Assembly (NCBI GenBank): GCA_002719295.1
Contig: PBHC01000018.1
Span: 1 to 41,656 of the forward strand
Origin: Chloroflexota bacterium
GTDB lineage: Bacteria > Chloroflexota > Dehalococcoidia > Lucifugimonadales > Lucifugimonadaceae
Direction of reading: 5' to 3'
Length of the DNA stretch: 41,656 nucleotides
Positions 1 to 41,656 of this stretch are shown piece by piece (position 1 is the first letter of the stretch; each line of letters begins with the position of its first letter). Position numbers and translations under genes: made by a program. A model generated the notes under the pieces. The model did not search any database and was not told the DNA's origin. It saw only the letters and a list, made by a program, of their open reading frames with translations.

Positions 1-128
1 CCAGGCATTGCTCCACCCATTGGGTCGTTTGGTCCCATAGCTCCAGGCATTCCGCCAGCAGCAGGGTCACCCATTCCAGGCATTGCTCCACTCATTGGGT
101 CGTTTGGTCCCATAGCTCCAGGCATTCC
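1..128. repeat. Coding direct repeat, 53 bp at 75-bp period (GMPGAMGPNDPM[G/S]GAMPG)
   Basis: 1-53 and 76-128 are identical except for one base. Confidence 0.9.
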
Positions 129-3100
129 AGGTGCTCCCATTCCAGGTGCTCCCATTCCAGGTGCTCCCATTCCAGGTGTAGCTCCAGCAGCAGCTTCTCT
201 TGCAGCTATTGCTTCAGGGGTTTCACCAGGATATAAAGGTTCTCCAGGTACTGGAATATCACCACTTGGCATTCCAGTAGCAGGATCTATAGTTCCAGCA
301 GGTGCTCCCATTGAACCAGGTCCCATTGGCCCAGCAGCCGGGTCACCCATTCCAGGCATTCCAGCAGCAGGATTACCCATTCCAGGCATTCCAGCATTAG
401 GTCCAGTCATTCCAGGCATAGATCCAGCAGCCGGGTCACCCATTCCAGGCATTCCAGCATTGGGTCCAGTCATACCAGGCGCTCCCATTGGTCCAGGCAT
501 TGGTCCTGCAGCAGGGTCTGTTGGTGCAGGTGCACCTCCAGCTGCTCCAGGCATTGGTCCAGCCATTGGTCCAGGCATTGGAGCCATCTGCATTCCAGCA
601 GCGGCATTGTTTGGATCAAATTCAAAGTTTTGAGGGCCAAAATCTATCCCTCTGTCCATAATATCTGAAGATGCAGCATCAATTAGATTGTCAAACATAC
701 CTCCACCAACAGCAAAAGGACTTGGTCCCATATTAGGACCACTAAATGGATCCATAGTTGGTGCCATTGAGGCGAATGGATCGGCAAATCCAAATGTGTC
801 CATTGCAGGTCCGGGCATAGGAGCTGTCATAGGAGCTGTCATAGGAGCCATCATTCCAGGCGCTCCCATTGGTCCAGTTCCAGTAGGTCCAGTTCCAGCC
901 ATTGGTCCCATCATTCCAGGTCCAGCCATTGGAGGTGCTACAAAAATATCTCTTTCAATACCAAGAGCTTCATTATATGCTCCTTGTACTTCAAAAGACT
1001 TGTTAGCAAATGCTGTAGCTTCATTCATAGCTCTAGCATCTTCAAAAGCATTTAAATCTTCAAAGAAATCTCCGCCGATATCTTCAGCAGCTAGTTCTGT
1101 GGCATATACATCATTTGCACTTCCAAATGAATAGTCCATCATTGGACCAAAGAAGTTTCCTCCAGGTGCAGGAGGAGGAGGCATTGGGCCTAAACCACCA
1201 TTAGCTACAGTTGGAGCATATCCACCAAATTCAGGTCCTGCTATTGCAAATAAGTCGTCCATTCCAGCAAAGTCATTTTCTATAGCAAATCCAGTCATCC
1301 CAGCAGCTGGATCATAAAAATCTGCAGCTCCACCAGGTCCACCGGGTCCACCAGGTCCACCAGGTCCAGGCATTGGAGGCATGGCAGGCCCAAACATTGC
1401 GTTAAGGTCTAGTGAAAATTCCATTGAAGGTCCAACAGGTGCTCCCATTGGTCCAGATCCAGCAGGTCCAGTTCCAGCCATTGGTCCTGCAGACGGACCA
1501 AATGGATTAGCAAACGGATCAGCAAATGGATCAGCAAATGGATCAGCAAATGCATCACCCATCATAGGGTTATAAGCAGCTCCAAATTCTTCATTTTTAG
1601 CAGCTCTTGTCATAAAAGTCATTTCTCCAAGGTTTCCACCCGAGAAGTCAATTCCAAAACCACCAGGTGCAGCCATTCCAGGTGCTCCCATTGGTCCAGA
1701 TCCAGCAGGTCCAGTTCCAGCCATTGGTCCAGCATTAGGGCCAGGCATTGGAGGAGCCATATCCATTGCAGAGAAGAACATCATATCATTTTGAGCAAAG
1801 GAAACAGCATCACCAGGTCCACCCATTGGTCCCATTCCTGGTCCGCCCATCCCCATAGGTCCTCCCATTACAATCGGAGGAGGAATAAATCCTGCTAAAT
1901 GTCCGTCTTCTGTAAATAAAGTCTGACCTCCGATTTCAGCGATTACCGCTCTACCATCAGCATCAAAAGATAAGACTTCAACTTTTTCTTCTATTTTTGC
2001 AAGAACAGCATCACTTTGAGATGCGTCTCTGAAACAGTCTTGTGTAAGACACATAACCTCAGTTATTGGTTGGAATCCAGCAACTTCACCAGTTGCAGAA
2101 TCTCTATATATTTCTTGCATTCTAAATTCATCACCTGTTCTTTGAGTACCACCTGCATCAAAGAAAGATTCAGTTTGACCTGAAAGGTCATAGGCATCAA
2201 AATCATACATTGCAGTAGATGGTCCAGGTCCCCCCGGTCCACCAGGTCCACCAGGTCCTCCCGGTCCAACCATTCCCGGTCCAGCATATTGTGCAATTTT
2301 ATCCATAGCTCCAGATGGTATAAATCCTAGAGGCGCTCCAAACCCACCTACTCCCATTCCACCACCTGCTCCAGGTCCTTCCATTGGCATAGCAGCAAAA
2401 GAGTCTTGTATTAATGTAGCTTGTTCTGAGAAGAAGTTTTTTGACAAAACTCTTCCAGCTTCAAAACCAGAAACTCCAGCATCACCAACCATAAGTTTTG
2501 GAGGCTCACTCATTCCGAGAGGATCTCCATTTTCATCAAATACTATTGGAGGAGGAACATTGAATTCTCTAATTCCACCTGCAGCATCTTTAACAATCAT
2601 TGGCATTTCAACTTGAGTTGCAATTGAGCCATCCGGATTATAATCAAAAATTGGTAAATCAGGAGGTGTTAGTGCCGCTCCTGAAGGGTCTACAAAATCA
2701 TCAGAGAATGGTAATGTACCCACTGGGTTACCTAAAGGGTCATATTGGATTATTGTAGGAACAATATTTCCATCAGGGTCAAACGTAACCATATTTAATG
2801 CTTGTTCTCCAGCTCCACCAATTTCACTTCCTGTTGGAACTTTAGGTAAGAATGCATTAAAGAATGTAGTTGCGTGTAACTTATCATCTCCTCCCTTATC
2901 TTTTAGATAGAAAACATCTGGAACAGCGGCTTCTGCATCAATAGCTCCTGTTTCATCAACAGCAACCATGTCTCCAGGTTTTTTACCAATTGGATTTCCT
3001 GTAGCATCAAACACTACTTGGTCAGGCTGTTTTACACCAATTTGTTTTCCTTCTTCATCAAATAGAGGTTCTGACCTAGGTGGCTCGAACTCAGCTTTTC

Positions 3101-4820
3101 TTAGTTCTCTTAGTGCTTCTAGGTCAAGTCTTTCACCTGAAACTGCATCAATATCTGCAGCCATAATTAATGGCTCTACCTGAATATCAATTTCTCCATT
3201 AGCAATTAGTTCTTCAAGAATTGCAGGGTCTGCTTGTTCCTCAGTTAGTGTTTTTATTTCAGGTTCAAATTCATTGAAAATTTCAGCTGCGGCACCTTCT
3301 GATTCTGCTATTGTATCGTTTACAACAACCGCAACTTCGCTAAATAATTCTTCTGCTACTGCTACTGCAGATTCAATATCTCCACCATCTACTATAGCTT
3401 GAACTGCATCAGGCCCAGCAAGTGCAGCAAGTTCAACTGTATTATTCACATCAGCTATGCCTGCTTCTTCTGCAGCTCCTAGTAAAGCGTCTGGGTCAGG
3501 AACTACATCCCCTACATCAACTCCTAGATCAGCAACATAAGCTATGTCTTTCATCATTATTATATCGTTTGGTCCAAACTCACCATCACCATCTATATCA
3601 GGGATGGCTGCAGCCGCACCTTCTACTCCATCTGGTGGAGCTTGAGGAGGCATTACATCTTTTACTTCAGCTTTTTCATATGCAACACCAGGTTTTACTA
3701 CAGCAGCTTCTAATGAACTGTCACCTTTTTCACCTACTGGAATAAATGGGCCATCCGTTGGAACCCATCCTAATGGAGGACCACCAACATCACCAGGGAC
3801 TAATCCAGTACCACCAGTGATATCATCTGCGTCAGTAGGAGTTACTGGGTCTGGCTTCTCTTGACCCATTTTGACCATAGTTGCAGTACCTTCTAGTAGC
3901 TCAACTTTGAAATCAGTTTCAATTTCAAGTTTATTTTCTTCTTCTAAAATTTCTAAATCTTCTAGGTCTAGATCTATATCGGCATCATCTGCTTCATCTG
4001 AGGCATCAAATTCATCTTTAAAATCTAATTCTTCATCAGTTAAGTCATCACCTTCACTCTCCTTAACTTCAATAGTAAGGGCAGCTTCTTGGTCAACTGA
4101 AAGAGGCTCTTCTCCAGCTTCTTTTCTTTCAGCATTCTTTTTATTTATAACTAATTTTGCTTTATCCTCTGAGGATAATTCTTCTTGCTTAACATTTACT
4201 CGTCTACCAAGGCTTCCTTCTGTACCTTGAATAGTTATTGCTCCATCAACAGTTAGGAATACCCATGTGTTTGGAGGTGATTCAGCTTTAATTACGTTAA
4301 AATCTACATCTCCGTTATCTAATGCTATTCTTGCGTGCCTTTGTCCTCCTTGAGCAGGTCCTCCATTTACTATGTCGAATTTATCTATAGTAATTTGAGT
4401 ACTTGGCTTGATAGCTAGTTGACTTCCATCAACGAATTTAAGTACAGCTCTAGAAACAGCTAGTGTTCTTACTGACCAACCTGGTTCAATTGGTTGAGCA
4501 TCTATAACATCTACCCATTCTTCTGAACCTGGAGTCCTAAACTGAGCTTTCCCTTCTAGAACATCAATAGCGGTTGGAGGGCTAATGATTTCTAAAGTTT
4601 GTGTAAGTGTTCCAGTTTCAAAGCTTGGAGTTGCTGCATCTTTGCTAGCAGGTTTGCTATCTTTAGCAGTTGAAGCTGCATAAGCATCAGCATCAGCTTT
4701 CGCATCAGATGCTACCTCAGCAGGTTCTTCTGTTCCTCCTCCACAAGCAATTATAAATAATCCTGTAAGAATCATGAGGATTGAGATCATAAATTTTTTA
4801 GAGTAAATGTTAAAATTCAT
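1..4820 (-). CDS. Giant predicted lipoprotein (>1606 aa, runs off the window) with N-terminal FecR-like domain, acidic middle region and Met/Gly/Pro/Ala-rich low-complexity C-terminal part
   Basis: Manual translation from ATG at 4820: MNFNIYSKKFMISILMILTGLFIIA-C-GGGTEE (lipobox); no stop seen and the same frame still reads M-P-G at positions 8-1. FecR-like motifs DVLEGKAQ, SVRT..SRAVLKFVDGSQLAIKPSTQITI, IALDNGDV, AITIQGT, VELLEG. Absent from the ORF track, presumably because its stop is outside the window. Confidence 0.9.
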   Translation of the reverse strand, partial: MNFNIYSKKFMISILMILTGLFIIACGGGTEEPAEVASDAKADADAYAASTAKDSKPASKDAATPSFETGTLTQTLEIISPPTAIDVLEGKAQFRTPGSEEWVDVIDAQPIEPGWSVRTLAVSRAVLKFVDGSQLAIKPSTQITIDKFDIVNGGPAQGGQRHARIALDNGDVDFNVIKAESPPNTWVFLTVDGAITIQGTEGSLGRRVNVKQEELSSEDKAKLVINKKNAERKEAGEEPLSVDQEAALTIEVKESEGDDLTDEELDFKDEFDASDEADDADIDLDLEDLEILEEENKLEIETDFKVELLEGTATMVKMGQEKPDPVTPTDADDITGGTGLVPGDVGGPPLGWVPTDGPFIPVGEKGDSSLEAAVVKPGVAYEKAEVKDVMPPQAPPDGVEGAAAAIPDIDGDGEFGPNDIIMMKDIAYVADLGVDVGDVVPDPDALLGAAEEAGIADVNNTVELAALAGPDAVQAIVDGGDIESAVAVAEELFSEVAVVVNDTIAESEGAAAEIFNEFEPEIKTLTEEQADPAILEELIANGEIDIQVEPLIMAADIDAVSGERLDLEALRELRKAEFEPPRSEPLFDEEGKQIGVKQPDQVVFDATGNPIGKKPGDMVAVDETGAIDAEAAVPDVFYLKDKGGDDKLHATTFFNAFLPKVPTGSEIGGAGEQALNMVTFDPDGNIVPTIIQYDPLGNPVGTLPFSDDFVDPSGAALTPPDLPIFDYNPDGSIATQVEMPMIVKDAAGGIREFNVPPPIVFDENGDPLGMSEPPKLMVGDAGVSGFEAGRVLSKNFFSEQATLIQDSFAAMPMEGPGAGGGMGVGGFGAPLGFIPSGAMDKIAQYAGPGMVGPGGPGGPGGPGGPGPSTAMYDFDAYDLSGQTESFFDAGGTQRTGDEFRMQEIYRDSATGEVAGFQPITEVMCLTQDCFRDASQSDAVLAKIEEKVEVLSFDADGRAVIAEIGGQTLFTEDGHLAGFIPPPIVMGGPMGMGGPGMGPMGGPGDAVSFAQNDMMFFSAMDMAPPMPGPNAGPMAGTGPAGSGPMGAPGMAAPGGFGIDFSGGNLGEMTFMTRAAKNEEFGAAYNPMMGDAFADPFADPFADPFANPFGPSAGPMAGTGPAGSGPMGAPVGPSMEFSLDLNAMFGPAMPPMPGPGGPGGPGGPGGAADFYDPAAGMTGFAIENDFAGMDDLFAIAGPEFGGYAPTVANGGLGPMPPPPAPGGNFFGPMMDYSFGSANDVYATELAAEDIGGDFFEDLNAFEDARAMNEATAFANKSFEVQGAYNEALGIERDIFVAPPMAGPGMMGPMAGTGPTGTGPMGAPGMMAPMTAPMTAPMPGPAMDTFGFADPFASMAPTMDPFSGPNMGPSPFAVGGGMFDNLIDAASSDIMDRGIDFGPQNFEFDPNNAAAGMQMAPMPGPMAGPMPGAAGGAPAPTDPAAGPMPGPMGAPGMTGPNAGMPGMGDPAAGSMPGMTGPNAGMPGMGNPAAGMPGMGDPAAGPMGPGSMGAPAGTIDPATGMPSGDIPVPGEPLYPGETPEAIAAREAAAGATPGMGAPGMGAPGMGAPGMPGAMGPNDPMSGAMPGMGDPAAGGMPGAMGPNDPMGGAMP
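124..178. repeat. Coding tandem repeat, 15-bp unit attccaggtgctccc (GAPGM) x3+
   Basis: Directly visible tandem copies. Confidence 0.9.
1436..1730. repeat. Identical 52-bp direct repeats (1436-1487, 1679-1730; GPMAGTGPAGSGPMGAP) flanking a 12-bp (ADPF)n tandem; a third diverged copy at ~861-908
   Basis: Direct sequence comparison. Confidence 0.9.
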
Positions 4821-4979
4821 ATTAATTTCCTAATTATTTTTAATAACTGAAATCATTATACTTCAACCACCATATTTTTTGTTAGTTAAAATTTTAATCA
4901 TTTTTTACTATTTTTTATCTATTTAAAAAATATTCAAAATTTATATTTTTTTATTTGTTTTTTAAGTATAATTTTATAA

Positions 4980-5693
4980 ATGAATAAAGATGATAACAAA
5001 TCTAAAATAACACCTGAAACTGTTAGGTCTAAAACAATATCAGGGGACAGAAAAATAAAAGGTCAAAAAATAGGAATATTTGATTATTTTAGAGTTCAAT
5101 TTCAGAATCCAGGCATTGGATTTTTAGCTACAGTTTTTTTGGGAGTTCTTGTGCTACTTGCAATTCCAATTTATCCAAAAGTAGCGTCAGCTGTAGAATT
5201 AAATGAACAAAAAAAAGTTAAATTTGAAGAAAAATTAATGCCTAGATCCTTAGCTATTCCAGTAAATATGTTGCCTTATCTTAGATTTCAGCATTTAGCT
5301 TTGAAAAACGGAAAATATGCTTCATGGCATGAACCTGTTTTTAAATCAGGTTCATGTGATCAGAAAAATTTAGCTACAATGCCTGAAGGAATCTATAAAA
5401 GAGCTATTATTACAGGTTGTTTTCAATTTCATGAGATACAAGGCCAACATTCTGATTTATGCAAGATAGACAATTGCGAATTAGATCCTATTTTAATTAC
5501 AAGAATAGACTACATTATGAGTCAAATTGAAGAACCGTATTGGGGGAAAGGCTTTGTTGATGAAGTGAACCCTTGTTCAGGGTCTCTTCAAAGACAATCT
5601 GATGAACCATGTGGTTATAATTATGATACAGCTAAAAAAGAACCTAAATTTGTTATTTCATTAGATGAAAATTACAGATCTGCTTCTTTATAG
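4980..5693 (+). CDS. Hypothetical membrane-anchored or secreted protein with six Cys
   Basis: 237-aa ORF in AT-rich DNA; one hydrophobic segment GIGFLATVFLGVLVLLAIPIY followed by VASA; no family recognised. Confidence 0.7.
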   Translation: MNKDDNKSKITPETVRSKTISGDRKIKGQKIGIFDYFRVQFQNPGIGFLATVFLGVLVLLAIPIYPKVASAVELNEQKKVKFEEKLMPRSLAIPVNMLPYLRFQHLALKNGKYASWHEPVFKSGSCDQKNLATMPEGIYKRAIITGCFQFHEIQGQHSDLCKIDNCELDPILITRIDYIMSQIEEPYWGKGFVDEVNPCSGSLQRQSDEPCGYNYDTAKKEPKFVISLDENYRSASL

Positions 5694-6178
5694 ATCTTTA
5701 TTCTTTCAACATAAAATTTTCCAGCACCTTTGATTAATTCTAGGTGCCTATCAAGTATCCTGCCTATATTTTTCCCTGGAATTCCCCTTACAATTGAATT
5801 GTCTGGGATATCTGTTCCTTCAATTACTACTGAACCAGCTGCAACTAGGCAATTATTTCCAATAGTAACATTATCGTTTAATACAGCACCATTTCCTATA
5901 AGTGTATTGTTACCTATTTTTTTTGAGTGAATAACAACTCCATGGCCTATCGTGACATCGTCACCAATAGATGACCCATAATCAGAATGTACAACTGAGT
6001 TATCTTGAATATTTGTTCTTTTCCCAATTGATATTTTTCCATTGTCAGCTCTCACAACGGCTCCAGGCCAAATTGAAGAATCTTCGTCTATTTCTACTTC
6101 TCCTACAACGTAAGCAACTTCATTTACATATGCTTTTTTATTTATCTTTGGGATTAATTCACCTAAGCTTTTTATCAT
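5672..6178 (-). CDS. Gamma carbonic anhydrase family protein (YrdA/CaiE/PaaY-like)
   Basis: Hexapeptide repeats, SIWPGAVVRAD, TNIQDNSVVH, TIGHGVVIH (three His ligands). Confidence 0.93.
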   Translation of the reverse strand: MIKSLGELIPKINKKAYVNEVAYVVGEVEIDEDSSIWPGAVVRADNGKISIGKRTNIQDNSVVHSDYGSSIGDDVTIGHGVVIHSKKIGNNTLIGNGAVLNDNVTIGNNCLVAAGSVVIEGTDIPDNSIVRGIPGKNIGRILDRHLELIKGAGKFYVERIKIYKEADL

Positions 6179-6180
6179 TA

Positions 6181-7839
6181 TTACATTCTTTCTGGTGTAC
6201 TTATTCCCATGATATCAAGTGTATTTTTCATTACAACTTTACATGCAGAGATTAAAGTTATTCTTGCCTTTGTTAGTTCTTCGTCATTTGAAATTACTCT
6301 ACAATTTTCATAAAATTTTTGAAGGGATCTTGCTAAGTCTACAGAATATTGAGTAAGATTTTGAGTCTGTAATTTATAAACACAATCTAATACTACTTCA
6401 GGAAAATAATCTAAATTATCTATAAGCTCTTTTTCATATTCAGATTCAAGTAATTTTAAATTTACTTTTTTTAGTTCAACTTCTGTTGAAAATGAATTAA
6501 TGATTGAGCATAATCTAGCATAAGCATATTGTATATAATAAACAGGGTTTTCTGATGACTCTTGAGTAGCTAATTCTAAATCAAATTCTTGTTGGCTATC
6601 CAAACTTCTATTAAGAAAATTAAACCTACAAACATCTTTCCCTACAATTTCAATCAAATCTTTTACTGTATAAATATTTCCAGATCTTTTTGAAAATTTT
6701 TGAACTTTATTTTGATTTTTAAAATGAACTATTTGAGTTAATAATATTTTTAATTTTTCAGGATCAACATCTAGTGCTTTTACTGCAGATTTTAATCTGT
6801 CTACATGAGAATGATGGTCAGCTCCAAAAATATTAATTACATTTTCATAATTTCTAATATGAAATTTATCATAATGATATGCCATGTCAGAGAAAAAATA
6901 AGTATGCCCTTCATTTTTTGAACGCTGGATTACAACATCATTTTCAGTAAAAAAATCTGAGGATTTAAACCATTTTGCACCGTCTTTTTCAAAAATTAAT
7001 TTTTTATCATTTAATATTTTTTCAACAGTTTGAATTACATCATTTTCAAATAAACTTGATTCAAAAAACCAATTGTCATATTCTATTCCTAATTCAAGTA
7101 AGTCATTCTTTATTTTATCTAAGGTGAATAATATTGATTTATCTTTAATTTTCTCATCTTTAATTTTTTCTAAATTATCTTTTGTTATATCTAATTTTGA
7201 AATTATTTTTTTTGAAATCTCTTCAATTTGCTCCCCCTTGTATCCATCTATTGGAAAAGGGTATGAATTTCCAAAGTATTCAAATATTTTAGACTTAATA
7301 CTTTCAACGTACAAATGGATTTGATTGCCAGCATCATTTACATAATATTCTTTGGTAACATCGTATCCTGAAAAGCTTAAAATATTTGCAATACAGCTGC
7401 CTACTATGGCTCCTCTTGCATGCCCTACATGGACAGGGCCTGTAGGATTAACTGAAACGAACTCGAGTTGTATTTTTTCGCCTTTTCCATGAGAGTTTGA
7501 ACCATAAGATTTTTTTTCGTCTAAAATTTGATTTAATAAATTTGATCTGAATTTTTCTGACAAATCGAAATTTATAAATCCAGGTTTTGCTATATTAATG
7601 CTATTTATATCATCGTTTTCTTCAATATTTTCAGATATTATTTTTGCAATATCCATAGGATTTTTCTTAAGTTGTTTTGCTAAAACCATTGCTATATTTG
7701 AAGACCAATTCCCAAAATTTTTATTGCGAGGTTTTTCTACAATGATTTTTTGTATTTTAATTTTTGGTAATGATTTTGATTTTTGTGCTTGAATTAATGC
7801 AGTATCTATTAATTTTGAAATCTTTTTAGTAGTATTCAT
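6181..7839 (-). CDS. argS: Arginine--tRNA ligase
   Basis: EFVSVNPTGPVHVGHARG (HIGH), EYYVNDAGNQ, GADH, KFSKRSG, NPVYYIQYAYAR, C-terminal PERM. Confidence 0.98.
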   Translation of the reverse strand: MNTTKKISKLIDTALIQAQKSKSLPKIKIQKIIVEKPRNKNFGNWSSNIAMVLAKQLKKNPMDIAKIISENIEENDDINSINIAKPGFINFDLSEKFRSNLLNQILDEKKSYGSNSHGKGEKIQLEFVSVNPTGPVHVGHARGAIVGSCIANILSFSGYDVTKEYYVNDAGNQIHLYVESIKSKIFEYFGNSYPFPIDGYKGEQIEEISKKIISKLDITKDNLEKIKDEKIKDKSILFTLDKIKNDLLELGIEYDNWFFESSLFENDVIQTVEKILNDKKLIFEKDGAKWFKSSDFFTENDVVIQRSKNEGHTYFFSDMAYHYDKFHIRNYENVINIFGADHHSHVDRLKSAVKALDVDPEKLKILLTQIVHFKNQNKVQKFSKRSGNIYTVKDLIEIVGKDVCRFNFLNRSLDSQQEFDLELATQESSENPVYYIQYAYARLCSIINSFSTEVELKKVNLKLLESEYEKELIDNLDYFPEVVLDCVYKLQTQNLTQYSVDLARSLQKFYENCRVISNDEELTKARITLISACKVVMKNTLDIMGISTPERM

Positions 7840-7842
7840 CGG

Positions 7843-8292
7843 TTAATTTTCAAAGTTAAGTTCGATCTTTTTATTGGTTATTTTGTTTAAAACTTCAAAA
7901 GGGAACTCTTCTTTTGCTTTTATAGTTTCACCATTATCAAGAATTAAATAAAATTCTACATTATTTTTTATATCTTCTTTATTTCTTGGACCAATAATCA
8001 AATTTTCAAACGTAGAATTTTTACTTAATATTATCGGAGAATCTAATTCCCCTAGCATTGATTTAATCTTAGAATTATTTCCCCCTTTTTCTCCATTCAG
8101 GTAAAATGTTCCATTAAAAATATATGGATAACTTGGAAGCCCTGGAGGTAATCCAACAGGAGCATTTTGAGTAACATTTTGGTCATCATCTTTCGGTAAC
8201 TCTGAATCAGGTACGTTAGCGCAAGAATAGAATAAACATATAAAAAATAAGCCTAAATAAAATATTAAATTTTTGGATGCTTTAAGTGCCAT
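7843..8292 (-). CDS. Hypothetical lipoprotein with a probable beta-sandwich domain
   Basis: Hydrophobic leader ending FYS-C; PPGLP linker; domain resembles those of 18233-19264; fills the gap between gatA and argS. Confidence 0.75.
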   Translation of the reverse strand: MALKASKNLIFYLGLFFICLFYSCANVPDSELPKDDDQNVTQNAPVGLPPGLPSYPYIFNGTFYLNGEKGGNNSKIKSMLGELDSPIILSKNSTFENLIIGPRNKEDIKNNVEFYLILDNGETIKAKEEFPFEVLNKITNKKIELNFEN

Positions 8293-9725
8293 TCTGTATT
8301 TTCCTGAAATTTATGAGCAAACTGTATAACTTTTTGGTCTCCATTTTGGGGTCCAATGATTTGAATCCCCACTGGTAGATTTTTATCAAAACCGGCTGGA
8401 ATTGATATTGCAGGTAATCCAGCAATATTAACTGGAATTGTGCATAAATCACTTTGATACATTTTTATAGGGTCGTTTGTCTTTTCATTTATTTTAAATG
8501 CAGTTGTTGGAGAAGTTGGTGCCAGAAGAACATCAAAATCCTTAAAAGCATTATTAAATTCATCTACAATCAAGGTTCTTATTTGTTGGGCTTTTTTGTA
8601 ATAAGCATCATAATATCCAGCTGATAAAGTATAAGTCCCTATCATTATTCTTCTCTTTACTTCATCACCAAATCCTTCTGATCTTGAGTCTATTAAAGAT
8701 GATCTAGAATTTTCTTGTGTTGTACTCCTGTGACCATACTTTACTCCATCATACCTAGAAAGATTTGAAGAAGCCTCAGATGGAGCAATTATATAATATA
8801 CATCCATGCAATATTCAGTTAGTGGTAAGTTGATTTCTTCAACTATTGCCCCTAGATTCTCAAATTCTTTAATAGATTTTTCTAATATTGATTTTATCTC
8901 TGAATCTACGTTTTTAAGATAATCTTTAGGAATCCCAATTTTTAATCCAGCAATATCTTCATTTATTTTAGAATTAAAATTATTGAACTCTTTTTCATAT
9001 GAAGTTGAGTCATTATTATCTTTTCCAGAAATGACATTTAAAATATTTCCACAATCTTCAGCGGTTTTTGCAAAAGGACCGATTTGATCTAAAGAGCTTG
9101 CAAAAGCAATAAGTCCATATCTGCTTACTGTTCCATAAGTGGGTTTCATACCGGTTACTCCACACAATGAAGCAGGTTGTCTAATTGAGCCTCCTGTATC
9201 ACTTCCTAGCGAGCAAGATACAAAACCTGCAGAAACTGCTGCAGCAGGGCCTCCACTAGATCCCCCTGGCACTCTATTTATATCCCAAGGGTTTTTTACA
9301 GGGCCAAAAAAAGATGTTTCATTTGATGATCCCATTGCGAATTCATCTAAATTACCTTTTCCAATTATAATGCCGTTGTTTGATAATATCTTTTTTGTAA
9401 CAAAGGAATCATAAGGGGATACGTAGTTTTCTAATATTTTTGAAGCAGCGGTGGTTTTTATTCCTTTAGTTGAAATATTGTCTTTTAACATAATTGGAAT
9501 ACCGGATAAAAATTTGTGATCTATTTCATTGTTTGATAGTTTTTTATCTAAATTTTTTGCTTTTTCCAAAGATTCTTTTTCTAAAACTGTAATAAAAGAA
9601 TTTATTTTTGGATCTTTTTCTTTTATATGGATTAGGCTTTCATGAACCAGTTCTTCGCTTGATATTTTCTTTGAAGATATTAAGTTTGAAAGCTCTGTAG
9701 TTGATAATGCTAAAAGTTTATTCAT
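8265..9725 (-). CDS. gatA: Asp/Glu-tRNA amidotransferase subunit A
   Basis: Amidase signature KDN, DEFAMGSS, PGGSSGG, GSDTGGSIRQPA; SAGYYDAYY. ATG at 9725 overlaps the gatC stop and is preferred over TTG 9731. Confidence 0.97.
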   Translation of the reverse strand: MNKLLALSTTELSNLISSKKISSEELVHESLIHIKEKDPKINSFITVLEKESLEKAKNLDKKLSNNEIDHKFLSGIPIMLKDNISTKGIKTTAASKILENYVSPYDSFVTKKILSNNGIIIGKGNLDEFAMGSSNETSFFGPVKNPWDINRVPGGSSGGPAAAVSAGFVSCSLGSDTGGSIRQPASLCGVTGMKPTYGTVSRYGLIAFASSLDQIGPFAKTAEDCGNILNVISGKDNNDSTSYEKEFNNFNSKINEDIAGLKIGIPKDYLKNVDSEIKSILEKSIKEFENLGAIVEEINLPLTEYCMDVYYIIAPSEASSNLSRYDGVKYGHRSTTQENSRSSLIDSRSEGFGDEVKRRIMIGTYTLSAGYYDAYYKKAQQIRTLIVDEFNNAFKDFDVLLAPTSPTTAFKINEKTNDPIKMYQSDLCTIPVNIAGLPAISIPAGFDKNLPVGIQIIGPQNGDQKVIQFAHKFQENTEWHLKHPKI

Positions 9726-10008
9726 TATCAAAAACTCTTGGAATTTTTATTTGGCCAGAAGTATTTTCAGGGGAATTTTGAAGAATCTCCTCATTTGATA
9801 AAATTATTTTAGTATCATCATCTCTCATCGAATTTAATAAATTTGTTACATGAGAAGTTGGTTCTACATTTGTTGTATCTATTTTTGAAAGAGACTCAAA
9901 CCTAGTAAGGATTTTTTCTAAATCATTTACTATATTTTCTTTATCAGAATCAAATGAAAGAGAAGCAAGCTTAGATAAATTTTCGAACTCTTCTTTAGAA
10001 ATTTTCAT
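9718..10008 (-). CDS. gatC: Asp/Glu-tRNA amidotransferase subunit C
   Basis: 96 aa directly upstream of gatA; LAxL, IDTTNVEPTSH, MRDD, KIPRV. Confidence 0.93.
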   Translation of the reverse strand: MKISKEEFENLSKLASLSFDSDKENIVNDLEKILTRFESLSKIDTTNVEPTSHVTNLLNSMRDDDTKIILSNEEILQNSPENTSGQIKIPRVFDNE

Positions 10009-10154
10009 AATTTTACTTTTTTGAATTTAAATTACAGGAATTATGCTTTTTTTTGATTTTATATTCACTTAACATGGAATATTGTATCATTATTGAAAAA
10101 TTATTTTCCATAATTATTTATAATAATATTTATGTTCTTAAGATAAGGTAGAGA

Positions 10155-11774
10155 TTGAATTATATTTTTGTTACTGGAGGAGTGGTAAGTTCTCTTGGAA
10201 AAGGGATTGTAGCTGCATCTATTGGTAAACTTCTTATCTCTCGAGGAATTGAAGTCTCTGTAATAAAATTAGACCCATATTTGAATGTAGACCCAGGCAC
10301 AATGTCCCCTTTTCAACATGGAGAAGTTTTTGTTACCATGGATGGCTTTGAGACAGATCTAGATCTAGGCCACTATGAAAGATTTATGGATGTTGAATTA
10401 TCAAAAAAATCTAATGTCACTGCAGGTCAGATTTATACTGAAGTATTAGACAAAGAAAGATCAGGATTTTACCTTGGTGGAACTATTCAAACTGTACCTC
10501 ATGTAACAGATGCAATTAAGTCTAAAATTTTACAATTAGGAGAACATTCTGGAGCAGAAGTGATTCTTGTTGAAGTTGGAGGCACAATTGGTGACATTGA
10601 AGGGCAACCATTTATTGAGGCTATTCGTCAATTGAGAAACGATCCTAATACAAATAATGTATTCTATCTTCACTTAACTTTACTTCCTTATCTTTCTACA
10701 TCAGATGAAATTAAAACTAAGCCTACTCAACATTCTGTGCAAGCATTGAGGGGGATGGGAATACAGCCTGATTCAATAATTTGTAGATCTGAAAAAGATG
10801 TGGAAGATTCAGTTAAAAACAAAATCTCTCTATATTGCGATGTGCACCCCAAAAGTGTTATTTCATTAAGAGATTTTGAAAGTGTTTATGATATTCCTAT
10901 TCATTTAGAAGAACAGGGATTAGGCAATATAATTTTTGATAAATTAGGATATAAAAAGAAAACTCCTGATTTGAAAAAATGGAAATCTTTATGTTCGAAC
11001 ATTATGGAATCCAATGACATGCTAGAAATTGGAGTTGTTGGGAAGTATGTTGAATTGCCAGATTCTTACTTATCTGTTAATGAAGCTATCAAGCATGCTG
11101 GAGCTAATAATAAAACTAAAATTAATATTAATTGGATAGACTCAGATAATTTATCTACTGATAACACTCATCAACATCTTAATGAAATGTCTGGAATAAT
11201 AGTTCCAGGAGGCTTTGGCGAAAGAGGAATTGAAGGAATGCTTCAAGCTGCTAAATTTTGTAGAGAATATGAAATTCCGTATTTAGGTTTGTGTTTAGGA
11301 ATGCAAATAATGGTTATAGAATATTCTCGGAATGTATTAGGCCTGGTAGATGCTAACTCAACCGAATTTAATTCTCAAACAAGTAATCCTGTTATAGACA
11401 TCATTGAATCTCAAAAAGGTTTACAAGAAACAGGAGGAACTATGCGATTGGGTGGTTATAGATGTAATCTTTCTCCTGGCTCTTTGGCTCAAAAAATATA
11501 TAAAAAAGACGAAATTATAGAGAGGCATAGGCATAGATATGAATTTAATGATTTTTATAAAGACTCTCTTAATTCAAATGGATTTATTACATCAGGAGTA
11601 TGCCCAGATAATAATTTAGTTGAAGTGTCAGAACTAGAAAAACATCCTTTTATGATAGGGAGTCAATTTCATCCTGAATTTGGTTCAAGATTGGATAAAC
11701 CGCATCCTCTTTTTGATTCTTTTATAAGTGCATGCCTAAATCAGAAAAAAATAGGTGCTCAGTTCAAACTTTAA
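10155..11774 (+). CDS. pyrG: CTP synthase
   Basis: YIFVTGGVVSSLGKG, DPYLNVDPGTMSP, KTKPTQHS, GLCLGMQ, ERHRHRYE, QFHPE; TTG start after AAGGT. Confidence 0.99.
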   Translation: MNYIFVTGGVVSSLGKGIVAASIGKLLISRGIEVSVIKLDPYLNVDPGTMSPFQHGEVFVTMDGFETDLDLGHYERFMDVELSKKSNVTAGQIYTEVLDKERSGFYLGGTIQTVPHVTDAIKSKILQLGEHSGAEVILVEVGGTIGDIEGQPFIEAIRQLRNDPNTNNVFYLHLTLLPYLSTSDEIKTKPTQHSVQALRGMGIQPDSIICRSEKDVEDSVKNKISLYCDVHPKSVISLRDFESVYDIPIHLEEQGLGNIIFDKLGYKKKTPDLKKWKSLCSNIMESNDMLEIGVVGKYVELPDSYLSVNEAIKHAGANNKTKININWIDSDNLSTDNTHQHLNEMSGIIVPGGFGERGIEGMLQAAKFCREYEIPYLGLCLGMQIMVIEYSRNVLGLVDANSTEFNSQTSNPVIDIIESQKGLQETGGTMRLGGYRCNLSPGSLAQKIYKKDEIIERHRHRYEFNDFYKDSLNSNGFITSGVCPDNNLVEVSELEKHPFMIGSQFHPEFGSRLDKPHPLFDSFISACLNQKKIGAQFKL

Positions 11775-11781
11775 AAAAAAT

Positions 11782-11810
11782 TTGACCAAAAAAATAAATA
11801 ACGATAGAAT
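11782..11810 (+). promoter_or_regulatory. Putative sigma70 promoter of rho
   Basis: TTGACC-17 bp-TAGAAT. Confidence 0.6.
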
Positions 11811-11894
11811 GGTCATATCTAAAAGTTTTTTGAATCCCTAATAATTATCCAAACATAATTTCAAAAAACAAAACCAATTACTCAAGGACTTAAA

Positions 11895-13310
11895 TTGACA
11901 ACATCTTCAAAAGATAAAAATAATTCAGAAGATAAACCTCTCAAAAGGAAAAAAATTTCTTCTTCAAATAATTCTGATAAAAAAGAATCTTCAATGAATG
12001 CAAAAAAATCTAAGAAAGAGAATTCTAAAATATTAGATCTTGGGAATATATCTGCTCTTGATAATAAAGAGTTAGTAAAACTTGCTAAAGAAAGAAAGCT
12101 AAAAGAAAACCCTAAAGATCGATCAGATCTAGTAAACATGCTAGTAGCAATTGAAGCAGAAGAAAAAAATGCAACTATTGGCGCAGGTATTTTAGATATC
12201 TTGCCTGATCAATTTGGTTTTTTACGTCCTCCAGGGCAAAAAAATTCTCCTAATGATATTCATATTTCAAGAAGCATTATTAGAAAAAATAAGTTAAGGC
12301 AAGGTGACTTTGTTTTAGCTCAAATCGATTTTCCTGAGGAAGGTGGATCTCAAAGATATCCTGGGGCATTAAGTGTTGAAGCTGTAAACGGATATTCAGT
12401 TGAGCAAATAGAAAAAAGAGTTAATTTCGATAAATTTACATCTATATATCCAAATGAGCAAATAATTTTAGAAAATGAGCCAAAAGTGATGTCTTCTAGA
12501 ATCATAGATTTAGTATCTCCAATTGGTAAAGGGCAACGTGCATTAATAGTAGCTCCCCCTAAGGCTGGAAAAACAATCCTACTTAAAGATATAGCTAATT
12601 CAATTGAAAAAAATTCTCCTGAAATAAAATTAATTGTTGCATTAATTGGTGAAAGACCAGAAGAAGTAACAGACATGAGAAGATCTGTTAAGGGTGAAGT
12701 ATTCTCTTCTACATTTGATGAACCAGTTGAAGATCATTGCAAAACATCTGAAACTGCACTTGAGAGGGCAAGAAGACTAGTAGAGTCCGGAGAAAATGTT
12801 GTTCTTTTGCTTGATTCATTGACTAGATTAGGAAGAGCATATAATATTGCTGTTCCATCTTCAGGAAAAACTCTTTCGGGAGGTATGGATCCATATGCAC
12901 TTTATCCTCCAAAAAAGTTTTTTGGAGCGGCTAGAAATTGTGAAGAAGGCGGAAGCTTAACTATAATTGCTACTGCTCTTGTAGATACAGGAAGCAGACT
13001 AGATGATTTGATTTATGAAGAATTCAAAGGAACTGGGAATATGGAGCTTCATCTTGATAGAGGTTTGGCAGAAAGAAGAATCTGGCCTGCTATAAATATA
13101 GAAAAAAGCGGAACCAGGCATGAAGAGCTTCTTCAAAACGAATTGACATTAGGAAAAATAACTCAAATCAGAAGAATAATGGCTGCATTTCCTTCAGATA
13201 ACAATGAAAAAACTTGGACTGAAAAAATTGTTGATGGACTTAAAGCTGCTAAAGGGAACCAAGATTTCTTAGATAATATGCAAGCTTATTTGCAGGACCA
13301 AAAAGATTAG
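11895..13310 (+). CDS. rho: Transcription termination factor Rho with Lys/Ser-rich N-terminal extension
   Basis: [47 protein letters not shown]. Confidence 0.98.
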
Positions 13311-13365
13311 ATCTTAATTCTTTCTTGAGTTTTCTGATTTTTTTAAATTAATATCTAAGATGGTA

Positions 13366-13389
13366 TTTATTTTTATTAATAAAAATAAA
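13366..13389. repeat. Perfect 24-bp A/T-only palindrome
   Basis: tttatttttattaataaaaataaa equals its own reverse complement. Confidence 0.8.
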
Positions 13390-13415
13390 AGAAAGTAAAA
13401 TATTAAAATCTCTTA

Positions 13416-13531
13416 ACCTTATTAATGGCCTTTTAATTAATTAAGATCCATTACCTTATTAATAGCCTTTTAATTAATTAAGATCCATTACCTTATTAAC
13501 AATTAATAGCCCTAGCCTTTTAATAATAAGA
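13416..13531. repeat. Intergenic 37-bp tandem repeat (2 copies plus a degenerate third)
   Basis: ACCTTATTAAT[G/A]GCCTTTTAATTAATTAAGATCCATT at 13416-13452 and 13453-13489; partial or rearranged copy from 13490. Confidence 0.92.
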
Positions 13532-13654
13532 TTGATAGCAAGAAAAATTTGGGGAAATTTTTTTAAATTTAGAAAAAAATGAAAAAAAGCATCTTCTATA
13601 CACATTAAATTTGTATTGAATTTTTATTTTTATTGAAACTCGTAAAAAAAAACG

Positions 13655-13684
13655 TTGACCTTATTATTTTTTTTAGGCTATATT
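13655..13684 (+). promoter_or_regulatory. Putative sigma70 promoter of the S-layer-like gene
   Basis: TTGACC-18 bp-TATATT preceded by an A-tract; would give a ~225-nt 5' UTR. Confidence 0.45.
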
Positions 13685-13915
13685 TTATTTCATAACTTTT
13701 AAATTATTTTATTTAGTTTGGATGAATCAAGAAAACTATGAACGTTTTGGCATAATTATAACTTTTTGTGTAATTCGTTGTAAGAATTGTTGATTTATCT
13801 GAGAAATTTAGATAAAGTAAGATAAGGTTTATTAATAGCTATAGCTGTTTGTGTTATAAACGCGTAGCTGTTGAGACCAAATTAAACTAAATTATTCATG
13901 AGAGGTAGTATCGAG

Positions 13916-16900
13916 ATGAATACATTAAAACAAATTGCGAGCCGAGCAATGGTTTTTGTGTTAGCACTTGCAGTATTAGTTCCAGCGCTTATAATGGCTG
14001 GGGATAATAACTCTGTGCAAGCAGAAAAACTGGCTACGGTTTATTTAACAAACAAAGGAACTGGTTTCACTACTGAAGCTTCACCTCCTTCTGCAAGGTC
14101 TAACCCTGCTTCAAGGAAGAATGCTTCAACAGTATATGTGACTATGACTGATGTTGACACAGCGAATGATGTGAAGAACTCACACATTTTAAATGCCAAC
14201 AAGGTTGTTATTACAGTTGTGGAGTCAGATTATAATAAGAAAGTTTCAGCTACATCAGGTAATTTAGCTATTACTGCTGCTGGAACTGCAAACACAAAAA
14301 CTCTTGTTATACCTGGAAAAGCTGGAGATCCAGTTATTGACTCAGATGGCGATGGAGACCTTAGTGATGAGGTAGGATTCGTTATATGTCAAGATGGTCA
14401 AGTTCCAGTATTTACAGGTAGTGCAGTTTCATCTGCATGTGCTGCGCCTGAAGGACCTACTGCACAAATCGTGTCAGTGGCTAACGGTGACTCAGCAACA
14501 AGTACTTCAGCTACTCCTATGATTACTGTTTACATAACAGGTCAAGGTGGAGACTCAGCTGAAGATAATGATGATGCATTCGTTGGATACTATACATCTG
14601 CTGTAAACACATTCCAGGTTAAAGCTTGGTCAACAGTTCAGTTAGAATCTAATGCTAGTGACATTTCAGTTGTTGAAACTGGAAGAAACACTGGTGTTTT
14701 TGAAGCTGAATTTTTGGTTGCTGATACAGAAGGTGTTAATGATAACACTGCAGCTCTAGACGCTCAAAATGGTTGGAATGCTACTGCTGGTAACGCTTTC
14801 GGTACTGGTGGTAAAGTGCCACAATCTTTGAACGCTGCTATTGCTGCTGGTATAGCAAACAGTGCTGACGGAAGATTCGATGCTTCTGACGGACAAAGTG
14901 CCGATGCTGAGTGGACGCTAATTGCTGATAACTTAGACGTTGGTGGAGCAATTGCTACTTCTGGCGGAAACACATCAGGAACAATAACACTTCCTGCTGG
15001 ATCATGGATTGCCGATCCAGATGGAGATGGATCTATAACAGATTCATTTGTTCTGCTTGATGATGGTGGCGGTACAGACATTGTTGACGCTAACCACGGT
15101 ACTGGTACAACTGTGAACACAGTAACATGTTCTGGTACGGTAGATACTACATGTACTAAACCTACAGCTGCTGCTAGAACAATTGTATTGAACATAACAC
15201 CTACTGCAGCTATTGCTAATGGTGTTTCTGACGTAGCTGACATAGCTGCTATTGTTTCAGACAATGTTGTAAACAATCAAAAATTTGATACTAATAACTC
15301 TGATACTATTGATGCCACTGACCTTAAGAGTGGTAGACCTGGATCAGACACACAATCAGGTGGTGGTGGAGCTCTTGGCTTGACTACTCCTGCTGCTTTA
15401 GGAATTGATAGAACTCCAATTGTAGAAGCGCAAGCAAATGCTACTCTAACAGTTCAATATCAAGACCTAACAGATAATTCAACTTCAACTACTGCTACTA
15501 CAGGGACAAAAGTTAAAGCAACTGTAACTGTTGATGTTTCGGCACCAACTCCAGTTGTATCAAGTCCTACATCAGGTAGCTCATTCAAGGACAGACAGCC
15601 TTCATTCGCTGGATCAGTGACTGATATTGGTTCTGGTATTGATGTAAGTACAGCTGTACTTTACGTTGATATGTTGAGTGATGCTGCTGCTGATGGTTTG
15701 ACAAGTGCACTGTCAACTACTGAATTGACTGCACAAAGAGCATGGTTGGGTGGAGCTGGTACAATTACAGGTAATGATCGATATGATCAATTTGCTGTAA
15801 CATTGGACAACTCTACTACTATGAAAGATGGAGTTTCAAGTATTACTTGGAAAGTTGCTACAACAGCAAACATTCCTTGTAGTACAGGTTCTGCAGATGG
15901 AACTGCTCACGGAGCATTAGATGATACTGGTGGAGACGGTACAAATTCTGCAACAAACTCACACACAGGTTTTGTTGGTCTGATTTCTTGTAACGCTGCA
16001 CTATCTACTCCAGATGTTGTTGTAGACTATACTTTAGCTGCAATTGACCTAGCTGGAAACAGAGGGTTCAGTGACTCGAAATCTACCGATACAGATACTA
16101 CTGCTATTGGAGATCCGTACACAATAAATATTGACGAACAAAAACCAGTCATTCAAGCCGCTGACACAAAAACTGGTGTTTACTGGAACGCAGCAACTTT
16201 TGCTGAAAAAGGTAATGACGCTACAAAAATTGTTGTTGGTTTCAATGACGAAATAGGTTCAGTTTCTGCTTCTTCTTTCGAAGTAAAGACAGATGCTGGT
16301 GTTACAATGACTCCTACTCTTGCTGAAATAGGCCCTAAGGGTACTGACGCAAATGGTAAGAGTTTTGATAAGAGAAAAATGGTGTACCTAACACTTCCAA
16401 GTTCTCTTCCAACTAACGATACTCCTCAAGTAAAACTTGTTGGCGATGTAGCTGACTTAGCTGGTAACTCAACTAAATCAGGAACAGTTACAGGCGCTAT
16501 TCACAAGCTAAAGCCAAACTTAACTATGACATTGTCTGGTGGATCAGGAACAGGTGCTTCTGGTACTTCTAATGATTCAGATTCTCTAACTAAGAGTGCT
16601 ATGACAATAACAATTACTACAGACGAAGTTTTGGCTTCACCTCCTACTATAAACGTTTTCAACGAAAATTATGGTAAAACAGGTGCTTATGCTCAACTTT
16701 CAGCTTCTACTGCCCTAACAACATTAGGTGCTGGTAACAGTCAAAACGTTGATATAGCTGCCAATACAATTGTTGATACAGATAAAGATGGTTCACTTAC
16801 TGATGAAATTACATTGGAATCAGTGAACATAACATCTACAGCATTAGCTGACCTTGCTGTAACATCAGTTACAAATGGTGGTGATGGTAACGCTGACAAT

Positions 16901-18145
16901 GTAAGAATCGTAATTAAGAACAATGGCTCTGCTGCTTTGCCTGCTGCTAATGATGATGTAAAAATCTCTGGTAACACAAACGCAGCTTTGACTTCTGCTT
17001 CTGATGAAGTAGCAGTTGAAGGTACAGTTGCTGCTGTTGCACAAGATTCTAAAACATACACAGCAAACTTCACAGGTAGCGCATTTTCAGATGCAGCTGC
17101 TGATGATACAAAAATTATTTATGTAACTGCAAATGATGCAAGTACATCAACAAATACAGGTACAGTAGGTAAGCATGATTCGTCTGCAACTGGTGCATTC
17201 TCATTCAGGCTTGATAAAACTGCTCCTGTTCTAAAGAATGACCCAGATGGTGATGGTACAGTAGGTACAACTACAACTTTGCCAAGACCATACGTTATAT
17301 TTGAATTTACTGATAATTCAAACGTAACTGTTGTATCTGCTACATTCGGTGGAGATGATGTATTAGCAAAACTTGCTACTACAAACAATAAAAAATACTT
17401 TATGGTTCCTGAAAGTGACCTTTCATCATCAACTTATGCCGTAAAAGCAAAAGGTACTGACCTTGCTGGCAACAAAGGTGCTGAAGGTTCTTACAACCTA
17501 AAAGTTACTGCTAGAAAAGATTATAAAGCAACTCTTCTAGCTGGTTGGAACTTGATGTCATTCCCGTCTGATCCTGTATCAAATGGTGTTGGCTCAGTGT
17601 TCACAAACACAGGAATTGACCAGGTGGTTGGTTATGATGCTATGGCTAAAGGATCACCTTGGATGGTAGCAACTAAAGATTCTGCATCAGGATCGTTTAG
17701 TGGTAGCTTATCTACAATCCACTCAGGTCAAGGATACTGGATACATTCAACAGAATTTGCTTCTCAGAGCGTTTCTTTGACTGGTCCAGAAGGTCCAAGT
17801 GCTTCAGCCCCACCATCAATTCCATCTATTGAACTTGCTTCAGGTTGGAACTTAATTGGTGTAGTTGACGCAACTAAAGCTTTGACTCAAGCTAATGAAG
17901 GAACAGTTTATACTACTAATGCTAGTTACTTAGGACAATGTAATGGTTCTTCTGTGACTAAGGCGTATGAATACGATACTTCTAACCTAACTTGGGTATC
18001 AATAGCTATAGATGAAGGTGTTGCTAACTTTACAGCTTGTGCATCAAACGATTCAACTGATGCTCAAAATGTAAACATTGGTGAAGCATTCTGGGTATTT
18101 GCTACTCCAGCAGCTTCAGGATTATTGACACCTATCGTTCCATAA
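13916..18145 (+). CDS. Large secreted surface (S-layer-like) protein, ~1409 aa, Ala/Thr/Gly/Asp/Ser-rich with probable Ig-like modules
   Basis: Signal peptide; GAGGT RBS 9 nt before ATG 13916; ETGRNTGVF motif; several DxDxDG loops; DLAGN motifs; two C-terminal GWNL repeats; codon usage typical of high expression; own terminator. Confidence 0.8.
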   Translation: MNTLKQIASRAMVFVLALAVLVPALIMAGDNNSVQAEKLATVYLTNKGTGFTTEASPPSARSNPASRKNASTVYVTMTDVDTANDVKNSHILNANKVVITVVESDYNKKVSATSGNLAITAAGTANTKTLVIPGKAGDPVIDSDGDGDLSDEVGFVICQDGQVPVFTGSAVSSACAAPEGPTAQIVSVANGDSATSTSATPMITVYITGQGGDSAEDNDDAFVGYYTSAVNTFQVKAWSTVQLESNASDISVVETGRNTGVFEAEFLVADTEGVNDNTAALDAQNGWNATAGNAFGTGGKVPQSLNAAIAAGIANSADGRFDASDGQSADAEWTLIADNLDVGGAIATSGGNTSGTITLPAGSWIADPDGDGSITDSFVLLDDGGGTDIVDANHGTGTTVNTVTCSGTVDTTCTKPTAAARTIVLNITPTAAIANGVSDVADIAAIVSDNVVNNQKFDTNNSDTIDATDLKSGRPGSDTQSGGGGALGLTTPAALGIDRTPIVEAQANATLTVQYQDLTDNSTSTTATTGTKVKATVTVDVSAPTPVVSSPTSGSSFKDRQPSFAGSVTDIGSGIDVSTAVLYVDMLSDAAADGLTSALSTTELTAQRAWLGGAGTITGNDRYDQFAVTLDNSTTMKDGVSSITWKVATTANIPCSTGSADGTAHGALDDTGGDGTNSATNSHTGFVGLISCNAALSTPDVVVDYTLAAIDLAGNRGFSDSKSTDTDTTAIGDPYTINIDEQKPVIQAADTKTGVYWNAATFAEKGNDATKIVVGFNDEIGSVSASSFEVKTDAGVTMTPTLAEIGPKGTDANGKSFDKRKMVYLTLPSSLPTNDTPQVKLVGDVADLAGNSTKSGTVTGAIHKLKPNLTMTLSGGSGTGASGTSNDSDSLTKSAMTITITTDEVLASPPTINVFNENYGKTGAYAQLSASTALTTLGAGNSQNVDIAANTIVDTDKDGSLTDEITLESVNITSTALADLAVTSVTNGGDGNADNVRIVIKNNGSAALPAANDDVKISGNTNAALTSASDEVAVEGTVAAVAQDSKTYTANFTGSAFSDAAADDTKIIYVTANDASTSTNTGTVGKHDSSATGAFSFRLDKTAPVLKNDPDGDGTVGTTTTLPRPYVIFEFTDNSNVTVVSATFGGDDVLAKLATTNNKKYFMVPESDLSSSTYAVKAKGTDLAGNKGAEGSYNLKVTARKDYKATLLAGWNLMSFPSDPVSNGVGSVFTNTGIDQVVGYDAMAKGSPWMVATKDSASGSFSGSLSTIHSGQGYWIHSTEFASQSVSLTGPEGPSASAPPSIPSIELASGWNLIGVVDATKALTQANEGTVYTTNASYLGQCNGSSVTKAYEYDTSNLTWVSIAIDEGVANFTACASNDSTDAQNVNIGEAFWVFATPAASGLLTPIVP

Positions 18146-18156
18146 GGAATAGGTAA

Positions 18157-18200
18157 AAATAAAAAAAAGCAGGATGAAATATGCCTGCTTTTTTTTATTT
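18157..18200 (+). terminator. Intrinsic (potentially bidirectional) terminator
   Basis: aaataaaaaaaagcagg-loop-cctgcttttttttattt right after the stop codon. Confidence 0.9.
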
Positions 18201-18232
18201 AAAGAATCTATAATATAATAATAAACATTTAA

Positions 18233-19264
18233 TTGACTATGAAAAAAATATTACAACTTATTTTATTAATGATGGTAGTTCCTGTAGCTATAGCGAATTC
18301 TCATGCTGATGAGATTAATGCTCAAGATATTCCTGAACTCCATATGCTTGTCTATCAAGGTGATGTTATGATGTCAGGTTCATTTCAAAAGACGTCTGAT
18401 CTAGATGGATTACTTTTAGAAGCAAAAATAGGAGATACAGTTGTTGGATCTGCAAGAATAGGAGATTTTTTAACTGGTCGATTTAGTGCACTTGAAATCG
18501 GTCCAAATGTTGCACTAGAAGGATCTACTGTAACCTTTTGGGTAGGAGATCAAAAAGCGTTAGAAACTGACATTTTTGGACCACTTACTGTACAAGGTGA
18601 ATATTGTAAAGGCTGTACATGGTCTCTCCCTATATCCAGATCTTTAAATTTACATTTTAATTCAGTACCATTGCCAACTCCTACTCCTGCCCCTGCTTTA
18701 GCTGAACCTAGTTTCATAACAGGAACTCTTATATTTGGATCAATTCTTGCTGCGCCAGAGGGTGTTAATATAATTGAAGCTTATATAGATAACGAACTTG
18801 TCGGATCAGGTACAGTTAGTGGATCAAATTTTAGTATAACTATTGATCCAGGAAATGAAACTTACTTAGGGAAGAAGGTTTCATTTAAAATCGCAGGATA
18901 TGATTCAAAAACATCATATACCTTTGTTGAAAACGATTTTATTACTGAATTTAAATTATTTTTCCCACAATATATCCCTGCAACATCTACTCCTACCCCT
19001 GCTCCTGTATCATCACCTGTTCCAACAGCTACTTCAATTCCTGAACCAACTAGAACTCCTACACCGGTTCCTGAGCCAACTGCTACTTATACAGCGACCG
19101 CAACTCCTACCCCTATAGTATTGAGTACATCTTCAAATGAAATCATGACAGAACAATCTGATGGAGGATGTAATTCTAGAGGCGGTGGCCCTGCTAGTGT
19201 TGGACTTATATTACTATCTTTGGTCCCTGTATACTTACTTAATAGAAAAAAAAGAACTGGTTAA
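18233..19264 (+). CDS. Secreted protein with two related beta-rich domains, Pro/Thr linker and C-terminal GGC-hydrophobic-basic sorting-like tail
   Basis: Signal peptide (start could be ATG 18239); PTPTP linkers; ends DGGCNSRGGGPASVGLILLSLVPVYLLNRKKRTG. Confidence 0.85.
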   Translation: MTMKKILQLILLMMVVPVAIANSHADEINAQDIPELHMLVYQGDVMMSGSFQKTSDLDGLLLEAKIGDTVVGSARIGDFLTGRFSALEIGPNVALEGSTVTFWVGDQKALETDIFGPLTVQGEYCKGCTWSLPISRSLNLHFNSVPLPTPTPAPALAEPSFITGTLIFGSILAAPEGVNIIEAYIDNELVGSGTVSGSNFSITIDPGNETYLGKKVSFKIAGYDSKTSYTFVENDFITEFKLFFPQYIPATSTPTPAPVSSPVPTATSIPEPTRTPTPVPEPTATYTATATPTPIVLSTSSNEIMTEQSDGGCNSRGGGPASVGLILLSLVPVYLLNRKKRTG

Positions 19265-19273
19265 AGTTTAGAT

Positions 19274-19873
19274 ATGGATATTACTTGGTTAGGTGAAAAC
19301 TCGTTTAAGATTAATGATGAAATTATTAATGTCATTGTTAATCCAAATAACTCAACTGTTGATTCATCTTTATTAACGGATAATACTGTTTTTATTTGTA
19401 CAGAATCAGAAAATGAATACTCAACTAAATTAACAAAAGTTGATTCTCCTGGAGAGTATGAAATAAATGATGCTTCTATTCATGGCATAGCTAATGCTAT
19501 CAGGAAAGATGATACTAAATCTATCTCAACTTGCTATAGAATTGAATCTAGAGGCCTTTCTGTTGCTGTAGTTGGTATGATTGGGTCATCTTTTGATTCT
19601 GAAGCCCTTTCTGTGCTTGCATCTTCTCATGTTGTACTTTTTTCTCCTGAAAATAAAAACGTGGATGCAGAAATTTTAGCAAATACTATAAGATCTATTG
19701 AACCTAGAAAAATTATTATATCTGGGTTTGATAAAAAATCTCAAAAATCATCAAAAAACCTAGATGCTGTTATTAAGGTCTTGGGATTAAAAGATTTTGA
19801 GCCTAGAAGTAAAGCTTCAGTTACAATGAGCTCTTTTAGCGATTCTCAGGAAATAATTATATTAGAAAAATAA
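19274..19873 (+). CDS. Metallo-beta-lactamase-fold protein, metal ligands apparently lost
   Basis: MDITWLG..SF, SPGEYEI, IEPRKIII match the short MBL-fold family; no HxHxDH. Confidence 0.75.
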   Translation: MDITWLGENSFKINDEIINVIVNPNNSTVDSSLLTDNTVFICTESENEYSTKLTKVDSPGEYEINDASIHGIANAIRKDDTKSISTCYRIESRGLSVAVVGMIGSSFDSEALSVLASSHVVLFSPENKNVDAEILANTIRSIEPRKIIISGFDKKSQKSSKNLDAVIKVLGLKDFEPRSKASVTMSSFSDSQEIIILEK

Positions 19874-19932
19874 TTTCTCTGTAATTTTTACAAGTATAAG
19901 TTATATAATTGAACTATTAATTATTATATTTT

Positions 19933-21003
19933 ATGACACAACAAAAAGAATATTATCAAATTCTCGGAGTTTCTAGAGATGCTTCTGAAGAAGAAATCAA
20001 AAAAGCTTTTAGACAGCAAGCTTTAAAATATCATCCTGATAGAAATCAGGAACCTGGAGCTGATTCTAAGTTCAAAGAAGTTAATGAAGCTTATCAAGTT
20101 TTGAGCGACCCTGAAAAACGTAAACTGTATGACCAATATGGTTATGAAGGGTTAAAAAATGCAGCAAATGGAATGGGTGGATTCTCCGGATTTGAAGACT
20201 TAGGCGGGTTTGGAAGTATATTTGATACATTTTTTGGAGGAGGATCTTCTTCAAATGAATCTCAAACTGCTCGAGGAAATGATTTAGAAATTCCAGTAAT
20301 TATATCTTTTGAAGAGTCAGCTTTTGGTACCGAAAAAGAAGTTACTGTAGATAGATATGAAATATGTGCTTCATGTAAAGGCTCTAAAGCAGAACCAGGA
20401 ACAGATACTTCTACATGCTCTTCTTGTAATGGGTCTGGAAAAGTAACCAGATTGCAAAAAACTTTTTTTGGTCAATTTCAACAAGTATCAACATGCTCTT
20501 CTTGTGAAGGAAATGGAGTTCATGTTTCTACAAAGTGTTCAACTTGTTCAGGAAATGGAAGAAAACGAAATAATAGAAAACTAGCAATTACAATTCCAGC
20601 AGGTATTGAGGATAATTCTAAACTTAGAATGAGAAACCAAGGAGATTCTGGATTAAAAAAAGGTCAAGAAGGAGATCTTTATGTTTCTGTTCAAGTGAAT
20701 TCTCATGAAAAATTTGAAAGAATGGCATCTGATATTTTTTCAACAGAAAATATAAATATTGCTCAAGCTGCATTAGGAGACACAATAAACGTACAGACTC
20801 TTGATGGAGAAATTGAACTCAAGATACCAAAAGGTATTCAATCAGGTAAAAAAATAAGACTGAATAATAAAGGAGTTGTTTCTATTGGTAGAAACAATAG
20901 AAGAGGAAGTCATATTATTACAATCAATGTACTTATCCCTTCAGATTTAAATTCAGAACAAAAAGACCTTTTTGAAAAACTAAAAGAATCCTTAGATAAC
21001 TAA
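19933..21003 (+). CDS. dnaJ: Chaperone DnaJ
   Basis: J-domain HPD, G/F region, four CxxCxGxG-type motifs. Confidence 0.98.
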
Positions 21004-21893
21004 TGATAAATGATTCTTTAATAGAATTAAGTCTTGTAATTAAAAATGAATTTGTAGAGCCCGTTTCTTATGTTTTTAAAAAATTTTGTGATTATGACTT
21101 TGTAATTACAGAAGATATTGAATACAATCCAGATGAAAATGAAGACAAACCTATATCAGAATTTATAACGATAAAATCCTATTTGGATGATACGGATAAT
21201 AATCAAAAAAAAATATCATCTATTCAAGGATCTTTAGCCTTAATAAGAATGGTTTGTGATATCCCAGAACTTTCTATTAAAAAAATTTTTAAAAAAGATT
21301 GGGCTGAGCAAAAATTTCCATCGATAGAAATCGGTGAAAATTTTATTATCACAAATGATAAAAAACTCATTTCTAATTCTAAAATAATAATTAATATCAA
21401 TCCTGGTTTAGGATTTGGAACTGGACATCATCCAACAACAAAAATGATGTTAGAACAAATAGAAAAATATGATTTGAACTCGAAAAATATCCTAGATTTT
21501 GGATGTGGATCGGGTATTTTATCTATAGCTGCAAAAAAATTAAACGCAAAAAATGTTATAGCTATAGACACTGATGATTTAGCTATTAGCTCAGCGAAAG
21601 AAAATATAAATTTCTCTGAATTATCTAGCATAGATTTAAGAGTAGGCTCAATTGAAATTATTGATCCTGATAAGAAATTTGACTTTATTTTTGCTAATAT
21701 TTCTTCCACTATAATAAGTAAATATTCACATCTTTTATTTTCTCTAATTAATAAAAATGGAATACTATTATGCTCTGGGATATTAAATATTCACATGGAA
21801 AAAACTCTTTTGAAATTAGAAAAATCAGGATTTAAACTGATAAATTCTTACCAAGAAGATGATTGGTCCTCTCTGGAGATGAAAATTGTTTAG
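21003..21893 (+). CDS. prmA: Ribosomal protein L11 methyltransferase
   Basis: PGLGFGTGHHPTT, LDFGCGSGILSI, ANI; dnaJ-prmA-rsmE order. Confidence 0.95.
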   Translation: MINDSLIELSLVIKNEFVEPVSYVFKKFCDYDFVITEDIEYNPDENEDKPISEFITIKSYLDDTDNNQKKISSIQGSLALIRMVCDIPELSIKKIFKKDWAEQKFPSIEIGENFIITNDKKLISNSKIIININPGLGFGTGHHPTTKMMLEQIEKYDLNSKNILDFGCGSGILSIAAKKLNAKNVIAIDTDDLAISSAKENINFSELSSIDLRVGSIEIIDPDKKFDFIFANISSTIISKYSHLLFSLINKNGILLCSGILNIHMEKTLLKLEKSGFKLINSYQEDDWSSLEMKIV

Positions 21894-22611
21894 AATATAT
21901 TACCCTGATAAATTGAATGAATATATTGAAATTACTGATAATAAATCTCATAAACTTTCTTCTGTGCTAAGAATGCAAAAAGGGGATAAAATAAATATTT
22001 TTGATGGAAAAGGGACTTCCCAAATAATGCAAATAGAAGAAATTTATAAAGATAAAATAACTTTAAGAAAAGTCAACTCAATAGTGAAAAAAGACAAATC
22101 AAATCCTGAAATAATTTTAGCTATTTCAATCATTAAACCTTCAAGATTTGAAATTGCTGTAGAAAAAACAGCTGAGTTAGGAATTTCAAAAATAATTCCT
22201 TTAATTACGGAAAATACAAACGATATTTTTGTGAATAGAATTAATGATAAGCGATTAGATAGAATGAGAAATATTTCAATTTCTGCTTCAGAACAATGTG
22301 GAAATGATTTTATATCTGAAATTGATTCTCCTCTAAAGTTGGAGCAAATTATAAACCTTAAAGATGAAGATACAGAACTAATCTTATTTTATGAAAACTT
22401 AAATGAAATCAGAAAAAACTCTTTAGATATCAAAAAATTTAAGAAACTTATAATACTCATAGGCCCAGAAGGTGGTTTCTCAGAAGAAGAGTATAAAAAA
22501 TTACAAAATAAAAGCATTGTTTTAAGTTTGGGAGAGAATGTTTTAAGAACAGAGACTGCAGCAATTTGCGCTGTTCATGAAATAAATTATTTATTAAGAC
22601 TTACTCCTTAG
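21886..22611 (+). CDS. rsmE: 16S rRNA m3U1498 methyltransferase
   Basis: VLRM, EKTAELG, ASEQC, IGPEGGFS, LGENVLRTETA. Confidence 0.95.
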   Translation: MFRIYYPDKLNEYIEITDNKSHKLSSVLRMQKGDKINIFDGKGTSQIMQIEEIYKDKITLRKVNSIVKKDKSNPEIILAISIIKPSRFEIAVEKTAELGISKIIPLITENTNDIFVNRINDKRLDRMRNISISASEQCGNDFISEIDSPLKLEQIINLKDEDTELILFYENLNEIRKNSLDIKKFKKLIILIGPEGGFSEEEYKKLQNKSIVLSLGENVLRTETAAICAVHEINYLLRLTP

Positions 22612-23599
22612 AATCTTCTCTACTTAATAGATCATTTATTCCAATTTTAGGATTTTTATTATTAAATAATACTTCATATATTTCATTTATAATTGGAGTT
22701 TCAATTTTTTCTTTTTTCAAAATTTCTCTTATTATTTTTGTTGAGTTGATTCCTTCTATTGTTCCTTGTATTTCTTTTTTGGCATTCTCAATATTTTTTC
22801 CTTGTGCTAGTAATGACCCTAGCTGATTATTTCTACTATTTTGATTGAAACATGTAGTAATTAAGTCGCCAAGTCCTGAATTCCCAAATACTGTTTTTTC
22901 TTTGCCTCCAAAAGATAAAATTATTCCTATCATTTCATTTAGGCTTCTTGTTATATATGATGCCATTGAATTAGTCCCTAACTTATATTCTTGAATAATT
23001 CCTGCACCTATTGCATATATGTTTTTTAATACTCCTCCAATTTCAATACCCAAAATGTCATTTGAACTATATGCTCTAAATTTTTCACTATTAAATAGCT
23101 TCCTGATTTTTTCTTCTAAGCTTTTATCAATTCCTATTACGGTTGTAGCGGGTAGTTCATTATAAATTTCGATAGAAATATTTGGACCAGATATAACTCC
23201 AATATTTTTTTTATCAACACTTGTTTTTTCTATTAAATACTGTGATATAGTTTTTTTTGAATCTTGTTCAAATCCCTTGATAGCACTAATTATTATTTGA
23301 TCTTTTGATAAAAATTTATTTATTTTTTCGATATTATTTTTAATTGATGAACTAGGAACAGCCAAGACAATTAGCTGAGATTCTTTAATTGTCTTTTCAT
23401 AGCTACTAGATGTAATTATATTTTTATTTAATTTGTAAATTATCTTTCTGTTTATTGATCTTTCGTAATTAATCTTTTCTTCTTCCTTTGAATTTCTAAC
23501 TAGAATTGTTAAATTTTCAGTGTTTTTAACTAAAATATTTGACAAAGTTACTCCCCATGAAGTAGATCCTATTACTGAAATGTTTTTTATATCTTTCAT
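22601..23599 (-). CDS. gpsA: NAD(P)H-dependent glycerol-3-phosphate dehydrogenase
   Basis: GSTSWG, AVPS, KG, SGPN, GGVLKN, GLGDLITTC, SRN. Confidence 0.96.
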   Translation of the reverse strand: MKDIKNISVIGSTSWGVTLSNILVKNTENLTILVRNSKEEEKINYERSINRKIIYKLNKNIITSSSYEKTIKESQLIVLAVPSSSIKNNIEKINKFLSKDQIIISAIKGFEQDSKKTISQYLIEKTSVDKKNIGVISGPNISIEIYNELPATTVIGIDKSLEEKIRKLFNSEKFRAYSSNDILGIEIGGVLKNIYAIGAGIIQEYKLGTNSMASYITRSLNEMIGIILSFGGKEKTVFGNSGLGDLITTCFNQNSRNNQLGSLLAQGKNIENAKKEIQGTIEGINSTKIIREILKKEKIETPIINEIYEVLFNNKNPKIGINDLLSREDSKE

Positions 23600-23601
23600 A
23601 T

Positions 23602-24198
23602 TTAAAATAGTTTATTTTCTTCTTTTTTTATAATTCTTTTTATGTTCTCTTTATGCTTATAAATAATTAATAAAGGAATCAATAGTGTTAAAATATGTTC
23701 TATTGTAAGCATATTTAAAATAGTCATATATAAAATTATTAATATGGTAATCAAGCATCCAAAAATTGCTCCCAAGGATACAAATCTTGTTTTATATATT
23801 AATGGTACAGCCAGAGGTAATCCTATAAATATATAAGGAACTAAAACTATGACCGCACCGAATCCTGTTGCTACCCCTTTCCCGCCTTTGAATCTATGAA
23901 AAATAGGATAACAATGACCCAAAACTAAAAATATACAACCAAGGATGCAATGTAGATCATCTTCAAAAAAAATCTTAATTAACAAGATAGGGATTAATCC
24001 TTTTAGGATGTCTAAAATTAAAACAATTATTCCAGGTCTTAATCCAATTGTCCTGTGCACATTTGTTGCTCCAGAGCTTTTAGAGCCTAGATCTCTTACG
24101 TCAATTTTATAGAAAATTTTACTTATCAAAGTACCAGATTGAATAGATCCAAAGATATAACAAAAAATAGACAATAAAAATAATGTTATGACACTCAT
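23602..24198 (-). CDS. plsY: Glycerol-3-phosphate acyltransferase
   Basis: DVRDLGSKSSGATN, DILKG, GHCYPIF, GGKGVAT, HKENIKR. Confidence 0.95.
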   Translation of the reverse strand: MSVITLFLLSIFCYIFGSIQSGTLISKIFYKIDVRDLGSKSSGATNVHRTIGLRPGIIVLILDILKGLIPILLIKIFFEDDLHCILGCIFLVLGHCYPIFHRFKGGKGVATGFGAVIVLVPYIFIGLPLAVPLIYKTRFVSLGAIFGCLITILIILYMTILNMLTIEHILTLLIPLLIIYKHKENIKRIIKKEENKLF

Positions 24199-25493
24199 CT
24201 TCGTTTAGCCTTAACAAATCTTAAGCTTATAGGGCAACCAGAAAAATCAAAATTATTTCTTATTTGATTTTCTAAATATCTTTTATAACTAAAATGAATT
24301 AAATCGTAATTTGTAGATTCAAATTTAAATCCAGGAGGACTGGTTTTATATTGAGAAATAGAAAATATTTCTGGAGTTTTTTTCCCTTTTGATGATGGTT
24401 GCTTTCTAGATATTGCATCAATAAAACAACTGTTCAATTCTTTTTGACTTATTCTTTTTATAGAATTCTCATAAACCTCAATAGCTTTTGGGATTATTTT
24501 TTCTATATTTAATTTATTTAAAGCTGACGTTAGTAAAATAGGAATATTGGGGATATGATCAAATTTTTCTTCTATTTGCTCAATTATTTCATTCTTCTGA
24601 TCATTTGTTACTAGATCAAATTTATTCATAAGAATAATGCATGGTCTCATAAGGTCTTTTATAAATCCAGAAATATGTAAATCTTGTGCTGTAATCATTT
24701 CCTCTGCACTAAGAACTAAAGCACATACATCAGCATTTTCTACTGATTTTATGGTTCTAATAGAAGAATATTTTTCTATTCCTTGTTCAATTTTTCCTCT
24801 TCTTCTTAATCCTGCAGTATCAATAAATTTAATATTTTTATCATCGTATTTGACACTATAATCAATACTATCTCTTGTAGTCCCAGGGATGTTACTAACA
24901 ATAGATCTGTTAGATTCTGTAAGGAGGTTAAATAAACTAGATTTTCCTACATTGGGGTGTCCAACTATTGATAATTTTATTTCTTCAGAATTTTTAGGGA
25001 CATTCTTAAATTCTTTTCCTAGTACTTTTTCTAATAGATCTACTATTCCTCTATTATGATAAGCACTTATTTTTACACTATCAAATTCGTTTATAGCAGA
25101 AAAATCTAGTGCATTAAATTCATCTACAGGGAGATCTAATTTATTAATAGCGATAACAGCTTTTTTATTATTTTTTCTTACTAGCCTAAGTACCTCTTCA
25201 TCTAATGGATTGATTCCTTCCCTTCCATCAACCATAAAAATTAATTTGTCACTATCTTTTATAGCATTTAGAGCTTGATCTGTTATAGAATTTTGAAAAT
25301 CTTCACTTGAATTCTTATCTATACCTCCGGTATCTATTAGAATGAAATTTTTATCATTCCAGGAGGTATTAGTTGAAATTCTATCTCTAGTAGTTCCCGA
25401 AACATTAGAAACTATAGATATTCTTTCTCCAGCTATTCTGTTGAATAATGTAGATTTACCTACATTAGGTCTTCCAATTATAGAAACAATCAT
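24195..25493 (-). CDS. der: Ribosome biogenesis GTPase Der (EngA)
   Basis: Two G domains (GRPNVGKST, GHPNVGKSS; two GTTRD; DTGG, DTAG), YKRYLEN. ATG 25493 preferred over 25562, which lies inside argF. Confidence 0.97.
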   Translation of the reverse strand: MIVSIIGRPNVGKSTLFNRIAGERISIVSNVSGTTRDRISTNTSWNDKNFILIDTGGIDKNSSEDFQNSITDQALNAIKDSDKLIFMVDGREGINPLDEEVLRLVRKNNKKAVIAINKLDLPVDEFNALDFSAINEFDSVKISAYHNRGIVDLLEKVLGKEFKNVPKNSEEIKLSIVGHPNVGKSSLFNLLTESNRSIVSNIPGTTRDSIDYSVKYDDKNIKFIDTAGLRRRGKIEQGIEKYSSIRTIKSVENADVCALVLSAEEMITAQDLHISGFIKDLMRPCIILMNKFDLVTNDQKNEIIEQIEEKFDHIPNIPILLTSALNKLNIEKIIPKAIEVYENSIKRISQKELNSCFIDAISRKQPSSKGKKTPEIFSISQYKTSPPGFKFESTNYDLIHFSYKRYLENQIRNNFDFSGCPISLRFVKAKRR

Positions 25494-25525
25494 TTGATAA
25501 GTACTTTTTTTTATTATTACATAGA

Positions 25526-26422
25526 CTAGAGTATGTAATCCATAAGCCCTGTTTGCGCCCATAGCCTATTTTCAGCTTGATCGAATACTATTGATCTAGG
25601 ATCATAAAGCAATCCTTCTTCAATTTCTTCTCCCGGATGCGCAGGTAAATCATGCATAAATTTTACATTTTTGTTGGCATTATCCAAAACTGAAGATGAT
25701 ACCTGAAATTTTGAAAAATCATTTAATCTTTTTTTCTTTTCAGATTCTTGTCCCATACTAGCCCAAACATCGGTGTAAATTATGTCTGAGTTCTTTGCAG
25801 GTTCCATCATATTATCATAGCTATTAAAATTTCCCCCACTTAATTTATTAAAATAGTTAATTGTGCTTTTATTGAACTCATATCCTTTAGGTGATGCTAT
25901 ATTGAAATTTCCCCCTAAAGATAAAACTGCATATGCTAAACTCTTTGCTACGTTATTACTGTCCCCTATGAAAGTAATAGTTTTGTCCTTAACTGTACCC
26001 ACTTTTTCTGTAATCGTCATTACATCTGCCAAAGCCTGACAGGGATGCTCATCATCGGTTAGAGCATTTATTACAGGCACTTTAGAATATTTTTCAAACA
26101 ACTCTATCTTTTCTTGTTCAAAGGTTCTAATTATTGCTATGTCAGCCATTCTACTAACAACACTCGAAACATCTTCTATTGGTTCTCTAACGCCCATCCC
26201 AACCTCTTCAGGGGAAAAATAAACAGGATACCCTCCTAATTTTTTAACTCCTATCATAAAAGATAATTTTGTTCTTAATGATGGCTTGTCAAAAAGAAGA
26301 ACAGCAGATTTATTTTTAAGGGAATCAGATTTTTTCCCGTCTTTGAAATCAATGCCAAGATTAATAATATTGTTTAAATCTTCAGAGCTACAATCGCTAA
26401 TTTTTATAAGATTATTTAACAT
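25526..26422 (-). CDS. argF: Ornithine carbamoyltransferase (variant HDLP motif)
   Basis: KPSLRT, HPCQALAD, GDSNNV, YTDVWASMGQE, FDQAENRL; ATG overlaps the upstream TGA (TGATG). Confidence 0.9.
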   Translation of the reverse strand: MLNNLIKISDCSSEDLNNIINLGIDFKDGKKSDSLKNKSAVLLFDKPSLRTKLSFMIGVKKLGGYPVYFSPEEVGMGVREPIEDVSSVVSRMADIAIIRTFEQEKIELFEKYSKVPVINALTDDEHPCQALADVMTITEKVGTVKDKTITFIGDSNNVAKSLAYAVLSLGGNFNIASPKGYEFNKSTINYFNKLSGGNFNSYDNMMEPAKNSDIIYTDVWASMGQESEKKKRLNDFSKFQVSSSVLDNANKNVKFMHDLPAHPGEEIEEGLLYDPRSIVFDQAENRLWAQTGLMDYIL

Positions 26423-26820
26423 CAAGCTGGTTTGAAAACAGGTATATTTTGACCATCTACATCTATAAAATCTACCATCAGATCCATTCCTATTTTTAGG
26501 TTTTCAGGTTCAGGTTCCACTCCAACTATTCTTGTTGGCATATTAACCCCTTCTTCTAGAGTTACTATGGCAGCTATATAAGGCAGATCTTCTACAAAAC
26601 TTGGATGTGGTGCAGCATGAACTATTGTAAAAGTATATAGTTTAGCTTTACCTGAAGCTTCTATCCATTCAACATCTCTACTTCCATCTTTTGTAGATAC
26701 TGCTCTTGGGTAAAATTGTATATGATCTCCGAATTTTTGTATTACTAATTTGTTTTCATTCGCAGCTTCCCAGTATTTATCAGATTCTGGTTGTGGAATT
26801 GGTTTTATTTTATCGCTCAT
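26422..26820 (-). CDS. DUF35/ChsH2-like OB-fold protein, partner of the thiolase-like protein
   Basis: YWEAANENKLVIQ, FYPR, EWIEASGKAKLYTFTIVH, PYIAAIVTLEEG, IGM, PVFKP; adjacent to the thiolase-fold gene. Confidence 0.9.
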   Translation of the reverse strand: MSDKIKPIPQPESDKYWEAANENKLVIQKFGDHIQFYPRAVSTKDGSRDVEWIEASGKAKLYTFTIVHAAPHPSFVEDLPYIAAIVTLEEGVNMPTRIVGVEPEPENLKIGMDLMVDFIDVDGQNIPVFKPA

Positions 26821-26851
26821 TTTTTATCCTTTTTAATATTGAAAAATTTGG

Positions 26852-28012
26852 TTAGTTTGAAGTAAGTAGAACCGTACCAGTACTGGATAATAATCCGCCT
26901 GTACCATGTGCTAATGCAATATCACATTTATCTAATTGTCTTTCTCCTGTTTCTCCTCTTAATTGCCTTACTGCTTCTATCACTGTGAAGATTCCATACA
27001 TTCCAGGATGAGTATAAGACAATCCTCCTCCATTAGTATTTAATGGAAATGACCCACCAGGGGCTGTAACTTGATTTGCTACAAAATCAGGACCTTCTCC
27101 TGGACCACAAAATCCTAAACTTTCTAGTGTTGCAAGTACCGTATATGTAAAAGAATCATAAATCATAGCTAGGTCAATATCTTTATAATCTAATCCTGCC
27201 ATCTCTAAAGCTCTTGGTCCTGTTTTTCTTCCATAAGTTCTAGTTAGATCCGGCATTTGAGATATCATACTTCCATGATCATGACCTTCTCCTGCCCCTA
27301 ATATTTTTATAGGTCCCTTTTTTGTGTCTTTAGCTTTCTCAATTGAAGTAACAACTATAGCAGCTCCTGCATCAGTAACCAAACAACAATCCAGCAAATG
27401 GAAAGGCCAAGAAATCCATCTTGATTCATGATAATCATCAAATGTCATAGGTTTATCATAAAAATAAGCCTTCTCATTCATATTAGCCCATTTTCTAGTT
27501 GAAACAGCTATCTCTGCAAGTGCTTGTCTTGTTCGATCTTCACCATACATTTCCATATATTTTCTTGCTGCCATTGCATAGTTAATTGGAGGGCCCATAA
27601 TTCCATATGGTGATGTATATTGATCTGCAGGCATTCCTCCCCCACTTCGATTTCTGGCTCTGTCACTTCTACCACTTTGACCATGAGTTATTAAAGCAAC
27701 TTCACAATAACCAGCATTTATAGCTGCAAGAGCATGGGCTAAATGGATAACAAAAGAAGATCCTCCTACAATTGTAGAGTCAGTATAATTTGGTTCAATG
27801 CCTAAATATTCTCCTAAATCGTAGGTAGAGTAACCTGCTGTAAACAGTCCGTCTACGTCAGAAATTTTTAACCCCGCATCTTCTAATGCATTATGTGCAG
27901 CTTGAGCATGATGTCCTAAAGGCGAAATTTCGGGGACTTTACCAATTTTGTCAGATTCAGCTACTCCAACTATTGCAGCTTTACCTGATAAAGATTTTCT
28001 TAATGCTTTCAT
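26852..28012 (-). CDS. Thiolase-superfamily protein (SCP-x/Ltp2-like, probably aldolase-type)
   Basis: AAIVGVAE, ALEDAGL, LLDCCLVTDAGAA, IYDSFT, NTNGGGLSYTHPG, EAVRQLRG, HGTGG. Confidence 0.9.
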   Translation of the reverse strand: MKALRKSLSGKAAIVGVAESDKIGKVPEISPLGHHAQAAHNALEDAGLKISDVDGLFTAGYSTYDLGEYLGIEPNYTDSTIVGGSSFVIHLAHALAAINAGYCEVALITHGQSGRSDRARNRSGGGMPADQYTSPYGIMGPPINYAMAARKYMEMYGEDRTRQALAEIAVSTRKWANMNEKAYFYDKPMTFDDYHESRWISWPFHLLDCCLVTDAGAAIVVTSIEKAKDTKKGPIKILGAGEGHDHGSMISQMPDLTRTYGRKTGPRALEMAGLDYKDIDLAMIYDSFTYTVLATLESLGFCGPGEGPDFVANQVTAPGGSFPLNTNGGGLSYTHPGMYGIFTVIEAVRQLRGETGERQLDKCDIALAHGTGGLLSSTGTVLLTSN

Positions 28013-28085
28013 TTTTTATTCCCTTTTGGTTATGTTATTAGGTTTTATATCTTGAATAAAATAATAGCAATTTAAATCAATTTTT

Positions 28086-28412
28086 CTACTTAATTGGTGA
28101 GTAATCTGTAGGATTCAAGAGTTGATTTTCTACGTTTTTTACAATTATTCCATCTTTGTGAGAATCTTCAACTACTTTGTGCCATACAGGATCATCTCTA
28201 AAGTCTTTCCAAGATTTCACTCTTGCATCATGTGATGGATATGCCAACAAATAAGTCAATGTATTGTTGCTTGGCCCTACGTCTCCAACCCAGTATCCAA
28301 TGTTCTTTATTCCATGTTTTTCAAAAAGCTTAAGTGTGTGATTTCTAAATCTTTCATTTAAGTTTTCTAATTTACCTGCAAAACATTCGTAAATTCTTAG
28401 TTCATAAATCAT
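28086..28412 (-). CDS. NIPSNAP family protein
   Basis: MIYELRIY, LFEKHGI..IGYW, LTYLLAY, WKDFRDDPVW, LNPTDYSPIK. Confidence 0.92.
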   Translation of the reverse strand: MIYELRIYECFAGKLENLNERFRNHTLKLFEKHGIKNIGYWVGDVGPSNNTLTYLLAYPSHDARVKSWKDFRDDPVWHKVVEDSHKDGIIVKNVENQLLNPTDYSPIK

Positions 28413-28421
28413 AAATATTAC

Positions 28422-28889
28422 CTAACTACCACTATTATCTTTAACATCAAATATAACATAATTATCTCTGTTGCAATTTTCAGAATTCATTAGCATTATC
28501 ATGTATGATCCTTTTGGGAAATTGAAACTAAATAAGTTTGGATGATCATTTTGATTTTCTACATCATTTTCAGGTTTAATAGGGTAATTATGATTTATAA
28601 CTGTCCATTCTTTTATTTTTTTGCCTTGCCTATATGCATTGACACCTTCACAATAATCAAAAGTTAAAGAATCTTTTTTTATTTCTTGATTACTCAGCAT
28701 TATTATTGAGATAGGTACTGTGTTTTCTGATTCATTTCTGAATATTGAAATAAATTTACCATTTTCTCTCTCATCAAAAGGAAACTCAATTTTAGAATCA
28801 CTAATTTGTGGTTCATAAATAGCTGTTTCATCACTACAAGAAGTCATTGTAAAAATTAAAATCATAAATATTAGATATATCTTTTTCAA
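28422..28889 (-). CDS. Hypothetical lipoprotein
   Basis: MKKIYLIFMILIFTMTS-C lipobox; TTG start preceded by AGGAG. Confidence 0.75.
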   Translation of the reverse strand: MKKIYLIFMILIFTMTSCSDETAIYEPQISDSKIEFPFDERENGKFISIFRNESENTVPISIIMLSNQEIKKDSLTFDYCEGVNAYRQGKKIKEWTVINHNYPIKPENDVENQNDHPNLFSFNFPKGSYMIMLMNSENCNRDNYVIFDVKDNSGS

Positions 28890-28911
28890 TTTATTTCTCC
28901 TTTATAATTAT

Positions 28912-28988
28912 TGGTCGGGGCAGCAGGATTTGAACCTACGACCTCCCGGCCCCCAGCCGGACGCGCTACCAAGCTACGCCATGCCCCG
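28912..28988 (-). tRNA. tRNA-Pro(GGG)
   Basis: CGGGGCA/TGCCCCG acceptor stem, anticodon arm TCCGG-CTGGGGG-CCGGG, GGTTCAAATCC T-arm, encoded CCA; 77 nt. Confidence 0.97.
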
Positions 28989-29059
28989 CAAAAAAAAGTT
29001 TTTGCACTATAATGTATATAGAATACATCATTATATAAACTCTTACACTTAAAAAAAAT

Positions 29060-30164
29060 ATGCAAATAAAAGAACTTTTAGACGAGGCCTCAAGATTAAG
29101 AAATTCTATCTCTGAAATTTTGAGGAATCTTTGACACAAAAAAACTTTCTGAAGAAATTTCTAAACTAGAAAAAGATACAACTGACGATAATATTTGGGA
29201 TGATAGTCATAGGGCTCAAAGACTTTTTAAGAATCTTAAATCCAAAAAAGATCAATTTGATCTATATATTTTTTTAGACAATAAATCAAAAGAAATAATA
29301 GAATTATGTGAAATTTCTATAGATCTAAATGATGATTCTAGCCTCCAAAATATCAAGGATGAAATTTTATCACTTGATGAAAAATTTAAAAAAGCATCAT
29401 TGAATTTGAAATTAAATGGAGAATTTGATCAAAGAAATGCAATTGTTGGAATTAAGCAGGGTGCTGGAGGTGTAGATTCACAAGATTGGGCTGAAATATT
29501 ATTTAGAATGTATAAGAGATGGGCAGAACTTAAATCTTTTTCAGTTGAAATAATTGACTATTCCCCTGGAGATGAAGCAGGAATTAAGTCTGTTATTTTT
29601 AGAGTAGAAGGAGAGAATGCATATGGACTGCTTCAATCTGAAAAAGGAGCACATCGATTAGTAAGGATTTCTCCTTTTGATACTGGTAATAGAAGACATA
29701 CTTCTTTTTCCCTAGTTGAAATAATGCCTGAATTAGAAAATGAAGAAGAAGTAAAAATTGACACAAAAGACTTAAGAATAGATGTTTTTAAGGCTGGAGG
29801 TGCAGGCGGTCAAAGTGTTCAAAAAAATTCTACGGCAGTAAGAATAACTCATTTACCTACCAATATTTCTGTGTCTGTGCAAAATGAAAGATCTCAATTA
29901 ATGAATAAAGAACTTGCTATGAAAATTTTGCAAGGAAGATTAAAAGAATTAGAAATTTTAGAAAATAAAAAGAGAGATGCTGAAATAAAAGGAGAACATG
30001 TTTCGGCCGACTTTGGTTCCCAAATTAGATCTTATGTAATGCATCCTTACAAAATGGTAAAAGATCATAGAACTAATTTTGAAACTAGTGATATTGATAA
30101 AGTTTTAGATGGAAATATAGATAACTTAATTGAAGAATATCTATTAAAAAACATTTCAGTATAA
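29060..30164 (+). CDS. prfB: Peptide chain release factor 2 with programmed +1 frameshift (~367 aa)
   Basis: ATG 29060, 24 codons to CTT-TGA-C (29129-29135); the +1 frame (DTKKLSEE..IWDD) is in frame with ORF 29400-30164; SPF and GGQ motifs. Confidence 0.97.
29120..29135 (+). promoter_or_regulatory. prfB frameshift cassette
   Basis: TTGAGG-AAT-CTTTGAC: SD-like GAGG 3 nt before the slippery CTT TGA C. Confidence 0.93.
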
Positions 30165-30240
30165 TTTACAATTTTCTTCACAATTTCTTCATAAAGTTGA
30201 TATAAGATTAGAATATAGATAAAAAAACTTAGGATTAAAT

Positions 30241-31905
30241 ATGATTTCAAAGCTTAGATTATTTATTTTTTCATTACTAGCAGTAGTTATTTTTTCATGT
30301 GGAGGAGATAATTCTGCTACAGGAGGAGAAACGGTAGGAAAAAGTTCAAATGTGGCACCAGGATTGGAAAGTTCATCGGATACTGGATCATCAAATAATA
30401 GAGATAATATATTTAGATTAAATTTTTCCGACCCTCCTACTTTTGATCCTGCATTAGTTACTGATACTACTTCTGCTTCAATTATTGTAGAGATATTTTC
30501 TGGTTTAGTAACACTAAATAAAGATCTAGATATTATTCCTGATTTAGCAAAGTCATGGGAAGTTTCTGATGATGGAAAAACATATACATTCAATCTGAGA
30601 AATGGGATTAAGTTTTCTAACGGTGATCCTGTTACCGCTGAAGACTTTAAATGGTCTATAGAAAGAGCTTCTAACCCTGATACAGGGTCTATGAATGCAG
30701 AAGTATACCTTGGAGATATCTTAGGAGTAAAAGAAGTAGTCGAAAGCGGAGGTGAATTAAAGGAAATTAAAGGTTTGAATGTTATTGATGATAAAACTTT
30801 AGAGATAACAATTGATGAGCCAAAAACCTATTTTCTAGCAAAATTAACATACCCAACTGCATTCGTTTTAAACAAAAATTATGTAGAAAAACAAGGTGAA
30901 GACTGGATAGATAATCCGGTCGGTACAGGACCATTCGTTCTTACTGAATATCAAATAGGTCAAACCTTGAAGTTAAAGAAAAATGAAAATTACTGGGGTG
31001 AAAAGGCTAAAGTTGATGGAATAATAATGAACCTTGCCGGTGGAGTATCTATGGCAATGTACGAAAATGATGAAATAGATATAACTGGAGTTGGTTTAGC
31101 TGACTTAGAAAGAGTAAAAGATCCGAATGATCCATTGAATAAAGATTTAGTAAATGTTCCTCCGCAATTTTCATTGAACTACATAGGTTTCAATGTAAAT
31201 ATGCCACCTTTTGAAGATGAAAATTTTAGAAAAGCTTTGTCATACGCAGTAGATAAAGAAATTATTGCTGACAAAATATATTCAGGCTTAACTAAACCGT
31301 CATATTCTATAATTCCACCTGGATTCCCTGGTTATAGTCCATCTATCAAAGGAATTGAATTTAATGAAGAATTAGCAAAAGAATATTTAGCTAAATCTAA
31401 ATACTCTGATCCTGCTACTAGACCTAGAATTATAGTAACTATTCCTGGTACAGGAGGTTCTCCTGGTTTGGATACGGAAGTTATTTCAGACATGTGGAAA
31501 GAAACCTTAGGTATAGAGGTAGAAATTCAACAGGTTGAATGGGCAACATACCTTCAGGATATGAATAGAAAACGATTACAGTTATGGGCTGGTTCTGGAT
31601 GGCAGGCAGACTATGCTGATCCTCAAGATTTTATAGATGTCCTTTTTTATAGTAAATCAGATGTAAATCATGGAAATTATTCAAATCCAGAAGTTGATAA
31701 ATTAATACTTGAAGCAAGAACAGAAATAGACAATAATAGAAGATTTCTTCTATACAATCAAGCAGAACAAATAATCGTAGATGAGGCAGCTATTTTTCCA
31801 TTATGGTTTGATACTGATGGTTATGCACTAGTAAAACCATGGGTAAAAGGATACGAATTTACGCCAATAATAGTGCCAAAATTCAAAGATGTAGAAATAA
31901 AATAA
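30241..31905 (+). CDS. oppA: Peptide ABC transporter substrate-binding lipoprotein (family 5, OppA-like)
   Basis: Lipobox FS-C; PDLAKSWEVSDDGKTYTFNLRNGIKFSNGDPVTAEDF; GTGPF; WQADYADP. Confidence 0.92.
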   Translation: MISKLRLFIFSLLAVVIFSCGGDNSATGGETVGKSSNVAPGLESSSDTGSSNNRDNIFRLNFSDPPTFDPALVTDTTSASIIVEIFSGLVTLNKDLDIIPDLAKSWEVSDDGKTYTFNLRNGIKFSNGDPVTAEDFKWSIERASNPDTGSMNAEVYLGDILGVKEVVESGGELKEIKGLNVIDDKTLEITIDEPKTYFLAKLTYPTAFVLNKNYVEKQGEDWIDNPVGTGPFVLTEYQIGQTLKLKKNENYWGEKAKVDGIIMNLAGGVSMAMYENDEIDITGVGLADLERVKDPNDPLNKDLVNVPPQFSLNYIGFNVNMPPFEDENFRKALSYAVDKEIIADKIYSGLTKPSYSIIPPGFPGYSPSIKGIEFNEELAKEYLAKSKYSDPATRPRIIVTIPGTGGSPGLDTEVISDMWKETLGIEVEIQQVEWATYLQDMNRKRLQLWAGSGWQADYADPQDFIDVLFYSKSDVNHGNYSNPEVDKLILEARTEIDNNRRFLLYNQAEQIIVDEAAIFPLWFDTDGYALVKPWVKGYEFTPIIVPKFKDVEIK

Positions 31906-31956
31906 GAATTATTATTCTCTATATTAAATTACTTTTTGATCTATTATTAATAGCAA

Positions 31957-32886
31957 ATGTTAAAATATATTTTTCGAAGAATAATATGGATGCCAGTATT
32001 ACTTCTATTCGTTTCATTAATAGTCTTTATATTGGGAATATATGGTCCAGGTGATCCTATTGAGGTGCAATTAGGCAATAATTATGATGAAGTTAATGCT
32101 GAACGAATAAGAGAAAAAATGGGATTAAATGATCCTGTTCTAGTTCAATGGATTAGATATATTGGAAATGCAGTACAAGGAGATTTTGGGGAATCATATG
32201 TCTTCAAAAATCGAGATGTCTCAGAATTATTAATACCTAAATTAATTGTTTCTGCTAAATTAAACCTAATATCTTTTTTTATTGCTATTTCAATAGGTAT
32301 CCCGTTAGGTTTTTATGCAGCTATAAATTATGGTTCATCAAAAGACCCTTTTGTAGTGATACTTTCATTATTTTTTTATGCAATGCCAGTTTTTTTCACG
32401 GCACCACTATTGATACTTGTTTTTGCATTGCAGCTTGACCTAGTTCCTGCAGCTGGATGGGGCGGTGTCTTTGATAAAAGAATCATTCTCCCTGCACTTA
32501 CTGTTGGAATTCCAGGAGCAGCTGTTTTTGTAAGACTAATAAGATCTTCCATGATTGAAGTACTAGATTCTGATTATGTAAAACTTGCAAGAGCTAAAGG
32601 AGTTGGTGAAATTAAAGTTCTTTGGAAACATGCATTTAGAAACGCAATGTTACCAGTTGTTACAATAATGGGATTCTCTTTAGCTGGATTATTTGGAGGA
32701 TCTTTGATTGTTGAAATTTTATATGGAATTCCTGGAGTAGGAAGAATTTCTTTAGATTCAGTCTATTCTAGAGATTATCCAGTAATAATGGCAATAGTTC
32801 TATTAGGATCTAGTGCTTTAGTTATAGCGAACTTAATTATAGATTTTGTTTATACTTTGGTGGACCCAAGGATTGAAATGCAATGA
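31957..32886 (+). CDS. oppB: Peptide ABC transporter permease (OppB-like)
   Basis: PGDP, GDFGES, DYVKLARAKG, HAFRNA, RDYP, LVDPRI. Confidence 0.93.
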   Translation: MLKYIFRRIIWMPVLLLFVSLIVFILGIYGPGDPIEVQLGNNYDEVNAERIREKMGLNDPVLVQWIRYIGNAVQGDFGESYVFKNRDVSELLIPKLIVSAKLNLISFFIAISIGIPLGFYAAINYGSSKDPFVVILSLFFYAMPVFFTAPLLILVFALQLDLVPAAGWGGVFDKRIILPALTVGIPGAAVFVRLIRSSMIEVLDSDYVKLARAKGVGEIKVLWKHAFRNAMLPVVTIMGFSLAGLFGGSLIVEILYGIPGVGRISLDSVYSRDYPVIMAIVLLGSSALVIANLIIDFVYTLVDPRIEMQ

Positions 32887-33839
32887 TTGATAAAGAAGTT
32901 AGAAATATATCATCAACAAGGTTATTCATTCAAAATTTTTCGAGAAAAAAATTAGGAGTAGCTTGTCTAATTATAGTAAGCACAATTTATTTGATAGGTA
33001 TTTTTGCTCCAATCCTTGCTCCTTATGATTACTCTGAAACAAACCTATTGAAAACTCAAGCGGGTCCAGATTTTGAGAATTTGCTAGGAACAGATAGGCT
33101 TGGAAGAGATATTTTATCAAGGGTAATTTGGGGAATTCAAACTACAGTAATAGTGACTATTACAGGACTTTTAACAGGATCTTTGATTTTAGGACTTTTT
33201 CTAGGATTGTTAGCAGGGTTTTATAAAGGTATTTTTGATTTTATTGTAATGAGAGTTGGAGAACTCGTTTCATCTTTCCCTGATATTCTTCTAATTATTT
33301 TACTTGCAGCAACTCTTAGGCCAAGGATTACTAATTTGTTCTATCAGATAGAAGATAATTTAAATATTTCTGGATTAATTAGCTCGGGGATTATTGATTA
33401 TTTAGTAATAGGGATAGCACTATTACCTTTGAGTTGGTTTGGCACTATGAGATTAATACGAGCTCAAGTATTCAGTATAAGAGAAATAGAGTACGTACAA
33501 TCAGCCAGGACATCAGGTGCAAGTACATTTAGGATAATAACGAAACATATTCTACCAAACGTAATATCTCCATTGATAGTAACCTCTACATTCGGACTTG
33601 GTGCTGTCGCTTTATCAGAAGTTATATTATCCTTTTTTGGATTAGGAGTACAACCTCCAAGGCCAAGTTTAGGAGCAATGCTTTCAGATGTTTCAGGAAG
33701 AGGAGGAGCAAGTGTTTCTGTACTAACTAATCATCCTGAACAATTACTTTCTCCTATTATAGTAATTTGGATTATGATTTTTTGTTGGAATATCATTGGA
33801 GATGCTTTAACTGATATATTAAATCCTAAGAAGAATTAA
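32883..33839 (+). CDS. oppC: Peptide ABC transporter permease (OppC-like)
   Basis: LGTDRLGRDILSR, EYVQSAR..GA, HILPN, LSFFGLG, GDAL..ILNP. Confidence 0.93.
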   Translation: MIDKEVRNISSTRLFIQNFSRKKLGVACLIIVSTIYLIGIFAPILAPYDYSETNLLKTQAGPDFENLLGTDRLGRDILSRVIWGIQTTVIVTITGLLTGSLILGLFLGLLAGFYKGIFDFIVMRVGELVSSFPDILLIILLAATLRPRITNLFYQIEDNLNISGLISSGIIDYLVIGIALLPLSWFGTMRLIRAQVFSIREIEYVQSARTSGASTFRIITKHILPNVISPLIVTSTFGLGAVALSEVILSFFGLGVQPPRPSLGAMLSDVSGRGGASVSVLTNHPEQLLSPIIVIWIMIFCWNIIGDALTDILNPKKN

Positions 33840-33906
33840 ATAATGCGTTTACGGATATAGGAATACGTGTATCCTTTACCGTGTAAGCGTTTATAGGAGT
33901 AAAAAA

Positions 33907-35520
33907 ATGAGTTTTTTTTCGTCAAGAAGATCAACAGTCCATGGTTTAAATGGAGGAGTAGCTACTAGTCAACCAATTGCATCACAAGTAGGAATAGATA
34001 TTCTGAAAGCAGGAGGGAATGCTGTTGATGCTGCAGTTGCAATGGCATCTACACTAGGAGTTGTGGAACCAATGTCAACTGGAATAGGTGGAGATATTTT
34101 TGCTTTGATTTGGGACCCTAATACAGAAAAAGTAGATTCGTTTAATGGCTCTGGAACATCTTCAAGAAATTCAGATCCTAAAGAACTATTAGATAAGGGA
34201 TATAGTTCAATTCCAACAGAAGGTAAAGATGCAGCTTACTCAGTCTCAGTTCCTGGTTCTGTAGATGGCTGGCAAAAAATTCTAGATAAATATGGATCTA
34301 TTTCTTTATCAGATGCTTTAGCGCCTGGGATTAAGTTGGCAGAGGAAGGATTTCCAGTAAGCAAAATGATTTCGTGGCAATGGAAAGAAAGCGAAGAAAA
34401 GCTTTTATATAGAGAGTCAGGAAAAGAGCTTCTCAAAAATGGAAAAGCTCCAAATGAAGGAGATGTTATAAAGCTTACAACTCTTGCAGAATCAATGAAT
34501 GAAATTTCTAGTAAAGGGCCTAGTGCTATATATGATGGAAATTTAGGTAATAAAATTGCAAGCTACATTAATCAAGAAGGAGGATGGCTTGATAGAGATG
34601 ATTTGAAAAACTATACTTCGTACTGGACAGATCCAATAAAAACTAATTACAGGGGTTATGATGTTTTTGAATGTCCTCCAAACGGAGATGGGCTTGCAGC
34701 ATTAATTTCACTAAATATTATTGAAAATATAGATTTTACAAAAATAAAACATGGAAGTTCTGAATTTTATCACTATTTAATTGAGTCAATGAAACTTGGA
34801 TTTGCTGATGCATTATGGCATGTGACAGATCCTAAGAAAAATGATATTCCAATTGAGAAATTATTATCAAAAGAATATTCTAAAGAAAGATTCAATCTTA
34901 TAAATTCTAAAAAAGTAATGAATCAGGTTTCTCATAATACATTTGATACAAATGGCGACACGGTTTATCTTACAGCTATTGATGGTAATGGTATGGGGTG
35001 TTCATTAATTAATTCAACATTTCAATCTTTTGGTTCTGGTCTAGTTGTCCCAGAAACAGGCATAGCATTACAAAATAGAGCTGCATTATTTAGTCTAGAT
35101 AGTGATCACCCTAACTATTTAGAACCTAATATGAGGCCATTTCATACAATAATTCCTTGTATGGTTACAAAAGAAAATAAATTATTTTTGTCTTTTGGAG
35201 TAATGGGTGGGTTTCAGCAACCTCAAGGTCATCTTCAAGTGATTTCAAACATTATTGATTATAATCTTTCTCCTCAAGATGCTTTAGACTCTTTGAGGTT
35301 TTCCCTAGATGTAGATGATATGAGAACTATTTCTTTAGAAGAAGATTTGGATAATAAGACAATAAGTGAATTAGAATCTAGAGGACATAATTTAAGTATC
35401 GTAAGCGGTAATGAAAGAATTATGTTTGGTGGTGCTCAAGTTGCTCAATATAATCATGAGTCTGGAGTGATTTCTTTGGGTACCGAGCCTAGAAAAGATG
35501 GATCAGCATTAAGTTATTAA
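33907..35520 (+). CDS. ggt: Gamma-glutamyltransferase family Ntn hydrolase
   Basis: GGNAVDAAVA, GIGGD, VPG, GD-TVY (nucleophile Thr), RPFHTIIP, GVMGG; AGGAG RBS. Confidence 0.93.
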   Translation: MSFFSSRRSTVHGLNGGVATSQPIASQVGIDILKAGGNAVDAAVAMASTLGVVEPMSTGIGGDIFALIWDPNTEKVDSFNGSGTSSRNSDPKELLDKGYSSIPTEGKDAAYSVSVPGSVDGWQKILDKYGSISLSDALAPGIKLAEEGFPVSKMISWQWKESEEKLLYRESGKELLKNGKAPNEGDVIKLTTLAESMNEISSKGPSAIYDGNLGNKIASYINQEGGWLDRDDLKNYTSYWTDPIKTNYRGYDVFECPPNGDGLAALISLNIIENIDFTKIKHGSSEFYHYLIESMKLGFADALWHVTDPKKNDIPIEKLLSKEYSKERFNLINSKKVMNQVSHNTFDTNGDTVYLTAIDGNGMGCSLINSTFQSFGSGLVVPETGIALQNRAALFSLDSDHPNYLEPNMRPFHTIIPCMVTKENKLFLSFGVMGGFQQPQGHLQVISNIIDYNLSPQDALDSLRFSLDVDDMRTISLEEDLDNKTISELESRGHNLSIVSGNERIMFGGAQVAQYNHESGVISLGTEPRKDGSALSY

Positions 35521-35609
35521 TTATTTTTTGTACTTGCAATTAATGAAATTTAAATAATTAATACCTTATAATGTAAACTCAAAGTTATTTATTATTGGAG
35601 TTTTTTAGT

Positions 35610-36701
35610 ATGGGTCAAATCAATGTAGCAATTATAGGTGTTGGAAATTGTGCCTCTTCTTTAGTACAAGGGATTCATAAATATTCTGAGATTCAGGATA
35701 ATGAAATTCAAGTCCCTGGATTAATGCATAATGTACTGGGAGGATATGCAATTGGTGACGTTAATATCGTTGCAGCTTTTGATGTAGATAAAGATAAAGT
35801 CGGAAAAGATTTAAATGAAGCTATCTATACAAAAAACAATAATGCACTTAACTTTTATGATGTTCCAAAAACTGGAGTTAAGGTTGATAGAGGAATGACT
35901 CATGATGGAGTAGGTGAGTATTTAGCTGATGTAATTGAGATAGAAAAAGATCAAAATAAATCAGGAGCACAAACTTCAGATATTGTACAAATATTAAGAG
36001 ATAAGAAAGTGGATGTTGTAATAAACTATCTTCCTGTAGGATCTGAGCAAGCTACAAAATGGTATGTTGAACAAGTTCTTGCAGCAGGATGCGCATTTGT
36101 GAATTGTATTCCTGTTTTCATTGCTAAAGAAGACTATTGGCAAAAAAGATTTATTGATAAAGGTTTACCAATAGTAGGAGATGATATTAAGAGTCAGGTT
36201 GGAGCAACAATAATTCATCGAGTTTTGGCAAGATTGTTTGAGGATAGAGGAGTTAGACTTGATAGAACATATCAACTAAATTTTGGTGGAAATACAGATT
36301 TCTTAAATATGCTTGAAAGATCTAGGCTTAAAAGTAAAAAGATTTCAAAAACTAATGCAGTTCAATCTCAATTAGAAAAAGAATTACCAACTGATGATGT
36401 ACATATTGGTCCATCTGATCATGTTCCTTGGCTAGAAGATAGGAAATGGGCTTATATAAGATTAGAAGGAACTTCGTGGGGAGATGTCCCTCTAAATGTT
36501 GAACTTAAATTAGAAGTCGAAGATAGTCCTAACTCTGCTGGTGTAGCTATAGATGCAATAAGATGTGCAAAAATAGCACTAGATAAAGGCGTATCAGGAG
36601 CAGTTGATGCTCCAAGTGCATACTTTATGAAATCACCTCCTAATCAAATGAGAGATGATGATGCAAGAAGAGCTGTAGAAGATTTTTCTGACGTAGAATA
36701 A
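35610..36701 (+). CDS. ino1: myo-inositol-1-phosphate synthase
   Basis: [60 protein letters not shown] before ATG 35610. Confidence 0.96.
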
Positions 36702-36711
36702 TCTTAGTTAT

Positions 36712-37818
36712 TTGAAAGTAGCAATTTTTTGTCCATATGATTTTTCCTTCCCAGGAGGAGTTCAAACTCAATCGATTGATTTAGCCGAATCTCTTAGTTT
36801 AAAAGGACATGATGTTACTGTAATTGCCCCTTTATCATCAAAAAATATTCATAATAATAATCAGATCAAATTTCTAGATTTAGGAATTCCATTACAAATT
36901 AATTTTTTAGGTTCTAAATCACGGATTTCAATTAATTTTTTCAAAATTTTAAAAATAATAAATTATATAAAAAAAAATAATTTTGAAATTATTCATCTAA
37001 ATGAGCCTTTGTCTCCAACATTTTTACCTATTATTTTTTTTCTAAGAAAATTTAGTATTATAGGAACTTTTCATGCATATGGTGATAAAAAACATTTTTG
37101 GTATAGTAATTTCAAATGGTTTCTTAAGTTTTTTCTAAATAAAATAAATATCAAAATTTGTGTATCTAAATCTTCACAAAAATATATAAATAATTATTTT
37201 GATTTCAGTTCTCAAATTATTCCAAATGGAATTTTACTATCTAAATATAATAAAACGAAGATTATCCCCAAAGAATTAAGAAATTCTGATAAAAAAATAT
37301 TATTTGTAGGTAGATTTGAAGAAAAAAGAAAAGGCTTCAATATTTTATTAGAAGCATTTGATAAATTATCTGGAGAAATAAAAAATTTACAATTAGTAGT
37401 TATAGGCTCTGGAGATCCCAAAAAAATAAAAAAAGATATTCTCTCTAAAAATATTCATTTTATAGGCCACGTTGAACAAAATGATCTAAATGCCTTCTAT
37501 AATAATGTAGATATTATTTGTTTACCCTCTTTAGAAAACGAATCATTTGGTGTTATTATTTTGGAAGCTATGGCATCTGGTAAAATTCTTGCTTTGTCAA
37601 ACATAATAAGTTATGAAGCGTTATCGAAAAAAAATAATTACGGGTTTTTATATAATTCAAATTCATCAGAAGAATTGTATAAACTCTTATTGGATTTGTT
37701 AAATAATAATATTCCAACCGAAATAAATATCAAAAACGGTTTAAAAAATGTACAAAATTACTCATGGGATTATCTAGTTTCTGAAATAATTAAAATATAT
37801 AGACAATTGAAGAATTAA
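36712..37818 (+). CDS. GT4 glycosyltransferase, PimA-like (phosphatidylinositol mannosyltransferase-like)
   Basis: CPYDFSFPGGVQ, GTFH, FVGRFEEKRKG, ESFGVIILEAMASG, YSWD; lies between ino1 and a CDP-alcohol phosphotransferase. Confidence 0.8.
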   Translation: MKVAIFCPYDFSFPGGVQTQSIDLAESLSLKGHDVTVIAPLSSKNIHNNNQIKFLDLGIPLQINFLGSKSRISINFFKILKIINYIKKNNFEIIHLNEPLSPTFLPIIFFLRKFSIIGTFHAYGDKKHFWYSNFKWFLKFFLNKINIKICVSKSSQKYINNYFDFSSQIIPNGILLSKYNKTKIIPKELRNSDKKILFVGRFEEKRKGFNILLEAFDKLSGEIKNLQLVVIGSGDPKKIKKDILSKNIHFIGHVEQNDLNAFYNNVDIICLPSLENESFGVIILEAMASGKILALSNIISYEALSKKNNYGFLYNSNSSEELYKLLLDLLNNNIPTEINIKNGLKNVQNYSWDYLVSEIIKIYRQLKN

Positions 37819-37820
37819 AT

Positions 37821-38411
37821 TTGGAACAATTAAGACAGAAAATAAGATTTTATACAAAAAAAATTTATGAAGAGCCAATATCAAAATTATTGATTTCTCT
37901 AAAATTTACTCCTAATATGATCACTATTTTGGGTCTTCTAATAACATCAATTGGATCATTTTTTGTCTTTCAAGGGAACTTTTTTCTAGGAGGAATTATA
38001 GTTGCTGTGGGTACTATTTTAGATTCTATTGATGGATCCATGGCAAGATTATCAAATCAGGAAAGTAAATTTGGAGATTTATTAGATTCTGTAATTGATA
38101 GATTTAGTGAAGGAATAATTTTTATAGGAATAGCAAGTTACTATATTTTTAATGAACTTAATGAAATTGCGATTTTATTAACATTAATCACGTTACTTTG
38201 TTCACAGCTTATCAGTTATGTAAGAGCTAAATCTGAAAGTCTTGGAATAGAAAATAAATCTGGATTTTTTACACGTGTTGAAAGATCTTTAGTGATAATT
38301 ATTTGTTTAATTATTTCTCAGCCCCTTGCAGGGCTTTACATACTTGCTATAGGAACATCAATTAGTTCAATATGGAGATTTTTTTCAGGATTAAGTAATG
38401 CTAAAGACTAA
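37821..38411 (+). CDS. CDP-alcohol phosphatidyltransferase, probable phosphatidylinositol phosphate synthase
   Basis: TPNMIT, DSIDGSMAR..G.LLDSVIDRFSE, SYVRAKSE, TRVER. Confidence 0.88.
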   Translation: MEQLRQKIRFYTKKIYEEPISKLLISLKFTPNMITILGLLITSIGSFFVFQGNFFLGGIIVAVGTILDSIDGSMARLSNQESKFGDLLDSVIDRFSEGIIFIGIASYYIFNELNEIAILLTLITLLCSQLISYVRAKSESLGIENKSGFFTRVERSLVIIICLIISQPLAGLYILAIGTSISSIWRFFSGLSNAKD

Positions 38412-39663
38412 ATTTATTTTATTTTTTTCTATATTATTTCTGTTTTCAAACCCAATGATTTTAAGTGCAGATTCTGATTCTGATTTAGAAGTATTAACAA
38501 TTAGGGCAGATGTAGATTTTCCAAATAAAATAACCTTTATTTTTGAAGGTATTACCGAAAAGAAAATACAAGATATAAAAGTCAATTTTAAGACAGGGGA
38601 CAGAAAGTCTTTGCAATATGGTTATATGGACTTTAAAACATCTGAAGATAAAAAAGTAACAGCGTATATGGATTTTAGAATAAGCAACCAAGGAGGATAT
38701 ATACCTCCAGGTTCACATATCGATTGGCATGTTGTTATTTATTTTGATGATGGAACACAATATATTTCAGAAGATAATGATTTCATAATGTTAGATACTA
38801 GATTTGATGATTGGGAATTTGTTGAAGGTGATTTTATGAGGGTCTATTATAGATTTTCAAAAAGTAGGGCTGAAAAACTTTTGTCTGAGTGTGAACAACT
38901 AATGCTAGACATGGCCCCTATAATTGATAAATCTAGTAGCTCAGAATTTAAAAAAATTAATATGACTCTATATAATAATTATTCTGAAATGCTTGAAGCA
39001 ATTCAGTCAAAGTCTAAAACATCTGATCGAGAACTTATAACTGCAGGGCAGGCGTTTGATGAGTCTAGTGTAGTTATTGTGTTAGCTGGTAAAAATGATA
39101 TTGGAACTTCCACTCATGAAATAATGCACATATTAATAGGAAGAAAAACAGATGGCTCCATAAATCTTCCTTTATGGCTAAATGAAGGACTTGCTGAGTA
39201 TGCTAATAGAGATAAAACGGTTAGCTATGATTTATATCTTGAATGGGCTATAGGAACAAATCAGTTAAAACCATTAAGCCAATTGAGATCATTTCCTGGG
39301 GACCCAAAACTTACACTTGTAGCCTATGGTCAATCTAGAAGTGTTATAAATTATATGATTGAAAATTTTGGACAAGAAAAAATGAATTTATTATTAACAA
39401 ACATATCTGAAGGAAAAACTTTAGATGAAGCAATGGAAAATTCATATGGTTTTGATACTCAAGAATTAGACTCACAATGGAGAAAAAGCATAGGTGCTGG
39501 CCCATATAATCCAAGACAAAATGAAACTATCACTGTGAAGAAAATCAATCCAGTTATTGATGGTTCGTGTAGATCTAGCAATCTTCTAGTTTTATCTTTA
39601 GGAATGCTATTTTTGGTTTATATATCATCTGTTAGCTTATTTACGCTATTTGATAGAAGATAA
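38398..39663 (+). CDS. Secreted gluzincin (peptidase MA-like) with C-terminal membrane anchor
   Basis: Signal peptide; HEIMH followed by PLWLNEGLAEY; AYGQS; tail DGSC..LLVLSLGMLFLVYI..DRR. Confidence 0.87.
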   Translation: MLKTKFILFFSILFLFSNPMILSADSDSDLEVLTIRADVDFPNKITFIFEGITEKKIQDIKVNFKTGDRKSLQYGYMDFKTSEDKKVTAYMDFRISNQGGYIPPGSHIDWHVVIYFDDGTQYISEDNDFIMLDTRFDDWEFVEGDFMRVYYRFSKSRAEKLLSECEQLMLDMAPIIDKSSSSEFKKINMTLYNNYSEMLEAIQSKSKTSDRELITAGQAFDESSVVIVLAGKNDIGTSTHEIMHILIGRKTDGSINLPLWLNEGLAEYANRDKTVSYDLYLEWAIGTNQLKPLSQLRSFPGDPKLTLVAYGQSRSVINYMIENFGQEKMNLLLTNISEGKTLDEAMENSYGFDTQELDSQWRKSIGAGPYNPRQNETITVKKINPVIDGSCRSSNLLVLSLGMLFLVYISSVSLFTLFDRR

Positions 39664-39693
39664 ATTGCGAAATTCGTAAAAAAATATATTGAT

Positions 39694-39743
39694 TTTACAT
39701 TTTAGAAACAATTAATTAACACAATATAAACAATTTTGTAACA
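39694..39743 (+). promoter_or_regulatory. Array of five 11-bp-periodic direct repeats resembling OmpR-family GlnR boxes
   Basis: TTTAC-n6-GAAAC-n6-TTAAC-n6-TAAAC-n6-GTAAC at 39694, 39705, 39716, 39727, 39738, upstream of amtB. Confidence 0.7.
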
Positions 39744-39803
39744 GGAAAAAAATATTTCTAAACTATATTTCTAACTAAATATTTAAAAATTTCAGGAGGA
39801 GAT

Positions 39804-41030
39804 ATGGATACGGGACATACTGCATGGATGCTTACTGCGTCTGCTTTAGTATTTTTTATGACCCCCGGATTAGCTTTCTTTTATGGAGGGTTAGTTAGGG
39901 CAAAAAGTCTAGTTAATACTATAATGCTTAGTTTTATTACAATAGGAGTTGTGACAGTTGTATGGACACTTTGGGGGTATAGTTTAGCTTATGGAACAGG
40001 AGAATTGATTCCAAGCTTTGTAGCTGATTTTTCATTATTTGGTCTGAATGGAGTGAATATGTTTTCTGCTGAAGGAGATTCGATTAGCCCATTATATGAT
40101 GTATTATTTCAAATGATGTTTGCAATAATAACTCCTGCGCTGATTACAGGAGCTTTTGCTGAAAGGTTTAAGTTTTCAACTTATCTTATTTTTACAGTAA
40201 TCTGGATAACAATAGTTTATGCGCCTGTAGCTCACTGGGTTTGGGGTGGAGGTTGGATTGGTGCAGATGGAGCAGGAGCACTAGACTTTGCAGGAGGAAC
40301 TGTTATACATATCAATGCAGGAGCAGCAGCTGTAGCAGCGGCTATTTTGGTCGGTAAAAGAAGGAATCCAGGATTGCAACCCAATAATGTTCCTTACGTA
40401 ATATTAGGAGCATCTATGCTTTGGTTTGGATGGTTCGGGTTTAATGGAGGATCTGCTTTAGCTGCGGATGATTATGCTGTTAATGCTATGTTAGTGACAC
40501 AAATTGCAGCCGGTACAGCAGCTACTGTTTGGGGAATCATAGGAATGATAACAACAGGAAAAATTAGTGGAGTTGGAGTTGCTACTGGAGCTGTAGCAGG
40601 TTTAGTTGCTATCACTCCAGCTGCAGGAGCAGTAAATCCATTAGGAGCTCTTGCAATAGGATTAGGGGCAGGAGTTCTTTGTTACTATGCTGTTGAACTA
40701 ATTCATAAAACTAATTTAGATGATGCATTAGATGTATTTGCAGTACATGGAATTGGAGGAATTTGGGGATGTATAGCTACAGGAATCTTTGCTGTAGAAT
40801 CAATTGCTGGAGTTAAAGGTTTAATTGATGGAAGTTTTTCACAAGTTTGGATTCAAATCTACACTGCAGCAGGAACATTAGCTTACTCATTTATATTATC
40901 TTTTATAATACTATATGTTCTAGATAAAATACCTGGATTAGGATTAAGAGTAGAGACAGATGAAGAAGATCAAGGTTTGGATCTTTCAGCTCATGGGGAA
41001 CAAGCTTCTGTGAATGATGGAGCAAATTAA
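39804..41030 (+). CDS. amtB: Ammonium transporter
   Basis: FQMMFA, GAFAER, HWVWGGG, DFAGGTVIH, WFGWFGFN, DDALDVFAVHG; AGGAGG RBS. Confidence 0.98.
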   Translation: MDTGHTAWMLTASALVFFMTPGLAFFYGGLVRAKSLVNTIMLSFITIGVVTVVWTLWGYSLAYGTGELIPSFVADFSLFGLNGVNMFSAEGDSISPLYDVLFQMMFAIITPALITGAFAERFKFSTYLIFTVIWITIVYAPVAHWVWGGGWIGADGAGALDFAGGTVIHINAGAAAVAAAILVGKRRNPGLQPNNVPYVILGASMLWFGWFGFNGGSALAADDYAVNAMLVTQIAAGTAATVWGIIGMITTGKISGVGVATGAVAGLVAITPAAGAVNPLGALAIGLGAGVLCYYAVELIHKTNLDDALDVFAVHGIGGIWGCIATGIFAVESIAGVKGLIDGSFSQVWIQIYTAAGTLAYSFILSFIILYVLDKIPGLGLRVETDEEDQGLDLSAHGEQASVNDGAN

Positions 41031-41065
41031 AGTTTTATTAAATATAATTTATAAAGGAGGTAAAT

Positions 41066-41419
41066 ATGATTAGAATTGATGCAATCATAAAACCTGAGAG
41101 GGTTAATGTTGTTTTAGAAGCAATGGCAGAAGCTGGTTGTACAGGATTTACTTACAGTAACGTTACTGGAAGAGGTAATCAAGATGGAGTTGAAGTTTTT
41201 ACTGGAAGAGGTAGCTCAACTCAAAATAGATCTTCGGTTCCTAAAGTACTTGTGACTGCAGTGACAGAAAAATCAAATCAAAAGGCCGTAGTTGACGCAA
41301 TAATTTCTGCTGCTAGAACAAATGAAGAAGGACAAATCGGTGATGGAAAGATTTTTATTTCTGAAATATCTGAGGTAATCAGAGTAAGAACCGGTGAGTC
41401 AGGTAAAAACGCTATCTAG
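41066..41419 (+). CDS. glnK: P-II nitrogen regulatory protein (amt-linked, GlnK-type)
   Basis: AIIKP, GRGNQ, PKV, ART..GQIGDGKIFIS, IRVRTGESG; AGGAGGT RBS. Confidence 0.93.
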   Translation: MIRIDAIIKPERVNVVLEAMAEAGCTGFTYSNVTGRGNQDGVEVFTGRGSSTQNRSSVPKVLVTAVTEKSNQKAVVDAIISAARTNEEGQIGDGKIFISEISEVIRVRTGESGKNAI

Positions 41420-41433
41420 TTTTTTGAATAACG

Positions 41434-41473
41434 ATTCAAGCATGTTAAGTTTTCCTAGCATGCTTGAATTTTT
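41434..41473 (+). terminator. Intrinsic terminator of amtB-glnK
   Basis: ATTCAAGCATG / CATGCTTGAAT 11-bp stem followed by a T-run. Confidence 0.85.
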
Positions 41474-41557
41474 AATTTAATAAGATAACTGTAAACATAA
41501 TTACGTAATTAGTAATTAAATTTTATTTACTAATGTTAGAATTAAAGTTCCATACTA

Positions 41558-41634
41558 AGGAGCGTAGCTCAGTTGGCTAGAGCGCTGGTCTCCAAAACCA
41601 GAGGTCGGGGGTTCGACTCCTCCCGCTCCTGCCA
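41558..41634 (+). tRNA. tRNA-Trp(CCA)
   Basis: AGGAGCG/CGCTCCT acceptor stem, CTGGT-CTCCAAA-ACCAG anticodon arm, GGTTCGACTCC T-arm, CCA end. Confidence 0.97.
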
Positions 41635-41636
41635 CT

Positions 41637-41656
41637 GCCGGGGTGCTGAAATGGTA
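41637..41656 (+). tRNA. 5' part of a second tRNA, truncated by the window (probably tRNA-Leu)
   Basis: GCCGGGGTGCTGAAATGGTA begins 2 nt after tRNA-Trp and resembles a tRNA-Leu 5' acceptor and D arm; anticodon not visible. Confidence 0.6.

Follow-up and report, generated by a model that had tools for sequence, protein, structure and literature searches.

The window analysed here, 41,656 nucleotides long, is the entire contig C18 of genome G000 (1.27 Mb, ~30% GC, 81% complete). One end of it carries most of the gene for a giant lipoprotein, in which a FecR-like head is followed by predicted folded domains and a low-complexity tail. The favoured reading, to which we give a probability of about 0.4, is that of a lipid-anchored protein whose head cleaves itself and holds a passenger of ~1,580 residues non-covalently, as a sheddable acidic brush.

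In this mechanism, the cell has a single membrane, and Cys26 would anchor the protein on its outside. The head would cut itself at Gly199|Thr200 through an N→O acyl shift, and the two pieces would remain locked in its β-solenoid. By analogy with FecR, FoxR and LipL45, self-cleavage is quite probable, and continued association of the pieces is probable as well. The large C-terminal piece would form a brush-like coat that can be shed. Its acidic, nitrogen-poor tail of ~800 residues would shield the cell, sterically and electrostatically, from phage, grazers or unwanted sticking, and the cleaved head would be a break point at which an attached particle tears the coat off, leaving the cell undamaged. 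The shielding is suggested by the layout, the charge and the interchangeability of the tails. This double role is the weakest part of the mechanism and is put forward tentatively.

The gene occupies a minus-strand frame that runs from position 4820 to position 3, 1,606 codons without a stop, and then off the window end. An earlier note on this DNA had described the frame as uninterrupted, and it holds up. Two DNA runs yield contigs that cover most of it and differ from it in few places, and the ORF is a real gene under purifying selection. Measured against four relatives, dN/dS is 0.008-0.032 in the head, the region under strongest constraint, 0.025-0.087 in the hairpin domain and 0.12-0.41 in the tail. 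Misassembly or a shadow frame as the source of the ORF is ruled out by the DNA-run contigs, the relatives' loci and dN/dS. On the plus strand, a 210-aa frame at 1-633 reads the repeats in antisense.

The same note had called for the contig to be extended, and the stop and the downstream gene probably lie on contig C15 of the same genome. This contig starts with an open frame of 174 aa, in which the same G/P/A/M repeats lead into a Pro-rich run and a stop; beyond the stop come a hairpin and then a lipoprotein gene. An exact overlap between the end of C18 and the start of C15 was looked for and not found. The two are joined because of synteny in two relatives: L035 is complete (1,699 aa), and its DNA matches both C18 and C15 and reads into the same next gene, while L041 has the same gene order downstream as C15. 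The missing C-terminal end very likely sits at the start of C15. Since L035 spans both contigs, the total length of the protein would be about 1,800 aa, with a gap of unfixed size between the two.

The features are listed below, with window coordinates unless another contig is named.

3..4820 (-): ORF of the giant lipoprotein, covering its first 1,606 residues and running off the contig
4743..4820 (-): lipoprotein signal peptide, aa 1-26, with lipobox IIA-C (Cys26), from the sequence, the relatives and the presence of Lgt and LspA
4596..4742 (-): variable linker, aa 27-75, from alignments A1 and A2
4179..4574 (-): FecR-like β-solenoid, main part, aa 83-214
4221..4226 (-): Gly199-Thr200, predicted autoproteolytic site, in register with G181-T182 of E. 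coli FecR
3948..4172 (-): acidic helical insertion inside the FecR domain, aa 217-291, helices as modelled
3654..3935 (-): remaining head β-strands, aa 296-321 and 367-389, from alignment A2 and the model
3579..3599 (-): DIDGDGE motif, aa 408-414, from the sequence and alignment A2
3093..3572 (-): acidic α-helical domain, aa 417-576, from alignments and the model
2394..3092 (-): β-hairpin-repeat domain, part 1, aa 577-809, with [FY][DN]xxG turns, modelled with pLDDT mostly 80-94
2211..2393 (-): variable loop rich in Gly, Pro and Met, aa 810-870, modelled as largely disordered
1866..2210 (-): β-hairpin domain, part 2, aa 871-985, dN/dS 0.03-0.07, from alignments and the model
3..1865 (-): acidic tail of low complexity (G/P/A/M) with tandem repeats, aa 986-1606 and further, modelled as mostly disordered
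963..1073 (-): 37-residue amphipathic helix, aa 1250-1286, predicted with pLDDT 60-70
G000:C15:2-526 (+): probable last 174 aa with the stop; a terminator-like hairpin comes next

The lipobox and the FecR-like domain that had been read from the sequence are both borne out. A Cys-bearing signal is retained in full-length relatives, and Lgt and LspA are both found in G000. The protein thus combines the marks of a bacterial lipoprotein, namely a signal peptide II, a lipobox Cys and Lgt/LspA in the genome; lipidation itself is predicted. The linker behind the signal is Ala/Asp-rich here and Pro/Thr-rich in relatives. There is no second hydrophobic segment: the best 19-aa hydropathy past the signal is 1.47, in an acidic helix, and a hydropathy scan finds no anchor segment in the C15 tail.

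On aa 1-320, PF04773 scores 26.5 bits against a gathering cut-off of 24 (21.4 bits on the whole protein), and the head is modelled with the PupR-type β-solenoid fold. It is the one FecR domain in G000. The head has no NCBIfam family match of its own; an ESM Atlas search with the relative P0012 gives FecR clusters at 0.87. The helical insertion is lineage-specific, with an occupancy of 4-21% in divergent rows over aa 226-300, and a variable Gly/Pro loop separates the last two groups of head strands. The DIDGDGE motif is found in a subset of relatives. We take it to be a Dx[DN]xDG-type loop with putative calcium binding.

Gly199-Thr200 aligns with Gly181-Thr182 of E. coli FecR by two methods, both weak (12 bits; hhalign probability 26%). 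The pair is invariant in 13/13 rows of alignment A2, which was built prior to the pattern-based locus scans. It is also present in 34/34 covering rows of alignment A4 (36 rows), a count with some circularity, as IQGT was part of one search pattern. Across the 31 rows of a head alignment, conservation reaches at least 90% for the Gly and stays under 90% for the Thr. This register fits the earlier suggestion that the FecR domain serves as a processing module. In E. coli FecR the first cut falls at G181-T182, the pieces stay associated, and self-cleavage is proposed, as for FoxR (PMC12036975, in part). The Gly-Thr pair of FoxR is called 'nonconserved' across the family in the available part of PMC7186176, and therefore a FecR fold is no guarantee of cleavage.

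The body behind the head had been described as acidic and rich in Met, Gly, Pro and Ala. This is correct for the low-complexity sequence from aa ~986 onwards. The description missed aa ~417-985, a conserved and confidently modelled stretch that is predicted to fold into a helical domain and a β-hairpin-repeat domain, the latter being the protein's most unusual part. The helical domain carries a conserved A(L)xGxxA motif. In aa 576-985 the [FY][DN]xxG motif occurs 9 times against 0.57 expected, a number reached in 0/2,000 shuffles, and part 2 of the hairpin domain has a conserved Cys924-x4-Cys929 pair. The monomer is modelled as one self-contained body (pTM 0.77).

By its sequence, the ~400-residue β-hairpin domain is undescribed and without a recognised family. 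The core has no match in Pfam or PHROG, and aa 575-990 have none in Pfam at E<=0.01, YD/RHS included. Nothing in NCBIfam is significant; Mycoplasma PlpA alone appears, very weakly (E=0.013; 13.8 bits, where the cut-off is 1,300), and was not accepted. Searches of PDB sequences give 0 matches with profile A3; with profile A5 they give MtxA (4z29) at E 3e-4 and one non-significant row. The ESM Atlas gives nothing usable for the core. In Foldseek the hairpin domain has no global match (TM <=0.07). The top rows for both models are RHS/teneurin shells, with E down to 2e-5; they were set aside as local hairpin likeness (probability <=0.23, rmsd 26-29 Å). A wide fold search with a 925-aa model mainly probed the head and the helical insertion. 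The modelled fold is possibly new.

In the tail, short Phe-containing motifs extend to about aa 1400, with 9 FG dipeptides in aa 986-1400, and are followed by nearly pure G/P/A/M. The helix at aa 1250-1286 is conserved in marine relatives. Side-chain nitrogen amounts to 0.133 per residue against a median of 0.315, and is lower in 4/1,088 ORFs. Met makes up 12% of the tail, and in a ranking of the 1,088 ORFs by Met the protein stands at 1086.

Comparing the tails and neighbourhoods of homologues, as the earlier note had proposed, reveals that both tail chemistry and gene order differ among relatives. The tails of complete relatives are all low-complexity, built of G/P/A (L019, L035, L041), P/T (L058) or P/G/D/E (L064). 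Among further relatives, P0020 has Lys/Pro/Glu repeats at its end and P0006 has Cys/His repeats. Between lineages, then, the tails hold their length and low complexity and change their chemistry.

The relatives comprise 54 loci from two collection scans (16/77 and 38/247 candidate stretches). The frame runs off the contig at 44 of them and ends in a stop at 10. Five of these 10 are credible complete genes of 1,158-1,813 aa, and the remaining five are short, contain gaps or look chimeric. The rarity of the family in MAG samples is partly explained by repeats that break assemblies. Loci with proteins 66-89% identical are mostly Chloroflexota or Dehalococcoidia records. The relatives include low-GC marine records and high-GC records, the latter including groundwater; their tree, quickly built and long-branched, is not used to order events.

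The FecR head precedes the core in every relative whose N-terminal region is present. P0002, P0007, P0094 and P0099, in which this region is absent, are probably fragments. P0014 and P0015 have part of the core and then different sequence, which in P0014 includes Ig/PKD-like domains. This arrangement resembles adhesins and speaks against a brush.

A long profile matches 47/301 genomes of the class, mostly via other FecR-domain proteins, and the match extends into the core in at least 4/301, G000 included; the tally takes in the unpublished genome G262, which enters no other result. A core profile matches at least 2/401 genomes of the phylum. Within the genus, a head query matches 3/12 other genomes. 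A match in G019 (sixth overall, E 7e-4) falls in a Pro-rich lipoprotein of the solute-binding type and was not counted.

A truly patchy distribution in the genus is not supported, since the apparent absences coincide with unassembled regions; for this reason the gene may be core in the genus. In same-genus genomes without the gene, the adjoining hexapeptide gene was not found in 4/5, and argS was not found in 5/5 by a search without a positive control of its own. In G003 the contig breaks off some 40 nt beyond the upstream gene, just before the giant gene. This points to a blind spot of assembly: same-genus assemblies rated 83-97% complete lack both the gene and its essential neighbour argS.

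The host is taken to be a small-genome marine member of the Dehalococcoidia, likely of the SAR202 group. Nearly all sequencing runs that contain the DNA are labelled marine or seawater. Cultured SAR202 cells are monoderm, have no peptidoglycan genes and show an outer layer, and light inhibits them (PMC10444878, in part). The loss of peptidoglycan is placed before the marine radiation in the available part of PMC10284905, and G000, 81% complete, has no match to a PBP transpeptidase. Marine Dehalococcoidia, SAR202 included, are widespread, and their coat is little described. As a candidate for a major part of this surface, the giant lipoprotein is concrete, conserved and probably expressed.

The gene is divergent from that of a 237-aa membrane protein and has a terminator-like hairpin at its 3' side. 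Its neighbours are housekeeping and metabolic genes, identified by a family scan for the window and otherwise recognised from sequence. Across relatives, the neighbourhoods fall into several unrelated arrangements. A gene for a 1,415-aa S-layer-like protein, so labelled from composition and layout without a family match, lies 9 kb away and in the matching position in L035; none is seen in the other neighbourhood types viewed. RNA-library contigs from three studies cover both genes and end at 4799-4841, the 5' end of the giant gene. In the bin 5281-5940, RNA contigs are absent in 4/4 RNA runs; the runs were picked by the giant gene, and depth cannot rank genes. These contigs are a weak hint that the giant gene is expressed.

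Canonical FecR, FoxR and PupR (PF04773; PDB 6OVK/6OVM, 4M0H) have an anti-sigma domain and a transmembrane helix. The window protein lacks both: its N-terminus is a lipoprotein signal, and the head carries a 75-aa helical insertion. No ECF sigma factor or TonB-dependent receptor is among the neighbours on C18 or C15, the gene shares no operon with either, and the 81%-complete G000 has no match to the TonB receptor (PF00593) or to ECF sigma region 4 (PF08281). The earlier note had missed neither absence, of partners or of a cytoplasmic anti-sigma domain, and its idea of a lipid-anchored, non-signalling use of the FecR fold agrees with these results. The giant protein is not an anti-sigma transducer.

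A closer counterpart is found in Leptospira. LipL45 (NF033165), Lsa33 (NF047849) and LIC_20185 likewise place a FecR domain, GT motif included, behind a lipoprotein signal, and a surface role is reported for them. The LipL45 and Lsa33 models come from diderm spirochaetes and span 310-391 positions, in contrast to the window protein with its additional helical domain, β-hairpin domain and disordered tail. Among 31 head relatives at E<=0.1, 20 match LipL45, 17 Lsa33, 10 the LapA retention module and one canonical FecR. The window protein itself matches neither leptospiral family, and relatives, among them the weakly matching P0018 and P0085, reach 20-55 bits against cut-offs of 350 and 420. By analogy, the giant protein would work most like LipL45-type FecR lipoproteins, without being a member of the family.

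The GT motif in the FecR-domain surface lipoproteins LipL45 and LIC_20185, the fragmentation of rLIC_20185, and in vitro binding of host components by Leptospira FecR proteins are described in PMC13719327 (in part). A FecR-domain surface lipoprotein with a GT motif is therefore not new as a principle. The earlier note did not recognise the architecture, and this stands for the architecture itself. The literature searched, outside which lay most subscription papers and all supplements, proteomic ones included, holds no description of it and nothing that joins SAR202 and FecR, so that in these searches the family is undescribed. FecR autoproteolysis, associated with iron signalling and small leptospiral lipoproteins, may here extend to a release joint on a giant passenger.

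LapA-type adhesins are secreted by a type I system, retained in a pore of the outer membrane and cleaved by LapG near the N-terminus. They too are giant surface proteins, and their N-terminal retention module (NF033682) is related to the head family, with a best E of 1.7e-6 among the head relatives. The window protein differs in having a lipid anchor, no match to NF033682 and no Ig or RTX family match.

These likenesses suggest a releasable adhesin or ligand-binding lipoprotein, in which the hairpin domain or the tail's Phe motifs would bind a polymer, a particle or another cell and the cleaved head would release it. A release module has been proposed for LipL45/Lsa33-type proteins, and LapA retention modules offer an analogy. 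The head relatives that match these models, the Ig/PKD-like domains in P0014, the faint likeness of the core to PlpA and the binding reported for the leptospiral proteins all argue for it. The hairpin domain is conserved far beyond a simple pedestal, which hints at a specific binding partner and counts against a brush, and the conserved Phe motifs and helix mean that the tail is not a random one. However, no known binding domain is found (Pfam, NCBIfam, PHROG), the hosts are small-genome marine cells, and the folded domains lie near the membrane beneath ~800 disordered acidic residues. With the disordered part distal, a brush fits better than a stalk-and-tip adhesin, and the adhesin, though the likeliest rival, is rather unlikely. 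A structural part of the envelope, either a tether or spacer between membrane and S-layer in a cell without peptidoglycan or a lattice or gel formed through the hairpin domain, the helix and the Phe-Gly motifs, would suit the lack of a PBP match, the FG dipeptides and conserved helix, the nearby S-layer-like gene with RNA contigs over both, and a gene that may be core in the genus. Of the rivals it comes closest to the earlier note's surface polymer, an idea that, like that of an assembly module, finds no support here. It is quite improbable: the monomer model folds without partners, the S-layer-like neighbour is confined to one neighbourhood type among those viewed, and the full architecture in 4/301 class genomes is too rare even allowing for assembly loss.

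Methionine has antioxidant action and binds Cu(I)/Ag(I). The tail might thus be a chemical sink, an antioxidant or a metal sponge, with the rest as its display platform. Its Met content and the inhibition of cultured SAR202 by light (PMC10444878, in part) are in keeping with this, but Met richness is not common to the tails of L058, L064, P0006 and P0020, and the reading is very unlikely. A FecR/RsgI-type transducer, in which passenger loss leads to further proteolysis and a transcriptional response, could draw on the FecR fold and the GT site. It is largely excluded, because nothing cytoplasmic or transmembrane is present beyond the cleaved signal, G000 has no sigma or receptor match, and the neighbours are non-regulatory and differ between lineages. 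Of negligible probability is an RHS/YD-like container whose hairpins cage and deliver the C-terminal tail. Rhs effectors and teneurins share strings of β-hairpins with aromatic-Asp-x-x-Gly turns and supply the top Foldseek rows by E-value, and the [FY][DN]xxG motif resembles the YD turn. Apart from the poor structural scores given above, ~400 residues with 9 motifs are far fewer repeats than in such shells, no toxin-like C-terminal domain occurs in the 5 complete relatives, and no small immunity-like gene lies downstream in the viewed loci.

The favoured reading, the sheddable brush, has counterparts elsewhere. In membrane-tethered mucins, a self-cleaved SEA domain holds a large extracellular part non-covalently. 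RsgI, CwpV and the GAIN domain of adhesion GPCRs likewise have a self-cleaved, membrane-near domain that holds an extracellular part in this way. The working principle alone is common to these proteins and the window protein; no sequence or fold relationship was found. In its boldest and rather doubtful form, the protein would be a counterpart of the membrane-tethered mucins: an undescribed Dehalococcoidia family, overlooked as repeats break assemblies, in which a FecR β-solenoid, bearing a β-hairpin domain of possibly new fold and a nitrogen-poor disordered brush of ~800 residues, serves as the self-cleaved, break-away joint of a sheddable coat on wall-less ocean Chloroflexota.

The gene for the giant FecR-headed lipoprotein has a neighbour on each side. 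One is a divergent gene for a membrane protein, whose position is conserved in same-genus loci; a family search with this protein gave no significant match. The other lies directly 3' of the probable end of the giant gene, which is on contig C15 of the same genome, and is also the downstream neighbour at two loci of relatives, L035 and L041.

Genes in the window and on contig C15
4980-5693, + strand: 237-aa membrane protein with several Cys
7843-8292, - strand: exported protein without family
13898-18145, + strand: 1,415-aa secreted protein rich in Thr/Ala/Asp/Gly/Ser, S-layer-like by layout
18233-19264, + strand: 343-aa exported protein without family
about 29060-30164, + strand: prfB (RF-2), with a programmed +1 frameshift
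C15, 600-1373, + strand: 257-aa lipoprotein with WTPTPTP repeats

The stretch adjoining the giant gene appears to have dropped out of the bins of same-genus genomes, since argS was not found in any of the five searched (G007, G001, G009, G010, and G011, rated 83-97% complete).

Relatives of the giant protein vary in architecture. In P0085, the hairpin domain is interrupted by an inserted second FecR domain, and in P0014 a partial core is followed by Ig/PKD-like domains. The match on contig C296 of genome G208 has one TAG within the head region. Two relatives, at loci L013 and L020, come from records named "uncultured archaeon" (in this case 89% identical) and "Neomarinimicrobiota"; these are probably misbinned Chloroflexota contigs. 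The class search also found other FecR-like-domain proteins in 43 further Dehalococcoidia-class genomes, with open reading frames spanning 150-1,170 aa. The hosts of this set are monoderm cells.

For the 1,415-aa secreted protein, Pfam, NCBIfam, and PHROG gave zero matches, and the genome has no paralogue of it. The putative label "S-layer-like" is our own. Its gene is covered by RNA contigs that carry numerous divergent variants with loose ends, suggesting a variable surface protein. The two exported proteins without family share similar short motifs (PxxFxG...G), and both are possibly associated with the S-layer. The 343-aa protein has Pro-Thr repeats and a hydrophobic C-terminal tail ending in basic residues.

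The frameshifted prfB is ordinary, its CTT TGA C near 29130 being the usual programmed +1 motif.

Contig C20 duplicates 15.7 kb of C1 (28834-44532) at 99.5% identity, and two further contig pairs of the genome (C11/C17 and C12/C19) share long ORFs whose starts are identical. These duplicated stretches probably represent strain redundancy of the bin. The C1/C20 region encodes a 992-aa secreted protein, Met/Gln-rich and multi-Cys.
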